Of a DNA stretch of 64,000 nt, positions 1-64,000 are shown in pieces. Below the pieces are notes generated by a model. The model saw nothing but the letters and a program-made list of their open reading frames with translations, made no database searches and was not told the DNA's origin. The DNA is taken from contig CAWBMG010000002.1 of NCBI GenBank assembly GCA_963789815.1, forward strand, positions 132,886-196,885. The letters run 5' to 3'. The translations under genes were made by a program, and so were the position numbers. This DNA comes from an uncultured Acidobacteriota bacterium (GTDB taxonomy: Bacteria; Acidobacteriota; Vicinamibacteria; Vicinamibacterales; UBA2999). Position 1 is the stretch's first letter; the number at the start of each line of letters is the position of its first letter.

Positions 1-530
1 AGGACCGCTTCGGCAGCGAAGTCCACGTTGCGGCCGCGCGCACCGGCGATCGACCTGGCGTAGGCGGCGACATCCGACGCTGCCTTCTTCGTCGTCGCAC
101 TTTCCACGACAGGGTTGGATCCGGAGACGGGATGCGCGGCCCCAGTGTGTGTGCCCGGTGCCATCACGGCGACGTCGGCCGCAAGGAGAAGCACGAATCC
201 GGCTGAGGCAGCACGTGCGCCGGCTGGTCCGACAAATACCACCACCGGGGCGTTGGAGCGGATCATTCGAGAGACCATCGCGCGAGTAGAGTCGAGCAGG
301 CCGCCGGGCGTCTTGAGAACAAGAACCACGAGGTCAGCCTTGGACATGTCGGCCATGTCTATGGCGCTCGTTAGAAACTCGGCGGAAACCTGGTGAATGA
401 TTCCGTCGATTTCCGCAACGACGACCACAGGCTGAGGGGCCGCCGGGGTCTGAGATTGGGCAGACGCGACCACACCGCAGAGGAAGAGCGCAGCAGGCAG
501 AAGGAGACACGCCCGGGGCACGCGAGGCAT
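1..530 (-). CDS. NfeD-like membrane-bound ClpP-class serine protease, N-terminal part (3' end runs off the window)
   Basis: The ORF is open at the window edge, so it is absent from the track. My minus-strand translation starts at the ATG (CAT 528-530): MPRVPRACLLLPAALFLCGVVASAQ (signal peptide), then VVVAEIDGIIHQVSAEFL...ADLVVLVLKTPGGLLDSTRAMV...PVVVFVGPAGARAASAGFVLLLAADVAVMAPGTHTGAAHPV. This matches the NfeD/SppA ClpP-fold core. Confidence 0.75.
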   Translation of the reverse strand, partial: MPRVPRACLLLPAALFLCGVVASAQSQTPAAPQPVVVVAEIDGIIHQVSAEFLTSAIDMADMSKADLVVLVLKTPGGLLDSTRAMVSRMIRSNAPVVVFVGPAGARAASAGFVLLLAADVAVMAPGTHTGAAHPVSGSNPVVESATTKKAASDVAAYARSIAGARGRNVDFAAEAV

Positions 531-631
531 TGTATGACTTGCGATCCGAGCAGGGCGAGGCTTCACCTGAACGACCGAAAAGGCTCGAGGACTGGCAATC
601 GGTGACTGAGTCGCCGTTACGCGACTAGTCG

Positions 632-1498
632 TTACGTTGCCGCTCTCACGGGCCGATGCGCCCGCAGAAAAGAGCGTATCTGGCGCACAGCCAAGGGAAT
701 TCGTTCCTTGGGCTCCTTCCAGGGAAAGATGCTCACTTCGGCCTTCGGCGCGAGCATCGCGGACTCCATGGCAACGGCGTACGGGTGCGCCGGGATGTCG
801 TCCGGAAGAACGAGTAAGGGCGTCTGGCAGGAACGCACGAAATCGCGCGTCACGGTGAAAACAAAGTCGGCGTTGGAGCGATACATCTTGCTCAGGAACT
901 TGTCGACCATCGCCATCGTGATCTCGGGCCGGCGGGCGACCAGCGCTGGGCCCCAGCCCGTGATGTTGTTCTGGTAGAAGAGGTCGGGCATCTCCGGACG
1001 GAATCCGCTGGGCTGCGCTAGCACGGCAGCGACGATACGCGTGGGCGCCCGCCGCAACAGGTTCCAGATGAAGGGGCCGCCAATGCAGAAGCCCATCACC
1101 ATGAACTCCTTGATGCCCAGATGATCCATCAGGCCGAGCTGGTCATCGGCGTACGCGTCCCAGGGCCGGTCGATTTCAAGCGGGCCGGTGGACTGGCCGC
1201 CTTCGGCGTTGCGCAGGTCCATCGTGATGCAGCGGTACTCGTGCTTGAACTCCTCGATCGCGTTGAACGGCGAGTTTCCGGTGAAGAAGGAGATGGTCGA
1301 GTTCAAACCGCCGCCGGCGATGAGTAACAACGGGAAACCGGAGCCGGTCTCTTCGTAGTGGATGCGGACGTTGCCTTTTTCGTAGAACGGCATGGCGGTT
1401 CCTCCTTGCCCAGTGCGCTGTTGCGCAAACGCGCGCGCAGTGGCTAACGCCGCCGCCGCAGCGCCCGCCGTCAGTAGGGTGCGTCTGGTCGAATCCAC
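632..1498 (-). CDS. Tat-exported alpha/beta hydrolase with a Cys nucleophile elbow
   Basis: 288-aa ORF. Twin-arginine signal MDSTRRTLLTAGAAAAALATARAFAQ. Alpha/beta-hydrolase hallmarks GFPLLLIAGGG and nucleophile elbow MGFCIGG, with Cys in the G-x-Nu-x-G position as in dienelactone hydrolases. Confidence 0.7.
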   Translation of the reverse strand: MDSTRRTLLTAGAAAAALATARAFAQQRTGQGGTAMPFYEKGNVRIHYEETGSGFPLLLIAGGGLNSTISFFTGNSPFNAIEEFKHEYRCITMDLRNAEGGQSTGPLEIDRPWDAYADDQLGLMDHLGIKEFMVMGFCIGGPFIWNLLRRAPTRIVAAVLAQPSGFRPEMPDLFYQNNITGWGPALVARRPEITMAMVDKFLSKMYRSNADFVFTVTRDFVRSCQTPLLVLPDDIPAHPYAVAMESAMLAPKAEVSIFPWKEPKERIPLAVRQIRSFLRAHRPVRAAT

Positions 1499-1709
1499 AT
1501 TGAGCTCCCTTCTCTATAAACGACGCGTTCCGGCACCACGTGCTCAAAGCGCCTGCGCGGATGACAGATTGTTCCGGAGCGGCGGCAGAGTCAAGTGTCA
1601 TCTTGCTTTCAAAACACCTTCCTCCCCGTAGTCAGCACAATGGACATCGAGGGGCACTCAAACTGAAGCGCTGCCATTTTCTGGTTCGTGGTGTCTAACG
1701 AGATAGGAC

Positions 1710-2867
1710 ATGGAGTTCACTCACTTCGTTCAATTGATTGCCATTGGGCTGCAGGCGCGCATCCCAATGCACATGACCGGCTTTCCTGGCGTCGGGAAGA
1801 CCGAGTTCACCAAGAGCCTCGAGGCGGGATTCACGCGTGCGGGCGTGAAGTGCAAGGTCTTCATCCTGATTGGGTCCATTCGTGAGCCGCAGGACTTCGG
1901 CGGCTTTCCGGTGTCGACGCCGGATGGGGTGCGCCTGTTGCCGATGGCGTGGGCGCGTGACGCCAAGCGGCTTGCCGAGGACGGATACATGGTCGTCATC
2001 TTTCTCGATGAACTGACGACGGTGCCGCCGACGACGCAGGCTGCCATGTTGCGTCTGCTGACCGAAAACGTCTGCGGTGAGCTGCAGCTGCCGGATTACG
2101 AACCCGAGAAAGGCGGCGTCGTCTATCTGTGCGCCAGTAACGCGGTCGAGTGGGCGGCCGGCGGACAAGAAGTCCAGGCGCCGATGGCGAACCGGTTGTG
2201 GCATGGCGAGTTCCCCATGGACCACGAAACCTGGTGCGAGATGATGGTGAGCGACTTCCCCCCTCCCAGCAATCTGCCGGTGCTGCCGGCCGATTACCTG
2301 CGCACTCACCATCATCGGCAACGGGCACTGATTGCCGCGTACGTGAGGGCGGCGGGGCGCGATGCCTGGTTGGCACCTCCAGACGATCCGGCGCGGCGCA
2401 GCGGCCCTTGGCCCTCAGGTCGGACTTGGTATCTCGCGTCACGAATGCTCGCCGCCATCGAAGCGGTGTCACCTGGCAATCGGTTGCTCTATGGGGCAGC
2501 GCTTGCCGGACTCGTCGGCGACCAGGCCATGCCATTCCTCGAGTACAGCGAGACACTGAACCTGCCGGATCCTGAAGACATCCTGAAGAACCCACGCAGC
2601 CTCGTGCTGCCGGACCGGACCGATCGGGCGTATGCCGTGTGTTACTCGCTCGTCGGCGCCGTCCTCAATAACAACACACCAGAGCGATGGCAGGCAGCGT
2701 TGATCGCGCTCGGCGTCGCGTGCGCGAAGAACGCAGACATTCCGACGGCGGCCGCGCGCACGCTGTGCGACAAGCGGAACCGTCCCGAAGGGGCCATCAA
2801 GCTGCCCGACGAGTGCCGGCCGTTCTACGAACTGATGCAGCTGGCGAAGGTTCTGCCGAGGGACTGA
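1710..2867 (+). CDS. AAA+ ATPase, MoxR/AAA_5-like
   Basis: 385-aa ORF. Walker A GFPGVGKT, Walker B VVIFLDELT, sensor-like CASN, then a helical C-terminal region of about 180 aa. The stop at 2865-2867 lies 2 nt before the next ATG. Confidence 0.75.
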   Translation: MEFTHFVQLIAIGLQARIPMHMTGFPGVGKTEFTKSLEAGFTRAGVKCKVFILIGSIREPQDFGGFPVSTPDGVRLLPMAWARDAKRLAEDGYMVVIFLDELTTVPPTTQAAMLRLLTENVCGELQLPDYEPEKGGVVYLCASNAVEWAAGGQEVQAPMANRLWHGEFPMDHETWCEMMVSDFPPPSNLPVLPADYLRTHHHRQRALIAAYVRAAGRDAWLAPPDDPARRSGPWPSGRTWYLASRMLAAIEAVSPGNRLLYGAALAGLVGDQAMPFLEYSETLNLPDPEDILKNPRSLVLPDRTDRAYAVCYSLVGAVLNNNTPERWQAALIALGVACAKNADIPTAAARTLCDKRNRPEGAIKLPDECRPFYELMQLAKVLPRD

Positions 2868-2869
2868 CC

Positions 2870-4180
2870 ATGCTGAGCCGGCTCGCTGAGTTGATTCGCG
2901 GCCTGGAACGACGTGGCGACGGGTACTCGCGCGCGTTTCAGGCAGCACGTGTGCGGGCGTCGTATCAGCGCGCCTACTTCGCGCCGGCGCTCTTCAATTT
3001 GATTCCGGTCAAGACCGACTTGATCCGCAGCATGGCGGTCGACTCGCGCTGGCGCCTCTATTACAACGACGACTGGGTGGCGGCGCACACCGTGGAAGAG
3101 AACGCGGCCGTACTGATACACGAGGTCAGCCATCTGTTGCGCGCGCACGAGGCGCGAAAGCAAGCGGCGGCCGTCAGGGACGAAACGCTCTGGAACACTG
3201 CGGCCGATTGTGAAATCAACGACGATCTCATCGCGGAGGGGCTGCCACTGCCCGGCGATCCGCCGCAACCCGGCCAGTACGGATTGAAGACTGGCGAAAA
3301 CGCCGAGACCTACTACCGCCAGCTGCTTAAGCCAGCTCAATCGGCCAAAGCGGTCCAGGGCGCAGAAGGGCCTCCGCCACCAGCCCAAGACTGCGGTTCC
3401 GGCGCCCACGGCGAACAGCGACCGTGGGAGTTGCCCGATGACGATGGCAGCCCGGGCGGGGTGCCGGGGGTGGATCCGGTCAAGGCAGAGCTCGTGCGGC
3501 GCGACGTCGCTGAACGCATCCTGGACCACTCGACCGATGTCGGCGAGATCCCGCTTGGCTGGCGCCGATGGGCGCGCACCTACCTGACGCCGAAGGTGGA
3601 CTACATGGCCACCATTCGCCACGCGGTGCGCAAGGCCCTGCGGGAAAGCACCCTCGGGAGGTACGACCGCACGTACAACCGGCCGCATCGCCGGCAGGCG
3701 TGTTACGGCGAGTTCATCATGTCGTCGTTTCACCAGCCCCGGCCGAGACCGGGGTTTCTGATCGACACGTCAGGCTCGATGGAGGATACGCAGCTGGCGA
3801 GAGCCGTTGCCGAGCTCGGCGGATTGACGCGTCAGCTGGGTTACAGCACCGACGTGATCGTCGTGTGCTGCGACGCCGTCGTCCACGACGTGAAAAGGGT
3901 GTTCACGGCCGCGCAGTTGGAGTTGTACGGTGGCGGCGGCACCGACATCGGCGCCGGGCTGCGCTGGTTCACCGAGCAGAAACGGGCTCCAATCGACCTC
4001 CTCGTCGTCGTCAGCGATTGCTATACCCCGTGGCCACAGGAGGCCCCTCCGTTTCCGGTGATCACGATCCGGGTCGGCGATGGCCCACCGCCGCCCTGGG
4101 GGGATCGAGGCGCCAACAAAATCATTACAATCGAGGAGCCACCGACCGAGGTTGCTCTCGTTCGTGGCGGAAGGAGCTAG
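2870..4180 (+). CDS. HExxH putative metallopeptidase domain fused to a vWA domain (DUF2201_N + DUF2201 / COG3864-like)
   Basis: Start moved to ATG 2870, within track ORF 2687..4180. N-terminal LIHEVSHLLRAHE followed by NTAADCEINDD. C-terminal vWA with MIDAS-like FLIDTSGSM and LLVVVSDC. Confidence 0.75.
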   Translation: MLSRLAELIRGLERRGDGYSRAFQAARVRASYQRAYFAPALFNLIPVKTDLIRSMAVDSRWRLYYNDDWVAAHTVEENAAVLIHEVSHLLRAHEARKQAAAVRDETLWNTAADCEINDDLIAEGLPLPGDPPQPGQYGLKTGENAETYYRQLLKPAQSAKAVQGAEGPPPPAQDCGSGAHGEQRPWELPDDDGSPGGVPGVDPVKAELVRRDVAERILDHSTDVGEIPLGWRRWARTYLTPKVDYMATIRHAVRKALRESTLGRYDRTYNRPHRRQACYGEFIMSSFHQPRPRPGFLIDTSGSMEDTQLARAVAELGGLTRQLGYSTDVIVVCCDAVVHDVKRVFTAAQLELYGGGGTDIGAGLRWFTEQKRAPIDLLVVVSDCYTPWPQEAPPFPVITIRVGDGPPPPWGDRGANKIITIEEPPTEVALVRGGRS

Positions 4181-4182
4181 AC

Positions 4183-4770
4183 ATGGCGGGCGCGTCGATG
4201 CCCGGAATGGGCCCGTGGAATCGACGTCCGCTGACGATTCCCCCGAACTCGATGCAGGCCTGGCTCAGGCTCGCCATCTGGGAGCTCTGGATGGGCATGC
4301 TCGTGTGTGTCATCCTCGGCTTCGGCCTCCTCCTCATCAACTCGTCGCCCGATCGCATCCTCGCTGTGTCGGACCTCACGAACTGCTACGGGCCGCCTCC
4401 TGTCGCGCTCCCCTGCGAACGGATCGTCTATCGAGGCGGCGCGCTGAATGCCGCGTTCACCGCGCTCATCGGGCTGATGCTGATTGGCGTCGCCGCGTGG
4501 TTCTTGTGGGAGTTGTGGAACGCCGTAGAGCCGAAGCCCATCACCGACGATTTCTTGCGGTTGCTCAACGACTCGTTTGGCCGCGACTGGCTCAATCCGC
4601 TCACCTGGCCGTGGTCGCGAGTGCTATTGGCGTACGGCTTCACCGTTGTGGGCGCAACGTTGACCGCGGGGGTCGGCGTGATGATCTGGATGCTCGTGGC
4701 CTCGTCCTACCCCGCAAAGGCACCGACCGCCCGAATTGAAACGTCACAGAGCTTCAGGCTGGGCCAGTAG
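4183..4770 (+). CDS. Small polytopic membrane protein (3-4 TM), unknown family
   Basis: Same frame as track ORF 3568..4770, but only the part after ATG 4183 (preceded by GGAAGGAG) is free of overlap with the vWA gene. Hydrophobic helices include LAIWELWMGMLVCVILGFGLLLI, FTALIGLMLIGVAAWFLWELW and LLAYGFTVVGATLTAGVGVMIWMLV. Confidence 0.55.
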   Translation: MAGASMPGMGPWNRRPLTIPPNSMQAWLRLAIWELWMGMLVCVILGFGLLLINSSPDRILAVSDLTNCYGPPPVALPCERIVYRGGALNAAFTALIGLMLIGVAAWFLWELWNAVEPKPITDDFLRLLNDSFGRDWLNPLTWPWSRVLLAYGFTVVGATLTAGVGVMIWMLVASSYPAKAPTARIETSQSFRLGQ

Positions 4771-4791
4771 CACTCGACCTTCGCGCTTGGT

Positions 4792-4989
4792 TTACCGGTC
4801 CCACCGGCGCTGTCCGAGCGGTGGAGGCTTCTCTACCTGCCACACTCGACCACAGGCTCTGCACTTGAAGTACAGCAAGTACGTCGTCCGTGTTGTAAGT
4901 CGAACGTCGTTGCCGGAGGCACTACACGTCGGACACGGCGGACTCGGCGGCCGCGTCTTGTCTCGTCGGTCAGAACTCTGTCTGGACAT
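4792..4989 (-). CDS. Small zinc-ribbon protein (hypothetical)
   Basis: 65-aa ORF with two CxxC pairs (CPTC ... CRAC). Convergent with 4183..4770. Coding status is uncertain because of its size. Confidence 0.4.
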   Translation of the reverse strand: MSRQSSDRRDKTRPPSPPCPTCSASGNDVRLTTRTTYLLYFKCRACGRVWQVEKPPPLGQRRWDR

Positions 4990-5182
4990 CTGGACTCGAT
5001 CCGATTCGGGTGACGGTTAGTGACGCTTCGTGAGTCGCTATGCCCGCGTAAGCAATAGTGGGCAGCAAAGCAGCCACCCAAAATGTTTCGGCAGCGGATG
5101 CTACATTCGATATGACGGGGTAACATGCCAGGCGCAAAGTAAGGAGATTCGCGGCGAGAATCGTTCTTTCGCGGAGGTCACG

Positions 5183-5653
5183 ATGAGATCCATGGCAGCG
5201 ACCAACCGATTGATCTGCAGCCTCGCGTTCCTGTCAGCGGTGGGTTGGGCCAGTCAAGCGCACGCACAAATCCCCGTCGGCAATTGGGTAAGGACCGACG
5301 CCCAAGCCAATGGCCTCACTATGACGGTCGAGGCGTGCTGCAACGGCGGACTTCGCCTTATCTACCATGTGCCGATCACTGGCCAGCCACCAATGACCGT
5401 GACGGTTGATTCGCCAATGAATGGGACAGAGGTGCCGTCGCTGGTCAATGGCAAACCGACCGGACAGACAATGGCGATCACTCGTGTGGACGCTCGTCAC
5501 TACACTGGCATTGTGAAGATGGGCGGCAAGCTGTATGGAACGTCCACCAGCACACTGTCGGCGGACGGCAAGTCGATCACGGTCGAGAGCGTCAGCCAGG
5601 CAGTGGCGGGATCCAAGGCTGAAAAGGCCATCGAGACGTGGGTGCGGAAATAG
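5183..5653 (+). CDS. Secreted hypothetical protein
   Basis: Start moved to ATG 5183 (GGAGG at 5173-5177). Signal peptide MRSMAATNRLICSLAFLSAVGWASQAHAQ. No family recognised. Confidence 0.5.
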   Translation: MRSMAATNRLICSLAFLSAVGWASQAHAQIPVGNWVRTDAQANGLTMTVEACCNGGLRLIYHVPITGQPPMTVTVDSPMNGTEVPSLVNGKPTGQTMAITRVDARHYTGIVKMGGKLYGTSTSTLSADGKSITVESVSQAVAGSKAEKAIETWVRK

Positions 5654-7947
5654 AGGCGCGGGAACTGCGCGCCGTTTCCTCCCTCATCGTTTCAATCGTA
5701 TGTCTTGCCGGACCGGCACTCGCGCAAACTGGGCCCGTCGCGGGCATCGTCATCGATGACCGCACTGAACAGCCAATCCGCGGCGTGCTGGTCTATATCG
5801 AAAACCAGTCGATTGCGACCGAGACGGATCTGAGTGGACGATTCAACCTGTCCGTGCCGATCGGACGACAGACAATCGCCGCCTCAGTGATTGGTTACGC
5901 GCTTCTGCGCGCCGACATCGACGTTGCGGCCGTGCCCGTAGACATGACCATTCGACTCTCTGAGGGTTCCGGTGCGTACACAGAGCGGGTGACCGTGTCG
6001 GGCAGCCTCAACGCCGAAGCTGATTCGGTGCCGGGAAGCACGTCGCTTCACGGTCGTGAGCTGGAAAATCTGCGCGGCTCGATTCTCGACGATCCGTTGC
6101 GTGCAATCCAGGCGCTACCTTCAGCGACCGCAACAGACGACTTCTATAGCGAGTTCGCCGTTCGCGGCAATTCGTTCCGGCACGTGGGACTCGTCGTTGA
6201 CGGGATTCCGACGCGGTATCTGATGCACAACGCCGTCAATGGCATCACCGATGGCGGGTCAATCGCGATGATCAACAGCGAGATTCTTGGCAGCGTGTCG
6301 CTGCTCCCAGGAAGTTATCCGCAACGAACGGGCCGCCGGATCGGCGCCGAGGTCGACCTGGCGACCCGCGACGGCAACCGCGAGGAGTTCCGCGGACGCG
6401 CGGGCTTGAGTGGTACGAGCGCGACGTTTGTCGGGGAAGGGCCGATTGCCCACGGCCGAGGGACGTGGCTCGCATCGGTTCGACGCAGCTATCTCGACTA
6501 CTTGATCAAGCGAATTGATCGCGAGGCGGGCTTTGCGTTCGGATTCGTGGACGCGCAGACGAAAGTGGTGTACGACCTCACTGCACGCCATCAACTGTCC
6601 GTGACGGTGCTGCTCGGCCGCGCCGCGTTTGAGGAAGGCGCGCCGGATGTAGATGAGAACGACGTTGGCACGGCTGGCAGCGACGCGTGGCTCACGTCGG
6701 CATCGTGGCGGTACACGCCTGGCCCGCGCTTCGCGGTATCGCAGCGTCTGTATTCAACCGGCCTCCGGTTCGACAACGACAACCGCGCCGGCGCGACGCT
6801 GGATGCCGCGCGGTTCAACGAAGTTGGATGGCGTGCCGATGCTTCGTTTTCACCGGCACCACACTGGGTCGTAGAATTCGGCGGCGACGCACAACGGCTA
6901 GGCGGCCGGAGCGTCCTCTCGCGAAAGCTGTCGGACACCGGTGGCCAGGTCACGCTGAACCGTTACGACGAGCGCGCCGCTGCTGCCTCGGCCTACGCAC
7001 AGGTACGTATCGGTCTTGCCTCGCGACTCACCGTCACGCCGGGAGGCCGGATCGACCACTGGACGTTGACGGGTTCGACAACCGCGTCTCCGTGGGTCAA
7101 CGCGGTGCTGCGGCTCAACGACCGCACGCGCTTGCGCGCAGGCGGCGGTCTGTATCACCAGTTTTCCGATCTCGACCAGGTTCACGGCATCCGCGGCGGG
7201 GGGCGCGACCTGCGTCCGGAACGCGCGCGGCACATCGATGCGGGGATTGAACACACACTGCCGCACCAGACGCGGATCCTTCTCAATGTCTACACTCGTC
7301 TCGAAACGGACGTGTTGTGGACGCCAGGTTCCGAGCCGCAGCCCTCGTCGAACGGCACGATCCGTCCCGGCTTCGGCGACGCGCCCTGGGCCAATGCACT
7401 AACCGGGCGAGCCCGCGGCGCTGAAATCGTCCTGCGCCGCGACGCGGCGAACGGTTTCTCCGGATGGGCGGGCTACGCCTACGGTCGCCTGAGGTATTCG
7501 TACCCGCAGACCGGCGAAACGTTCTGGGCAGACGCTGATCAGCGGCACACGCTGTCCCTATACGGGAACTATCGTCTCTCCAGCCGGACCAGCCTCAGCG
7601 CGAAGTACCGGTACGGTTCGAACTACCCCCTCATCGGTTACATCGGGGAACCGCCAGCCGGCTCAGGCCCCGCACCCGAGGTCGATGGCCGTCCGTTGTA
7701 TTTTGGACTAGTGAGCGAGCGCAATACACTGCGCCTGCCGGCATACTCCCGCTTGGACGCCCGCGCGGATCGCGCATTCAACTGGTCGGGCCGTCGACTC
7801 GTATTGTTCGTAGAGGTCGGGAACATCCTGAACCATGAGAACCTGCGCAACACACCCTATTTCGTCGACCGCGCCGGACGAGTGTTCGGGGTTACCCAAT
7901 CGCTGATGCCCATCGTGCCGTCCGCCGGACTCGTGATCGAGTTCTGA
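5638..7947 (+). CDS. TonB-dependent receptor with N-terminal CarboxypepD_reg-like domain
   Basis: 769-aa ORF. Signal peptide, then GIVIDDRTEQPIRGVLVYIENQSIATETDLSGRFNL (carboxypeptidase-regulatory-like). Plug-like DDPLRAIQALPSATATDDFYSEFAVRGNSFRHVGLVVDGIP. Long barrel ending in aromatic GLVIEF. Confidence 0.8.
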   Translation: MGAEIEARELRAVSSLIVSIVCLAGPALAQTGPVAGIVIDDRTEQPIRGVLVYIENQSIATETDLSGRFNLSVPIGRQTIAASVIGYALLRADIDVAAVPVDMTIRLSEGSGAYTERVTVSGSLNAEADSVPGSTSLHGRELENLRGSILDDPLRAIQALPSATATDDFYSEFAVRGNSFRHVGLVVDGIPTRYLMHNAVNGITDGGSIAMINSEILGSVSLLPGSYPQRTGRRIGAEVDLATRDGNREEFRGRAGLSGTSATFVGEGPIAHGRGTWLASVRRSYLDYLIKRIDREAGFAFGFVDAQTKVVYDLTARHQLSVTVLLGRAAFEEGAPDVDENDVGTAGSDAWLTSASWRYTPGPRFAVSQRLYSTGLRFDNDNRAGATLDAARFNEVGWRADASFSPAPHWVVEFGGDAQRLGGRSVLSRKLSDTGGQVTLNRYDERAAAASAYAQVRIGLASRLTVTPGGRIDHWTLTGSTTASPWVNAVLRLNDRTRLRAGGGLYHQFSDLDQVHGIRGGGRDLRPERARHIDAGIEHTLPHQTRILLNVYTRLETDVLWTPGSEPQPSSNGTIRPGFGDAPWANALTGRARGAEIVLRRDAANGFSGWAGYAYGRLRYSYPQTGETFWADADQRHTLSLYGNYRLSSRTSLSAKYRYGSNYPLIGYIGEPPAGSGPAPEVDGRPLYFGLVSERNTLRLPAYSRLDARADRAFNWSGRRLVLFVEVGNILNHENLRNTPYFVDRAGRVFGVTQSLMPIVPSAGLVIEF

Positions 7948-8945
7948 TCTTCCTGAAAGCCCGAAGCGGCGACTCGGTGAGGCGTGCGCACTAAGGCGAT
8001 CATCACTCCTCCACGAATCGGAACGGGCATCAGCGCGTATTCGGATCGGCCATGCCGGCCGACGACGGTCCATCCCGTCGCCATGCCAAGCGCAGAGCCA
8101 AACACCACATCGCTCAAGAAATGGCGGTTGTCGTGGAGACGCGACGTGGCGACGTACGCCGCAAGGACAAAAGTTGGCCAGGCGGCGCGGTAACCGAGAT
8201 GCCGTTCGAGCACCGCTGCGGTGGCGAACGTTGCGGAGGCGTGCCCTGACGGAAACGAGCAGCACTCGCCCGTTGGGCGATCCCGCTGGCCGATGAGCTT
8301 GATGCCCTGCGTAAACGCCTGCGACACGATGAGCGCTCGAACGAGGTCAAACCCGAGGTGCGAGACCTTGTTGCTCTTCGATTCGCCCTCATGCGGAAGC
8401 ACCCATCGCCCGATCACGTAGAGGCCGACGGCCGTCCCACCTTGCACCCACACGGAGCCGATCCATTTGCCTGGCGCGAAGAATTTCCCGGCCGCGTCCG
8501 ATCCCGCAAGGTCAGCGTTCACGTCGTCGTCGAGAGGATGGGCCAGCGCAGCGCCTGCAGCGCCAGTGGCCAGAATCATCCATGTGGATCGTCGGCGTGG
8601 GAACGCCTTGAAGTCGTTGCCGGTTTCATACAGCAGGGCCTTGAAGCCCGTGTGGCGCGGCTCGGGCGGTTTGGCGCCTGGTTGCTGCACGCTCAGAGCG
8701 GAATCGGAGGCCGAGATGGAGTTCCTGCATGCCTGGTCGCAGACAGGTCTGCGCAACTCGTCGCGTCGAACAATGTCCTTCTCGGAAGCTATCGGCCCTT
8801 GGCTGAACAGATTTCCGTATGGGTCTCTGTCGCTGAGATTTCCGGCCAGGTCTTGCGCGCCGACTTCAGCCGAGAAGACCAGAGTCGAGTAAGCGACCAA
8901 CGCAGCGACCCGCGATATCACCGAGGGCACTCCTGGTCTGGGCAA
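7857..8945 (-). CDS. PAP2-family phosphatase (secreted/membrane)
   Basis: 362-aa ORF with signal peptide. PAP2 motifs KLIGQRDRP, SFPSGHAS and SRLHDNRHFLSDV. Confidence 0.8.
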   Translation of the reverse strand: MPRPGVPSVISRVAALVAYSTLVFSAEVGAQDLAGNLSDRDPYGNLFSQGPIASEKDIVRRDELRRPVCDQACRNSISASDSALSVQQPGAKPPEPRHTGFKALLYETGNDFKAFPRRRSTWMILATGAAGAALAHPLDDDVNADLAGSDAAGKFFAPGKWIGSVWVQGGTAVGLYVIGRWVLPHEGESKSNKVSHLGFDLVRALIVSQAFTQGIKLIGQRDRPTGECCSFPSGHASATFATAAVLERHLGYRAAWPTFVLAAYVATSRLHDNRHFLSDVVFGSALGMATGWTVVGRHGRSEYALMPVPIRGGVMIALVRTPHRVAASGFQEDQNSITSPADGTMGISDWVTPNTRPARSTK

Positions 8946-9052
8946 GGCCGGAATCCAGTCATAGCGGCGACACTAGCATAAGAATTGACTGATGAACGTT
9001 AGATGACAGCTGGTGGCACGAGATCAACGCAAAGGCTCCGTGCTAAATTCCG

Positions 9053-10498
9053 TTGGTGATTCCAGGCGCCGAGACGATCGTCAACCTCCCCAGATCGCTG
9101 ACGGACTATCCCACACTGGCAGGCGCGAGCCTTTTTCGTACGCTGATCGTGCGTGCCGAGATCGAGCCGTTCAATGCCATTGCGACCGGCATTTTTTTCC
9201 TCGCCATCCTCCACACGTTCTCGGCGGGCCGATTCACGTCACTCGCTCACCGAATCCAGCATCGGCAGGATGCAACGGCTCGTGCTCGCGGGCAACTCGC
9301 AACCCCGAGCCTCGTTGCCGGAGGGCTGCTTTTTTTGGGAGAAGTCGAAGTCGTGTTCGGACTGTGGGCCGTGGTCCTTGCAGTCGCGATCGCAGCGTAC
9401 GCTGGACTGGAAACGGCGAGACATTACCTGAATGACACCGTCAACTACATCGAACCATTGTTCGTGGTCGTGATCATGGCGCTCGCGTCAACGCGCCCCG
9501 TTGTCCTGTTCGCCGAAGCGGCGCTGCGTCGCGTGGCCAATGCCGGAGGGGGCACGCCGGCTCCATGGTGGATCAGCATCCTGACGATCGGACCTCTCCT
9601 CGGATCACTCATCACGGAACCAGCGGCGATGACAATCTGCGCGCTACTGCTGGCGCGTCAGTTCTACGACCTGGAACCCAGCACGAGATTCAAGTACGCG
9701 ACCCTGGGCGCCCTTTTCGTGAACATCTCTATCGGCGGCACGCTGACGCACTTCGCCGCACCGCCCGTGCTCATGGTGGCGCGACCGTGGGGCTGGGACA
9801 CAAGTTTCATGTTGGGTCATTTTGGCTGGCGGGCAGCGGCGGCGATCGCCGCGACGACGGCCGTCTACTATCTCGCGTTCAGACGAGAGTTGACCGTGCT
9901 GGCCGGACGCAGTCCGGTGGCAGACGTTGAACAACCCGACCAGGACACGCCGGGCGCCGTCCTCTTGCCGGTCCCGGCCTGGGTGACAGCCGCGCATTTG
10001 ATGTTCATGGCGTGGACTGTGGTGAACGCCCACTATCCGGTACTCTGTGTTGGGGGGTTCTTCTTCTTCCTCGGATTCGCTCGCGTGACCCAGTCGTATC
10101 AGAGTCGCATCGAGTTGAAGACACCTCTGCTCGTCGGGTTTTTCCTGGCCGGCTTAGTCATTCACGGCGGCCTGCAGGGATGGTGGATCGCGCCGCTCCT
10201 GGGAAGCCTCTCCGAGAGTCCCTTATTCCTCGGCTCGACGGTGTTGACGGCGTTCAATGACAACGCCCTCATTACTTACTTGGCCACGCTGGTGCCGAAC
10301 CTCGGCGACGAGCTCAAGATCGCGATCCTGGAGGGCGCCGTGGTCGGGGGCGGCCTGACAGTGATTGCCAACGCGCCGAATCCGGCGGGCCAGGCGCTCC
10401 TCGGCAGATACTTCGGTGATGTGGTGTCTCCTTTGGGCCTCGCTCTCGGAGCCCTCGTGCCCACCCTCATCGCGGTCGCCATGTTCCGCCTCTTCTAG
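9053..10498 (+). CDS. Polytopic membrane transporter-like protein (possibly the 'putative Na+/H+ antiporter' DUF1504-type family)
   Basis: 481-aa ORF with a GTG start and about 11-12 hydrophobic helices. The family call is from memory only. Confidence 0.5.
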   Translation: MVIPGAETIVNLPRSLTDYPTLAGASLFRTLIVRAEIEPFNAIATGIFFLAILHTFSAGRFTSLAHRIQHRQDATARARGQLATPSLVAGGLLFLGEVEVVFGLWAVVLAVAIAAYAGLETARHYLNDTVNYIEPLFVVVIMALASTRPVVLFAEAALRRVANAGGGTPAPWWISILTIGPLLGSLITEPAAMTICALLLARQFYDLEPSTRFKYATLGALFVNISIGGTLTHFAAPPVLMVARPWGWDTSFMLGHFGWRAAAAIAATTAVYYLAFRRELTVLAGRSPVADVEQPDQDTPGAVLLPVPAWVTAAHLMFMAWTVVNAHYPVLCVGGFFFFLGFARVTQSYQSRIELKTPLLVGFFLAGLVIHGGLQGWWIAPLLGSLSESPLFLGSTVLTAFNDNALITYLATLVPNLGDELKIAILEGAVVGGGLTVIANAPNPAGQALLGRYFGDVVSPLGLALGALVPTLIAVAMFRLF

Positions 10499-10579
10499 CA
10501 ACCGGGCGGCGCGTCGGTCACTCGCGCGATCGCGCGGCAGATGTCAGCCGCCGCCAATCACCAAAGCCGGAGGCACGAA

Positions 10580-11560
10580 CTATGCGTCGAGTGCGTGGCA
10601 GACCGCCGAGTGCGCAGCGCAGATGCTTGAAAAGGGTTCTCCTTCCTGACCGAAGCACTCTATTGGATAGGAGCATACCGTGAGAATCGGAAGTCCGCGG
10701 GTCAGGTCGTCCCACGCGCGTTCGAGTTGAATGGCGGCCTCAGAGTTGCCGTCGCGACAAAGCACGACCGACATGTCACCGACAATCGTCACGTACGACG
10801 CTGATAAGGCGAGGCGTGCGCGCTCGAAATCGTCGATGCTCGCTGCAATGCGGCTGGCATCGAGCTGCCCGTTCACTATCACCTTCGACAATTCAGCCGA
10901 TGCGTCCTGCTGGATGAACCTTCCTCGGCGCGCAGCTTCAGCGATATCGTACCCATTCGCGAACAGCCGTTCTGTGACGCAGGCACGAAACGCATCGGTC
11001 GCGACGATGGCAGCCATGTCGCCTCGTCGGAGCGCGACGCCGAGCAGTTGACTCAGCTCATCGAACGCGGCGCGATCGTTGCTGCGGAACTGCACTGCAT
11101 GCCGGCCAACGCCTGCAGGCGTGGCTGCGAGAAGAGAGGTGAGAGAGGGCACGAAGAGCCGCCCAGCCATCGCGTGTTCGATCGCGCTTGCGAGATCCGA
11201 CAGCATGCGCGTTTTTATTACGTAGCCTTCCGCCCCCGCTTCGATGGCGGCGCCGACGTATTCGTCCGCATCGTGCAGAGTCAACAGGACGATCTTCGCA
11301 CGCGACCCAGCTCGCTTCAGTTCGCGGGCTGTTTGAAAACCGTTGAGGTGAGGCATTGTCACGTCGAGCACGGCGACGTCTGGATCGAGCCGGAGCGTTT
11401 CGTCCAGAGCCTGCCGCCCATCAGGGACCGCGGCGACGAGATCGAAGTCCTTCTCGAGGAGCGTGGACACCGTTTTCAGAATCGACGCGTTGTCGTCGGC
11501 CACAAGAAGTGTCGGCCGACGATCGCCGTTGTTCCGCCCAGACACGCGAGGGGCCGTCAT
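10580..11560 (-). CDS. Response regulator: REC domain fused to a MEDS domain
   Basis: Start moved to ATG 11560, 4 nt after the upstream stop. REC: LLVADDNASI...DVAVLDVTMPHLNG...KIVLLTLH. C-terminal MEDS-like: HAVQF...GRFIQQDA...GDMSVVLCRDGNSEAAIQLERAWDDL...LTVCSYP. Confidence 0.75.
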   Translation of the reverse strand: MTAPRVSGRNNGDRRPTLLVADDNASILKTVSTLLEKDFDLVAAVPDGRQALDETLRLDPDVAVLDVTMPHLNGFQTARELKRAGSRAKIVLLTLHDADEYVGAAIEAGAEGYVIKTRMLSDLASAIEHAMAGRLFVPSLTSLLAATPAGVGRHAVQFRSNDRAAFDELSQLLGVALRRGDMAAIVATDAFRACVTERLFANGYDIAEAARRGRFIQQDASAELSKVIVNGQLDASRIAASIDDFERARLALSASYVTIVGDMSVVLCRDGNSEAAIQLERAWDDLTRGLPILTVCSYPIECFGQEGEPFSSICAAHSAVCHALDA

Positions 11561-11564
11561 TGCA

Positions 11565-12797
11565 CTACAGACCGACAACGGAACTCTGCGCGCGGAGCTC
11601 AACCCGCGTTCCGATCGACGGCGTCGATCGAATCTGGATGCTGGCGCCGATCATCCTCGCGCGCTCCTGGATGCTTATCAGCCCCAGTCCGGGGTTCTCC
11701 TTGAGTCTGGTCATGTCGAATCCAACTCCTCGGTCGGTGATGGTCAACCGCACTTCTCCCGACTCGTTCATGAGAGACACGCGCGCGTCAGAGCTCTTGC
11801 TGTGCTTCGCGATGTTGGCCAGGCACTCCTGGCTCACACGGAACAGCGCCACGGCCACTTCCTCCGGCATCGGAGGCAAGTTGCCCCCGACGAACTCGAC
11901 CGGGATGCGCATCTGCTCGGAGAATTCTCGGCACAACTGTCTGAGTGAGGGGACCAGGCCGAGTTGGGTAACCGTGGCAGGGTGCAAGTTGTGGGACAAG
12001 CGACGAATATCCGACGCGAGGACCTCGACGTCGCGTCGTACCTCTTGCAGCCTTTCTTTGAGAAACGATGCCGCCGAGGGAACCAGGTCCGAGGTCTCGC
12101 TGAGAGCGACGACGAGCATCGCAATGCGCTGCCCAATGTCGTCGTGCAGCTCACGGGACAGTCGCTTACGCTCGGCCTCCTGGCCGAGCATTAGGTTGTC
12201 CTGGACCTTGCGGCCAGCGTTTTCCTGGTTCTTGTGCTCGGTCACGTCCATGCACGTGCCGATGTGGCCGGCGTACGAACCATCGGCTCGAAAGTGCGGC
12301 ACGCCGAAATCGAACAACCAGCCATACTCGCCGTCAGCGCGTTTGACCCGATACTCGCCCCGGCACGGTTGGAGGGACTTGCTGGCTTCGATCAGATCCC
12401 GTGCGGCCTGATCGCGGTCGTCTGGATGAAGCGCCTCGACCCAGGTGAATCCCAGGTCCTGCTCGGGATCACGCCCGGTGAACTCACGCCAGTACTTGCT
12501 GATGTACGTGCAACGATTCTCGGTGTCGGTCATCCACACGACGACCGGCGCGCAGTCCGCTAGCGTCCGAAATCGGTTTTCACTTTCGAGCCAAGCGTCC
12601 GTCGCGAGTTGCGGGGAACCAGGCTTGGACACCGTGTTCAGATTCGATCGCTGGTTAAGTTGGGGATTGCCGAAGGACGGAACTTCGTCCACTGTGAACG
12701 CATTGTAACTTGTAACGCCGAACAGTGATGACTGTGTTCGAAGAAATTTATGTCTTTCCGCGGAATTGCGTTCCACGGAATTGCGCTTCAACAGCAA
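11565..12797 (-). CDS. PAS sensor histidine kinase (HisKA_3 / NarX-DesK type)
   Basis: 410-aa ORF. PAS: ENRFRTLADCAPVVVWMTD...GEYRVKRADGEYGWLFDFGVPHF. H-box LSRELHDDIGQRIA. HATPase_c: DRGVGFD, GLGLISIQERA. Confidence 0.85.
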   Translation of the reverse strand: MLLKRNSVERNSAERHKFLRTQSSLFGVTSYNAFTVDEVPSFGNPQLNQRSNLNTVSKPGSPQLATDAWLESENRFRTLADCAPVVVWMTDTENRCTYISKYWREFTGRDPEQDLGFTWVEALHPDDRDQAARDLIEASKSLQPCRGEYRVKRADGEYGWLFDFGVPHFRADGSYAGHIGTCMDVTEHKNQENAGRKVQDNLMLGQEAERKRLSRELHDDIGQRIAMLVVALSETSDLVPSAASFLKERLQEVRRDVEVLASDIRRLSHNLHPATVTQLGLVPSLRQLCREFSEQMRIPVEFVGGNLPPMPEEVAVALFRVSQECLANIAKHSKSSDARVSLMNESGEVRLTITDRGVGFDMTRLKENPGLGLISIQERARMIGASIQIRSTPSIGTRVELRAQSSVVGL

Positions 12798-13286
12798 AGG
12801 TACGGCGCGCCAGATTAGGGGTAGCGACAGAACGCGGCCGACCGACAGGCGCTCACTTGAATGTCACTGAGAGGCCGGCGCGATCCACGCTGGGACCTGA
12901 TGAGGATCTGGAGTGTCGATCCTTCGCGTGCGGTTCTCCCACTCCCTCCACTTGTTGTACTCGCGCGCCCACTTCTCCAAGCAGACATGCGCTTCACCAG
13001 TCCGATGGATCTTCATCGGCAGGCGCGATCGAGGGGGGAGACGACTCGGAGATGGTATCGGGCACCCTGGACTCTCACACCCGAGGTAGGGGGAGAGCCA
13101 AGCGCAAAAACCCTGGAAAAGCCGGTAACTACAGAGAACGCAGACGCTCCAGACAAGAAATTCGGGGCCTCGCGCCGTCGCCCGCGCGGGTGCAACTACT
13201 GTGCAACCAAGCTACCACCAGTTTTGTAATCCAGGCTAGACTTGACCTCCCTCTTCGGCTTTCAACGACGCCAAGCGGGGCGAGTT

Positions 13287-14838
13287 ATGAAAGTCCCTTC
13301 GCGCCGCCGGCGTATCGAACAGGCCTTGCGCGAGAGCGAAGAACGCTTCCGCCTCCTGGTGGATACGACTCCAGTCATGATGTGGGGGTCAGGCACCGAC
13401 AAACTGTGCGACTTCGTCAATCGCCCGTGGCTGGAGTTCACTGGGCGCACGATTGAGCAGGAGTTGGGGAACGGCTGGAGCAGACGGCGTCTGGCCGGAC
13501 GATTGGGACCGCGTTCTGCGCACCTACATCTCGGCGTTCGACGCGCGCCAGCCATTCCAAATGGAGTACCGCCTCCGGCGAGCTGACGGCCTCTACCGAT
13601 GGGTCCTGGATACGGGTGTGCCAAGGTATGGACGGGACGGCAGTTTTTCAGGCTATATCGGCTCCTGCCTCGATATCACCGATCGCAAGGATTCAGAAGA
13701 TGCGCTCCGCGAAAGTCAGCAGCGCTACGCGGTCGCGACCGCCGCGGGCGCCGTCGGCATTTGGGACTGGAACTTCGAGTCAAACGAGGTCTACGTGGAC
13801 CCCACGCTCAAATCGATATTGGGGTTCGAGAACGCGGAAATCACAGTCCGGGCAGAGGACTGGGGATCCAGAGTCCATCCCGAGGATCTCGCGGCGGTGA
13901 CGGCACAGGCGCAGGCGTGCATCGACGGCGACATCCCTGAGTACGAAGTCGAGCATCGGATGATCCACAAGGATGGTAGCGTGCGGTGGTTCCTCTCGCG
14001 CGGATCATTGTTGAGACGTGCGGATGGCAAGCCGCACCGTTTGATAGGGACGAAGGTGGACATCACCGATCGGAAGCGCGCCGAAGAGGCGATTCGCGAG
14101 AAGGAGGCCGTCTTGCAGGCAAGCGATCGGGAGATTCAGCACCTGGCCGGACGCCTCATCGCTGTTCAGGAAGCCGAGCGGGCGCGCATCGCACGCGATC
14201 TCCACGACGACATAAGCCAGCAACTCGCCGGTCTCGCTATCGCTCTCAGTAGTCACAAACGCCGGGTGTTAGCGTTGGCGAACGGCACGGCTCTGCGGGA
14301 GGACGTGTCATCTCTTCAGCAGCGTGCGATCGACCTGTCGGAGCATGTCCGGCACCTCTCACACGTCCTGCATCCCAGTGTACTGGAGCACGCTGGACTG
14401 GTTGCCGCCCTGACTGCCCACTGCAGCGAGTTCCAGGGCGAGCGGGGCCTCGAGGTGACGTTCAGCCCGAACGGGAATTTCGAGTCCATCGACCCTGCCT
14501 TCGCGCTCTGCTTGTATCGGATCGCGCAGGAAGCGCTCCGCAACATCGTCGCGCACGCGCAAGCCCGCCACGCCGACGTACGGCTGCTGTGCACCGGCGA
14601 CGGCATTGAGCTCACCGTTGCCGATGACGGCACGGGGTTCGATGTCGTCAGAACGCGCCAGAGCGGCGCGGGCCTCGGGTTGGTCAGCATCAGCGAGCGC
14701 GTCAGGCTGTTTGGAGGAACCCTCAGTATCTCGTCAGAATTGAACAAGGGGACGCGGGTTCATGTCCAGTTTCCGGCAGCGCGGCACGGACAGACCGTCG
14801 TCGGCGCCTATTCCGAACGATACGCCCCGTCGGCCTGA
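13287..14838 (+). pseudogene. PAS-PAS sensor histidine kinase (HisKA_3) interrupted by a 1-nt frameshift near 13479, or a sequencing error
   Basis: Track ORFs 13242..13586 and 13453..14838 are one gene. Frame A reads ...EFTGRTIEQELGNGW (TGG 13476-13478). It continues in frame B from 13480 as ADGVWPDDWDRVLRTYISAF..., which restores a normal PAS domain. The paralog at 11565..12797 reads DLGFTWVEALHPDDRD at the equivalent point. Downstream are a second PAS, H-box ARDLHDDISQQLA and HATPase_c DDGTGFD/GLGLVSISERV. Confidence 0.7.
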
Positions 14839-14852
14839 GAGTCTGACGCAAC

Positions 14853-15947
14853 GTGCCAGGTAAGGCGGAATCAATCCTGATCGTCGAAGACGACCAGAGT
14901 GCGGCGAAAGACCTCCAGCAGACACTTAGAAGCCTGGGTTACGACGCCTACGCCATCGCCTCCTCCGCGGAAGAGGCCGTGTCGCAGGCGTCGAGACGCC
15001 GCCCGGATTTGGCCCTCGTGGATGTCGGCATCAAGGGACCGCTCGACGGGATTGACGCGGCCGTGGTCCTTCACGGCCGTTACGGCGTCCCCGTCGTGTA
15101 TCTGACAGCGCACACAGACGACGGCATCATCGAGCGAGCCAAGAAGACCCAACCCTACTGGTATCTTCGCAAGCCCGTAGAGCCGGCTGAACTCCGCAGC
15201 GTCATCGAGCTGGCGCTGCATCGGCACGAGACCGAGGCGGGGCTTCGCGACCGCGAACGGTTGTCCTTCCCGACAACACGAGAGCGCGCCGAGCCTGTCG
15301 AGCGAGGGAGACGCCGCAGCACCGTGCTCCTGGCCGATGACCACGCAGTGCTCAGAGAGGGTCTTGAGAAGTTGCTCATCGATCACGACTTCGAAGTGGT
15401 CGGCACTGTTGCCGACGGCGAGCAGCTCCTCGACTCGGCCGTGCGGCTTCGACCAGATGTCATCGTCACGGACATCTCAATGCCGCCAGGACCGAGCGGC
15501 CTCGACGTGCTGGCGAAGCTGAAGGCCGAGCGCGTCGACAGCAAGGTCATCGTGCTCACCATGCATAACGACACGGCCTTGGCCACGCGGGCCGCGCGCG
15601 CTGGCGCCTCCGGCTTTCTCCTGAAACACTCGGCCGGTGAGGAGCTCGTGACCGCCATCCACCAAGCCTTGCAAGGGCGGGTGTACTTCACACCGGCGGT
15701 GACGAAGGGGGTCATGGAGCAGCTGGCGGGGTCATCCGATGCGTCCGAGTCGATGTTGACCGCGCGACAGCTCGATGTGTTGCGCCTGATCCTCGACGGA
15801 CGCCGGATGAAGGAGATCGCGGCGGCGCTCCAACTGTCCACGCGAACGGTGGAAACGCACAAGTATCAGATGATGGAGGCCCTCGGCGTGTCCTCGACGG
15901 CGGAACTCGTGAAGTATGCCATCGAGCATCGCCTCATCGAGGGGTGA
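14853..15947 (+). CDS. Dual-receiver response regulator with LuxR/GerE HTH (REC-REC-HTH)
   Basis: 364-aa ORF with a GTG start. REC1: ILIVEDDQSAAK...DLALVDVGIKGPLDG. REC2: VLLADDHAVLREGL...DVIVTDISMPPGPSG...KVIVLTMH. HTH: LTARQLDVLRLILDGRRMKEIAAALQLSTRTVETHK. Confidence 0.85.
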   Translation: MPGKAESILIVEDDQSAAKDLQQTLRSLGYDAYAIASSAEEAVSQASRRRPDLALVDVGIKGPLDGIDAAVVLHGRYGVPVVYLTAHTDDGIIERAKKTQPYWYLRKPVEPAELRSVIELALHRHETEAGLRDRERLSFPTTRERAEPVERGRRRSTVLLADDHAVLREGLEKLLIDHDFEVVGTVADGEQLLDSAVRLRPDVIVTDISMPPGPSGLDVLAKLKAERVDSKVIVLTMHNDTALATRAARAGASGFLLKHSAGEELVTAIHQALQGRVYFTPAVTKGVMEQLAGSSDASESMLTARQLDVLRLILDGRRMKEIAAALQLSTRTVETHKYQMMEALGVSSTAELVKYAIEHRLIEG

Positions 15948-16273
15948 CCACGCCTCGCGCGGCTTAGCCGTAGGGCGCGTCTTGGGTTGGAGAACCGCCT
16001 GGGCCAGCCGGGTCTACACCGCAGGACCCGCCCCAGGTAGTTTTACGCAGCAGCACTAGTAGTTTTTCCAGGGGTGTCTCCGTACACCTCCTCTACTCGC
16101 CCCACTCGCCCGTTCATAAAATCCTGCCATTACAGCGGGAAGTCATGAATCGATCACGCCTTCTACTCGCCGCCGAGAGACTGCCGCCTGACCGGCCGTG
16201 CGACCGGTGCTGCGCGGCGAACGTCACGTCAGTCAGGTACCGCCCCTACACCAGAGTCAGAGCTAGTGCGCGA

Positions 16274-16297
16274 TAAGAGGTTTCATAAGAGGTTTCT
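16274..16297 (+). repeat. Tandem 12-mer TAAGAGGTTTC(A/T) x2 directly abutting the start codon at 16298
   Basis: The sequence reads TAAGAGGTTTCA TAAGAGGTTTCT ATG. Each unit carries an AAGAGG Shine-Dalgarno-like core. Confidence 0.8.
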
Positions 16298-17926
16298 ATG
16301 TCAGTCCTCAACATCTCGTCGTCACGTTCACTTCCCGAAAGCGAGCTCGAGCAGATCTCGCAGCTGGCCGTCACACTCTCGGGACGATTGGCGCGCGTGC
16401 ACTTCGATGACATCCCACAAGCAATCGCCCAGGCCCTCCAGGAAGTCGCCGCGGCGACGCGCGTCGAAGCATGCCAGCTCCTCGAGTTCAACGAGTTGGG
16501 CACTGTGGTTCGTGCGCACGTTCCCAGCCCAGCCAAAAATAGGGCTAACGAACAGACCCCAAAGCCGATTCCCGACGAGTGGCTCTTCAAGTGCCTCTCG
16601 CGCGGTGAGCTGGTGGCCATCTCACGACCGGCCGAGCTTCCCCACGAGGCCGTGGCTCTTCGGGAGCGGGCGTCTCAGACGGGGGGGTGTTCCATACTGG
16701 GTGTTCCGGCGTCGGTGGCTGGGCAGGTGGTCTGCGCGCTCGTGGTGGACTGCACTCGGGTGACGCGGCGATGGCAGCAGCAACTGGTCGAGCGCCTGCG
16801 GCTCATTTCAGAGATCCTGGGCGCTGCGCTACAGCGCCGGCGTCAAGAGAACGCTCTTCGCTCAAGCGTCGCAGAGATTGAACGGCTGAACGCTCGGCTC
16901 GAGGCGGACAACGTCTATCTCAAAGAGGAAATCAAGAGCTATCACGACTTTGACGACATCGTTGGCGAGAGCGTTGCGCTCCGACTCGCGTTGACGCGCC
17001 TGGGTCAAGTCGCTCCAACGAACTCGAGCGTGTTACTAATGGGCCCGACCGGAACCGGCAAGGAACTGTTTGCCCGGGCGCTGCACGAACGGAGCCGCCG
17101 GCATGCGCGTCCTTTGGTGCGCGTCAACTGCGCGGCGCTTCCACCAACACTCGTGGAAAGCGAACTGTTCGGCCATGAGAAAGGCGCCTTCACTGGCGCC
17201 GTGGCGATGCGACAGGGGCGCTTCGAACTGGCCGACGGCGGCACGATTTTCCTGGACGAGATCGGTGACCTGCCGCCGGAGATTCAGGTGAAGTTTCTCC
17301 GCGTATTGCAGGAAGGGGAATTCGAGCGCGTGGGATCTTCCCGTTCGAAGCGTGTGGATGTTCGCGTGATTGCTGCGACGCATCACGACCTCGAGGCGGC
17401 GGTGACAGAGGGGCGCTTTCGGGCCGACCTGTACTACCGCTTGAGCGTTTACCCGATTCATCTCCCCTCCCTGTGCGAGCGCGTGGACGACATCCCGCGG
17501 CTCGTTTGGTTTTTCATCCACCGCCACCAGCGCCATCTCGGGCGACACATCACGAAGGTTCCGCAGGCTCTCATGGAAGCCTTGCAACGCTACGCGTGGC
17601 CTGGAAACGTTCGAGAGCTCGAGAACGTGGTGGAGCGCGCGATGATCGCGTCTTCTGGGGACACGCTGCAACTCGACGCTCCACTTGCCTTGAGCCCCAG
17701 GGGCAGAGTGCAGACCGAAGCGTCGGAGAATCTCGATGCCGTTCAACGCGCCCACATCGAGAGCGTCCTCGAGCGATGCGGCTGGCGGATCAACGGGACG
17801 GGAAACACCGCGGAGCGCTTGGGCGTCCATCCGAACACGCTGCGATTTCGCATGAAGAAACTGGGAGTGGTGTGTCCCGACAATAAGGGGCACCATCGGC
17901 CGGCGCAAAGGGCTAATTCGGCCTGA
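16298..17926 (+). CDS. Sigma-54-dependent transcriptional activator (GAF-like sensor, AAA+ domain, Fis-type HTH)
   Basis: 542-aa ORF. Motifs LLMGPTGTGKELFA, ESELFGHEKGAFTGA (GAFTGA motif) and GTIFLDEIGD. C-terminal HTH AERLGVHPNTLRFRMKKLG. Confidence 0.9.
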   Translation: MSVLNISSSRSLPESELEQISQLAVTLSGRLARVHFDDIPQAIAQALQEVAAATRVEACQLLEFNELGTVVRAHVPSPAKNRANEQTPKPIPDEWLFKCLSRGELVAISRPAELPHEAVALRERASQTGGCSILGVPASVAGQVVCALVVDCTRVTRRWQQQLVERLRLISEILGAALQRRRQENALRSSVAEIERLNARLEADNVYLKEEIKSYHDFDDIVGESVALRLALTRLGQVAPTNSSVLLMGPTGTGKELFARALHERSRRHARPLVRVNCAALPPTLVESELFGHEKGAFTGAVAMRQGRFELADGGTIFLDEIGDLPPEIQVKFLRVLQEGEFERVGSSRSKRVDVRVIAATHHDLEAAVTEGRFRADLYYRLSVYPIHLPSLCERVDDIPRLVWFFIHRHQRHLGRHITKVPQALMEALQRYAWPGNVRELENVVERAMIASSGDTLQLDAPLALSPRGRVQTEASENLDAVQRAHIESVLERCGWRINGTGNTAERLGVHPNTLRFRMKKLGVVCPDNKGHHRPAQRANSA

Positions 17927-18227
17927 GCCCGCCGTTCTCTCTTTTTGTTTCCCTTCGGCCGGCCCGTCGCGATGCGCGGGCCGGCGACCCGCGATTCGAA
18001 TCCGGACATCCAGGCACACCAACGACACTCTGCGATTTCGGATGAAAAGACTGGGAGTGGTATGTCCCGACCAATAGTGGGCACCACCATCGGCCGGCGC
18101 AGGGTCAGTCCGGCCTGAGCTCGCCGTTATCTATCCGTTTCCCTTCGTCCGACCGGTCGCGATGCGCGGGCCGGCGACTCGACATTCGAATCCAGCTTCA
18201 ACTGCAGATATCCAGGCACACCAACGA
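17840..18227. repeat. Tandem duplication, two diverged units of about 190 bp (17840-18029 and 18030-18227)
   Basis: Manual alignment gives roughly 85% identity. Both units contain CTGCGATTTCG(C/G)ATGAA(G/A)A(A/G)ACTGGGAGTGGT(G/A)TGTCCCGAC ... GTCGCGATGCGCGGGCCGGCGAC ... ATTCGAATCC ... ATCCAGGCACACCAACGA. Unit B has an insertion of about 13 nt. Confidence 0.85.
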
Positions 18228-18507
18228 GTGTTGCGCCTTGGCCTCGCAATCGCTGCAGGGCTTCGATGCCCGCCATGTCGGCGGACACGAGCTCCGTCAG
18301 ATCGAGCTCAATGGAAAGGACTTCCGCGCATGCTCCGAGCAGTTCTGGGACCTGCGCGACACTCAGACGGCCAGCCAGCCGTACGACGCGTCGATCGGTT
18401 TCCTGAACGACGCCGATCCAGCACTCCACGGCCCGTTCAGAGGCAAAACGCAAGCCACGACGGACGAACCGGGAATTTGTCAGAACGTGCGTCAAATCTT
18501 TGCACAT
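18127..18507 (-). CDS. STAS-domain protein (anti-sigma-factor antagonist-like)
   Basis: 126-aa ORF. The segment VVRLAGRLSVAQVPELLGACAEVLSIELDLTELVSADMAGIEALQRLRGQGATLVGVPGYL is typical of SpoIIAA/STAS topology. Confidence 0.65.
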   Translation of the reverse strand: MCKDLTHVLTNSRFVRRGLRFASERAVECWIGVVQETDRRVVRLAGRLSVAQVPELLGACAEVLSIELDLTELVSADMAGIEALQRLRGQGATLVGVPGYLQLKLDSNVESPARASRPVGRRETDR

Positions 18508-18609
18508 CCCCCTCGGGGCTCAGGTGGGGGCGCGGCCACGTCCCGCTTGGTTACAGCCGGTCGTCATCGAATATCAACACCTGGGAGCGGGCAACGGGCC
18601 TCGTGAACC

Positions 18610-19905
18610 TCATCGCACACGCTGGCGTTGCCGCGTGGCTTTGATCGACACTCCGAAATAGGCGAACACGCCTCGCCCTGGCTCGCCCCATGCCACGTCG
18701 AGCCGGATGACGTCGACAAATGGTACGAGGAGGCGCAGCCCGAGGCCGTAGCCATCGATTGCAGACTCTGACTCCTGGTCGCTGTCGTCATTCGATGCCA
18801 GACCCAGGTCTGCGAACCCCACAAGCTGTAGCCCCCCGTATAGGTTCAGACCTGCCACGGAGAATGCTCGGACAGGTAGCGCGACGTACGTGTATTCCAA
18901 GGTGCCAATGAACTGGTTTCGACCACGTCGGGCTCCCAGGCTCCAGCCGCGTACGCTGTTGGCTCCCCCCAGCGCGAACTGGAGGTAGTCCGGTAGACCA
19001 ACGCCCACCTCGCCGGTTTGAAACGTCGCGAGCGAGAACAGCCCGAGGCCGTGCCGGTTTGAGAGCCGCTGGTATCGTCGGCCGTCCAGGATGAAGGTCC
19101 ACGACTGCGCGTCCCCGAAGAGCCGGTCCACTTCGACTTCGGCCCACGTTCCAGCTCGCGGATTCGTGGACGAATCCAGCGTGTCCACCGTGAGGAATGC
19201 ACCGAGGGTCGGAATGACGTCCGTGCCATCCGCGGAGAGCGACTCGCCGGAGGACCCGGTGTCGATCGCCTGGACGTCGGCGGTCGCGCCGGTTCTCAGA
19301 CCACGGTTCCAGTTGCGAGCGATGCGCCCGTCAGCGGACGTTGCGCGCTCGTCGAAGTCGTAAAGCGTGTTCCGCCGTTTTGAGTAGCTGAACCCGACAT
19401 GCCGCATCCAGGTGCCGGGTGTGATCGTCGTTGCATCAACTGTCGCCGTCACGCCCGTCTCGCCACCGAAACGAACAGCCACACCCGACTGTGTTTCGCC
19501 ACCGAGCAGATTGATGCCTCGCAGGCCCGGGCCGGCACTGACGCCATTCTCGTCTGTCACGCGGACGATGACGACTGGCAGCAGTCGCAGTGTTTCTGTA
19601 ACTGAAACCTGAAGGACCACGCCGTCGTTCTCGAGTAATGGTTCGATGAGAACCGACGAGAATAGTCGGAGCTCATCGAGCCGGCGCTGTTCCGACGAGA
19701 GCGTTACACGGCGAAACGGCTGTCCCGCCCGTGTGGCCAGGTGCCGCTCGACCACATCAGGCGATACGTGCCGCAGGCCAGTCACTCGGATTTCCCGAAC
19801 GACAAGCCCTTCCAGCGGGTCCGCCGACTGAGCGAAAGCCGAATGCGGTAGTAGGGTTCCGCAGACGACGCCGATCAGAAGACGGCAGACAAACCGCGTA
19901 TCCAC
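18610..19905 (-). CDS. Omp85/BamA-family outer-membrane protein (POTRA + surface-antigen barrel)
   Basis: 431-aa ORF. Signal peptide MDTRFVCRLLIGVVCGTLLPHSAFAQ. POTRA-like VVREIRVTGLRHVSPDVVERHLATRAGQPFRRVTLSSEQRRLDEL. Barrel motif LGGANSVRGW and C-terminal beta strands. Confidence 0.75.
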   Translation of the reverse strand: MDTRFVCRLLIGVVCGTLLPHSAFAQSADPLEGLVVREIRVTGLRHVSPDVVERHLATRAGQPFRRVTLSSEQRRLDELRLFSSVLIEPLLENDGVVLQVSVTETLRLLPVVIVRVTDENGVSAGPGLRGINLLGGETQSGVAVRFGGETGVTATVDATTITPGTWMRHVGFSYSKRRNTLYDFDERATSADGRIARNWNRGLRTGATADVQAIDTGSSGESLSADGTDVIPTLGAFLTVDTLDSSTNPRAGTWAEVEVDRLFGDAQSWTFILDGRRYQRLSNRHGLGLFSLATFQTGEVGVGLPDYLQFALGGANSVRGWSLGARRGRNQFIGTLEYTYVALPVRAFSVAGLNLYGGLQLVGFADLGLASNDDSDQESESAIDGYGLGLRLLVPFVDVIRLDVAWGEPGRGVFAYFGVSIKATRQRQRVR

Positions 19906-19912
19906 GAGCGGT

Positions 19913-20467
19913 CTACTTCTTCGCGGGGTCGACCGAGAGCAGCAGAGCGTCTGTCCAGGTCATGTCGAGCTGGTCTCCGACCTTCAGTTGAGCAAACGCC
20001 TTCTTGTCGGTCGCTCGGCGCGTGTAGACATAGCCGTTCGGCCCTTTGACCGTGACTGACGATGTCTTGGGATCTATCGCTGTCACTGTCACCGTAATGG
20101 TCCGCTGCGCAGCGGCTGTGCCGCCGGGCGTCTTCCCCTCGCCACGGGTGACCGCCGCTGAATCCACGTCGACAGCCGCCTCGCCGGGTTTCTTCAAACG
20201 GACAACGACGTTCTCGTAGTAGCGCGCGGTGATCTTGTCGCCCACCTTGATCTCCGAGAACCGCTTCATTTCTGGAGGAGCCTGCAGCGTTTCGTAGATA
20301 CCGTTGTCGTCCTTGACGGTCATGGTCCTCGTGCTCTGCTCAATCGCCTCGACGGTCACCGTCGTCGAAATCGATTCCCCCTGGAACGTCTTACTCTGTG
20401 CGCCGACTGTGCTGCCGGCAGACAGCAATACCAAGCCCGCCAGAGACATCGTGCTGAGAGTCTTCAT
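19913..20467 (-). CDS. Secreted protein with an internal duplication, unknown family
   Basis: 184-aa ORF with signal peptide [24 protein letters not shown]. Two similar halves: [27 protein letters not shown]...[11 protein letters not shown] and [27 protein letters not shown]...[11 protein letters not shown]. Located 7 nt upstream of the Omp85 gene. Confidence 0.55.
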
Positions 20468-20910
20468 GCGTATCTCCTTGTCAGAATCGTTACCGTGTCC
20501 TCAACCAGCCGGAACCAGCGCTATGCGAAGCGCCACCCCCGCCGGTGCGAGTGCCGGCGTCACGTGTACGCCGTATCGACCCGCCTTCAGCATCACCGTT
20601 CGGGGGTCCGGACGATCCGTCGATGTGCCATGTACACGCGCTCGGGAGGGACATGGCTGCAAGACCTGGACCCCATTCAAGACGGGCGGCCGCCTCAAGT
20701 TCCCCGAGGTTGTTCGCTGTCGGCCCGGTCGCCTCTAACCGACCGAGACAGAGCTCACGGCATGTGGTAACGGCGCGGGCGATCGAAATTCGTCAGGCGT
20801 TGAGAAACGCGACCAAACGCGTGCCGGCAGTCAGGGTTTCAATGAACTGCTGTGGTGGCCCAGGTCTTGCGAAGCAATGGCTCGGTCAACCCGTTTCCCA
20901 GGAGCAAGGT

Positions 20911-21813
20911 GTGGCCCTCACGTTCAAGGAAGTTCAACGGCTATTCCAGGTTCCCACGAGGGGTCGGGTTCGGTTGAGTGACTACGACCCTGGCTGGGCG
21001 GCGCGCAAGGAATTCAAGGAGCTGGAAAAGACTGAGCTGAAAGAGCGGGCCGTTCAGTTCCTGAAGAGAAACGTCGGTGAGCTCGCCAACGCGCAGGAGC
21101 GGCTGTATGCGTCCGACACGCATGCGGTGCTCATCGTGCTGCAGGCCTCGGACGCCGCTGGAAAGGACGGCACCATCAAACACGTCATGTCCGGAGTCAA
21201 CCCGCAGGGTTGCCAGGTGTTCGCGTTCAAGAAGCCGTCGAGCGAAGAGCTCGATCACAATTTCCTCTGGCGGTACATGAAGGCCCTGCCGGAACGGGGA
21301 CGCATCGGCATCTTCAACCGCTCGTACTACGAGGACGTCCTCGTGGTGCGCGTCCATCCAGAACTACTGAGCCTTCTTCCGCGCAGGAAACGCGACGACG
21401 AGTTCTGGCGAAACCGGTATGACGACATCAACCAGTTCGAACGACACCTGGTACGCAACGGCACGCTCATCCTGAAGTTCTTTCTGAACGTCTCGAAGAA
21501 GGAGCAAGAAAAGCGATTCATGGAGCGGCTCGATGACCCTCAGAAACACTGGAAATTCTCCTTCGGCGACCTCGAGGAGCGTAAGCACTGGTCGGACTAC
21601 CAGGACGCGTTCGAGAAGACGCTGCAGCACACGAGCTCCAAGTGGGCGCCGTGGTAGGTGATTCCCGCCGACCACAAGTGGGTCACCCGTACGATCGTTG
21701 CGGGCATCATCACCCATTCGATCGACGGGCTCGGCCTCACGTTCCCAGAGATCTCCGAGGAGCAGCGGCAGCGTCTCGCGGCCGCCAAGCGCGAGCTGTC
21801 GGCGCGCAAATGA
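20911..21813 (+). pseudogene. ppk2: Polyphosphate kinase 2 (PPK2) with an in-frame TAG (21655-21657) at a conserved Tyr position
   Basis: PPK2 core: [37 protein letters not shown]...[36 protein letters not shown]. The track ORF ends at ...SKWAPW*. The same frame then continues VIPADHKWVTRTIVAGIITHSIDGLGLTFPEISEEQRQRLAAAKRELSARK to TGA 21811-21813. The proposed start is GTG 20911, after AGGAGC. Confidence 0.8.
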
Positions 21814-23378
21814 CGGAGAACTGGTCAAGAGTGTTTCTCCTCCTCGCGCTGATCGCCCTCCTCGCGACGGCTGGCCCGGCGAACGCTCAAACCGAGCCCC
21901 CCGGGCTCCTCGAACAAGCGGCGCCTGCGCTTCCGGAAGCAGTTGTGGGTCCATCACGTGGCCCGTTCATCGTCAACTTCAACGGTGAGGCGACCGACAC
22001 GGCAGGCCAGCGTCCTCCTGGCCCCGATCCTGCGCCTTGGGCCACAGAGCGACGTGCGTGCGACGGCTGTCCCCGACGGAGCGTCGGCGGCGCCTTCCTG
22101 GACACGACCGTCATCAACGTCTTCTACGGAGTCGCCAACCTCGCGCGAGGTCAGGTCACCGCGCGGATCACGCCGAAAACGTGGTGGGCCAACATGGAGC
22201 AAGGCTTCGTCTGGGACCTGGACGACTTCCTGGTCAACCAGATCGGCCACCCCTATCAGGGCAACAATTACTTCAACGCCGGCCGATCCAATGGTCTGAG
22301 CTTCTGGGAATCAGCAGGCATCACCGCGTTCGGGAGCGGCACGTGGGAGTACTTCGGCGAAACCAACCATGCCTCGCTGAACGATTTGGTCAACACGACG
22401 CTTGGCGGTATCGCTCTCGGCGAAATGTTCCATCGCGCGGCCTGGCTTGTGCGCGACACGCGCGCAACGGGTCGCGGCCGGCTGATGAAGGAAATCGCAG
22501 CCACCGCAATCGATCCGGTGACGGGCGTGACCCGATTCATGTCTGGTGACTCCTCCCGTATATCAGACAAGCCCGCCGAGATGGTGCCTTCGAGGGTTGG
22601 TGGCACGGTCTCGGCTGGCGTGCTCTTTCGGGGCTCGAACACCAGCGCCTTCAACTCGACGGGGGAACCCTTCCTCGAGCTGGATCTGCTCTATGGGGAT
22701 CCGTTAAACGATCGCAGCCGAACCCCGTATGACGCATTTACCGTCCTCCTCCGCTTTGGCGGCGGTGGGTCCTTCAGTGAGGCGAAGGTACGAGGCCGAC
22801 TGCTTGGACAACCCTTTCGACAGAATCGCTTCCAGATGAACGTGTCGCAGGCATATGACTTCAGCAAGAACACCGCCTACCAGTTCGGTGCGCAGTCGTT
22901 CAACGTGAACGCGTCGTACAACGGCAAGCTGTCCTCTCGTCTGTCCTTCTTGGTGTCCGGTTGGGGGGGCCTGACTGCGCTCGGTGCGGTGGATTCGATT
23001 CCGCTGACGGGAGTCGCGCCCGAAGAAGACCAGCCACCAGGTGAGTCGTCTGGGCAAGGTGTGTCGGAAGGCCCACGTTACTACGACTACGGACCGGGAT
23101 CGGATTTCGGTGCACGAGCTCTCTTCGCACGCGACGGCCGCACCATCGTTGCTTTCGTGTACGAAACCCATCATCTCTATAGCCTCGACGGCGTTCGAGC
23201 CAACCACTTCCTGCAGCAACTGCGGTTAGACCTGCTGGCGCCTCTGCGCGGCCCGCTCGGTATCGGCGTCTCCGGCGAGTACTTCGATCGCCGGACCTAT
23301 TTCCAGGACACCGCCAACGAGACCAGGAAATTCCACTTTCCCCAGTTCCGCGCGTACCTGACATGGAGGATGTCGTGA
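21810..23378 (+). CDS. Secreted/outer-membrane protein, possibly DUF3943-like
   Basis: Start moved to ATG 21810, which overlaps TGA 21811-21813 (ATGA). Signal peptide MTENWSRVFLLLALIALLATAGPANAQ. Conserved-looking core FVWDLDDFLVNQIGHPYQGNNYFNAGRSNGLSFWES. The family call is from memory. Confidence 0.6.
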   Translation: MTENWSRVFLLLALIALLATAGPANAQTEPPGLLEQAAPALPEAVVGPSRGPFIVNFNGEATDTAGQRPPGPDPAPWATERRACDGCPRRSVGGAFLDTTVINVFYGVANLARGQVTARITPKTWWANMEQGFVWDLDDFLVNQIGHPYQGNNYFNAGRSNGLSFWESAGITAFGSGTWEYFGETNHASLNDLVNTTLGGIALGEMFHRAAWLVRDTRATGRGRLMKEIAATAIDPVTGVTRFMSGDSSRISDKPAEMVPSRVGGTVSAGVLFRGSNTSAFNSTGEPFLELDLLYGDPLNDRSRTPYDAFTVLLRFGGGGSFSEAKVRGRLLGQPFRQNRFQMNVSQAYDFSKNTAYQFGAQSFNVNASYNGKLSSRLSFLVSGWGGLTALGAVDSIPLTGVAPEEDQPPGESSGQGVSEGPRYYDYGPGSDFGARALFARDGRTIVAFVYETHHLYSLDGVRANHFLQQLRLDLLAPLRGPLGIGVSGEYFDRRTYFQDTANETRKFHFPQFRAYLTWRMS

Positions 23379-24025
23379 GCCGGCGCACATGTCGCGCGTT
23401 TGGGATCGCGGCCGGGGTCCTCGCCATCACGTGCGTCAGCCCGGTTGTGGCCAGTCCGCAAACCACTTCGCCCTCGGCTTCGGCCGCCGGCGACACGGCT
23501 GATCAGTCCAGGAAGTGGATCGTGATTGGCGGCACGGCGACCACGCTTCGAGGTGACTGCCAGGAGGACTGCGCGGCGCACGGCACGGGGGCATACCTGC
23601 ACACCGGGAGCATCCTCGCCGTCGTCGGTTTTCGGGTGAACCGCCACATGGACGCCGGTCTCGAAGTGTCGTGGATCCCCGCAACTTCTGTAGCGGGTGA
23701 TGACATCCGATCGACGTTTCTTCTGGCCACGGCGCATTTCAAGCCCTGGGAGTCGCGCGGCTTCTTTGTGAAGACCGGCATGGGGATGGTCTTCATGCGC
23801 AACTTCGCCTACGACGTGAGCGGCACCCTTCCGCCGATCACGTCGAAGGCATTGGGACTTACGTACGGCGCCGGCTGGACGTTCCGACACACCAATCGAC
23901 TAGGTCTGCAGGTCTTCGGAGCGCAGCACGTATCCGCACTCGGCGACTTTCAGATAGGTGGGGTCCCGGTCGAGGACGTCGTGGGCAACTTCTGGTCAGT
24001 GGGCGCCGCCATCGTTATTCGGTAG
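23363..24025 (+). CDS. Small outer-membrane beta-barrel protein (hypothetical)
   Basis: 220-aa ORF with a signal peptide ending VVASPQ. Alternating beta-strand pattern (GLEVSWIP, FLLATAHFKPW, GFFVKTGMGMVFM, GLTYGAGWTFRH, GLQVFGAQHV). Confidence 0.5.
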   Translation: MEDVVSRRTCRAFGIAAGVLAITCVSPVVASPQTTSPSASAAGDTADQSRKWIVIGGTATTLRGDCQEDCAAHGTGAYLHTGSILAVVGFRVNRHMDAGLEVSWIPATSVAGDDIRSTFLLATAHFKPWESRGFFVKTGMGMVFMRNFAYDVSGTLPPITSKALGLTYGAGWTFRHTNRLGLQVFGAQHVSALGDFQIGGVPVEDVVGNFWSVGAAIVIR

Positions 24026-24054
24026 CCCGACGCCCACATCGGTTCGTTGCCTGC

Positions 24055-24858
24055 TCAGGGCCTCGGTCTTTCCTGGATCGTGATCGGTGACCGGAGCTCA
24101 AACGCCACCACGGTCTCCGCAGGAATTTCAGCGGCGTCGCCACGCATCGCCGTGCCCGCACCGGCCCCGATCAGCGCACCAACAGCGGCGCCTGTTCCGC
24201 CACCGGCGATGGCGCCCACCGCTGCACCCGCGCCCGCGCCAACCCCAATCTTCGCCGCATTCTTGCCTTTGTTCGCCGCCGCCTCGTAGCCGACCGGGGA
24301 CGTCACGATTTCGACCTTCCTGCCGTCACCGATTGTCAGAGTCGTGAGCTCGATAGAGAGGTTTGCTTTTCCTTTCACCCGCCCGCCCTTGTCTGCCTCG
24401 ACAATGCGGCCGTCGATCCTGGCTCCCCCGGCTGCCACGGTCCAACCCTCAACGGTGATCGGCTCTTCCAGAACTGCGGAGAACACGTCTCCTGTCTTCA
24501 TCGTTTTCGTCGAGAGGTCACGGGTTGTTCGGACCGTGATCACGTGACCTGCATTCAAGCGGGCGACCCTTGGCTTTGGCGGCGGGGGCGGTGCCACGGG
24601 CGGCGGCGGTGCCACAGGCCGGGGCGGTGCCACGGGCGCGGGCGCTGCTGCGGGCGTGGGCGCGGGCGCACGAGCAGGCGCAGCCGCGGGCTGGGACGCC
24701 GGTTGCTGAACCGGAGGAGATGCTTGCGCGGGTTGCGCGCTCGCCGACGGCTGGCCTTGCGAAGGCGCTTCCGCTGTTGAAAGCGATGCCGCAGGCTGTT
24801 GAGACTCAGACGTGGAGCAGGCGGCCGTCGCAATGGCCACGGCTGCGATGATCGACAT
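24055..24858 (-). CDS. Lipoprotein with a Pro/Ala-rich linker and a C-terminal glycine-zipper
   Basis: Start moved to the internal Met giving MSIIAAVAIATAAC (lipobox). Long segment PAAAPARAPAPTPAAAPAPVAPPRPVAPPPPVAPPPPPKP. C-terminal GVGAGAGAAVGAIAGGGTGAAVGALIGAGAGTA. Confidence 0.6.
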   Translation of the reverse strand: MSIIAAVAIATAACSTSESQQPAASLSTAEAPSQGQPSASAQPAQASPPVQQPASQPAAAPARAPAPTPAAAPAPVAPPRPVAPPPPVAPPPPPKPRVARLNAGHVITVRTTRDLSTKTMKTGDVFSAVLEEPITVEGWTVAAGGARIDGRIVEADKGGRVKGKANLSIELTTLTIGDGRKVEIVTSPVGYEAAANKGKNAAKIGVGAGAGAAVGAIAGGGTGAAVGALIGAGAGTAMRGDAAEIPAETVVAFELRSPITIQERPRP

Positions 24859-25224
24859 CAGCGGCGCCCGGCGCTGCCGGCAGGATGCACTTCTGCGTGC
24901 GTGCGTCGTTGTCGTTCTCAACTGTCACCTCCATCTTCCCGGCTTCAGGCCACGAGCGTTGATTTTCAGGGTTGGTTAAGCAATTTCAGGGCCGTCTGAG
25001 ATGAGTGAATGGCCTGTAGTCGGTCCTGGAATTCGACGCGTGACCGTGCGGAGCGTCACCGTATCTTGTGAGCTTCTCCATCCTTCGCGACTCCACGTTC
25101 GTGCGCGGTCGATTCAGGTCGACTTCCCAGCAATCTTGCAACGGCCTCCAACGTGTGGACTCTGGCCCGGTCCTTGCCACGGGAACGCCGTGCCCTCGCC
25201 AAGATCCCCCGCATCAATCGGACC

Positions 25225-26805
25225 ATGAAAATATTCAATACCTCTTTGGTTCTGCTCAGTCTGCTTCTGCTTCAACGAGTGGAAGCCCAGTCACCGCTGG
25301 CCGGGCGTCCGCAAGGTCCAACCGTTGACCAAAAGCCCGTCGAGGATGCCTTGGGCCGCAGCACGCCATCCGGAACAGTGGTCGGTCTGGTCATGGCTGC
25401 TGAACAGGAGAACCTCGATCGCGCCGCGGAATACCTGGAGTCCGGGCTCAAGCCTGCCGAGCGGCGGGAATTGGCCCGGAAACTCCACCTCGTCCTGGAC
25501 CGCAAGTTGTTCACGAGTCTGGGTAGTCTGAGTCGAACGCCTGAGGGAGATCTTGGCGACGGGCTCACAGACCGTGATCGTGTCGGTCTCATCGAGAGCC
25601 CGTCCGGTAACGTCGAGATGTTCGTGGACCGCGTCAGGCGAGGTCAAGCCGAACCCATTTGGTTGTTCTCCTCGAGCTCGTTGGAGGAGGTCCCTCGCCT
25701 TTACGATGAAATCCACCCGCCGTGGGTGGAGCGGTATCTGCCCGCGTGGCTTCGAACCACTCTATGGCTGTCGGTGCCACTCTATCGATGGATCGGTATC
25801 CTTCTTATCTTCCCTCTGGTCTTCGGTCTGGCCAAGCTCTCTACACGCGCGCTGACGGTCTTACTCAATCTGATGTTCGGCCGCCTCGGGCAAGAACAGG
25901 ATGACCGCAAGTCGGTACCCGAATGGCCGTTGCGTTTGCTGGTTCTGTCCTTGTTTTTCTACGGCGCTTCGTTCCTCGCCTTCAACCTCGCCGTTCGGTC
26001 CTTCTGGCATCGTGTGGCAGACACGCTGCTGGTCATGGGGATGTGCTGGCTGATCCTACGTCTTCTTAATCTGGTGGCGGCGCTGAGCCTCAAGCGTCTG
26101 GCACGACTCCATCGGTCTGGAGACACGGCACTGGTGCTCTTGATCAACCGTCTCTCAAAGGCGGCCACGGTGATCTTCGCGGCTCTGTTTCTTCTGTATC
26201 TCTCAGATGTCGATCTCACTGCCGCGCTCACCGGGCTGAGCGTCGGCGGCTTGGCCATTGGCTTCGGCGCCCAGAAAACGATTGAGAACTTGTTCGGCGG
26301 CATCATGGTGATTTCTGATAAGCCAATCAACGTAGGGGATGTGTGCCGAGCGGGCGAGGTCTTTGGAACGGTCGAAGACATCGGAATTCGTTCGACGCGT
26401 ATCCGGACGCTGGACCGAACCGTTGTGTCCGTGCCCAATGGTCAACTCGCGTTGATGATCCTGGAAAACTTCGCTAGCCGTGACCGCATCCGTTTTCATC
26501 ACACGGTTGGATTGCAACTTCAGACGACGGCAGACCAATTGCGCTACGTGCTGGCCCGCATCCGCCAGCTGCTCGAGGGTCATCCCAAGGTGGAGCCCGC
26601 ATCCGCACGTGCCCGGTTCATCCGATTAAGCGGCGCGGCGCTGGACCTCGAGATCTTCGCGTACGTGCTCGAGAGCGATCAGGTGGCCTTCCTGGCAATT
26701 CAGGAAGACCTTCTGCTCCGAATCATGGACGTTATCCATACCAGCGGCACATCGCTCGCGACCCCCGTTCCCCTCACGCTTCCCGCGACGGCTCTGAATA
26801 CCTAA
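25225..26805 (+). CDS. Mechanosensitive ion channel, MscS family
   Basis: Start moved to ATG 25225 (MKIFNTSLVLLSLLLLQRVEAQ). MscS core GLSVGGLAIGFGAQKTIENLFGGIMVISDKPINVGDVCRAGEVFGTVEDIGIRSTRIRTLDRTVVSVPNGQL. Confidence 0.85.
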   Translation: MKIFNTSLVLLSLLLLQRVEAQSPLAGRPQGPTVDQKPVEDALGRSTPSGTVVGLVMAAEQENLDRAAEYLESGLKPAERRELARKLHLVLDRKLFTSLGSLSRTPEGDLGDGLTDRDRVGLIESPSGNVEMFVDRVRRGQAEPIWLFSSSSLEEVPRLYDEIHPPWVERYLPAWLRTTLWLSVPLYRWIGILLIFPLVFGLAKLSTRALTVLLNLMFGRLGQEQDDRKSVPEWPLRLLVLSLFFYGASFLAFNLAVRSFWHRVADTLLVMGMCWLILRLLNLVAALSLKRLARLHRSGDTALVLLINRLSKAATVIFAALFLLYLSDVDLTAALTGLSVGGLAIGFGAQKTIENLFGGIMVISDKPINVGDVCRAGEVFGTVEDIGIRSTRIRTLDRTVVSVPNGQLALMILENFASRDRIRFHHTVGLQLQTTADQLRYVLARIRQLLEGHPKVEPASARARFIRLSGAALDLEIFAYVLESDQVAFLAIQEDLLLRIMDVIHTSGTSLATPVPLTLPATALNT

Positions 26806-26826
26806 CGCCCTCGTGCGAGAGCGTTA
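26803..26826. terminator. Imperfect palindrome between convergent genes; the two stop codons form its outer arms
   Basis: TAACGCCCTCG TG CGAGAGCGTTA. The arms TAACGC/GCGTTA include the TAA of the MscS gene and the TTA (reverse TAA) of the GH13 gene. There is no U-tract. Confidence 0.3.
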
Positions 26827-28296
26827 GCGCGCCTCCACCATCGTGAAGGCGTGATAGTGCCAGGCCGGCTCATCCAGGTACAGTCCCTGCGCCTGCAAAT
26901 CGCAGCCCTCCCGATCGTAGGTTGCGTCACCGATCAAGTCCTGCAGTCGCCAGCGACGGTTGCCGAGGTCTGCAAACGGCAGCCGCACATAACACTGGCT
27001 CTGGTTGGGCGCATAGTTCACCGTCACCAGCAACCGCTCGCCACCCGTGCCCTGCCAGGCAAAGGCCAAAAAGCAATCCCAGGTCCAATTGCCGTCCCAT
27101 GCGGATGTGCAGTCGAGCAATCGCCATTCGCCGTTGCGCACGACCGGCTGACGCAGCACAGCAAGCAGCTCGTCGTAAAACTGTTCCAGCCTCTGGACGA
27201 TCGGCTCCGCCGGACGTCGAACCAGATGGGGAGAGATGCGGGTCTTGCGGCCCTGAAATTGTCCGTCGTGAAAGAAACGCAAGCCAGGGCACAGAAACGT
27301 CACCACTGCGGCGGCTTCGTGCACCTCGCACGAGAACGTGGCCGCCGCCCGCGGCTCGTCGTGGTTTTCCATGAAGCGGGCTAGTTTGTCCTGAAAATCG
27401 AGCCCCGCCTGGAGATGCCCGCGCACGGATCGTGCGTGACCCTCGCGGAGGCGGTCATACAGCCGCTTGTCGTAGGTGTAATCAAATCCTTCTTGTTGCA
27501 GCGTCCATTCCAGATCCCAGTAGACCTCGGCCATGAAGCAGAAGTCTCGCGCCTTTTTCCGCACGAGATCGACCGCCTTGGGCCAGAAAGACTGCGAGCG
27601 GATGCCCCAGGTTCGTTCGAACACATCCGGCAGCACCAGCATCGCCATGTCGCAGCGCACGCCGTCACACTGCCCGGCAACCTTGACCAACTCGCCGATC
27701 ATCGCTTCCTGCGTCGCCGGGTTGGCGTAGTTCAGTTGCAGCGTATCGGGCCAGCCGCTGAAGTACGGATCGCGACCGTAGGCCAACACGAGATCACCGC
27801 GCGTGCGTGTGACCCGGGTGTAGTTCTGCGGTTCCCGGGCCAGGTCCACTTCGGTCCGAGCGATGAAGTACTCGGGATGTTTCTCCACCCAGGGATGATC
27901 CAGGCCGGTGTGGTTAGGGACAAAATCGAGCATTAAGCGCAGACCACGGTGTCGAAGGCGTTGTCGCAGCCGGGCCAGGGCTGCATCTCCACCCAGACGG
28001 CTATCGACTGTGTAACCGGTGATCGCGAAACCGGAGCCGGCGATATCCTCCTCTCGCAAGTCCGGCAGCGTTTCGTGAAATTCCTTCCGCCACTCGGCGC
28101 TGGCGCGCGACACTCGCTGCCCTGCCGGTCCTGTTTGCCAGACGCTCAGGAACCAGATCCAGTCAAAACCCTGCGCCGCCATGCGATCCAATGCCGCATC
28201 GGGAATGTCGTCCAGAATTGCAGCCCGGCCCAACGTTTGGGACAGCTCCGTCAGCCAGACACGGGTGTTGACTTGGTACAGCGATGGATAGCGCAC
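26824..28296 (-). CDS. Alpha-amylase-family glycoside hydrolase (GH13)
   Basis: 490-aa ORF with a GTG start. GH13 regions LMLDFVPNHTGLDHPW, GVRCDMAM, FMAEVYW and FMENHDEPR. Confidence 0.8.
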   Translation of the reverse strand: MRYPSLYQVNTRVWLTELSQTLGRAAILDDIPDAALDRMAAQGFDWIWFLSVWQTGPAGQRVSRASAEWRKEFHETLPDLREEDIAGSGFAITGYTVDSRLGGDAALARLRQRLRHRGLRLMLDFVPNHTGLDHPWVEKHPEYFIARTEVDLAREPQNYTRVTRTRGDLVLAYGRDPYFSGWPDTLQLNYANPATQEAMIGELVKVAGQCDGVRCDMAMLVLPDVFERTWGIRSQSFWPKAVDLVRKKARDFCFMAEVYWDLEWTLQQEGFDYTYDKRLYDRLREGHARSVRGHLQAGLDFQDKLARFMENHDEPRAAATFSCEVHEAAAVVTFLCPGLRFFHDGQFQGRKTRISPHLVRRPAEPIVQRLEQFYDELLAVLRQPVVRNGEWRLLDCTSAWDGNWTWDCFLAFAWQGTGGERLLVTVNYAPNQSQCYVRLPFADLGNRRWRLQDLIGDATYDREGCDLQAQGLYLDEPAWHYHAFTMVEAR

Positions 28297-31026
28297 TTAC
28301 TTCCTCATGCGCACAGCAGCTCGCTGCTCGCCTTCCAACTCCACATCTTTGGCCTCGATACGCCCAAACAGGTCAAGCAGCGTCGCGATCGAACCGGTCC
28401 ACCCCGTCTGGTGGCTGGCGCCGATCCCCGCTCCGTTGTCACCGTGGAAGTATTCGTAGAAGAGGATCAGATCGCGCCAGTGCGGATCGTCCTGGAACTT
28501 CGTGGTTCCTCCGTAGACTGGCCGCCGTCCGTCGGCGCTGCGCAGGAAAGTACTCGCCAGCCGGCGGGTGATTTCCTTTGCCACGTCGAACAGCGTCATG
28601 TATTGCCCCGAGCCGGTCGGACACTGAACCTTGAACTCAGTCCCGTAGAAGCCGTACAGGTTCAAGAGCGCCCGGATCAGAAGCACATTGACCGGCATCC
28701 AGACGGGCCCTCGCCAGTTGGAGTTGCCGCCGAACATTCCGGTATCCGATTCGCCGGGCAGGTACTGGACCTTGAGTTCCTGACCGTGCACGTGAAACAC
28801 AAAGGGATGGTCCAGGTGATAGCGAGAGAGCGCGCGAATGCCGTGAGGCCCGAGAAACTCGTTCTCATCGAGCATGTATGCGAGCACCCGCTCCAACTTC
28901 TGCTTGTTGAGGATCGAGAGGAGACGCCGTCCCTTGTAGCCGATGAAGCCTTCACTGGTCGGCGCCACCTGCGACGCCAACTCGGGGTGGCGTGTGCGGA
29001 ATTGAGCGACCAACTCCATCAGCTTCGGGTGGCGACTGACGACCTCGCTATCGAACATCGTCGAAGCGCAGAGCGGCAAGAGTCCCACCATCGACCGTAT
29101 CTTCAAACGCATCGCCTGTCCGTCGGGGAGCCGGAGCAGATCGTAAAAGAATCCGTCCTGCTCGTCCCACATCTCGTCGTGATTCTCGCCCCGGCGATCC
29201 ATCGCATAGGCGATCCACATGAAATGCTGGACGAATTTGAAGGCCGCCTCTTCGTACGTCTCGTCGTCCTCGGCTAGAATGAGGGCGATGTCCAGCATGT
29301 TCTGGCAGTAGAACGCCATCCACGCCGTCCCGTCCGCCTGCTCGAGAGATCCGCCTGTCGGGAGCGGTGCGCTGCGGTCGAAGACGCCAATATTGTCGAG
29401 ACCTAGAAACCCCCCGGCGAACACGTTCTTCCCGGACGGGTCCTTCCGATTCACCCACCAGTTGAAATTCAGCATCAGGCCCTGGAACGCTTGTTCCAGG
29501 AAGCGACGGTCCGCCCGGCCGAGGTTCCGTTCCGTTTTGTAAAGATACAAAGTCGCCCAGGCGTGCACCGGCGGATTCACATCGCCGAAGTTCCACTCGT
29601 AGGCAGGAATCTGCCCATTGGGGTGGGCATAGAGACTGCGCAGCATCAGCAGAAGCTGTTCCTTGGCGAAATCGAAATCCACGAGCGACAGCGGAATCGT
29701 GTGAAACGCCAGGTCCCAGGCTGCGTACCAGGGATACTCCCATTTGTCCGGCATGGAGATCACGTCGCTATTGAGCATGTGAAACCATTCGGTGTTCCGC
29801 ACGCCGGGGCGGGAGGATTCGAGCAGGGGATGACTTCGGTGATCGGTCAGCCATTGCTCCAGGTCGAAGTGGTAGTACTGCTTGCTCCAGAGCATTCCCG
29901 CCAACGCCTGGCGGTGTACACGCCGTTCATCGTCGTTCAGCGACTTCGGCGTTATCCGAGCGTAGAATTCGTCCGCGTCCGCAATCCGGCTCTTGAATGT
30001 TTTCTCGAACCCCTCGAAGGCATCGCCGACCCTGAAACCCTGAACGGCTTCGTCTCCGCCAGCGGCCGCAAGACGCAAACCGACGGTCTTGCTGCCGCGA
30101 GCGGGCAGGTCGAGGACATAGTGGGCCGCGCCCTTGGTCCCCACCTTCTCAGGGTTAACCGTTTCTCCCCGGCCCGCGACGATGTACTCATGGAACGCGT
30201 CCTTCACGTACGGAGACGCATTCGGCTGCCCCCATAGCCGGGATGCGTTGCTCTCGTTCTCGGTGAAGATCAGCTCCGGGGCTCCATCACAGAACAGCCA
30301 GTACTCGCCGAGGTCCTGGTGTGTGGCCTGCATGACGCCAGGCCCCACCTCGTGTAGCGAAGGCTTTGGCTGATCCGCGCCCCACGACCAGGTATTACGG
30401 AACCATAGCGTCGGCACCACACGCAGCCGGGCCGCCTCGGGTCCACGATTGTGCACGGTGATGCGGACGAAAATGTCTTCTGGACCTTCCTTCGCGTATT
30501 CCACAAACACATCAAAATACCGGTCGTCGTCAAAGGCACCGGTATCGAGCAGCTCGTACTCGAACTCGTTCCGCGATCTGCTGCGGTTCGTCTCGATCAG
30601 GTCCCGATACGGATACTCACACTGCGGGTACTTGTAGAGATACTTCATGTACGAGTGCGTGGGCGTGCTGTCGACGTAAAAGTAGTACTCCTTGACGTCT
30701 TCCCCGTGATTCCCCTCGTTGTTGGTGAGCCCGAACAGGCGCTCCTTTAGAATAGGGTCTCGCTCGTTCCACAATGCAAGCGCAAAGCACAGTTGCTGCT
30801 TGTCATCGCAGAGTCCCCCGAGCCCGTCCTCGCCCCACCGGTATGCTCGTGACCGAGACTGGTCGTGGGTGAAGTAATTCCACGCGTCGCCGTTGTCGCT
30901 ATAGTCCTCACGGACCGTACCCCACTGTCGCTCGCTGAGGTAGGGTCCCCACTTCTTCCAGGGAATGTGCGCTTCGCGCGCGTCGTTCAGCCGTCTCTGC
31001 TCTGTGACATCTGCCTGTGCGCCCAT
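28297..31026 (-). CDS. GH63-like (MGH1-like) glucosidase
   Basis: Start moved to ATG 31026 (GGGAGG upstream). Conserved N-terminus WKKWGPYLSERQWGTVREDYSDNGDAWNYFTHDQSRSRAYRWGEDGLGGLCD, followed by an (alpha/alpha)6-type C-terminal region. The stop codon directly abuts the GH13 start. Confidence 0.7.
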   Translation of the reverse strand: MGAQADVTEQRRLNDAREAHIPWKKWGPYLSERQWGTVREDYSDNGDAWNYFTHDQSRSRAYRWGEDGLGGLCDDKQQLCFALALWNERDPILKERLFGLTNNEGNHGEDVKEYYFYVDSTPTHSYMKYLYKYPQCEYPYRDLIETNRSRSRNEFEYELLDTGAFDDDRYFDVFVEYAKEGPEDIFVRITVHNRGPEAARLRVVPTLWFRNTWSWGADQPKPSLHEVGPGVMQATHQDLGEYWLFCDGAPELIFTENESNASRLWGQPNASPYVKDAFHEYIVAGRGETVNPEKVGTKGAAHYVLDLPARGSKTVGLRLAAAGGDEAVQGFRVGDAFEGFEKTFKSRIADADEFYARITPKSLNDDERRVHRQALAGMLWSKQYYHFDLEQWLTDHRSHPLLESSRPGVRNTEWFHMLNSDVISMPDKWEYPWYAAWDLAFHTIPLSLVDFDFAKEQLLLMLRSLYAHPNGQIPAYEWNFGDVNPPVHAWATLYLYKTERNLGRADRRFLEQAFQGLMLNFNWWVNRKDPSGKNVFAGGFLGLDNIGVFDRSAPLPTGGSLEQADGTAWMAFYCQNMLDIALILAEDDETYEEAAFKFVQHFMWIAYAMDRRGENHDEMWDEQDGFFYDLLRLPDGQAMRLKIRSMVGLLPLCASTMFDSEVVSRHPKLMELVAQFRTRHPELASQVAPTSEGFIGYKGRRLLSILNKQKLERVLAYMLDENEFLGPHGIRALSRYHLDHPFVFHVHGQELKVQYLPGESDTGMFGGNSNWRGPVWMPVNVLLIRALLNLYGFYGTEFKVQCPTGSGQYMTLFDVAKEITRRLASTFLRSADGRRPVYGGTTKFQDDPHWRDLILFYEYFHGDNGAGIGASHQTGWTGSIATLLDLFGRIEAKDVELEGEQRAAVRMRK

Positions 31027-31354
31027 TACGCCTCCCGATACTTCTGCACTCTGTGAGCCCGGTAGCAAACTGCGGGCCGGGCAACCCCAGCACAGGACGC
31101 GGAGAATTGCTTCGAGAGTGAACAAATCAGCGGCTCGTGCTGCGAAACCGAGCTGAAGGATCGGAGGCTCACCACCGGCGGTGAAACACTAGCGACGGGT
31201 GATGGCCTGCCGCCAATGCCGCAGAACGAAGACAAGCGACAACAGATCAATTCGATGGATCACGTCTTGCACACCACGTCGGGACGTGGCCAGGTGGCTG
31301 CTCGCCGCCACGAGTACGAATGGCCGGACCGGCCGTTTCCAAGGACTGACGATC

Positions 31355-32869
31355 ATGCCGATTTCACGCGGACTTCCGCTGGCGCTCTGCCTGCTCGTGG
31401 TCAGTGCATGCGCCGGACCTTCCTCGCCTGCCGCGGTGCTGGCGAGCTCGTCCGCGGCCGAAGCGCCTATCCCGGAAACGGCTTCGCCGTACGACGCCCT
31501 TCCAGAGAGCGTGCGACTCGTGATGAGCGAGCCGTTCATGGGCGACTTCGACGCATTGGTCAAGCGTCGCGCGATTCGTGTGGCCGTGACCTTCAACCGC
31601 ACTCACTATTTCATCGACAAGGGCCAGGAGCGCGGACTGACCTTCGAGTCGCTCAAGCTGTTCGAGAACGATCTGAACGCAGACTTGAAGACCGGCAACC
31701 TCAGAGTGCAAATCGTGATCGTGCCGATGTCGCGCGATCGGCTGTACCCTGCCCTCTCGAGCGGCAAAGTCGACATGGTCGCCGCCATGGTGACCATCAC
31801 GCCCGAGCGAGAGACGCTCGTCGCCTTCTCGGATCCGACGCGCACGAACGTGAGCGAAGTCGTCGTCACCGGCCCAGGAGCGCCGCCCGTCGCCACGCTG
31901 GACGACCTGGCCGGGAAAGAGGTGTTCGTCCGCAAGGGGAGCATCTACGACGAGAGCCTCGTCGCCCTGAACGCCCAGCTGAAGGCGCGCGGCAAGCCGG
32001 CGGTGGTGATCACGGCCGCCCCCGATGTTCTTGAAGACGATGACGTGCTCGAGATGGTCAACGCCGGCCTCGCCCCGATCACGGTCGTGGACGACTATCT
32101 GGCCGAGTTCTGGAGCAAAGTGTTCACCGACATCACGGTGCACCGGGACGTTACCCTGCGGACTGGCGGCATGCTGGCCGTCGCGTTCCGCAAGGAGAAT
32201 CCCAAGCTCCGGGAGGCCGTCAACGAGTGGCTCCGGAAGCACGGCCAGGGCGACGCATTTCGAAACGTGATCGAACGCCGCTATCTCGAGAGCGTCAAGT
32301 ACGCGAAGAATGCCGCGGCCGATGCCGAGCGCAAGAAACTCGCCGCCGTGGTCGAACTGTTCAAGAAATACGGTGCGCAGTACAACGTCGATTACCTGCT
32401 GATGGCGGCGCAAGGGTATCAGGAGTCCACGCTGGACCAGAACGTCAAGAGCCCCGTGGGCGCGATTGGCGTGATGCAGGTCATGCCACCGACCGGGAAG
32501 GAACTGAACGTCGGCGACATCACCAAGGTCGATGCCAACATCCACGCCGGTGTGAAGTACATGCGGTTCATGGTTGACCAGTACGACAAGGACGAGCCCA
32601 TGGACAATCTGAACAAGGCGCTGATGACGTTCGCGTCCTACAACGCCGGCCCCGGGCGCGTGAGACAGCTCCGGCGCGAGACGGAAAAGAGGGGCCTCAA
32701 TCCCAACCTGTGGTTCGGCAACGTCGAACGCGTCGCCTCCGAGCGGATCGGCCGCGAAACTGTCACCTACGTCAGCAACATCTTCAAGTACTACATCACC
32801 TACCGCCTGCTGGAGGCTCAGCAGGAGCGGCGCGAAGGAGCGAAGGCGCAAGCTGGAGCGCGGAAATAG
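31355..32869 (+). CDS. MltF-like lytic transglycosylase (SBP_bac_3 domain + SLT domain), lipoprotein
   Basis: Start moved to ATG 31355 (MPISRGLPLALCLLVVSAC, lipobox). SBP-like IRVAVTFNRTHYFIDKGQERGLTFE. SLT catalytic GYQESTLDQNVKSPVGAIGVMQVMPPTG and YNAGPGRV. Confidence 0.85.
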   Translation: MPISRGLPLALCLLVVSACAGPSSPAAVLASSSAAEAPIPETASPYDALPESVRLVMSEPFMGDFDALVKRRAIRVAVTFNRTHYFIDKGQERGLTFESLKLFENDLNADLKTGNLRVQIVIVPMSRDRLYPALSSGKVDMVAAMVTITPERETLVAFSDPTRTNVSEVVVTGPGAPPVATLDDLAGKEVFVRKGSIYDESLVALNAQLKARGKPAVVITAAPDVLEDDDVLEMVNAGLAPITVVDDYLAEFWSKVFTDITVHRDVTLRTGGMLAVAFRKENPKLREAVNEWLRKHGQGDAFRNVIERRYLESVKYAKNAAADAERKKLAAVVELFKKYGAQYNVDYLLMAAQGYQESTLDQNVKSPVGAIGVMQVMPPTGKELNVGDITKVDANIHAGVKYMRFMVDQYDKDEPMDNLNKALMTFASYNAGPGRVRQLRRETEKRGLNPNLWFGNVERVASERIGRETVTYVSNIFKYYITYRLLEAQQERREGAKAQAGARK

Positions 32870-33059
32870 CAAGACCCATGAGTACGGGCGGGCGACCTCT
32901 CTCGCCGGTTCTACCGGGATGTGGTCGCGCGTTCACGGCATGTTGTGACCGGTCTCTGGGCCCCCCTTCGCCCGGGCTCGCGAGTCGTCAATTCCTTCGG
33001 ATTCCAGCCCGGGTGGCGGCCGTCTCAATCAGCCAACTGGCCTGCTCCTTGCCAAGGGT

Positions 33060-33569
33060 ATGCAAATGCGAATCACACACTCCTTCATCCTGGCCTGTGC
33101 GTTGCTCGGTGCAGGGCCCCTCATGGCGGCCGGCCAGACGAAGTATGGGGTGACCGTCAACGCGGTCGAACCCGCTGCGCTGGCGAAGGTCAAGACCTAC
33201 GTGTGGAAGGTGAGCCAGCCGTCGCTCAACAAGAACGCCGACAAACAGATTGTTGCCGCAGTGGACCGCGAACTAGCCGCACGCGGCTTTACGAAGGTCC
33301 CCACTGGACAAAGCGACGTGGTGGTCACGTATGCCTCAGTCAGCAGGACTGACGTGGACCTGAAGGCGAAGGCCTCGAAGAGCGGTTCGTTGCCTGAGTT
33401 TCTCGTCGGCTCGCTCGTCGTCAGCCTGAGCGACGCCACGAATAGTCAGTTGCTCTTTCGCGTGCGGACGGACACGCCGATCGAGAAGGATCCGGTGGCG
33501 CTCGAGGCAGTGATCAACGCGGCGGTGACCGCGATGTTCGACAAGTATCCCAACCCGTCGAAGCGATGA
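33060..33569 (+). CDS. DUF4136-type secreted/lipoprotein paralog
   Basis: 169-aa ORF with a signal peptide. Same architecture and C-terminal signature (AVTAMFDKYPNPSKR) as the clear DUF4136 copies at 47028 and 50567. Confidence 0.6.
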   Translation: MQMRITHSFILACALLGAGPLMAAGQTKYGVTVNAVEPAALAKVKTYVWKVSQPSLNKNADKQIVAAVDRELAARGFTKVPTGQSDVVVTYASVSRTDVDLKAKASKSGSLPEFLVGSLVVSLSDATNSQLLFRVRTDTPIEKDPVALEAVINAAVTAMFDKYPNPSKR

Positions 33570-33599
33570 GGGTTCGGTCTTGGTGATACGGACTATCCG

Positions 33600-34210
33600 A
33601 TGAAAGGGACCACCCCGATGAAAACCGGTTCGAGACAGATGGCTTCACTCCGTGCGCCGGCGCTGCTCTTCTCGATGGCGGGTGTGTGGCGGGCGGCGGG
33701 CGTTGCGGCGCTGCTCGTGGCGGCGACCGCCTGTGCGGGGGCGCCGCGTCAAAAGCCCCTCCCGATGGGACGTGTCGAGAGTGGTCCTGGGACGCTCGCC
33801 GAAGCGCGCAAGTTCCTGGAAGGCCGCTGGGCCCTCGAGTCGTTCGAAGTGCGTCCACCTGGCAAGGCGCCGATCACCTGAAGGGCTCCGGAGTCCTGAA
33901 CTACGACGACTTCGGCAACCTGCACATGGAGATCCGCGCCGACCAGGCCTCGTCGGATCTGCTTCGGGCCGCGGGGATCGACATTCGTGATGGCGTCATC
34001 TCGACCGACGGGCGGACCGCGATCGATCTGCAGAACCACACGCTCACCTACTTCCTCGAAGGCCAGCCTTCCTCGTTGACCACGGGTGGGGGCCCGCTCG
34101 CGCCGAATCGGCCGCGGCACTGGGAGGTCACCGCCGACGTGCTCACGCTGACGACCCGCGACGACAGCGGCGCGCCGCTGTCGATCAGCCGCTGGAAGAG
34201 AAGCCCGTAG
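33600..34210 (+). pseudogene. Lipocalin-like lipoprotein split by a 1-nt deletion at about 33878, or a sequencing error
   Basis: Frame A (33600..33881) reads ...VAATACAGAP...LEGRWALESFEVRPPGKAPIT and then hits TGA. Frame B (33686..34210) continues from 33878 as LKGSGVLNYDDFGNLHMEIRAD...WEVTADVLTLTTRDDSGAPLSISRWKR. The two frames share base C 33878, so one C appears to be missing from ACC(C)TG. Confidence 0.6.
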
Positions 34211-34227
34211 ACCGAGGAGGAGGAGCC

Positions 34228-34809
34228 GTGCGCACTGCGAAAATCCTGATGACCGTCCTGCTCCTTGGCGCTCCCAGCTGGGTCGGGGCGCAGGCGGCCC
34301 GCCCGACGACGGTGCGCCAGAGGTCTTCAGCGCCACGGCGCAGGCGAAGAATGCCTCCGGCGCGGTGTCGGGCACGCTTGAAGTTCGCGTCAGTCGCTAC
34401 ACGCCGGACTTCGATCGCAAAACCGTGGAGGAGGCGCTCCGTCTGGGTGGCTACCCGCGGTTTCTCACGGCCCTTCGGAACGCGCCCGAGGTCGGGCAGC
34501 TCGTGCTCGGCGGCAGGCCAGCCGTACGCGATCCGGTATGCGCGCGAGAAGGTCGAGGCAGGTGTCCGAACGATCGTCGTGGTGACCGACAGGCCCGTGT
34601 TCTTTGTCGGCGCCGGACGGGCCGACGCCAAGCCGCGAGCCGGATACGAAGTGGCCGTGCTCCAGATTCAGCTGGACGGAACGGGACGAGGGCGCGGGAC
34701 GATGGCGGGTGCCGCGCGCGTGCGCCCCGATGGCGACGGCGGCGTGCTGCTTGACGACTACGCCGAGGAGCCCATCGCGCTGACCAACGTCACGCGCAAA
34801 CCGTCGTAG
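34228..34809 (+). pseudogene. Secreted hypothetical protein whose middle ~215 nt are readable only in another frame (two compensating frameshifts)
   Basis: Frame 1 gives the signal peptide (V/M)RTAKILMTVLLLGAPSWVGAQA and the tail QPYAIRYAREKVEAGVRTIVVVTDRPVFFVGAGRADAKPRAGYEVAVLQIQLDG. Between about 34300 and 34517, frame 1 gives an Arg-rich string (RQRSSAPRRRRRMPPARCRARLKF...). The frame of ORF 34365..34754 gives a protein-like PPDDGAPEVFSATAQAKNASGAVSGTLEVRVSRYTPDFDRKTVEEALRLGGYPRFLTALRNAPEVGQLVLGG. Confidence 0.5.
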
Positions 34810-34860
34810 CTCTTTAACTCAGAGATGCAGATGTAGCTGGCACTCGCCGGCCACCTGGGG

Positions 34861-37230
34861 TTGACCACCATGCTAACTACATACGCCTTCGCCTACGCTC
34901 GCATCAGGGCCCGCGTCGCGGTGCTCACGATCATCAGCCTGATTTCCTCATCTGTCGGGCCACTCGTGGCAGCACAGGCGCCGGCGGCGTCCGGCGCAGC
35001 CGCCACGGATCCGGCTGCCCCAGATGGGGGGTGGCCGCGCGCCTACACGACGCCGAGTGGCGCCGCTCTGGTCATCTACCAGCCGCAGGTGGCGAGCTGG
35101 GCCGATCAGAAACACGCGACTCTGTACGCAGCCGTCGCCTACACCGCGAACGGTGCGAAAGAACCCGCCCTCGGTACAATCAGAGTAGAGTCCGAGACGA
35201 GGGTCGCGATCGACGAGCGGCTCGTGAGCTTCTCGGACTTCAAGGTCGTTCAGTCCAGCTTCCCCACGCTCGAGCGTGACGCGGTCAAGACCGTTGTCTC
35301 CGAGATCCTCACATCGGTCCCACTCGACGAGCGCGTGATTGCACTCGACCGCGTGTTGGCCAACATCGATACAAGCCAGATCGTCCCGAAAAACGTGGAA
35401 GGTGTGAAGGCGGATCCGCCCACGGTCTTCTTCAGCCAGACGACGGCGGTGCTCGTCAACATCGACGGTGAGCCGGTCTGGGCACCCATTCCACAAAACG
35501 ATCTGCGGTCGGCCGTCAACACCAACTGGGACCTCTTCGAGCACGGTCCGTCCAAGACCTACTACCTTCGCAACGAGCGCGTGTGGATGAAGGCGAGCGA
35601 CGTCAAGGGCCCGTGGGTACCGGCCGGCGATCTGCCTGAGAGCTTCGCCAAGCTCCCTGCCGATGAGAATTGGAAGGACGTGAAGGCGACCCTCCCCGGT
35701 CAAAAGGTGAGCGCCAACCAGGCGCCGAAGGTGTTTGTCTCCCTCGAGCCGGCGGAGTTGATCCTGCTGCGAGGCACACCCAGCTACTTGAAGGTGCAGG
35801 GCGCCAAGCAGCTCCTGTGGGTCAACAATACAGAGAACGACGTCTTTCGGATGGGCAATACCGGTGCGGTCTATTTCCTCGTGGCGGGCCGGTGGTTTTC
35901 GGCGCCTGATTTCACAGGCCCGTGGACATTCGCCACGCCGAACTTGCCTGACGACTTCAAGCAGATTCCGCTCGAGCACGAGCGGTCGCGCGTTCTTGCC
36001 TCGGTGCCTGGCACGACACAGGCCATCGAAGCCGTCCTGCTCGCGGGGATTCCACAAACGGCGCGCGTCAGTCGGACCGTGATGGCGCCTGAGGTCGCGT
36101 ATGAGGGCGGACCACCGCAGTTCCAGCCGATCGAGAAGACATCGGTGGAGCGGGCGGTCAACACCGACAAGGACATCCTGAAGGTCGGCGACCTCTACTA
36201 CATGTGCTTCCAGGGCGTCTGGTTCATGTCGAAGACGCCGACAGGACCGTGGGAGGTCACCGGTGAGGTGCCGAAGTCCATCTACGAGATTCCGGTGAGC
36301 TCGCCGTCCCATGCAGTCACCTACGTCACCGTGCAGGAATCGAACGACGACGCGGTGGTGTATGCGACGGCAGCGGCTTTCACGGGCGTCATGGTTGCGT
36401 GGGGCTGCGCCGTGTGGGGCACGGGCTACTATTACCCGCCGTACGTGTGGTACGGCGGCGGGTATCCCTACTACCGCCCGTACTATCCAACCTATGGGTT
36501 CGGCGCCTCCTACAACCCGTGGACCGGCGCCTACACCCGTGGCGCCGTGGCATACGGTCCCTACGGTGGGGCCGGCGTTGCCCAGCGCTACAACCCGAGG
36601 ACCGGCACCTACTCGCGTGGGGCCGCGGCCTATGGCCCATATGGCGCGCGTGGGGCGGCCAGCGCCTACAACCCGCGCACGGGCGCGGTCGGCTCCACCC
36701 GGCAGGGATCGAATGTGTATGGCAGCTGGGGGCAGACGGGCGTGGCCCGCGGCGACCAGTGGGCCAGCACCTCGCGGTACACCAGCAACGTCACGGGGAA
36801 CACGACGCGCGTGACCCGCGGCAGCGAAGGAGGCGGCGCGATCACCAAGACCGGTCCTGGTGGCGCGGGCGGTGTCGTGCGCACGGGAAGTGGCGACGTA
36901 TACGCGGGCGGCGACGGCAACGTGTACCGCAAGAACGGCGACAGCTGGCAGAAGTACGGCGACGGCGGCTGGAGCGGTGTGGATCAGCCGACACCACAGC
37001 AGCGTCAGCAGGCCCAGGACCGCGCGGCGCAGTCGGGTGCCGCGCGCGACGGTGCGTCAGCGTCTGGCTGGGACTCGACGACCCGCAGCCAAGTGAACCG
37101 CGATTCCGCCGCACGCGCCGAGGGTGCGCAGCGGACCAACGACTCCAGCAGTGTGCGGAGCGGCACCTCCTCGAGGTCAGGCAGCTATCGTCCGAGCGGC
37201 GGAAGCCGAGGCGGCGGGCGGCGGCGCTAA
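34861..37230 (+). CDS. Large secreted protein with GPW-type repeats and a Tyr/Gly-rich degenerate-repeat C-terminus, unknown family
   Basis: 789-aa ORF with a signal-like N-terminus. Recurrent motif YYLRNERVWMKASDVKGPWVP / VYFLVAGRWFSAPDFTGPWTF / LYYMCFQGVWFMSKTPTGPWEV. C-terminal YNPWTGAYTRGAVAYGPYGG / YNPRTGTYSRGAAAYGPYGA / YNPRTGAVGSTRQGSNVYGSWG. Confidence 0.7.
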   Translation: MTTMLTTYAFAYARIRARVAVLTIISLISSSVGPLVAAQAPAASGAAATDPAAPDGGWPRAYTTPSGAALVIYQPQVASWADQKHATLYAAVAYTANGAKEPALGTIRVESETRVAIDERLVSFSDFKVVQSSFPTLERDAVKTVVSEILTSVPLDERVIALDRVLANIDTSQIVPKNVEGVKADPPTVFFSQTTAVLVNIDGEPVWAPIPQNDLRSAVNTNWDLFEHGPSKTYYLRNERVWMKASDVKGPWVPAGDLPESFAKLPADENWKDVKATLPGQKVSANQAPKVFVSLEPAELILLRGTPSYLKVQGAKQLLWVNNTENDVFRMGNTGAVYFLVAGRWFSAPDFTGPWTFATPNLPDDFKQIPLEHERSRVLASVPGTTQAIEAVLLAGIPQTARVSRTVMAPEVAYEGGPPQFQPIEKTSVERAVNTDKDILKVGDLYYMCFQGVWFMSKTPTGPWEVTGEVPKSIYEIPVSSPSHAVTYVTVQESNDDAVVYATAAAFTGVMVAWGCAVWGTGYYYPPYVWYGGGYPYYRPYYPTYGFGASYNPWTGAYTRGAVAYGPYGGAGVAQRYNPRTGTYSRGAAAYGPYGARGAASAYNPRTGAVGSTRQGSNVYGSWGQTGVARGDQWASTSRYTSNVTGNTTRVTRGSEGGGAITKTGPGGAGGVVRTGSGDVYAGGDGNVYRKNGDSWQKYGDGGWSGVDQPTPQQRQQAQDRAAQSGAARDGASASGWDSTTRSQVNRDSAARAEGAQRTNDSSSVRSGTSSRSGSYRPSGGSRGGGRRR

Positions 37231-37236
37231 CGAAGG

Positions 37237-37854
37237 TTACGGAAACGCCACGACGAGCCCGGCGCTGAACTCAGCCTGCCACACAATGTCGGCGTAGAGG
37301 GCGACGAGGCACAGGCCGGGCGAGCAGGCAATCGTTCGCCCTTCGATGTCGGCGAACGTCGCGAACACCCGTCCATCGAGCCGAACGCCCAGGTGCCGCA
37401 GGGGCATCAGCTTCACTCCGCCCCCGGCGCCGACTGTGAACCGGATCTCGTTATCGCCCTCGGCCGCGTAGCGCGTGAGCCCCAGCAGGCCGGTCAGGAA
37501 GGGACGCACACGCCGGTTGGTCCCGAGCTCCTGCAATCCACCGCCCTGCCAGTGATCGACCGTAATCCGCCAACCCGTCGGCGGAGCGAACAGTCCGCCC
37601 GGGAACGTCAACCGAGCCTCCTGACGCGTGAAGAGCGCTTCGGCGAACAGCCCATCATTGTTGAACTTCACGTTCACCACGGCGCCAACGGCCCGCGCGG
37701 CGTCGAGATCGACCGGTTGTCCTGTGATGCGTTCGACGAAATCCCCGCCGAACCGGTATCCGACAAACGGCGTCACCTGGACGGCCTGCGCATGGCTCGT
37801 CCCAGACCAACACAACAGCCAGGCGACAACGGCGATTCCACCAAGACGCCTCAT
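37237..37854 (-). CDS. Small outer-membrane beta-barrel protein
   Basis: Start moved to ATG 37854 (MRRLGGIAVVAWLLCWSGTSHAQ). Alternating beta-strand pattern, ending in the aromatic-rich ...WQAEFSAGLVVAFP. Confidence 0.6.
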   Translation of the reverse strand: MRRLGGIAVVAWLLCWSGTSHAQAVQVTPFVGYRFGGDFVERITGQPVDLDAARAVGAVVNVKFNNDGLFAEALFTRQEARLTFPGGLFAPPTGWRITVDHWQGGGLQELGTNRRVRPFLTGLLGLTRYAAEGDNEIRFTVGAGGGVKLMPLRHLGVRLDGRVFATFADIEGRTIACSPGLCLVALYADIVWQAEFSAGLVVAFP

Positions 37855-37892
37855 CGGACCTTGCTGTGTCCTTTCGGATCTGGCTGTGGCCC

Positions 37893-38525
37893 TTATCGCG
37901 GCTGGCTCTTGGCCAGTCCCTGCTTCTGCATCTCCTCGATCGACTCCTTCGCGAGCTCTTCGACGAACGCGCGAAGGCCGCGTGGATTCTTCGTCTCGCT
38001 GACAGCCGCCCACAGGAGTTGGTTGCGCGGAATGCTGTAGATCGTGGTCTCGACGACGACGACCGTCTCCTTCTGCCGTGAGCCGGGCACGTACACAGCG
38101 CCCCACCCGTAGCCGTAATATCCCCAGAATGTGCCGTAGTTAGGAGTCACCCAAGTGGCCGACGTATACGCCTGCCGCGTGTCGGCGCTGATTGGTCGCA
38201 CGACGACGACGCCTTCCACGTTGGCCTTCTCGAACCAGGGTTTGGCCGTCTCCGCGCGCAGCAGTTCCTCTTTCGGCGCGATACGGTAGGTGGCGACGGC
38301 CTGCATCCCGCGCGCGCTCAACTCCCGCACGAGCGACTCTTCCCCGGCAACACGCAACGAGTCGTCGTTCGAGATGACGAGCGCAGCCACTTTCTTCCCC
38401 GCGAAGCTGACCGAGCCGGCATCGAGCGACTTGAAAGTCGAGGTGAACGTGATCGCCGCTGAAAGCACCGCGACCGCAGTCATAGCGATCGCAGCGGTGG
38501 TGAGTACTGACACTGTTCGTCGCAT
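37893..38525 (-). CDS. DUF4136-like membrane-anchored/secreted protein
   Basis: Start moved to ATG 38525, which overlaps the upstream stop (TAATG). Shares the GYYGYGWG aromatic-glycine patch and overall layout of the DUF4136 paralogs. Confidence 0.5.
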   Translation of the reverse strand: MRRTVSVLTTAAIAMTAVAVLSAAITFTSTFKSLDAGSVSFAGKKVAALVISNDDSLRVAGEESLVRELSARGMQAVATYRIAPKEELLRAETAKPWFEKANVEGVVVVRPISADTRQAYTSATWVTPNYGTFWGYYGYGWGAVYVPGSRQKETVVVVETTIYSIPRNQLLWAAVSETKNPRGLRAFVEELAKESIEEMQKQGLAKSQPR

Positions 38526-39001
38526 TACGGGATCCTTAGTGGACTCGCGTCCGGTGACGAACGCCTGAAGCGGATCACCGTTCGTCCGGTTCTGTCGTTG
38601 AACTGCATCGTATTTCCATCCACGCGATATGTGCTGGTGAACTGGAGCGCGTTGATGAATCGGCGTTCTTGCTCCATCAGAGGCGGCTCGCAGGCCATGA
38701 GGGTTCCGCCAACACTGCCCATGCGGACGGACGGCGGGGAGGGGTTGATCTCGGCGAAATATCGGTTGCACCCGGATGAGCCTCCCACTCGGCGCTCGCT
38801 CTCAAAGGCGAGATCCGGAGGCCGGGTGCCGCTCGCCGCAACCCCGTCGACCTCAATCGCGACCCACGTGGTGCCCACAGGAGCCGCGACAGACGAAGGA
38901 GTTATCAGCACGGATTCGGATGCCGGCCACTCGCAGCCGCCTCCGAGAAGCGCCACGACGACAACGGCGTAAACGGTCGTGCAGTCGAGGTTATTCTTCA
39001 T
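38525..39001 (-). CDS. META-domain (HslJ-like) lipoprotein
   Basis: 158-aa ORF with lipobox LLGGGC. META signature GGSSGCNRYFA...GTLMACEPPLMEQERRFINALQ. Confidence 0.75.
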   Translation of the reverse strand: MKNNLDCTTVYAVVVVALLGGGCEWPASESVLITPSSVAAPVGTTWVAIEVDGVAASGTRPPDLAFESERRVGGSSGCNRYFAEINPSPPSVRMGSVGGTLMACEPPLMEQERRFINALQFTSTYRVDGNTMQFNDRTGRTVIRFRRSSPDASPLRIP

Positions 39002-39060
39002 GACACATCAACTCCCATGTGCGATGACCCTCAGCCGATGCACCGGGATCACCTGTTGTA

Positions 39061-40395
39061 CTACGCCGCAGCCCGCGGAGCCGCGCCTGAGACGGTGAGC
39101 GTTTTGTAATAGCGCCCGACACGCCAAGCAAGGACCAGAAACACGACGACGAGGATGACGTTCACGAGTGCGAATCCACTCGGCGGCAGCACGAAGAAGG
39201 TCGTCCCGACGAAGACGAGCATCGCCGACAGCACGTCTCCGATCCGGACGAAGAACGAGTCGATCGCCTGTTTGGCGCTGAACTTCTCCTCGTACGTGCA
39301 CGGCAGGAACAGCATGTTGCGCACGGTGTTGTTCAGCGAGTAGTCGGTCGCGTTCTCGGCGACTTTGGCGCCCAGCACGGCGTAGAGCGTCGGTACGAAG
39401 AACAGGATGTTGTAGGCACCGAACGACAGAGCCGGCAGGACCATCACGGCCCAGGCAACCCCCCAGTACTTTATGATGCGAGAAACCACGAATAACTGAA
39501 GCACGAGGCTGATCGCGTTCACGAGCGTGAAGTACTTCGCGTAGAAATCGCCGATCAGCTGCCCTTCGTCGAGCCCGCCGGCCTGGCCCGAGGCAATCAT
39601 CGCTGACGCCGTGTCTTTCACGATGCGGCCGAGGATGTACTCCCCCGTCGTATTGATCCAGTTCAACATCAGCAGCATCACGCCTATCAGCAGGAGGTAG
39701 CGCGTCTTGAAGACCAGCGCGAACGCGTTGGTGGGCGCGGTGGCCTTTGCTTTCTTGGCAACGAGCGGGTGACGGCCGCGTTCCACGCGATCGACGTGAT
39801 TGGTGAGCAGCAACTGAGCACCCACCACGGCGGCACCGACCAGCATGAGCTGGAGGACGCCAAAGGGCTCGATGAGACGATCGGCGACCAGGGATCCGGC
39901 AACGGCTCCGAGCGAGGCGCCGAAGCCGACGATGACGAACAGCCGCTCCCCTTCTTCCTTCGAGTACACGTCGTTGGCAAACGACCAGAACTGCGCAACG
40001 ATCATGAGATTGAAGATGCCGATCCAGACGAAGAAGATCGCCCCGAGCGGCACGCCGGCCCGTGCCAGCAAGTAAAAGACTGGCGGACAGATGATAAAGA
40101 AGGCCGTGACGATGTTGATCAACTTCATACGAGGAAATCTGGCGACGAGACGGCCGTAATAGGGAACGACGAACGCCAGCAACACCACCTGACCGGCGGA
40201 CAGGTAGCTCTTGAGCTCCGCCGTGCCCTCTCCAAGGATGAGCGCCTCGCGCACAGTCTTCAAAATGTAGTACGCCATCAGGATCAGGAAGACGTTCAGG
40301 GCGAGGAGCAGCGCCGTTCGTGCCTCTCCAGAGCGCACCTCCGTGAACAGGTTGAGGAAGCGCTCGAGTCCAGATGTGCGGGCCTGCTCAGGCAT
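39061..40395 (-). CDS. TLC/Npt1-like (ATP:ADP antiporter family) MFS-type transporter
   Basis: 444-aa polytopic ORF. The N-terminal FLILMAYYILKTVREALILGEGTAELKSYLSAGQVV resembles the TLC-family signature (compare Rickettsia Tlc LLNYSLLRSLKDSLV...AEVIPFLKVWG, from memory). Confidence 0.55.
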   Translation of the reverse strand: MPEQARTSGLERFLNLFTEVRSGEARTALLLALNVFLILMAYYILKTVREALILGEGTAELKSYLSAGQVVLLAFVVPYYGRLVARFPRMKLINIVTAFFIICPPVFYLLARAGVPLGAIFFVWIGIFNLMIVAQFWSFANDVYSKEEGERLFVIVGFGASLGAVAGSLVADRLIEPFGVLQLMLVGAAVVGAQLLLTNHVDRVERGRHPLVAKKAKATAPTNAFALVFKTRYLLLIGVMLLMLNWINTTGEYILGRIVKDTASAMIASGQAGGLDEGQLIGDFYAKYFTLVNAISLVLQLFVVSRIIKYWGVAWAVMVLPALSFGAYNILFFVPTLYAVLGAKVAENATDYSLNNTVRNMLFLPCTYEEKFSAKQAIDSFFVRIGDVLSAMLVFVGTTFFVLPPSGFALVNVILVVVFLVLAWRVGRYYKTLTVSGAAPRAAA

Positions 40396-40401
40396 GCGGC
40401 G

Positions 40402-42543
40402 TCACTCCACCCAATGCAGAACGTTGCGGACGATCGACCAGCGCGGCTGGCGCGGCGCGGCGTCCTGCCCGAGAATCCAGTGCTTGTACGCGGCGTCGAG
40501 CGTGCCGTCTTTGCGCTTCAATGCGATCCACGTGTTCACGAAACTCGCCAACCGCTCGTCGCGTTTGCCGATCGGATACGCGAGCGGCACATGGATCGGG
40601 TCGGGGCCTGGCACGACCACTGAGTACGCCGGATACATCAAGGTCCATGCCGACCCACGCTCGGCGGGGACCGCCAGCGCGTCCGCGTGCGTGACTGCTC
40701 GGTCGAACAATGGTTCGAGGGCGGCGGCGTGTACCTGGATCACGGCACGCGGCAGCAACTCTCGGAGCTTGCGGACGTAGTACGGCACATCGGGAACGGC
40801 GATCGTCAGCGCGCCTCGATCGCGAATGGCGTCCCAGGTGGCGTACTGTTCGCGTTGGTCATCCGGGACGATGAACGCGAGTGTTTCGTCCAGATACGAA
40901 TCCGAGAAAAGCACTTCCCTCGCCCGGTTCGTGGTCACGGCCACGCCCGACATCACGAGGTCGCAGTAACCCTCCGCGAGCTGCTCCGCCAACCTTTCAC
41001 GATCGATGGGCACGAATGCGAGGCTGACGCCCATCTCGCGCGCCAGGCGATGCGCGAGCTCGACATCGAAGCCCACCAGGTCTTGGTCCTGATTGAAAAA
41101 CGCGAAGGGCAGCGCGTCGGGCAGGTACCCGACGCGCAGCAGCTTGCGCGCGTCGATCGTCTCGAGCGGCGGCAGGTTCGTGACAGGTGCCGGCGACGAA
41201 GTGCGTGCCACGGTGGCGTTGACCGGTTCATGCAGCAAGTGCATCGACGCGAGCACTGTGTCCTTTGAATACTCCCGGGACAGACCGTTGGCAAAAACCA
41301 TCCGTGTGCCACCGATGACCAGGACGACGAGGGCAGCGGTAACACCTGCGTACGACAGAAATGGTCCGCGTCGCCAGCGAAGGTGGCCGGTAACGGCGCA
41401 GGCGACGAGGAGCGCGACGGTGAGCGTATGCACTGCCGCCACGAGCGACCCCGCGCGCGAGTTGACGACGCCCGTCGCGAGAAAGAGCTGAAACGTATCG
41501 GCTGGAATCCGGAACTGGTCGAGGAGAAACGGCACGGCCGCGGTGAGGCTCCCGAAGAAAGTCACGAGGCCTGCGAGCGCCAACTGGGGATAGCCAGACA
41601 GGGGCACCGGCACGTCGGCGAACCAGCCCGCGAAGAGGACAAAGCTCAGGGAGAGGAGCTTCCCCGTATGCGGGAAATTGAAAGACGCCGGCACGATGAC
41701 CTCCGTCAGCCGGCCCGGCTCCGCGTCGCCTGGACTGAGCCGACCAAGGAGTCTGCGGCTGGCCTGCATGAGACCCGGCAGCACGATGAACAGGTCGCCG
41801 GCGATGAACGCCGTGACGAGCGCGTCGCGCGACTCGCCGAGGACATCCCTTGCTCGAATCGGGGTGAGTACGGCGACCAGTCCCGGGAGCACCCACAGAC
41901 TGACCAGCAGAGCCACCGCGACGTACGCCACGAGGTAGACCTGCAAACGGCCCAACTGCTCCAGACCAAGTGTTCCCGCTGCGTTGGCCGCAATCGCAAA
42001 TATTCCGTACGGAGTCAGCCGAGTGATGAAGCGCGTTGCCGCTGAAATCGCGTCTCTGGCGACCTGCAGGACGTCGAGCAGGCGCTCCCGCCGTTCGACA
42101 CCAGCTACGGCGATGCCCAGAATGAGGGAGAAGAGAACCACGGCTGGCACGACGTTGTTCGCCAGGGAATTGAACGGGTTCGCTGGAATGTAGAGATCGA
42201 TGAAGTCAAATGAGGCCCGCCGCTCCACGAGACTCGAACTGAAAAACGAGGCGTTTTGAACGTGGGGAAATGTCAGAGAGACCAGGAACGCGAACGACAG
42301 CGCCACGAGCCACAGCCCGCCAATCACCGCCGCGGCGCGCAAGCCCAGCGTGCGGAGCTCGGAGGGCCGGAGCGACCCGAGACTGGCGACGATCGAGACG
42401 GTGATGTAGGGCAACACCATCATCTGGAGCAGCTTGACGAACCCGTCGGCCGCCCACTTGAGCGCCGCCGCGCGCTCGCCGAAGAACAACCCGGTGAGGA
42501 TGCCAAGACCGAGCCCGGTAAGGATCTGTCGTGAGAAGGTCAT
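40402..42543 (-). CDS. Fusion protein: dicarboxylate/amino-acid:cation symporter (DAACS/SDF) + C-terminal family-3 solute-binding domain
   Basis: 713-aa ORF. The N-terminal ~420 aa is polytopic and SDF-like (KLLQMMVLPYITVSIVASLG, GTLGLEQLGRL). The C-terminal ~260 aa is LRVGYLPDALPFAFFNQDQDLVGFDVELAHRLAREMGVSLAFVPIDRERLAEQLAEGYCDLVMSGVAVT (SBP_bac_3). Confidence 0.8.
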   Translation of the reverse strand: MTFSRQILTGLGLGILTGLFFGERAAALKWAADGFVKLLQMMVLPYITVSIVASLGSLRPSELRTLGLRAAAVIGGLWLVALSFAFLVSLTFPHVQNASFFSSSLVERRASFDFIDLYIPANPFNSLANNVVPAVVLFSLILGIAVAGVERRERLLDVLQVARDAISAATRFITRLTPYGIFAIAANAAGTLGLEQLGRLQVYLVAYVAVALLVSLWVLPGLVAVLTPIRARDVLGESRDALVTAFIAGDLFIVLPGLMQASRRLLGRLSPGDAEPGRLTEVIVPASFNFPHTGKLLSLSFVLFAGWFADVPVPLSGYPQLALAGLVTFFGSLTAAVPFLLDQFRIPADTFQLFLATGVVNSRAGSLVAAVHTLTVALLVACAVTGHLRWRRGPFLSYAGVTAALVVLVIGGTRMVFANGLSREYSKDTVLASMHLLHEPVNATVARTSSPAPVTNLPPLETIDARKLLRVGYLPDALPFAFFNQDQDLVGFDVELAHRLAREMGVSLAFVPIDRERLAEQLAEGYCDLVMSGVAVTTNRAREVLFSDSYLDETLAFIVPDDQREQYATWDAIRDRGALTIAVPDVPYYVRKLRELLPRAVIQVHAAALEPLFDRAVTHADALAVPAERGSAWTLMYPAYSVVVPGPDPIHVPLAYPIGKRDERLASFVNTWIALKRKDGTLDAAYKHWILGQDAAPRQPRWSIVRNVLHWVE

Positions 42544-42675
42544 GGGCCATCGCCTGCAACGGCAAGAAGGCGACCGCCACCGCGCAACTGCTGTGGCGGA
42601 AATCCCACTTCAATTGCGGTGATGTCGCACGATCACTCACGGCATACTGTCATCGCCAAGCTCTACCGTCGGCTC

Positions 42676-43219
42676 TCACCCCTTCTTGGGTGGATAGTTC
42701 TTGAAGATCTTCTTCACGGCCTCCGTGATGTTCTTGTCCCGCTTCTCGGCCTTCGCCTGGGTGTCGACTTCCTTGACGCCCATGCCGCGCCACACGACCT
42801 CCTGCTTCGTCGCGTCGGCGATATCGATGACGAGCGTGCCGACGAGGATCTCGTTGACGCGCACGTCGGTCGTGCCCCAGCCGCCGCCCCACCCATAGCC
42901 ATAGCCACCGTAGCCGCCGCCGCCGGTGCTGTAGGTGGTGATGTCCTGCTTCTTGTCGAAGGCCACGTGGTAGACGACGACGACGTCCGGGGTCGCGTCG
43001 TTGCGCGTCAGCCCCTTGGCCGCGAGCTCCGTCTCGATGGCCGCGACGATCCGGTTGTCGATCAACGGATCGCCGACCTTCGTGCCGTCCTTGAGGGTGT
43101 AGGTCTTGATCGTCGAGAAGTCCGTCGATCTTGTCGAAGTCGAAGCTGGTTTTCTGCGCCAGCGCGAGCGCGGGCAGCCAGGAGGACGATGGCCGCGGCT
43201 GCCACAGAAGCACTTTCAT
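42676..43219 (-). pseudogene. Decayed DUF4136 gene (copy 1 of the duplicated pair)
   Basis: Homologous along its length to intact 50567..51115, but the frame changes three times. ATG AAA is in one frame, the hydrophobic core SASVAAAAIVLLAA in a second, ALALAQKTSFDFDK in the first again, and DFSTIKTYTLKDGTKVGDPLIDNRIVAAIE... in a third. The track shows only fragments (42676..43065, 42650..43219). Confidence 0.7.
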
Positions 43220-43231
43220 GACATCCCTCCT

Positions 43232-43926
43232 TCAGAAGCGGAAGCCGAACGTGAGCGGGTAGTAGCTGCCGTTGGCGCTGCCACCGCCCGTGCTCTGTCG
43301 TGCCCACCGGCAGGTCGCGGTCGTCGATCTCCGGGCCCCAGCACGTAGTGAAACCGCGATCTCGACGTAGAACTCCGCGGACTCGCCGATGCCAAACCCG
43401 ACGCCGCCGCCGATGTTGAACCCGAAGTCCCAGCCGCCGCGCGATCCGACGCACCGCGTCGATCGGGATACGTGCCGCACACGTACCAGTACGGGTCGCA
43501 GATGACGCCGTTGCCGACGTACTCCGTGATCTCCACCTTGCGGTTGTACATGCCCGGGCCGGCGACGATATAGGGCCGGATCGGCGCTTCCGGCCTGCGT
43601 CAGGTTCCCGATGACGTTGAAGTCCAGCTGGTGCATCGTGTGGTTGGCCGAGAACCGCGTCGCCCCAAAGAACGGCGCGTCGTCCTTGATGTCGAACCAG
43701 CGGTAGGCGTACTCGAACTGGAAGCCAACGCGGTTACTGGGCCCTCGAAGGTGACGCCGATCGCCGGGCCCCAGCCGTTCCCGAAGTGGTCCCCGAGATC
43801 GCCGGCGTTAAAGGTGGGCCCGCCGCCCAGGTTCACGTACACCCGCCTGTCCTGGGCGCTGCCGACCGACGGCGTGAGCGCCAGAAGCAGGGCGCCGATC
43901 AGGACCAACTGTGCGAATCGCGTCAT
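43232..43926 (-). pseudogene. Decayed small beta-barrel OMP gene (copy 1)
   Basis: Aligned by hand to 51122..51808, it shows nine indel events: +1,+2,+1,+1,+1,+1,+1,+1,-1, net +8 nt. The N-terminus MTRFAQLVLIGALLLALTPSVGSAQDRRVYVNLGGGPTFNAGDLGDHFGNGWGPAIGVTFEGP is intact, then the frame is lost. Confidence 0.7.
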
Positions 43927-44166
43927 GTCACAAGCCTCCTCCCCTCTGCTGAGCAAGAGACAGGCCACGCCTGCGAACCGAACAGACGCTGACATTCCAC
44001 CGACAAACTCGCCGGCGCCGGTGACGCACATCCGCCGCCGAGCGACCGTCTCGCCAACCGCCGAGACCTCGCTGACAACATACGGTGACGCACACCGGAT
44101 CTGGAGGCGAGACCCGCCGCCACAAAAGACTGGGCCGCGGTCCATGTCTTGCACTCGCCGAGGCCA

Positions 44167-45354
44167 ATGTCCACTCGACTGTTGCTGCTCGCGTCCGTCC
44201 TGGCCGCGATGCCTGCGATGGCTATCGCGCAGGAGACGCGCACCGGGTTGATCGGCGCCGAACAGGCCGACAAGGCCACCCGTCTCGCCCCGCACGAGCC
44301 GCATTGGGCCGAGAACCTTCTGTTGAGCGTGCGCAAGTCACTCATCGAGCAACCCGCGGGCTTCTATCCGTACTTCGACAGTGTTTACAGTGGCGGTGGA
44401 TTCACGCTTGGCGCCGGGTATCGCCGTTTCACGGGCGACCGAACGCAGTTGAACGTGGAGGGGTTGTATTCGGGAAAGAGCTACAAACTGATCCGGGCGG
44501 GCGCAACATCGCCAGGTCACTTCTCCGAGCACCTCGACCTTCACGCCACCGTTTCATGGCGGGACGCCACGCAGGTGGCCTATCACGGGCTGGGGATTGA
44601 CAGCCCGGCTGATGCCGACACCGCCTTTCGCATGCAGCAGGCATACGCCGGCGGCGACGTGACCGTGCGGCCCCACCGGTTGTTGCTGCTCACCGCCGCG
44701 GTCTCGCTCGAGGACTACGCCCTGAAGGATCCCACCGGGTCTCACACGCCGGTCGAGGCCGTATTCACGCCCCAGACCGCCCCCGGTCTCGGAGTCGATC
44801 CGATGTATCTGCACACGACGACGTCTGCGTCGTTTGATTGGAGGCCTGCCGCCGACTACGCGCGACGCGGGGGGCTCTACAAGATTGCTCGTCATCACTA
44901 CGCCGACCAGGACGGCACGTACAGTTTCGACCGTCTCGATGCCGAGGTCGTTCAGCACATTCCGATCCTGAGGGAGAACTGGGTGATCTCGTTACACGGC
45001 CGGCTCGAAACGACCCTCGACGATGACGACCAGGTGCCGTATTTCATGCTGCCGGCGCTTGGCAGTGGCAGCACACTGCGCGGCTATAGCAGTTGGCGCT
45101 TCCGCGACCGACACGCGATGTTGCTGTCGGGCGAGTGGCGGTGGATCCCGAATCGAATGGCACTCGACATGGCGTTCTTCTACGACGCCGGCATGGTCGC
45201 ACCACATCTCGATGCGATCGCGCTGCACTCGTTTGTCAGCGACTTCGGCGTGGGCATACGGTTTCACGGGCCGGCGCGCACGCCGCTGCGCGTCGAGTTC
45301 GCAAAAGGGTCCGAAGGCTTGCAGGTCGTGTTCTCGGCGAGCGCGGCGTTCTGA
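44167..45354 (+). CDS. Omp85-like (surface-antigen) beta-barrel outer-membrane protein without recognisable POTRA
   Basis: Start at ATG 44167 ([22 protein letters not shown]). Barrel motif [17 protein letters not shown]. Terminal ...[11 protein letters not shown]. Confidence 0.65.
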
Positions 45355-45356
45355 CC

Positions 45357-47012
45357 ATGACCGCACCAATACGACTCGTTGCGCGACTTGGACTCTGCTG
45401 CCTTTTAGCCATCGGCTCGGCGCTGCTGGCCGGCGCCGAACCCCGGTTCTTCGATGACGATCCGCTGACGCGGGAGCCCGACACGCAGGATGCGTCGAAG
45501 GTAGAGGAGTGGGAGATCGATTTGTTTCTCGATCTGGCAACGAACCTCTTTGGCCGGCCCGGTGACCCCACACCCGACGTGCGCGCGCGAAACATCAACA
45601 CGATTGACGAGGTGCCGGATTCGAACTGGTTCACCAACCGTGTCCTGGCGCGGCCAGTAACACCGGACGACCTGTCACGCGGCCCGCTCACCGGCAGCGG
45701 GCCGGCGCCAGGACCCTGGGTGGTGGTGTCGCGCAAGCTGGCGGGCGCCGCGCCTGGGTTCACGATGCGAGACTCGCGCGGCGATCTCTGGTTCGTGTCG
45801 TTCGATGCGGCTGGCCAACCCGAAGCGGCCACCGGCGCGATCATGGTCGCCAACAAGATTTTCTGGGCGCTCGGGTACTGGCAGGTAGAGAACTATCTAA
45901 TCACCATCGCGCCGGACCAGATCTCCGTGTCTGAAGCGGCAACTTTCACTCCAGCCTCTGGACGAGAGCGCCAGATGGAGCCGCGCGATCTGGAGGATGT
46001 CTTCAAGCGTGCGCACCGGAGCGCGGACGGCAGCTTTCGCGCCGTCGCCGCCGGTGCGTTGCCCGGCCGTCCGATTGGCGGGTTTCGGTACTACGGCACG
46101 CGTCCAGACGACCCGAACGACGTCGTCCCTCACGAACACCGGCGCGAGCTGAGAGCACTGAAGGTGTTTGGCGCGTGGACCAACCTGGTAGACATGAAGG
46201 CGGGCAACTCGCTCGATACCGTCGTCGTCGACAACGGTCGCAGCGTAGTGCGGCACTACCTGCAGGATGTCGGGTCCACGTTTGGTACAGGCGCCAACGG
46301 CCCTCGCGAGTACGACGAAGGGTGGGAGTTGCTGTATGACGGCAAGCTGACCCGAAAGCGGCTGGCGAGTCTCGGCTTCTTCATCGAGCCGTGGCAAACG
46401 GCGAAGTATGTCGAGCATCCCTCCATCGGGCGATTCGAGGGCGACGAGTTCGATCCGCCGGAATGGCGGCCTCGCGTCGCGACAGCGGCCTTCCTGCGCG
46501 CACGCGCCGACGACAACTTCTGGGCGGCGCGACGCGTCACGGCCTTCACAGACGAGATGATCCGAAGCGCCGTGCGGGCGGGTCGCTACTCCGATCCTGC
46601 CGCGGCGGCGCTCCTCGGTGACGTCTTGATCAAGCGTCGCGAGAAGATTGCGGGCGCGTACCTCCCGGCGGTCAATCCACTGATCGACTTCGCGCTTTCC
46701 GGCAATGGGCGTCTGACGTTCCGCAACGCTGCCGTGGACGCACGCGTATCCCCGCCGCCACCAAGCGGCTACAGCGCGAGCTGGGCAGAGTTCGACAACG
46801 CCACGGGCCAAACCAGGTCGCTCGGGGAGGCCACGACGTCGCTTTCGAACGAGATCCCCGCGCCCAGTGCTCTCTCATCCGTGGGGGCGTTCGTACGAGT
46901 CCAGGTCTCGGCGATCGGAACGGCTTACGCTGAGTGGAAGCAACCCGTCAGTGTGTACTTTCGGCGGGCGGCCGGTGATTGGCGGCTGGTCGCTCTCGAG
47001 CGAGTTCCGTAG
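45357..47012 (+). CDS. Secreted protein of unknown family with a protein-kinase-like catalytic-loop motif
   Basis: Start moved to ATG 45357, 2 nt after the upstream stop. Signal peptide [27 protein letters not shown]. Motifs [14 protein letters not shown] (D-x-K-x-x-N, nt 46191-46208) and [10 protein letters not shown] (D-x-G, from nt 46266). Confidence 0.55.
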
Positions 47013-47027
47013 TTAGGGCGATACATC

Positions 47028-47612
47028 ATGCAACCAGCAAAATCGATCATCGTGGTGTTGGCAATCGCGACGGCACTGGCGCTCACAATGGACGTGGCCC
47101 TCGAGGGGGTCGACGTGAATGTCGAGTATCACAAAGCCTTCGACTTCAAGTCAGTGCGCACCTGGGCGTGGAATGCCGAAGGTGCCGGCAAGGTCATCAT
47201 GGCCCGCACTCAGGAGGACGATCCAGCTGCAATGCAAAGCAGGGCCGAGCCGATTATCCTGGATGCGGTGGCGACCGAATTGACGGGTCGCGGTCTGCAA
47301 CGGGCAGAGGCCCAGCCGGACCTGGTGATCACCTACACCCTCCTCCTGACCACCAACATGACCACGCAGACCATCGGCCAGTTTCTGCCGGCGACGACGG
47401 CGTGGGGCTACGTCGGGGTTGCGCCGGCGACACAGTCCATCAAGATGATGAACCAGGGTGCGCTGGTCCTCGACTTGAGCACCAAGGACGTCGTGATCTG
47501 GCGCGGCGTGGCCCAGGCCCGGGTCGCGTTTGAGGCGGACAACAAGAAGCGCGAGGCGATTCTCCGCGAGGGAGTGCGCGATCTACTCAAGCGCTACCCA
47601 CCGAAACAGTAG
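47028..47612 (+). CDS. DUF4136 protein
   Basis: 194-aa ORF with a signal peptide. FDFKSVRTWAW...DLVITYTLLL...GALVLDLSTKDVVIWRGVAQARV...AILREGVRDLLKRYPPKQ parallels 50567..51115. Confidence 0.7.
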   Translation: MQPAKSIIVVLAIATALALTMDVALEGVDVNVEYHKAFDFKSVRTWAWNAEGAGKVIMARTQEDDPAAMQSRAEPIILDAVATELTGRGLQRAEAQPDLVITYTLLLTTNMTTQTIGQFLPATTAWGYVGVAPATQSIKMMNQGALVLDLSTKDVVIWRGVAQARVAFEADNKKREAILREGVRDLLKRYPPKQ

Positions 47613-47644
47613 TTCACAACCTTCTTGCGTTGCGGGGTGAATTC

Positions 47645-48460
47645 ATGACAATGCGCAGACCGACAGCGTCTCGTATTCGAGCCGCTCTCGCGGGGCTGAC
47701 CGCAATCGGCCTCGTCGCGTGCAGCCCTCGAGAGCCGACGACCGATGCCGAACGCCTGGCACGCGGGCGGGAGCTCGTTCAACAGATGAGCGAGCGGCTG
47801 GCAGCGGCCACGCAAGCGAGCGTCACGACCACCGAAGTGCGAGACGTGGTGCGTGCGTCCGGCAGGAAGGAATCGGTGCCCATGACGGGCGTGTACACGA
47901 TTCGCCGCCCCGATCGCTTTTACGCCAAGATGACCGGCGGTCGAGGGCTCGAGGCGTGGTACGACGGCAAGCGGCTGACCGTGGCCATCCAGCAAGACAA
48001 GGTCTTCGCGCAGGCGCCGATGCCTGAGACGGTCGACCGGACCTTGGACGCAATCGCCGAGCGGTACGACGTTGCGTTACCACTTGGCGATCTCTTCTAT
48101 AGCTCCCCGCAGAAGGCGCTACTCTCCGAGACGACGACCGGCGGATACGCCGGCACCGAGAGTGTGGGCGACACACCCTGCTACCACCTGGCCTTTCATG
48201 ACGTGGGCGTGGACTGGGAGATCTGGCTTCCGGTGCAGGGCGAGCAGCTGCCGAGGCGCCTGAAGATCGTACAAAAGCGCCGTACCGGTCAGCCGGTGGC
48301 TGACGTGACGTTCGCGGCCTGGAACCTCGCGCCACAGCTCAGCGAGGCCACGTTCGTCGCAAATGTGCCGATGGACTATGAAGGCATCGCCATGCTGCAA
48401 CGGGCCGCGGCAGTCAAGAACACGGCGTCCGCCGAACCTGCGCCGGTCGTCAAGAAGTAG
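47645..48460 (+). CDS. DUF2092 (LolA-like fold) lipoprotein
   Basis: Start at ATG 47645 (MTMRRPTASRIRAALAGLTAIGLVAC, lipobox). TGVYTIRRPDRFYAKMTGGRGLEAWYDGKRLTV...DVALPLGDLFYSSP...CYHLAFHDVGVDWEIWLP matches my memory of DUF2092. Confidence 0.6.
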   Translation: MTMRRPTASRIRAALAGLTAIGLVACSPREPTTDAERLARGRELVQQMSERLAAATQASVTTTEVRDVVRASGRKESVPMTGVYTIRRPDRFYAKMTGGRGLEAWYDGKRLTVAIQQDKVFAQAPMPETVDRTLDAIAERYDVALPLGDLFYSSPQKALLSETTTGGYAGTESVGDTPCYHLAFHDVGVDWEIWLPVQGEQLPRRLKIVQKRRTGQPVADVTFAAWNLAPQLSEATFVANVPMDYEGIAMLQRAAAVKNTASAEPAPVVKK

Positions 48461-48509
48461 TCTCGAGAACGGTCCGGCTTCAGCCAGATGGTTGAAAGGA
48501 GCCCGAATC

Positions 48510-49220
48510 ATGCAGCCACGCAATACGACACGACATCTCATGTGCCTCTTCGTCCTGGGAGCGCTGGTCATATCGATCGGCGTGACACAGCCGTTTGCCC
48601 AAGTGCGCACCGCCCGGCGCGGCGCGGTGGCCAAGGGCGATGACGTAGCTGTGGCGGCCGGACCCAGAGGCGCTGCCGTCAAAGGCGAAGACGGCTACGC
48701 GGCAGCGGGACGGCGTGGCGCGGTCGTCAGCGGTGAGGAAGGCTACGCCGCAGTCGGCAGGCATGGCAACGTCGTGACGGGCGACGACATCGATGTGAAC
48801 GCGGCCGCTGTCGGCCGCCATGGCGCCGTCGTCGTTGGCGAAGAGGGCGCAGCGGCCGTGGGCCGCTATGGCTCCGTGGTGGTCGGCAACCGCTACGAAA
48901 GCTACGAAGCCTGGCGAGCCGTGGCTGCGGTAGGAACCGGCATCGCCATTGGGACAATGCTGGCAAAGCCACCGGCCGCCGCAACGACCGTCGTGGTGAG
49001 CGGATCGACGTACTACTATCACGACAATGTGTACTACACGCGCGTGATGAGCAGTGGAACGGTCACATACCAGGTCGTCGGGCCTCCCGCAGGGGCGATC
49101 ATCACGACGCTCCCAGCAGGCTGCACCAGTGTGAAAGTCGGAGGCACGGCGTACACACAGTGCGGCACCACGTACTACACGCGCGTGTCGACGGGATATC
49201 AAGTGGTCGTGCTGCAGTGA
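48510..49220 (+). CDS. Secreted repeat protein: six ~16-aa Gly/Ala/Val repeats + Tyr-rich C-terminal domain
   Basis: Start moved to ATG 48510 (AAAGGAG upstream), with a signal peptide. Repeats: RRGAVAKGDDVAVA / GPRGAAVKGEDGYAAA / GRRGAVVSGEEGYAAV / GRHGNVVTGDDIDVNAAAV / GRHGAVVVGEEGAAAV / GRYGSVVVGNRYESYE. C-terminal STYYYHDNVYYTRV...TTYYTRVSTGYQVVVLQ. Confidence 0.6.
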   Translation: MQPRNTTRHLMCLFVLGALVISIGVTQPFAQVRTARRGAVAKGDDVAVAAGPRGAAVKGEDGYAAAGRRGAVVSGEEGYAAVGRHGNVVTGDDIDVNAAAVGRHGAVVVGEEGAAAVGRYGSVVVGNRYESYEAWRAVAAVGTGIAIGTMLAKPPAAATTVVVSGSTYYYHDNVYYTRVMSSGTVTYQVVGPPAGAIITTLPAGCTSVKVGGTAYTQCGTTYYTRVSTGYQVVVLQ

Positions 49221-49684
49221 CGCCGGAGGCGAGTGGCGCGGGCTCGAATGGCCGCACGGCATGGCGCGCGTCCGTTCCCGTCGCGCTGCTGCTCGCCGTC
49301 GCGTGCGCGCAGGTGACGCTCGCCAGAACGGCCGGCCTGAGCCCGTGGAAGGGTGGCGGTTTCGGGATGTTCTCGACGACCGACGATGCTGCTCGGCGCC
49401 ATGTGCGGGTGTTCGTGACCGCGCCCGAGCGCTCAGAGGAAATCGCCATCACACCATCACTCGAGGATGCGGCGAGACGAGCCGCAGTGCTGCCAAGTCA
49501 TGACGAGCTCTCGCGACTCGCGCGTCGCGTGGTCGAACGCGAGCGACGGAATGGCCGCCCCGTGGCAGAGGTCCGCATCGAAACGTGGCGCATCGATTAC
49601 GCGCCCGTCACATTGGCCGCGGTCTCGCGCCGCATTCGCAACTTCGTGCACCGTGTGGACGCGACTACTGCACCCCGCCCGTGA
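49217..49684 (+). CDS. Hypothetical membrane-anchored/secreted protein
   Basis: The proposed GTG 49217 overlaps the upstream TGA (GTGA). Hydrophobic SVPVALLLAVACAQV, then GLSPWKGGGFGMFSTTD. The start is uncertain. Confidence 0.4.
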   Translation: MTPEASGAGSNGRTAWRASVPVALLLAVACAQVTLARTAGLSPWKGGGFGMFSTTDDAARRHVRVFVTAPERSEEIAITPSLEDAARRAAVLPSHDELSRLARRVVERERRNGRPVAEVRIETWRIDYAPVTLAAVSRRIRNFVHRVDATTAPRP

Positions 49685-50534
49685 CGAAGATGGCGTCGCC
49701 GACTCCGTCCTCACGCTGACTGCCATCATCCTGCTGCTGCGACCGTTCGACGTCTGGTGGGTGGCTCCCTTCATTCTGGTGGCAGCATGCCTGTCGCTGG
49801 TACTGCGAGCCGTCAGAAGAGCGCCGATCACATGGGTTCTTCTGGCGATGCTCGTGGCGGCCAGGATTGTGCTCGTCTGGCCGCTCTCGGACAATCACAT
49901 CTACCTCCTCGCCTACTGGTGTCTGGCGATCGGGCTGGCTCTCTCGAGTCCCACGCCGGCGGCGACGCTCGCGACGAGCAGTCGGTGGCTCCTCGGCGCC
50001 GCGTTCGCGATGGCGGTCCTGTGGAAATCGGTGCTGTCGCCAGACTACGTGGACGGTCGCTTTTTCAGGGTGACACTGCTGACCGACGAGCGATTTGCCG
50101 ACGCGTCCCTGGTGTTTGGCGGACTGTCGCGCGATCAGATGGTCGAGAACCGCAAGTTCCTCGCGCCGCTGCCGGAGGGAGCGGAGCTCCTCAATCCACC
50201 CGCGTTCGTGGAGCCGCCGCGTCTGCGCGTCTTCGCCTCGGTGGCCACCTGGGGTGGACTGGTGCTGGAATCGCTGATCGCTCTGCTCTGTCTGATCCCG
50301 GTAACGGGCCGAAGCGAGGTCGGCCGACATACGGCGCTGCTCGCGTTCTGCTCCACGACATACGCACTGGCGCCGGTGGCCGGCTTCGGATGGCTGATTG
50401 CGACCATGGGCATTGCACAATGCCAACCCAATCAGCGACGGCTCCGCGGTGCTTATGTCTCAGTGTTTCTCCTGATCCTGCTCTTCTCCGAGATTCCCTG
50501 GACTGGAGTCCTGGCCGCATGGACGGCCCGCTGA
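49653..50534 (+). CDS. Polytopic membrane protein (possibly HTTM-like)
   Basis: C-terminal ~290 aa of track ORF 49467..50534. About 7-8 hydrophobic helices. LSDNHIYLLAYWCLAIGLAL resembles the HTTM N-x-x-Y-L segment. The start (GTG 49653) is uncertain. Confidence 0.45.
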   Translation: MWTRLLHPARDEDGVADSVLTLTAIILLLRPFDVWWVAPFILVAACLSLVLRAVRRAPITWVLLAMLVAARIVLVWPLSDNHIYLLAYWCLAIGLALSSPTPAATLATSSRWLLGAAFAMAVLWKSVLSPDYVDGRFFRVTLLTDERFADASLVFGGLSRDQMVENRKFLAPLPEGAELLNPPAFVEPPRLRVFASVATWGGLVLESLIALLCLIPVTGRSEVGRHTALLAFCSTTYALAPVAGFGWLIATMGIAQCQPNQRRLRGAYVSVFLLILLFSEIPWTGVLAAWTAR

Positions 50535-50566
50535 CCGGAGACCATCAGCGCCACCGAGGCCTCCCC

Positions 50567-51115
50567 TTACGTCTTCTTCTTTGGGGGATAGTTCTTGAAG
50601 ATCTTCGCCACGGCCTCCGTGATGTTCTTGTCCCGCTTCTCGGCCTTCGCTTGGGTGTTGACTTCCTTGACGCCCATGCCGCGCCACACGACCTCCTGCT
50701 TCTTCGCGTCGGCCATATCGACGACGAGCGTGCCCACGAGGATCTCGTTGACGCGCACGTCCGTCGTGCCCCAGCCGCCTCCCCACCCATACCCATAGCC
50801 TCCGTACCCGCCGCCGCCGGTACTGTAGGTGGTGATGTCCTGTTTCTTGTCGAAGGCCACGTGGTAGACGACCACGGCGTCCGGGGTTGAGTCGTTACGG
50901 GTCAGCCCCTTCGCCGCCAGTTCCGTCTCGATGGCCGCGACGATGCGCTTGTCGATCAACGGATCGCCGACCTTCGTTCCGTCCTTGAGGGTGAAGGTCT
51001 TGTATGTCGAGAAGTCCGCCGACTTGTCGAAATCGAAACTGGTTTTCTGGGCCAGCAGGAGCGCGGGCAACACCAGGACGACGGCTGCGACTGCAACAAG
51101 AGATTTCATGACCAT
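50567..51115 (-). CDS. DUF4136 protein (intact copy 2)
   Basis: 182-aa ORF. Signal MVMKSLVAVAAVVLVLPALLLAQ. KTSFDFDKSADFSTYKTFTL...DAVVVYHVAFDKKQDITTYSTGGGGYGGYGYGWGGGWGTTDVRVNEILVGTLVVDMADAKKQEVVWRGMGV...KIFKNYPPKKKT. Confidence 0.8.
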   Translation of the reverse strand: MVMKSLVAVAAVVLVLPALLLAQKTSFDFDKSADFSTYKTFTLKDGTKVGDPLIDKRIVAAIETELAAKGLTRNDSTPDAVVVYHVAFDKKQDITTYSTGGGGYGGYGYGWGGGWGTTDVRVNEILVGTLVVDMADAKKQEVVWRGMGVKEVNTQAKAEKRDKNITEAVAKIFKNYPPKKKT

Positions 51116-51121
51116 CCTCCT

Positions 51122-51808
51122 TCAAAAGCGGAAGCCGAACGTCAGCGGGTAGTAACTGCCGTTGGCGCTGCCACCGCCCGTCTCTGTCGTGCCCACCGGG
51201 GTCGCGGTCTCGATCTCGGGCCCCAGGACGTAGTGAAATCGGGTCTCGACGTAGAACTCCGAGGACTCCCCAATGCCAAACCCCACGCCGCCGCCGATGT
51301 TGAACCCGAAGTCCCAGCCGCCGCGCGATCCGACCACCGCGTCGATGGGATACGTGCCGCACACATACCAATACGGGTCGCAGATGACGCCGTTGCCGAC
51401 GTACTCCGTGATCTCCACCTTGCGGTTGTACATGCCCGGGCCGGCGACGATATAGGGCCGGATGGCGCTTGCGGCCTCCGTCAGGTTTCCGATGACGTTG
51501 AAGTCCAGCTGGTGCACCGTGTGGTTGGCCGAGAATCGCGTCGCCCCAAAGAACGGCGCGTCGTCTTTGATCTCGAACCAGCGGTACGCGTACTCGAACT
51601 GGAAGCCAACGCGGTTACTGGGCCCCTCGAAGATCACCCCGATCGCCGGGCCCCAGCCGTTCCCGAAGTGGTCCCCGAGATCGCCGGCGTTAAAGGTGGG
51701 CCCGCCGCCCAGGTTCACATACACCCGCCTGTCTTGGGCGCTGCCCACCGCGGGCGTGAGCGCCAGAAGAAGGGCGCCGATCAGGACCAACTGTGCGAAT
51801 CGCGTCAT
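51122..51808 (-). CDS. Small beta-barrel outer-membrane protein (intact copy 2)
   Basis: Start moved to ATG 51808 (GGAGGAGG upstream). Signal MTRFAQLVLIGALLLALTPAVGSAQ. Eight-strand-like pattern, terminal ...YYPLTFGFRF. Confidence 0.75.
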   Translation of the reverse strand: MTRFAQLVLIGALLLALTPAVGSAQDRRVYVNLGGGPTFNAGDLGDHFGNGWGPAIGVIFEGPSNRVGFQFEYAYRWFEIKDDAPFFGATRFSANHTVHQLDFNVIGNLTEAASAIRPYIVAGPGMYNRKVEITEYVGNGVICDPYWYVCGTYPIDAVVGSRGGWDFGFNIGGGVGFGIGESSEFYVETRFHYVLGPEIETATPVGTTETGGGSANGSYYPLTFGFRF

Positions 51809-52055
51809 GTCACAAGCCTCCTCCCCTCTGCCGAGCAAGAGACAGGCCACGCCTGCGAACCGAACAGACGCTGACATTCCACCGACAAACTCGCCGGCGC
51901 CGGTGAATCACATCCGCCCCAAGCGACCGTCTCGCCAACCGCCGAGACCTCGCTGACAACATATGGTGACGCACACCAAATCTGAGGCGAGACCAGCCGC
52001 CACAAAAGACTGGGCCGCGGTCCATGTCTTGCACTCGCCGAGGGTCCGCACACCC

Positions 52056-52964
52056 ATGCCCACCGACGATCCGCTTCCGACCGACCCGCCGCCAGGCTTT
52101 ACGCCGATCTACGGACACCTCAATTCTCCGCCTCCGTCAGTCAAGGTGCACGTCGAGTTCGGCGCGCGTTCGCGGCGGGCTCCACTGCGGTCCATCAACG
52201 AGGACCACTACCTGATCCTGCGTGCGGGGAGACACCTGGAAACACTCGTGACGAGTCTCCCCGAAGACGAGATCCCGAAGCGCTTCGACGAGTTCGCGTA
52301 CGGCATGGTCATCGCCGACGGGGTCGGCCGTGGCGGAGAAGTCGCGAGCCGGCTCGCCATCACTACGCTCTCCCACCTCTTGGTTCACTTCGGAAAATGG
52401 AACGTGAGAATCGACGAACCGACGGCGGAGGAAGTGATGGACCGGGCCGAGCGATTCTACAGAGACGTCGATGCAACGATGGTGCAGGCGGGCAAGCACA
52501 GCCCGCTCGGACTGCAGACAACGCTGACAGCTGTTGTCACTGCTGGCAACGAGCTATTCTTCGCGCACGTGGGACATTCACGCGCCTATTTGTTTCGCGA
52601 CGGCAAGCTGCTGAAGTTGACGCACGATCACACGCTCGCCGGCGAGCGCCCGGGCCGAGTGGCGAGCGCGGACCTCACCGGCAGCGCCCGGGATCTGCAT
52701 CACACGCTGACGGAAACGATCGGAAGGACCCGCGCGGGCGGCCCGAGGATCGATGTCGAGCGCTGCGGTATCTTGGACGGCGACATCGTGCTCCTGTGCA
52801 CGAACGGCCTGACCGATGTGGTCGATGACGCACACATCGCCAATGAGCTCCAACGGCACAACACGCCAGACGAACAGTGTCGCGCGCTGGTTGGTCTCAG
52901 CATCGAATCCAAAACGGAAGACGACGTCACCGCGGTCGTGGCGCATTATCACATTCCAGGATGA
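52056..52964 (+). CDS. PP2C-family Ser/Thr protein phosphatase
   Basis: Start moved to ATG 52056, just outside the repeat. Motifs RSINEDHYL, VIADGVGRGGEVASRLA, TLTAVVTAGNELFFAHVGHSRAYLF, LLCTNGLTDVV and DDVTAVV. Confidence 0.8.
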   Translation: MPTDDPLPTDPPPGFTPIYGHLNSPPPSVKVHVEFGARSRRAPLRSINEDHYLILRAGRHLETLVTSLPEDEIPKRFDEFAYGMVIADGVGRGGEVASRLAITTLSHLLVHFGKWNVRIDEPTAEEVMDRAERFYRDVDATMVQAGKHSPLGLQTTLTAVVTAGNELFFAHVGHSRAYLFRDGKLLKLTHDHTLAGERPGRVASADLTGSARDLHHTLTETIGRTRAGGPRIDVERCGILDGDIVLLCTNGLTDVVDDAHIANELQRHNTPDEQCRALVGLSIESKTEDDVTAVVAHYHIPG

Positions 52965-53027
52965 GGCAGGAGTCGCCCGCTTGGCTCGGGCGACTACCTA
53001 GTCCTTAGTGCTTGGTGCTTGGTCCGT

Positions 53028-53061
53028 CCCCGATCCCCGATCCCCGATCCCGATCCCCGAT
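53028..53061. repeat. Heptanucleotide microsatellite (CCCCGAT)x5, one unit 6 nt; G-quadruplex-type G-runs on the minus strand
   Basis: CCCCGAT CCCCGAT CCCCGAT CCCGAT CCCCGAT directly abuts the stop codon (53062-53064) of the AAE transporter gene. It is preceded by GTGCTTG GTGCTTG at about 53008-53021. Confidence 0.9.
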
Positions 53062-54729
53062 CTACCTCGTGAGCATGACAATGACTGGGCCCCATGCCGT
53101 TAGGAGGATGTTCCCGATGGCGTAGGGCACGGTGTATCCGAGAACAGGGATCTTGCTTTGTGCTTCGTCCTGGATTGCTCGCAGCGCCGCCGTGACGGTT
53201 CCCGCTCCGGCGCAGGCGCCGAGCAGGATCAGCGGGTTCATCTTCAGGATATGGCGTCCGAACAACAGCGCCACAAAGTGGGGCGTGGCCGCGACAATGA
53301 ACCCGACGACCAGCAGGCTCGGCCCTGTCTGGCGAAGCCCGCCGACGAACGTGGGGCCCGCGGTCAACCCGACGATGCCAATGAAGACGGCGAGGCCAAC
53401 GGTGTCGAAGATCCACAGAGCTGGTTCCGGGATTCTGCCAAACGTCGGATAGATCGAGCGCAGCCAGCCGAAGATCAGTCCCATGATCAGCGCGCCTCCA
53501 CTCGTCGTGAGCGTGAGTGGAAGCCCTCCGATGTCGAGCGTCAACAGGCCGACCAAACCGCCGACGACAATGCCCAGGCCGAGGAACACGACATCCGACT
53601 CACTGGATGGACGCTCGATGTAGCCCAGCGCCTGCCCTGCCCGCTCCACGTCCCGCGCCGCGCCGGCAAGCCGGAGAAGGTCGCCCCGGTTGATGATGGT
53701 CTCGGGAGCGAAAGGAAGTTCCTCGCCGCCGCGAATCAACTTCGCGAGAGCGACGCCTCGCCCGTGGCGGTGGCCCAGAACCGAGAGCGGCTGCTCCGCC
53801 GCCTCTCCCTTCGTGACGACCACGTCGAGCGTCGCCATCGGAAAGTCGAGAAGCGCGGCGTCATCGACTTCTTGGCCAAGCGGCAGGCTTCCACCGAGCA
53901 ACACTCTCCGCCGGCCTGCGATGGCCACGACATCGCCGCATCGCAGAACGCTCTCCGGCGTGGCATCCATGAGCTCTGCTCCTCGTCGGATGCGTTCCAC
54001 GAAGACACGCTCGGGGCCCGCTGAGCGCTCGAGATCCTTCACTGTCCGGCCCGCCGGGACATCGTCCAGGCGATACGCGCGGATGCTCCATTCCTTATAC
54101 GCGAGGTGAACCTCGTCTGAGGCTCCCTCCACCGACGACCCCTGACTCGCCAGTTTCCGACTCTCTGCCTTCAGGTCGATGCGAAGCAGGCGGGGTGCCG
54201 CGGCCGACAAGAACCAGACGACGAATCCGGTGCCGACGAGATAGCTGACCGCATACGCCACCGGAATGTTGTTCTTCAGCCTCGCCTTCTCGGACTCTGG
54301 CAGATCGAGCCGGTCGATCGTGTCGCTTGCCGTGCCGATGACGGTCGATTCGGTGAACGCGCCGGCCATCAGGCCTGCGGCGGTTCCGCTGTCGTAGCCA
54401 AGCAGTCTCGCAGCCACGACCGTCGTCACCAAACTGGTGACGCAGAATACGACCGTCAGCACGACCTGGGGAAGCGCATTCTTCTTGAGGCCGCGAAAGA
54501 ATTGAGGCCCGACCTTATAGCCGGTGGCAAACAGGAAGAGCGAGAAGAACACCGCCTTGACCGTGGGATCGACTTTGATGTCGAGTTGTCCGATGAGCAC
54601 GCCCGCGATGAGCGTGCCCACGACGTTCCCCAGTTTGAATGACCCTATCTTGATCCGACCAATCACGAACCCCGCAGCCAGAGTCAGGAAGATCGCCAGC
54701 TCCGGGTGGCTTCGAATGGAATTCAGCAT
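53062..54729 (-). CDS. aspT: AAE-family (AspT/YidE/YbjL) transporter with two RCK_C domains; probable aspartate:alanine antiporter
   Basis: Start moved to ATG 54729 (MLNSIRSHPELAIFLTLAAGFVIGRIKIGSFKLGNVVGTLIAGVLIGQL). Two homologous membrane halves flank the central TrkA_C-like segments (GDVVAIAGRRRVL, RGDLLRLAGAARDVE). It lies immediately downstream of aspD, as in the characterised asp operon. Confidence 0.8.
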   Translation of the reverse strand: MLNSIRSHPELAIFLTLAAGFVIGRIKIGSFKLGNVVGTLIAGVLIGQLDIKVDPTVKAVFFSLFLFATGYKVGPQFFRGLKKNALPQVVLTVVFCVTSLVTTVVAARLLGYDSGTAAGLMAGAFTESTVIGTASDTIDRLDLPESEKARLKNNIPVAYAVSYLVGTGFVVWFLSAAAPRLLRIDLKAESRKLASQGSSVEGASDEVHLAYKEWSIRAYRLDDVPAGRTVKDLERSAGPERVFVERIRRGAELMDATPESVLRCGDVVAIAGRRRVLLGGSLPLGQEVDDAALLDFPMATLDVVVTKGEAAEQPLSVLGHRHGRGVALAKLIRGGEELPFAPETIINRGDLLRLAGAARDVERAGQALGYIERPSSESDVVFLGLGIVVGGLVGLLTLDIGGLPLTLTTSGGALIMGLIFGWLRSIYPTFGRIPEPALWIFDTVGLAVFIGIVGLTAGPTFVGGLRQTGPSLLVVGFIVAATPHFVALLFGRHILKMNPLILLGACAGAGTVTAALRAIQDEAQSKIPVLGYTVPYAIGNILLTAWGPVIVMLTR

Positions 54730-54826
54730 GTCGTCATACCAGTCTCCGCGGCACGAAGCCGTTGGCCGCCCGGTCGCCGTGTGGCACCGCCGACGCGATA
54801 GCGCGCGCCGGCGGTGCCGCGACGGG

Positions 54827-56476
54827 CTAGGACTTCTTGACGAGCACCTTCTCAACGGCGACCGGCTGGCCGCTCTTGCCGGTGGCTGCCTCATAGGCCT
54901 GGCGGTAGCCGCGCGCGATAGCGCGCAACGCCCGGCCGATATCGTCGTAGACGTGATCGTCCAAATTCGCGAACGAGATACGCACCGACCAGTCCGGAGC
55001 GGCAAAGCCGCCGCCGTTGAGCAGAACGATCCCATGGTCCTCGGCTAGCCGGAACACGATGTCGAGCGGATGCACGTTCGCCCTCATCCACTCGACGATG
55101 TCTTCGCCCACGTACTTGCGGGCAAAGAACTCGAAGTCGATGAGGCCGTAGTAGTAGTCGAATTGCGCGTTCGGACCGACCTCGATGCCCAGCCCCTCGA
55201 TCGTCGCTGCGACGCGTTTCTTGACGATGCCCAGGCAGGCTTTCTGATAGTCCTTCTTGGTGTCCATCAACTCGCTCAGAGAGAACATGGTCATCATCAC
55301 CTGCTGCGGCAGCGACAGGCCCGCCGTGTGATTCAGCGCGATGTCGCGGCTGTCGGCGACGATGCGGTCGATGAATGCGAACTTGCGGGGCTCGAGGGTG
55401 AGCCCGCCGTAGCGCTTGTCCAGCAGCTTCTTGATCGGCTCGGGATGAGCTGCGATCATCTCGTCGAAGATGTTGTCCTCGTGGACCGCGATCGTCCCCA
55501 GGCGCCAGCCGGTGCAGCCGAAGTACTTGCTGTAGGAGTAGACGCCGATGGTGTTCTTCGGGAACTCCCCCATCAGCGAGCGGAAGCCAGGTACGAAGGT
55601 GCCGTAGACGTCGTCGGTCAGCAGGATCAGTTCTGGCCGCTTCTTGAGCACGTCCCCGATCTTCTTGATGGTGCCTGCCGACATCGCCACCGCGTAGGGG
55701 TTGCCCGGGTTGACGACGAAGAACGCCTTGATCTTCGGATCGAGAAGCTTCTCGAGCTCCTCGTCCGGGTACTGAAACTGGTTTTCCTGCTTTGCGTGCA
55801 CCGAGACGAAGTGGAGGTCGTAGTCCTCGAGGTGCGCCATCTCGAGGTATGGCGTGAAGATCGGCACGCCGAGCGCGATCGTGTCGCCCTGATTCAGGAT
55901 GCGGTTGGCCTTCAGCGACTTGAAGATGTAGCACATGGCGGCGGTGCCGCCCTCGACCGCATAGATCTTGAACTTGCCCTTCGGATGCGGGCTGCCGCAC
56001 ATCGCCCACTCCAAGTACTCGTGGACGATCTGCTCGTTGTGCACCAGCATGCGGTCTGGCACGGGGTAATGGTCACCGATGATCGAATCGACGAGCTCGT
56101 GGACGAACTTGTCGGCGTCGAAGCCGAACTTCTGCACCGCGAACGGCACCATGCGTTGCAGGAACGGCGCCCCCGGCATGTCCTCGTGCTTCGCGAGCCA
56201 CTCGTCCAGCCGCGCCGCCATGCCCGCGGCTTTCGGCATGCCGCCGACGCCCGGCGGCAGGTCGAGTACGCGCTTGCTCTCGAGGACGGCGAACTGTCCG
56301 AGCAGGAAGAATCCCTCACGCGGCTCGGTCGCGACCCAGTTCGGGTTGCCGCGACCGGCATTGAGGTAGGTGAGCGACGATTCCTGCGCGGACTTCGTCG
56401 CCACCTTGGCGAGGAAGTCCTTGATCTCGAATGGGCCCAGCGTCTCGTACTGTTGATACTTCAGGTTTTGTTCCAT
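54827..56476 (-). CDS. aspD: Aspartate 4-decarboxylase (aspartate beta-decarboxylase), PLP-dependent
   Basis: Start moved to ATG 56476 (MEQNLKYQQYETLGPFEIKDFL). LNAGRGNPNW, VEGGTAAMCYIF, PIFTPYLEM, FFVVNPGNP, LLTDDVYGTF, SYSKYFGCTGWRLG (PLP lysine) and IALNHTAGLSLPQQV track the Pseudomonas/Alcaligenes AsdA sequence as I remember it. Confidence 0.88.
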   Translation of the reverse strand: MEQNLKYQQYETLGPFEIKDFLAKVATKSAQESSLTYLNAGRGNPNWVATEPREGFFLLGQFAVLESKRVLDLPPGVGGMPKAAGMAARLDEWLAKHEDMPGAPFLQRMVPFAVQKFGFDADKFVHELVDSIIGDHYPVPDRMLVHNEQIVHEYLEWAMCGSPHPKGKFKIYAVEGGTAAMCYIFKSLKANRILNQGDTIALGVPIFTPYLEMAHLEDYDLHFVSVHAKQENQFQYPDEELEKLLDPKIKAFFVVNPGNPYAVAMSAGTIKKIGDVLKKRPELILLTDDVYGTFVPGFRSLMGEFPKNTIGVYSYSKYFGCTGWRLGTIAVHEDNIFDEMIAAHPEPIKKLLDKRYGGLTLEPRKFAFIDRIVADSRDIALNHTAGLSLPQQVMMTMFSLSELMDTKKDYQKACLGIVKKRVAATIEGLGIEVGPNAQFDYYYGLIDFEFFARKYVGEDIVEWMRANVHPLDIVFRLAEDHGIVLLNGGGFAAPDWSVRISFANLDDHVYDDIGRALRAIARGYRQAYEAATGKSGQPVAVEKVLVKKS

Positions 56477-56499
56477 GAACGTGTCCTCAGGCTCCGTCG

Positions 56500-58248
56500 T
56501 TACGAAAGCAGAATGATCAGGACCATGCCCCAGATCGTCAGCAGCGTGTTGCCCACGGCGTAGGTCACGGTGTATCCGAGCGCCGGCACCTGGCTCTTGG
56601 CCTGGTCGCAGACCAGGCCAAGCGAGGCCGTCGTCGTGCGCGAGCCGGAGACGATGCCGAGCGTGAGCGCGTCGTGGAAGCGGAACACGAACTTGGCGAT
56701 CAACATGCCAATGATCAGAGGCACGGTCGTGGCAAGCGCGCCCCACAGGAACAGGCCCACGCCCTGCGTTTTCAAGCCATTCACAAAGCCCGGGCCGGCG
56801 GAAATGCCAACGATGGCGATGAAGATGTTGAGGCCGACCGAGTTCATGAACCAGATGGTCGGCGTCGGGACACGGCCGAAGCTCGGTCGAACCGATCGCA
56901 GCCACCCGCCGATGATTCCGGCGATGAGCGCGCCGCCGGCCGTGGACAGTGTCAGCGGCACGCCGCTGATGTTGAGAACCAGCGAGCCGAACAGGGCGCC
57001 GATGACGACAAAGGCACCCACGAACGCCATGTCGGTGACGTCGGTCGGGCGATCGGCGACACCCAGCAGCTTGATGGCTTTGTTGGTGTCCTGCGTCCGG
57101 CCGACAATCGTGAAGAGGTCGCCGCGATTGATCGTGGTGGTCGGCAGGATGGGGATGTTGGTCGCCGTCGCGCCGCGCGTGATCTTCCGGAGGAAGACGC
57201 CGCGTGTCTCCGGCATCTGCACCAGGTCGTTCAGCGTCTTGCCGTCGAGATCCTTGTTGCTGACGAGGACATCCAGGCCCTCGATCGGCACTGCCAGCAA
57301 CTCGCGATCCTCGACCTCGGTTGCATTCTCGCCGAGTATCTTCACGAGCACCTCACGGGCGCCCACGACCGCCACGACGTCGCCCTCGCGCAGAACGGTT
57401 TCCTCGGTCGCCTCCTCGATCACTCCGTTGCGGCGGATACGCAGGACGAACAGGCGTGCCGCGGGCACCTTGGCCTCGATCACTTGCAGGCCAGCGGCCT
57501 TCCCGCCCAGCTGCGACTGAGCCACCAGCGCCTCAGCCTCGATCACGCTTAGGTTCGCGGCCCTCCCGCCAGGCGGGATGCGATACGCCCGCAGTTCCCA
57601 GCGCCGCCAGGCCGTGCCGGGGCCGCCCAATTCCTTGACGCCGCCTTGCTTCTGCTCGTAGTCCTTGCACGCGGCCTCGAGATTGATGTTGAGGAGCTTG
57701 GGGCCGATGATGGCGATCACGATCGCAGAGCCCATGGTGCCGAACATGTAGCTCACGGCGTAGGCCACGGGCATCGAGTCGATCAGGGCTTTGGCTTGGT
57801 CGGCGGCCAGGCCCAACCGATTGATGGCGTCGGTCGAGAGCCCCATCGCGGCGGAGATCGTCTGCGACCCCGAGTACAGCCCGGCCGCATAGCCGAGGTC
57901 GTAGCCCGCGATCTTCGCGATCGCGACAGGGACCAGGAGGCTGAGGATGCATTGGACCGCAGAGAAGAGCGCCTGGGGCACGCCGTCCCTCGCGACGCCG
58001 CGAACGAACTGCGGCCCGACGGCGTAGCCGACCGCGAACAGGAACATGAGGAAGACCGTCGCCTTGAGAGGCTGAGCGATGGTGATCCCGATCTGCCCGA
58101 TTAGGACACCGGCCAGCAGCGTCGCCGTGACCGACCCCAGGCCGATGCCCTTGACCGTGAACTTGCCGAAGTAGTAGCCGATAGCAAGCGTCAGGAAGAT
58201 CGCGATTTCCGGGTACTGTTTCAGTGTCGCGAAAAACCAATCAATCAT
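56500..58248 (-). CDS. AAE-family (AspT/YidE/YbjL) transporter, second paralog
   Basis: 582-aa [57 protein letters not shown]. Central RCK_C-like segments ([27 protein letters not shown]). Second membrane half homologous to the first. Confidence 0.85.
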
Positions 58249-58304
58249 GATTTGCTCCGTTTGGTATCGCTCATGTGCCGTGGCGCAGTGGTTGACTACC
58301 TGCG

Positions 58305-61097
58305 CTACACGCCGACATGTACCGGTGTCGGTTTGACCCTCTTCGTGTTATCCCCCGGCACGGCCTTCGTGTTGTCCCCCAGGACGGCGGGGCTAATCAG
58401 CTTGAGCCCGAGGTTGGCGTCGTAGCCGTGAATCTCCTTGACGTCCAGCTTGCGCATGAACTCGATGGTGTCGGCCTTGATCACCTGCCCTGGCACCATG
58501 ATGGGGAAGCCCGGCGGGTAAGGGATCACGAAGTGGGCCGAAACGAGTGGCGGTCCGGAGAGGAGGCGCTTGTCGATCTCGGGGCTCATCAGCTTCAGGT
58601 GCTCGCACCCGCCGTGGTCGTAGGCCATGTAGAACGCCGTACGCATGTCGCCTTCGAGCGTCGTGCCCTGCGGCTCGTCGCGGAAACGGGCGTGGAAGTA
58701 GCTGAAGTTGGGCAGCTCGGGGACGTCCTCCACCAGCGACTTCACGCGCGCTGCGAAGGCCTTCTGCACCTGTTCACCGCCGCTCTTGAGACGCTCCTCG
58801 ATCTCCTTCGAGATTTCGACGAGCACCTTGAGCAGGTTCGCGACGTCGCTGCGTGTGTTGTTGATGTTGGTCTGCAGCAGAATCGAGTTGCGTGAGGTCT
58901 TGTTGAGCTGAATCTCGTACTCGGCGGCGAGCAGGTTCTTGAACTGCGTGCCGTCGTAGCCCGCGGTCCCGCAGAACAGCGTGAGCCGGGTCGGGTCGAG
59001 GATGAACTCGTCCTCGCGGAAAGCGCGAGCCGCATCCGCCCACGTGGCGCCGCCCTCGCTGTAGGTCTTGAGGCCGGACTGCCGATACTCGGCTGGTACC
59101 ATGTCGGCCACATCGAGGACCCGGAAGTACTTGGACACCAGCGGATGGGTGTTCACCGCGTGGCGGATCTCGATCGCGAGTTGAATGGCCTGCATGACCA
59201 GCCCATAGCCTTCCAGCTCCATTTGGCGGCGCGCCACGTCGAGCGAGGCGATGATCTGCTGGTTTGGAGAGGTCGAGGCGTGAGTAAACACCGCCTCCTT
59301 GAAGGCCTGCTCGTGGCGCTGGTAGTCCTCGTCAGCCACCAGCACCATCGAGCCTTGACGCAGCGAGGACATCGACTTGTGCGTCGAGTTCGTCTGGTAG
59401 ATGCGCAGCTTGGCCTTGCGCGGATCGGGTATGAGCCGCGTGTCGAGCACTCGCGTGTCCTTAGGGTCGAAGTCCGCGCCGAGCTGCTTCTCCTGCGCGA
59501 GGTACCTCTCCAAGTACGCGGGGTCGGCGAAAGCCTCTTTCAGATCCGCGCGCGCGCCCATCGCCGTGCGTGGGCGGTAGAGCGGCGAGAAACGGGCGAA
59601 GCCGAACCAGGCCTCGTCCCAGAGGAAGATGAGGTCGGGCTTGATCGCCAGACACTCTTCCATCACGCGGCGCACGTCGTACACGTGACCGTCGAAGGTG
59701 CAGTTGGTCAGCGTGACCGTCTTCACCTTGTGGAGCCGGCCCGCTGCCTTGAGGTCGAGCAACGCCTTCTTGATGGCCCGCACCGGCACGGCGCCGTACA
59801 TCGAGAACGCCACCATGGGGAAGGCCTCGACGTAGTACGGCTGGGCCCCCGCCAGCACCATCCCGTAGTGGTGCGACTTGTGACAGTTGCGATCCGCGAT
59901 CACGATGTCGCCCGGTTTCAGCAACGCCTGATGGACCATCTTGTTAGAAGTCGACGTGCCGTTGGTCACGAAGAACACGCGGTCGGCACCGAAAGCGCGG
60001 GCGGCCGCGTCCTGTGCCTTCTTGATGTTGCCCGTAGGCTCGAGCAGGCTGTCCAGGCCGCCCGAGGTCGCTGAGGATTCCGCGAGGAACAGGTTGGCCC
60101 CGTAGAACTCGCCCATGTCGCTGATCCAGTTCGACTTGAAGATCGACTTACCCCGCGCGACCGGTAGCGCGTGAAAGGTTCCCACAGGCTTCTGCGCGTA
60201 TTTCTTGAGGTTGTCGAAGAACGGCGTCTCGTTGCGTTCGGCGACGCCAGAGAGGATCGAAAGGTGGATCTCGAGCGGCTCCTCGACCTCGTAGAAGATG
60301 CGACGGATTCCCGCAGCCGCCGGGTCTGAGATCATCGCCTCGGGGTTCCTGTCGGCGAGCACGATGATGTCGAGCTCCGGCCGGAAGCGCTTGACGATCG
60401 CCGCCAGCTTCAGAGCGTAGTCGCCCGACGCGCGATCCTTGTCGAGAGACAGCCTGGACGACAGAACATTTTTCAGCAGCGGTACGTCGCGCGATGACTC
60501 GTAGGGAAAGCCGTCGTAGATCACCACCGACTCGAGGTTCGTGTTGAGGATCACGGCCAGCACCGCGTCCTCAAACGAGCCGACGAACACGGGCTCGTAG
60601 ACGAACGCGTCACTGGCGCGCCGCAGCTTCCGGACGTGCTGACCGTGCGCGGGCCAGCGCGAGGGCGGCGTAGGCGTCACGAACAACACCTCGAAATAGG
60701 GCCGCCCTGTCGACTCCCCCAGTGCGGTCGGCATCGCGCGCTCCGTCGCGGGCGCGTCGTCCTCCGATTCCCACTCTCCGGCATCGCTGCGGTAGCTCCG
60801 CGACATGAGCGCCGATGAGACTCGCTGCACCAGCCGCGCCGTGCCCAGTGCGTCCGCGCCGGCGAGGCGTTCCTTGAGAGCGTTGAGCAGGCGCGCACCC
60901 GGGTAGGCCTGGAAGGCTTCCATGGGCAAGAGTGCGGTGAGCGCCTCGTTGCACGCGGCCTGCAAACCCGCATCGCCGCGGCTCGCCGGATTCGCGGTCC
61001 AGGCCTGCGCCGCCCGGCTCAGGTCACGCCACAAATCGAGGCGTGCGGCAACCGCGGAGAAGAAGTGGTCGATCTTAGGTGCTTGGGTCTTTGCCAT
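58305..61097 (-). CDS. Large Orn/Lys/Arg decarboxylase-family (fold-type I, OKR_DC_1) PLP enzyme, 930 aa
   Basis: PLP-lysine motif [31 protein letters not shown] and [14 protein letters not shown] match the major domain. A wing-like domain FEVLFVTP...[33 protein letters not shown] is preceded by about 130 extra N-terminal residues. Confidence 0.85.
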
Positions 61098-61234
61098 CGA
61101 ATTGCTCCTATGTGTCAGAGAGCGGCAGGTGATGGTCGCAAGGGATGACTCGCGACACGCGGCAGTCAGAGCGCCGGCAGAAGTGCTCGACGTGCAATCG
61201 CACTGGCGCGGTGATCACGGTGCTCATGTCGTCA

Positions 61235-62509
61235 CTACGGGAGGTTGAAGCGGACCGCGAACTGAAGCCGATTCGCAGACGCTTCGTCACCGCCGAAGAC
61301 TTCGCGGTTGCCGTACAGATACTCGATGCCGGCCCACGCACGGTTCGGCAGAAACCAGTAGATGAAGTTGAACGCCGCGTAATCGAGTTGCTTGTTGAAC
61401 GAGGCCGCGTAGTAATCGTGGTCCTCTACCTGTGTCACGCTGTACACGACGTTGGACGTGGCTCTCGACGACCAGTAATGCTCGTAGCCGCCCATGATCG
61501 CGGTGAGCCCGACGGCCCGCAGCTGGCCGGTCTCGTCGGGCACGGCGGTCACGCCCCCGCGGTAGCGGCCAACACCATCGCCGAAGGTGAACTGTCCATA
61601 GACGTAGTCACTGCCGACAGTCTTCAACCTCCCGGACAGAAGGGCACCCCACAGCGTCACGTTGTCCGGATCGCCCTCGGTCGGGCGATAGCGCCCCTTG
61701 CCGAGAAAGACCGAGGCAACGGCGTGTCCGCGCGACCCCCCGAAGCGGATTCTGGTGGTCAGATCTGGATTCGGGTACTCGGCCTTGCCGGGCACCGAGG
61801 GCTTCTCGATCGACGAATTGTTGTCCTCGACCGACACCGACCATGACGATTTGTCGTTCAGCTTCGCGGTGAAGCGCACCTGCGCCTGCCGAAACGAGGG
61901 AAACGCCATTGGCGACTCGAAGTCGATCGTGTTTGGGAAGTTGTCGGGGTCCAGGAAGTTGGTCCAGGTCTGTCCCGCCAGCAGCCCACCATAGCTGCCG
62001 TACGCGTGGCGCAGGCGGAACACACTGCCACTCCCGTAGAAATCGCCCTCGACGTACATCTGCAGTTCCTTGCCCTCGGCCCCGATCGGGCCGCGGATGT
62101 CGAGGAACAGCCGTGTCTCACGCGCATGGACTCTCGAATTGCCGCCGTCTTCCGACGGCACGACGATCGTGCGTGGATCGAATGAGTCCTCGGACGTGAT
62201 GGCGTCGTAGTCCTTGATGATATCGAGCTTGATCCGGCCTCCCGGCTTGAAGTTGAACAGGCCGACCTTGAATCCGTCGGGTGCCGGCTCGACCTGTACT
62301 TCGGTTTTTGGCGGCGGGTTCTGCTCGTTGGCCGGCGGCTCCGCGGGCCCGCCTTCGACGTCCGTCGGCGCCGCGGGTCCGCTCGCGGCCGGCGAACTCG
62401 TCTGAGCGTTGGCCGAGTTGAATGAAGACAGAAGAACCGCCAGCAACACGAGCGCGTTCACCACGCTGCCAAACGGCCTACTCCGTGTCACGTTTCCTCG
62501 TTGCGTCAT
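61235..62509 (-). CDS. Outer-membrane porin, DcaP-like
   Basis: 424-aa ORF. Signal ...VLLAVLLSSFNSANAQ, then a Pro-rich linker. GGRIKLDIIKDYD, ETRLFLDIRG, FRLRHAYGSYGGLLAGQTWTNF and terminal LQFAVRFNLP. The DcaP resemblance is from memory. Confidence 0.6.
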   Translation of the reverse strand: MTQRGNVTRSRPFGSVVNALVLLAVLLSSFNSANAQTSSPAASGPAAPTDVEGGPAEPPANEQNPPPKTEVQVEPAPDGFKVGLFNFKPGGRIKLDIIKDYDAITSEDSFDPRTIVVPSEDGGNSRVHARETRLFLDIRGPIGAEGKELQMYVEGDFYGSGSVFRLRHAYGSYGGLLAGQTWTNFLDPDNFPNTIDFESPMAFPSFRQAQVRFTAKLNDKSSWSVSVEDNNSSIEKPSVPGKAEYPNPDLTTRIRFGGSRGHAVASVFLGKGRYRPTEGDPDNVTLWGALLSGRLKTVGSDYVYGQFTFGDGVGRYRGGVTAVPDETGQLRAVGLTAIMGGYEHYWSSRATSNVVYSVTQVEDHDYYAASFNKQLDYAAFNFIYWFLPNRAWAGIEYLYGNREVFGGDEASANRLQFAVRFNLP

Positions 62510-62788
62510 GGATCTCTCCGCGCTGCCATCCCCTGGTCATCCGCTCGCCCCGAATAACTACTGCGCGACGTGCGCTGAGCGACTGGCCCAGAGTTGTCGC
62601 CCAGGTTCTTGCCGACCGCTTCTCCTCGGCTCTGTCGAATACAGCACGCTCAGTGCCAATGCCGCGACGACAATCTCAACGCGCCGGCTCTGTGACATTC
62701 GGCGTTCGAAGAACTAGGCTTCAAGCCCACATATTGGGCGGGAGGGGGGTTCGCAGGTCGCCGTCAGCGCGCTGCGTGCTGTCGCGGG

Positions 62789-62828
62789 ATCACTGCCTAT
62801 CGTCAGGGCCATCACGGCAGGCAGTGAT
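62789..62828. promoter_or_regulatory. Perfect 10-bp inverted repeat ATCACTGCCT-N20-AGGCAGTGAT in the divergent intergenic region
   Basis: Read directly from the sequence (arms 62789-62798 and 62819-62828). It lies between the porin start (62509) and the nrfH remnant start (62971). Confidence 0.3.
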
Positions 62829-62970
62829 GAGCGCGAGATCAAGAACGCGTGGTGGTCCTTCGGGGCTGCCGATGTCTCGGGAGTCGCGCTCTCAATGGGG
62901 GCACGCTCGTTGCTATCGAGCGGCTCATGTCGCGTGACACCAGGGTCATGACGTCGCCGGGGACGTGTGA

Positions 62971-63081
62971 ATGAAGGCCTCCCACGCGTCAATGGTGATT
63001 GCCGTGATGGTGAACGGCGTTGCGCTCGGGCTCGGTTCCTACACGTTTGCGTATGCGCGAGGCTGGGCCTACAGTCGGTGA
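62971..63081 (+). pseudogene. nrfH: nrfH (NapC/NirT-family tetrahaem cytochrome) 5' remnant, first ~34 codons only
   Basis: My translation is MKASHASMVIAVMVNGVALGLGSYTFAYARGWAY, then SR*. This is the TM helix plus the start of the conserved A-x-G-x-(S/A)-Y-L-S motif of NrfH. No haem CxxCH motifs follow. Confidence 0.5.
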
Positions 63082-63133
63082 AGCCTGTCTCGCGGTAGTA
63101 CTGGTAGATCTGGTCCACCTTCAGGCCCTTGGC
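63074..63133 (-). pseudogene. nrfA: 60-nt nrfA fragment in inverted orientation
   Basis: The reverse complement reads GCC AAG GGC CTG AAG GTG GAC CAG ATC TAC CAG TAC TAC CGC GAG ACA GGC TTC ACC GAC = [20 protein letters not shown]. In NrfA this stretch immediately precedes [19 protein letters not shown], which is found on the plus strand from 63135. Confidence 0.7.
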
Positions 63134-63134
63134 C

Positions 63135-63665
63135 TGGACGCACGCCGAAACTGGAGCGCCCACGCTCAAGGCCCAGCATCCCGAGTTCGAAATGTGGAAC
63201 CAGGGCATTCACGCGCGCTCCGGAGTGGCTTGCGCCGACTGCCATATGCCCTACATGCGCGAGGGCGCGCAGAAGATCAGCGACCATCACGTGCGAAGCC
63301 CGGTGTTGAACATCAACCGCGCGTGCCAGACGTGTCACAAGTGGTCCGAGGAAGAACTGAAGGGGCGCGTGGAGACCGTCCAGCAGCGCACGGTGGATCT
63401 CCGGAACCGGCCGATGGATGCGCTCATGGCGCTCATCGCCGACATCAAGGCGGCAAAGGCAGCGGGCGTGCCTGACGCGCAGTTGACAGACCCACGCGAG
63501 TTCCAGCGCCACGGACAGTTCTATCTCGACTTCGTCGAGTCGGAAAACTCGAACGGCTTCCATGCGCCACAGGAGGCGGCGCGCATCCTGGGAGAGGCCA
63601 TCGACTACATCAGGCAGGGGCAGTTGTCGCTGCGGGCTGCGCCTGTGTCTCCACAGAAACCCTGA
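63135..63665 (+). pseudogene. nrfA: nrfA (pentahaem cytochrome c nitrite reductase) 3' fragment, last ~176 codons
   Basis: [79 protein letters not shown]...[20 protein letters not shown]. This covers haem motifs 4 and 5 (CADCH, CQTCH) and the C-terminal helices. The frame is closed by TAG at 63105 upstream. Confidence 0.8.
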
Positions 63666-63730
63666 CGTCCGACGTCAGTCATCCTTCATGGCAGACATGA
63701 CCGCGAAAGATGAGAGGACCTAGCAGCGAA

Positions 63731-64000
63731 TCAGTAGCGCTCGCGCACGAAGCGCCGACGCGCGATCGACGCATCGTCGTCGTACGCACCCTTCGACGAC
63801 CGCTTCGGCAGCTCCACGACGGTCTGGGGCAGTTTCTTGTGCGGAATCACTGAAAGCAGATGCGCGATCGTGTTCAGGCGTGCCGTCCGCTTGTCATCCG
63901 ACCGGACGATGTACCACGGCGCGAAATCCGTATCGGTCTTCTTGAGCATGATGTCACGCGCGCGGGAATAGTCGTACCAACGCTTCCGGGAGGGCAGGTC
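63731..64000 (-). CDS. ppk2: Polyphosphate kinase 2 (PPK2), C-terminal part (5' end beyond the window)
   Basis: The track ORF MLKKTDTDFAPWYIVRSDDKRTARLNTIAHLLSVIP... continues upstream in frame (WYDYSRARDIML...) to the window edge. APWY(I/V)(V/I) is the PPK2 lid-region signature. Confidence 0.8.
   Translation of the reverse strand, partial: DLPSRKRWYDYSRARDIMLKKTDTDFAPWYIVRSDDKRTARLNTIAHLLSVIPHKKLPQTVVELPKRSSKGAYDDDASIARRRFVRERY

Follow-up and report, generated by a model that had tools for sequence, protein, structure and literature searches.

The window analyzed here is a stretch of 64,000 nucleotides from an uncultured Acidobacteriota bacterium (contig CAWBMG010000002.1 of assembly GCA_963789815.1). 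An open reading frame check, family profiles, and ribosome-binding sites together bore out the five co-directional minus-strand genes, with their coordinates and spacing, that a preliminary description had placed there (Table 1). The gaps between them are 137, 56, 23, and 97 nt in order of transcription, the last two separating AAE1 from AspD and AspD from AAE2, and a GGAG-type ribosome-binding site precedes every one of the five start codons. No terminator-like sites above chance occur inside the cluster, which is bounded by a convergent PP2C gene on one side and by a noncoding stretch of ~620 nt upstream. The organization is operon-like, and the five genes probably form a single operon.

Table 1. 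Features of the gene cluster and its flanks, in order of transcription
Feature	Position	Strand	Remarks
Upstream noncoding region	62510-63128	-	~620 nt; presumed promoter-bearing
DcaP-family outer-membrane porin	61235-62509	-	424 aa; first gene
Long-form PLP-dependent decarboxylase, Rv2531c type	58305-61097	-	930 aa
AAE1, AAE-family exchanger, clade A	56500-58248	-	582 aa
AspD/AsdA, aspartate 4-decarboxylase	54827-56476	-	549 aa
AAE2, AAE-family exchanger, clade B	53062-54729	-	555 aa
Operon 3' region	52965-53061	-	heptamer tandem repeats, then GC-rich hairpin
PP2C phosphatase gene	51963-52964	+	convergent with operon

Within the region upstream of the porin gene (62510-63128), we found no sigma-70 consensus and, in all frames, no NrfA coding sequence. 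A sigma-54-like -24/-12 motif (TGGCAC-N5-GTGC) lies on the correct strand at 62644-62658, ~135 nt before the porin ATG, and such matches are not commoner in the window than chance would give (6 observed versus 4.3 expected). Beyond the last gene, tandem repeats of TCCCCGA (5.3 copies) and CTTGGTG (2.9 copies) are followed by a hairpin at 52971-52995 that has no T-tract; this region may mark the end of the transcript.

The porin matches Pfam DcaP (PF19577) over residues 91-422 (7e-17; 61.9 bits, gathering threshold 27) and, over residues 124-421, the DcaP-like protein of solved structure 6EUS (E = 3e-21). Ahead of the barrel come a signal peptide of the Sec type and an N-terminal linker rich in Pro and Ala. 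A DcaP gene likewise lies directly upstream of the decarboxylase gene in L085, L086, L088, L099, L100, L103, and L106 and in many Acidobacteriota loci, while OprD-family or Porin_4 porins replace it in other lineages. This recurrence of three porin families in the clusters upholds the earlier proposal that an outer-membrane channel is part of the system. In the literature searched, we found no description of such a porin within an amino acid decarboxylation operon.

The catalytic domain of the large decarboxylase belongs to Pfam OKR_DC_1 (2e-70), and metagenome pipelines label its homologues arginine or lysine decarboxylase. The preliminary description had also started from a basic-amino-acid (Orn/Lys/Arg) decarboxylase, a premise that is not supported: with 145-173 bits, the protein scores 5- to 9-fold under every Ldc/Adc/Odc cut-off (794-1310). 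LdcC (172.6 bits against an NCBIfam cut-off of 968), AdiA (163 against 1167), Odc (149.7 against 794), and SpeF (145 against 1310) were each tried and rejected. Canonical Lys/Orn/Arg enzymes align only from about residue 290 (residues 291-516). The protein instead matches Rv2531c of Mycobacterium tuberculosis (PDB 9N0O/9N0N; E ~2.6e-225) in a single stretch, query residues 19-907 aligning to 12-888 of the 9N0O chain with 43.6% identity over 902 residues. It has the four-domain architecture, in which one additional domain at the N-terminus stands ahead of the wing (receiver-like) domain, and its length falls within the ~930-950 residues of the long-form family. An identity of 44%, as to Rv2531c, is a distance at which acidic-amino-acid substrate switches are common.

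The PLP lysine and the H-K motif of Rv2531c are kept, and residues H405, K406, K570, R576, T606, and N731 (Rv2531c numbering) are invariant in the window enzyme and all 79 relatives; R718 is replaced by Lys in all of these proteins. The roles of active-site residues are taken from the study of Rv2531c (PMC13506015, 2026), in which R576 is proposed to bind the gamma-carboxylate. In that study, Rv2531c decarboxylates L-Glu in vitro, with a very poor apparent affinity (K0.5 ~0.5 M), and does not decarboxylate Lys, Orn, or Arg; its deletion abolishes GABA labeling, and the main text makes no mention of aspartate. In Toxoplasma, too, an enzyme that carries a lysine decarboxylase annotation is in fact a decarboxylase of glutamate, and Toxoplasma sequences fall in the same similarity cluster as Rv2531c (PMC13506015). 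These sequence features place the large enzyme in the long-form Rv2531c subfamily, a newly recognized glutamate decarboxylase family, and its substrate is most likely acidic, with conversion of Glu to GABA predicted and Asp or others possible. Membership in this subfamily largely dissolves the oddity of pairing a basic-amino-acid enzyme with an acidic-amino-acid exchanger.

AspD passes both TIGR03801 (737.6 bits; cut-off 435) and NF006755 (751 bits; cut-off 321), with residues 6-532 aligning to profile positions 4-528 of 530. Its reading frame can be extended upstream to 56905, and a protein starting from the ATG at 56476 matches the family profile over its full length; the AAE2 frame is likewise extendable, and its chosen start also gives an end-to-end fit. 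The predicted reaction of AspD is L-aspartate to L-alanine plus CO2. Each exchanger contains Asp-Al_Ex twice together with TrkA_C. AAE1 and AAE2 score 615 and 639 bits, respectively, against TIGR03802 (Asp_Ala_antiprt), the equivalog model of the AspT aspartate:alanine antiporter (AAE family, TC 2.A.81), and both pass its cut-off of 547 (546.95); AAE1 also matches the solved AspT 8Y1X (E = 3e-46). The aspartate-contacting residues T130, S132, Y167, L431, and T496 of Tetragenococcus halophilus AspT are kept in both exchangers, and S498 is Thr in both. Neighboring positions read Q129, I131, and R495 in AAE1 and F129, E131, and G495 in AAE2. By the equivalog models and every other sequence criterion available, AspD and an AAE partner would constitute the known aspartate:alanine cycle, as had been proposed.

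AAE1 and AAE2 represent two clades, A and B, that are 44% identical on average. The hairpin-2 motif (GAGT[IV]TAAL) and TM3 motif (FF[DS]LF) of AAE2 are those of the AspD-adjacent Lactiplantibacillus AspT. In metagenome loci anchored on clade B, the genes directly beside the exchanger encode asparaginase (10), AspD (7), or a DASS transporter (7), whether the large decarboxylase is present or not, and AAE2 is the best candidate for the aspartate:alanine antiporter. Clade A adjoins the decarboxylase in 50 loci, of which 14 lack AspD, and its distance matrix correlates with that of the decarboxylase at r = 0.48 versus r = 0.31 for AspD, making AAE1 a candidate partner of the large decarboxylase in exchange of the Glu/GABA type. 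Members of clade A also occur alone with AspD (L090, L092, and L093), in the order transporter then AspD in Bacteroidales, Ruegeria, and Caballeronia, and their hairpin motifs are unchanged between the two contexts. Basal members of the AAE1 lineage are AspD partners. Clade D exchangers score 381-388 bits, below the AspT cut-off. They directly follow the decarboxylase in 14 of 14 loci of the decarboxylase-anchored sample and adjoin it in both complete loci of a separate metagenome sample, and in both samples they were found solely beside this enzyme. According to PMC12462496, a reported glutamate transporter is already among the members of the AAE family.

The preliminary description had paired the large decarboxylase with an AAE exchanger and had staked this proposal in advance on conservation of the gene neighborhood. 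The adjacency is conserved, including where AspD is absent. Of 70 species-level loci flanked by at least 2 kb on either side, 59, from at least six phyla, have an AAE gene on the same strand no more than 600 nt from the decarboxylase; in 3 further loci the AAE gene is one gene away. Plasmids encoding a decarboxylase of at least 60% identity have an adjacent AAE gene in 15 of 15 cases. AspD follows in about half of the decarboxylase loci, and the identical order of porin, decarboxylase, AAE, AspD, and AAE is found in relatives L085, L086, L088, L103, and L106. Since this order recurs and the adjacency is so frequent, the arrangement is not a chance juxtaposition. Some Acidobacteriota loci have one AAE gene for two decarboxylases. 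Genes flanking stand-alone decarboxylase-AAE pairs are unrelated, and none of those examined is GABA- or beta-alanine-catabolic, which fits product export; glutaminase, gabT, and gabD were not found in the neighborhoods examined. Judged from gene content, these pairs present what characterizes a precursor/product cycle, namely a co-encoded and co-inherited decarboxylase and exchanger with no catabolic genes. We found no description of the decarboxylase-AAE pairing in the literature searched.

The most likely pairing joins the large decarboxylase to AAE1 and AspD to AAE2. The tidy division into two such modules, suggested at the outset, fits AAE2, whose clade is linked to aspartate by AspT-like motifs and asparaginase neighbors, and is less secure for AAE1. 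Because clade A also has members alone with AspD, the AAE1-AspD pair may instead be nested between the decarboxylase and AAE2, or the transporters may be shared.

On balance, we favor the reading that this operon equips a soil-type diderm bacterium to take up the two acidic amino acids and to exchange them against the products of their decarboxylation. A DcaP-type, dicarboxylate-preferring channel would admit L-glutamate and L-aspartate across the outer membrane. At the inner membrane, AAE elevator-type exchangers would bring in the monoanionic amino acid against the neutral decarboxylation product. In the cytoplasm, the long-form enzyme would convert L-glutamate to GABA and CO2 and AspD would convert L-aspartate to L-alanine and CO2, each with consumption of one proton. 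Every turnover would thereby move one net negative charge inward and remove one cytoplasmic proton, providing proton-motive force and acid relief as in AspD/AspT and GadB/GadC. The analysis shows the gene identities, the operon-like organization, the conserved synteny, the relationship of the large enzyme to a glutamate decarboxylase of demonstrated activity, and the conservation of residues in the active site and in the binding sites of the transporters. From these we infer which substrate the large enzyme uses, that AAE1 works as an antiporter, which transporter goes with which enzyme, and what the system does for the cell. Of the second precursor/product antiport cycle that had been envisaged, the decarboxylase/exchanger module is supported by sequence, and its substrate is most likely acidic, not basic.

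The neighborhoods hold some hints to the identity of that acidic substrate. Glutamate is suggested by Na+/glutamate symporters of the GltS type in five clusters: one takes the AAE2 slot of L100, another sits within the L172 cluster, those of L037 and L045 immediately precede the decarboxylase gene, and that of L101 is close by. An asparaginase lies in the decarboxylase-containing cluster L087, and sulfur genes (rhodanese-MBL, TusA, and DsrE) follow AspD in L099. These last two findings would suit a scheme with the same architecture and mechanism in which the large enzyme acts on L-aspartate (alpha-decarboxylation to beta-alanine), cysteine sulfinate, cysteate, or 2-aminoadipate and all AAE proteins are of the aspartate type. 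We consider this scheme unlikely, yet deserving of weight: both AAE1 and AAE2 pass the AspT model, clade A with identical hairpin motifs serves AspD alone in Ruegeria, Caballeronia, and Parabacteroides, and the transporter clades look interchangeable between enzymes, as in L051 (decarboxylase then clade B, beside AspD then clade A) and L004/L009 (decarboxylase, AspD, then clade A). The weak glutamate affinity of Rv2531c is also compatible with it, but both experimentally studied long-form enzymes make GABA from glutamate, the residues proposed to bind glutamate are all invariant, and two aspartate-decarboxylating routes in one operon would be largely redundant.

It is quite improbable, in our view, that a second exchange cycle is absent and that both AAE proteins serve AspD as Asp:Ala exchangers, either duplicating each other or differing in tuning, while the large enzyme is merely co-regulated and draws on cytoplasmic glutamate for a GABA shunt or pH buffering. 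A Burkholderia plasmid (L084) does carry two AAE genes before AspD, and its examined stretch contains no large decarboxylase. The cytosolic Rv2531c lacks an exchanger, and four Bradyrhizobium paralogues and three distant homologues have no adjacent AAE gene. However, decarboxylase and AAE occur together without AspD in 29 loci (for example, in Acinetobacter, Comamonas, Alcaligenes, Acetobacter, Lysobacter, and Bradyrhizobium), and the adjacency outlasts extensive rearrangement, as in L003, whose decarboxylase is 89% identical to that of the window yet has different partners. The exclusive association of clade D with the large decarboxylase and the closer tracking of this enzyme by clade A distances argue in the same direction. 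A Lys, Orn, or Arg decarboxylase with an AAE protein evolved for basic amino acid/polyamine exchange, as the OKR_DC_1 domain and the pipeline names would have it, is highly improbable given the low profile scores, the short alignment to canonical enzymes, the inactivity of Rv2531c on these substrates, the invariant Arg proposed to bind a carboxylate side chain, and the characterized AAE substrates, all anionic or neutral (PMC12462496).

Returning to the favored glutamate:GABA reading, we tentatively extend it, with confidence somewhat short of even, to other genomes. Pairs of Rv2531c-type enzymes and AAE exchangers, especially those of clades A2 and D, could constitute a widespread, unrecognized glutamate:GABA (or acidic-amino-acid:amine) system for energy and acid resistance, often combined with a substrate-specific porin and the AspD/AspT cycle as one "acidic amino acid battery," and clade D could represent a novel AAE subfamily that handles a novel pair of substrates. 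If so, its carriers would be environmental and opportunistic diderms (Acidobacteriota, Methylomirabilota, Planctomycetota, Eremiobacterota, rhizobia, Acinetobacter, and Comamonas).

Among known systems, the AspD-AspT cycle of the T. halophilus asp operon (AspT structures 8Y1X/8XW5) shares with the window an AspD and an AAE exchanger encoded side by side, and by analogy the same mechanism of electrogenic exchange and proton-consuming decarboxylation is expected. The window differs in its diderm host, dedicated porin, two AAE paralogues, and second, unrelated decarboxylase. The order AspD then transporter in T. halophilus contrasts with transporter then AspD in all eight Gram-negative AspD-only loci examined. 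Negatively charged dicarboxylates are favored by DcaP of Acinetobacter baumannii (PDB 6EUS), a preference that would suit Glu and Asp. The window porin shares its Pfam family and matches the solved barrel directly, although the match is distant and the N-terminal region of the window porin is the Pro/Ala-rich linker.

The large enzyme resembles Rv2531c, a "cloaked" long-form glutamate decarboxylase (PDB 9N0N/9N0O/9N0P), in its four domains and near full-length alignment, and differs at R718. The role described for Rv2531c is that of a cytosolic GABA-shunt enzyme, and both Rv2531c papers are silent on its genomic neighborhood and on any antiporter partner. The subclade of the window enzyme is almost always encoded beside an AAE gene, often with AspD and a porin, whereas the loci closest to Rv2531c in our sample (L076, L078, and L079) have no adjacent AAE gene, which suggests an exchange-coupled rather than a GABA-shunt role for the window enzyme. 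CadA-CadB, AdiA-AdiC, and SpeF-PotE share the OKR_DC_1 superfamily and the decarboxylase/exchanger operon logic, but the window enzyme fails their models, has the extra N-terminal domain, is partnered by an AAE rather than an APC protein, and has a predicted acidic substrate.

GadB-GadC of E. coli and Lactococcus, which provides acid resistance and a proton-motive force, has the overall chemistry and energetics that are predicted here, with Glu entering, GABA leaving, and a proton consumed. GadC is an APC-family transporter, whereas the window exchanger is of the AAE-family elevator type. Canonical GadB is structurally unrelated to Rv2531c (PMC13506015). The two systems have no protein family in common, and their resemblance is one of function and not of membership; if the broader proposal is correct, the decarboxylase-AAE pairs would be a functional analogue of GadBC made from unrelated parts.

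The five genes of the cluster are co-directional minus-strand open reading frames separated by gaps of 137, 56, 23, and 97 nt, as the preliminary description had reported, and each start codon is preceded by a GGAG-type ribosome-binding site at a distance of 6–13 nt. The family assignments made there were also borne out by profile and structure-sequence matches. The porin belongs to the DcaP family (Pfam, 7e-17; solved DcaP-like protein 6EUS, E = 3e-21), the 930-aa decarboxylase (DC) has an OKR_DC_1 catalytic domain (Pfam), and AspD is an aspartate 4-decarboxylase (738–751 bits). Both members of the aspartate:alanine exchanger (AAE) family, AAE1 (615 bits) and AAE2 (639 bits), score above the NCBI aspartate-alanine antiporter cut-off of 547.

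Features of the cluster and its flanks
Feature	Position	Strand	Remark
Porin gene	61235–62509	−	first in transcription order
DC gene	58305–61097	−	930 aa
Tandem duplication, 24 nt	58341–58388		3′ end of the DC gene
AAE1 gene	56500–58248	−	clade A
AspD gene	54827–56476	−
AAE2 gene	53062–54729	−	clade B
Upstream stretch, 620 nt	62510–63128		NrfA coding sequence absent in every frame
Sigma-54-like motif, TGGCAC-N5-GTGC	62644–62658	−	~135 nt 5′ of porin start
Cytochrome c552 (NrfA-like) ORF	63129–63665	+	Pfam profile positions 214–382 of 438 only
Tandem heptamers	53004–53062	given as +	directly after AAE2 stop; TCCCCGA ×5.3, then CTTGGTG ×2.9
GC-rich hairpin without T-tract	52971–52995		after the heptamers
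DUF2092, DUF4136, and outer-membrane beta-barrel genes	47630–48460, 50567–51115, 51122–51877	+, −, −	just beyond the operon

A scan of one genome per species recovered 80 DC loci from Acidobacteriota, Methylomirabilota/Rokubacteria, Chloroflexota, Eremiobacterota, Planctomycetota, and Alpha-, Beta-, and Gammaproteobacteria (loci in other genomes, plasmids, or metagenome bins carry L numbers below). Adjacency was counted in 70 of these loci, those that extend 2 kb or more beyond DC on each side. A same-strand AAE gene lies within 600 nt of DC in 59 of these and one gene away in three more, and on plasmids encoding a DC at 60% identity or more, an AAE gene adjoins it in all 15 cases. The decarboxylase–AAE1 adjacency noted in the preliminary description is thus conserved. 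The exceptions are four Bradyrhizobium paralogues, a locus with frameshifted transporter ORFs (L052), and three distant AAE-less homologues that are 47–49% identical to the window DC and also closest to Rv2531c, the long-form decarboxylase of Mycobacterium tuberculosis. AspD is also present in ~36 loci, most commonly in the order DC>AAE>AspD>AAE, and 29 loci have DC and AAE without AspD, including those of Acinetobacter, Comamonas, Alcaligenes, Acetobacter, Lampropedia, Lysobacter, Roseomonas, and Bradyrhizobium. Stand-alone DC–AAE pairs are flanked by unrelated genes in the three loci examined. Five close relatives (L085, L086, L088, L103, and L106) reproduce the exact five-gene order, and another (L087) reads asparaginase>AAE>AspD>AAE>DC. 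In L003, with a DC 89% identical to the window's, the order is DC>AAE(clade D)>AAE(clade B)>OprD porin and AspD is absent. The link between DC and an exchanger persists through this shuffling of the surrounding genes.

The preliminary description had read DC as an Orn/Lys/Arg-type enzyme. Against curated Lys, Arg, and Orn decarboxylase models, DC scores only 145–173 bits, failing all of the cut-offs (794–1310), and its match to the solved structures of AdiA and LdcI is confined to residues ~291–516. Residues 19–907 align with PDB 9N0O/9N0N, a "probable amino acid decarboxylase" (E = 2.6e-225) that is Rv2531c itself, to which DC is 43.6% identical over 902 residues. H405/K406, the PLP lysine K570, R576, T606, and N731 (Rv2531c numbering) are invariant in the window protein and 78 relatives, and R718 is replaced by Lys in all of them. 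Rv2531c, which has an extra N-terminal four-helix domain described in a 2025 cryo-EM paper (PMC12329521), is inactive on Lys, Orn, and Arg, and R576 has been modelled on the γ-carboxylate (PMC13506015, a 2026 PNAS manuscript). In vitro it converts L-glutamate to GABA, with a requirement for Mg2+, a K0.5 of ~509 mM, and a Hill coefficient of 4, and its deletion abolishes labelled GABA in vivo (PMC13506015). A Toxoplasma "lysine decarboxylase" is by genetics the glutamate decarboxylase of the GABA shunt (PMC6208699, PMC5189940). Toxoplasma and Plasmodium sequences are reported to fall in the Rv2531c similarity cluster, and the mis-annotated large "Orn/Lys/Arg decarboxylase" subfamily exceeds 1,000 sequences (PMC13506015). 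The likeness to Rv2531c, the failed models, and the retained residues together make a basic substrate for DC very unlikely. An acidic amino acid is instead the expected substrate, and with it the apparent mismatch between DC and a family of acidic-amino-acid exchangers disappears. The 24-nt duplication in the gene repeats GDNTK[A/R]V in a non-conserved C-terminal tail.

Gene context offers clues to which acidic amino acid is used. A GltS-type Na+/glutamate symporter takes the place of AAE2 in L100 (SulP>DcaP>DC>AAE>AspD>GltS), lies inside the cluster in L172, immediately precedes a stand-alone DC>AAE pair in two Rhodobacterales (L037 and L045), and is found near the DC–AAE pair in Usitatibacter. 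Asparaginase marks the aspartate side of the clusters. Genes for glutaminase, gabT, gabD, and β-alanine metabolism were not found in the DC neighbourhoods examined; the absence of GABA-catabolic genes is consistent with the product being exported. Reported members of the AAE family include carriers of succinate and of glutamate (PMC12462496). DC probably decarboxylates an acidic amino acid in a cycle coupled to AAE exchange, and we somewhat favor the glutamate/GABA version of this cycle. A different acidic substrate, for example aspartate yielding β-alanine, or cysteine sulfinate, would likewise be matched by an acidic-amino-acid exchanger; with GltS recurring beside DC and glutamate turned over by Rv2531c, we judge it unlikely.

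Several further genes recur in these neighbourhoods. SulP transporters are found repeatedly near DC clusters, and 27 loci from several phyla have a polyphosphate kinase 2 (PPK2) gene no more than a few kb from the DC cluster (among L004–L067, L085, and L086; e.g., L085:5501–6274). In the window's closest relatives PPK2 is directly upstream of the porin, with an F-type ATP synthase operon divergently adjacent; no PPK2 gene was found near the window cluster. A Planctomycetota-labelled locus (L099, 14485–18298) reads DcaP>DC>AAE>175-aa gene>DASS>AspD>rhodanese-metallo-β-lactamase fusion>TusA>DsrE, DASS being a transporter family. AspD is reported to have a cysteine-sulfinate desulfination side activity, which the sulfur-handling genes after AspD in this locus may evoke.

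To assign partners, we sorted ~125 AAE proteins into clades by clustering and a neighbour-joining tree. Clade D is ~30% identical to the other clades and scores 381–388 bits, below the AspT cut-off. It is directly 3′ of DC in all 14 loci and is never accompanied by AspD; in a separate metagenome sample it lies between DC and clade B in both complete loci and directly upstream of clade B on three further contigs that are short or cut. Clade A, which includes AAE1, adjoins DC in 50 loci, and its subclade A2 is found in stand-alone DC>AAE pairs. Across 31 loci, clade A distances correlate better with those of DC (r = 0.48, partial 0.44) than with those of AspD (r = 0.31, partial 0.24), by a rough measure without a significance test. 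Clade A derives from genuine AspT-like exchangers, since its basal members in Parabacteroides, Ruegeria, and Caballeronia partner AspD alone, in the order transporter>AspD. These AspD-only partners carry the same hairpin motifs, so the combination of GSQT[I/M]SA in HP1 and an Arg in HP2, which clades A and D share, was rejected as diagnostic of DC-specific transporters. The present specificity of clade A is not readable from sequence.

Clade B, which includes AAE2, has hairpin-2 and TM3 motifs as in the lactic-acid-bacterial AspT encoded beside AspD. In a metagenome scan anchored on this clade, its immediate neighbours were AspD (7), a DASS transporter (7), and asparaginase (10), and the large DC was present in 10 of 19 long-flank loci, which identifies clade B as an aspartate-linked transporter in its own right. 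Plasmids alone had given the view that clade B is exclusive to DC, favoring a reversed pairing; this was overturned, as about half of the long-flank metagenome loci lack DC. The pairing in the preliminary description, DC with AAE1 and AspD with AAE2, is favored by the clade evidence over a nested DC>[AAE1>AspD]>AAE2 order, although use of the exchangers may be shared or overlap. Some Acidobacteriota clusters have one AAE for both enzymes and a DASS transporter in the second slot.

The second cycle might also be absent, with AAE1 and AAE2 as redundant AspT paralogues and DC a co-regulated cytosolic enzyme. The 29 AspD-less loci and a clade D found only beside DC argue for the exchange-coupled reading, leaving redundancy rather improbable. 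The original basic-amino-acid reading is scarcely credible on the enzyme's Rv2531c likeness.

Other arrangements of these transporters were seen. A three-gene unit, DASS>AAE clade B>asparaginase, recurs without any decarboxylase over distances of up to 8 kb (L111, L116, L117, L119, L120, L130, L136, L138, L141, L143, and L145) and looks like a separate asparagine/aspartate handling module. The DASS gene of this unit, joined by a 175-aa partner, also takes the place of the second transporter downstream of AspD in clusters of Acidobacteriota. Where AspD is missing, two different AAE paralogues often flank DC, one from clade D or A and one from clade B or C (L003, L026, L033, L064, L066, L020, L049, and Ensifer plasmids such as L081). 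Two exchangers for one DC could reflect different substrates, different pH optima, or heterodimers.

A DcaP porin lies 5′ of DC in the window, and the same holds for its relatives, for many Acidobacteriota, and for bins labelled Planctomycetota; in other lineages the cluster contains an OprD-family porin or, on an Ensifer plasmid, a Porin_4 porin. That porins of three unrelated families have been recruited speaks for the earlier idea of a two-membrane uptake system. In the mechanism we propose, glutamate and aspartate would pass the outer membrane via an anion-preferring porin, and AAE exchangers would bring in the monoanion against the neutral product as elevator-type homodimers, an architecture seen in the 2025 AspT structures. 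Each cytoplasmic decarboxylase would use up one proton, so that one turnover would translocate one charge and remove one proton. Gene content, synteny, and homologies are demonstrated here, and we infer the substrate of DC, antiport by AAE1, and a physiological role in energy conservation or acid tolerance.

Within the cluster, neither a sigma-70 promoter scan nor an intrinsic-terminator scan gave sites above chance, and sigma-54-like motifs in the window, including the one 5′ of the porin, are not more numerous than chance. In Hafnia (L083) and Alcaligenes (L056), related clusters have sigma-54 activator genes next to them. No upstream frame encodes the missing N-terminal half of the NrfA-like ORF, which looks like a 5′-truncated gene remnant abutting the operon's upstream region; an old rearrangement or insertion may have had its boundary there. 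Base composition shows no sign of recent horizontal transfer, as the GC content of the cluster (0.61–0.66) is no different from its surroundings. Downstream, where a convergent PP2C phosphatase gene follows, the hairpin may represent the transcript end. DUF2092 is directly 3′ of AspD in the Ensifer plasmid cluster (L081), DUF4136 is near the large decarboxylase in Usitatibacter (L101), and DUF3300 and DUF2950 pairs recur in 12–14 other loci. The products of these genes and of the beta-barrel gene may be accessory envelope proteins.

Our results provide independent genomic-context evidence that the mis-annotated decarboxylase subfamily acts on acidic amino acids, and bear on the function of >1,000 enzymes. 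In curated annotation the transporters appear as "aspartate-alanine antiporter" and the enzyme as plain "decarboxylase", names that may both have to be revised. The transporters of clades A2 and D, which are easily cloned, are candidate exchangers of a new substrate pair; structures of this family first appeared only in 2025. A DC–AAE cycle could account for GABA in bacteria without an annotated glutamate decarboxylase such as Acinetobacter baylyi, in which GABA was detected (PMC4213383); a DC>AAE pair is present in Acinetobacter calcoaceticus (L062). For abundant soil phyla, the findings further point to necromass amino acids as a source of energy conserved through decarboxylation.

The AspD/AspT half of the system is already known, as is the family identity of DC since 2025–26. 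Neither paper on Rv2531c (PMC13506015, PMC12329521) mentions a gene neighbourhood or antiporter, and a 2018 survey of this decarboxylase superfamily does not describe the DC–AAE link. In open-access papers and preprints, we found no description of the conserved coupling of the DC subfamily to AAE exchangers, including the dedicated clade D, or of its frequent joining with the AspD cycle and porins. The DC–AAE association is best read as a variant of the precursor/product antiport decarboxylation cycles, not a new principle, and it suggests that outside mycobacteria DC operates in most bacteria in an exchange-coupled cycle and not in a GABA shunt.
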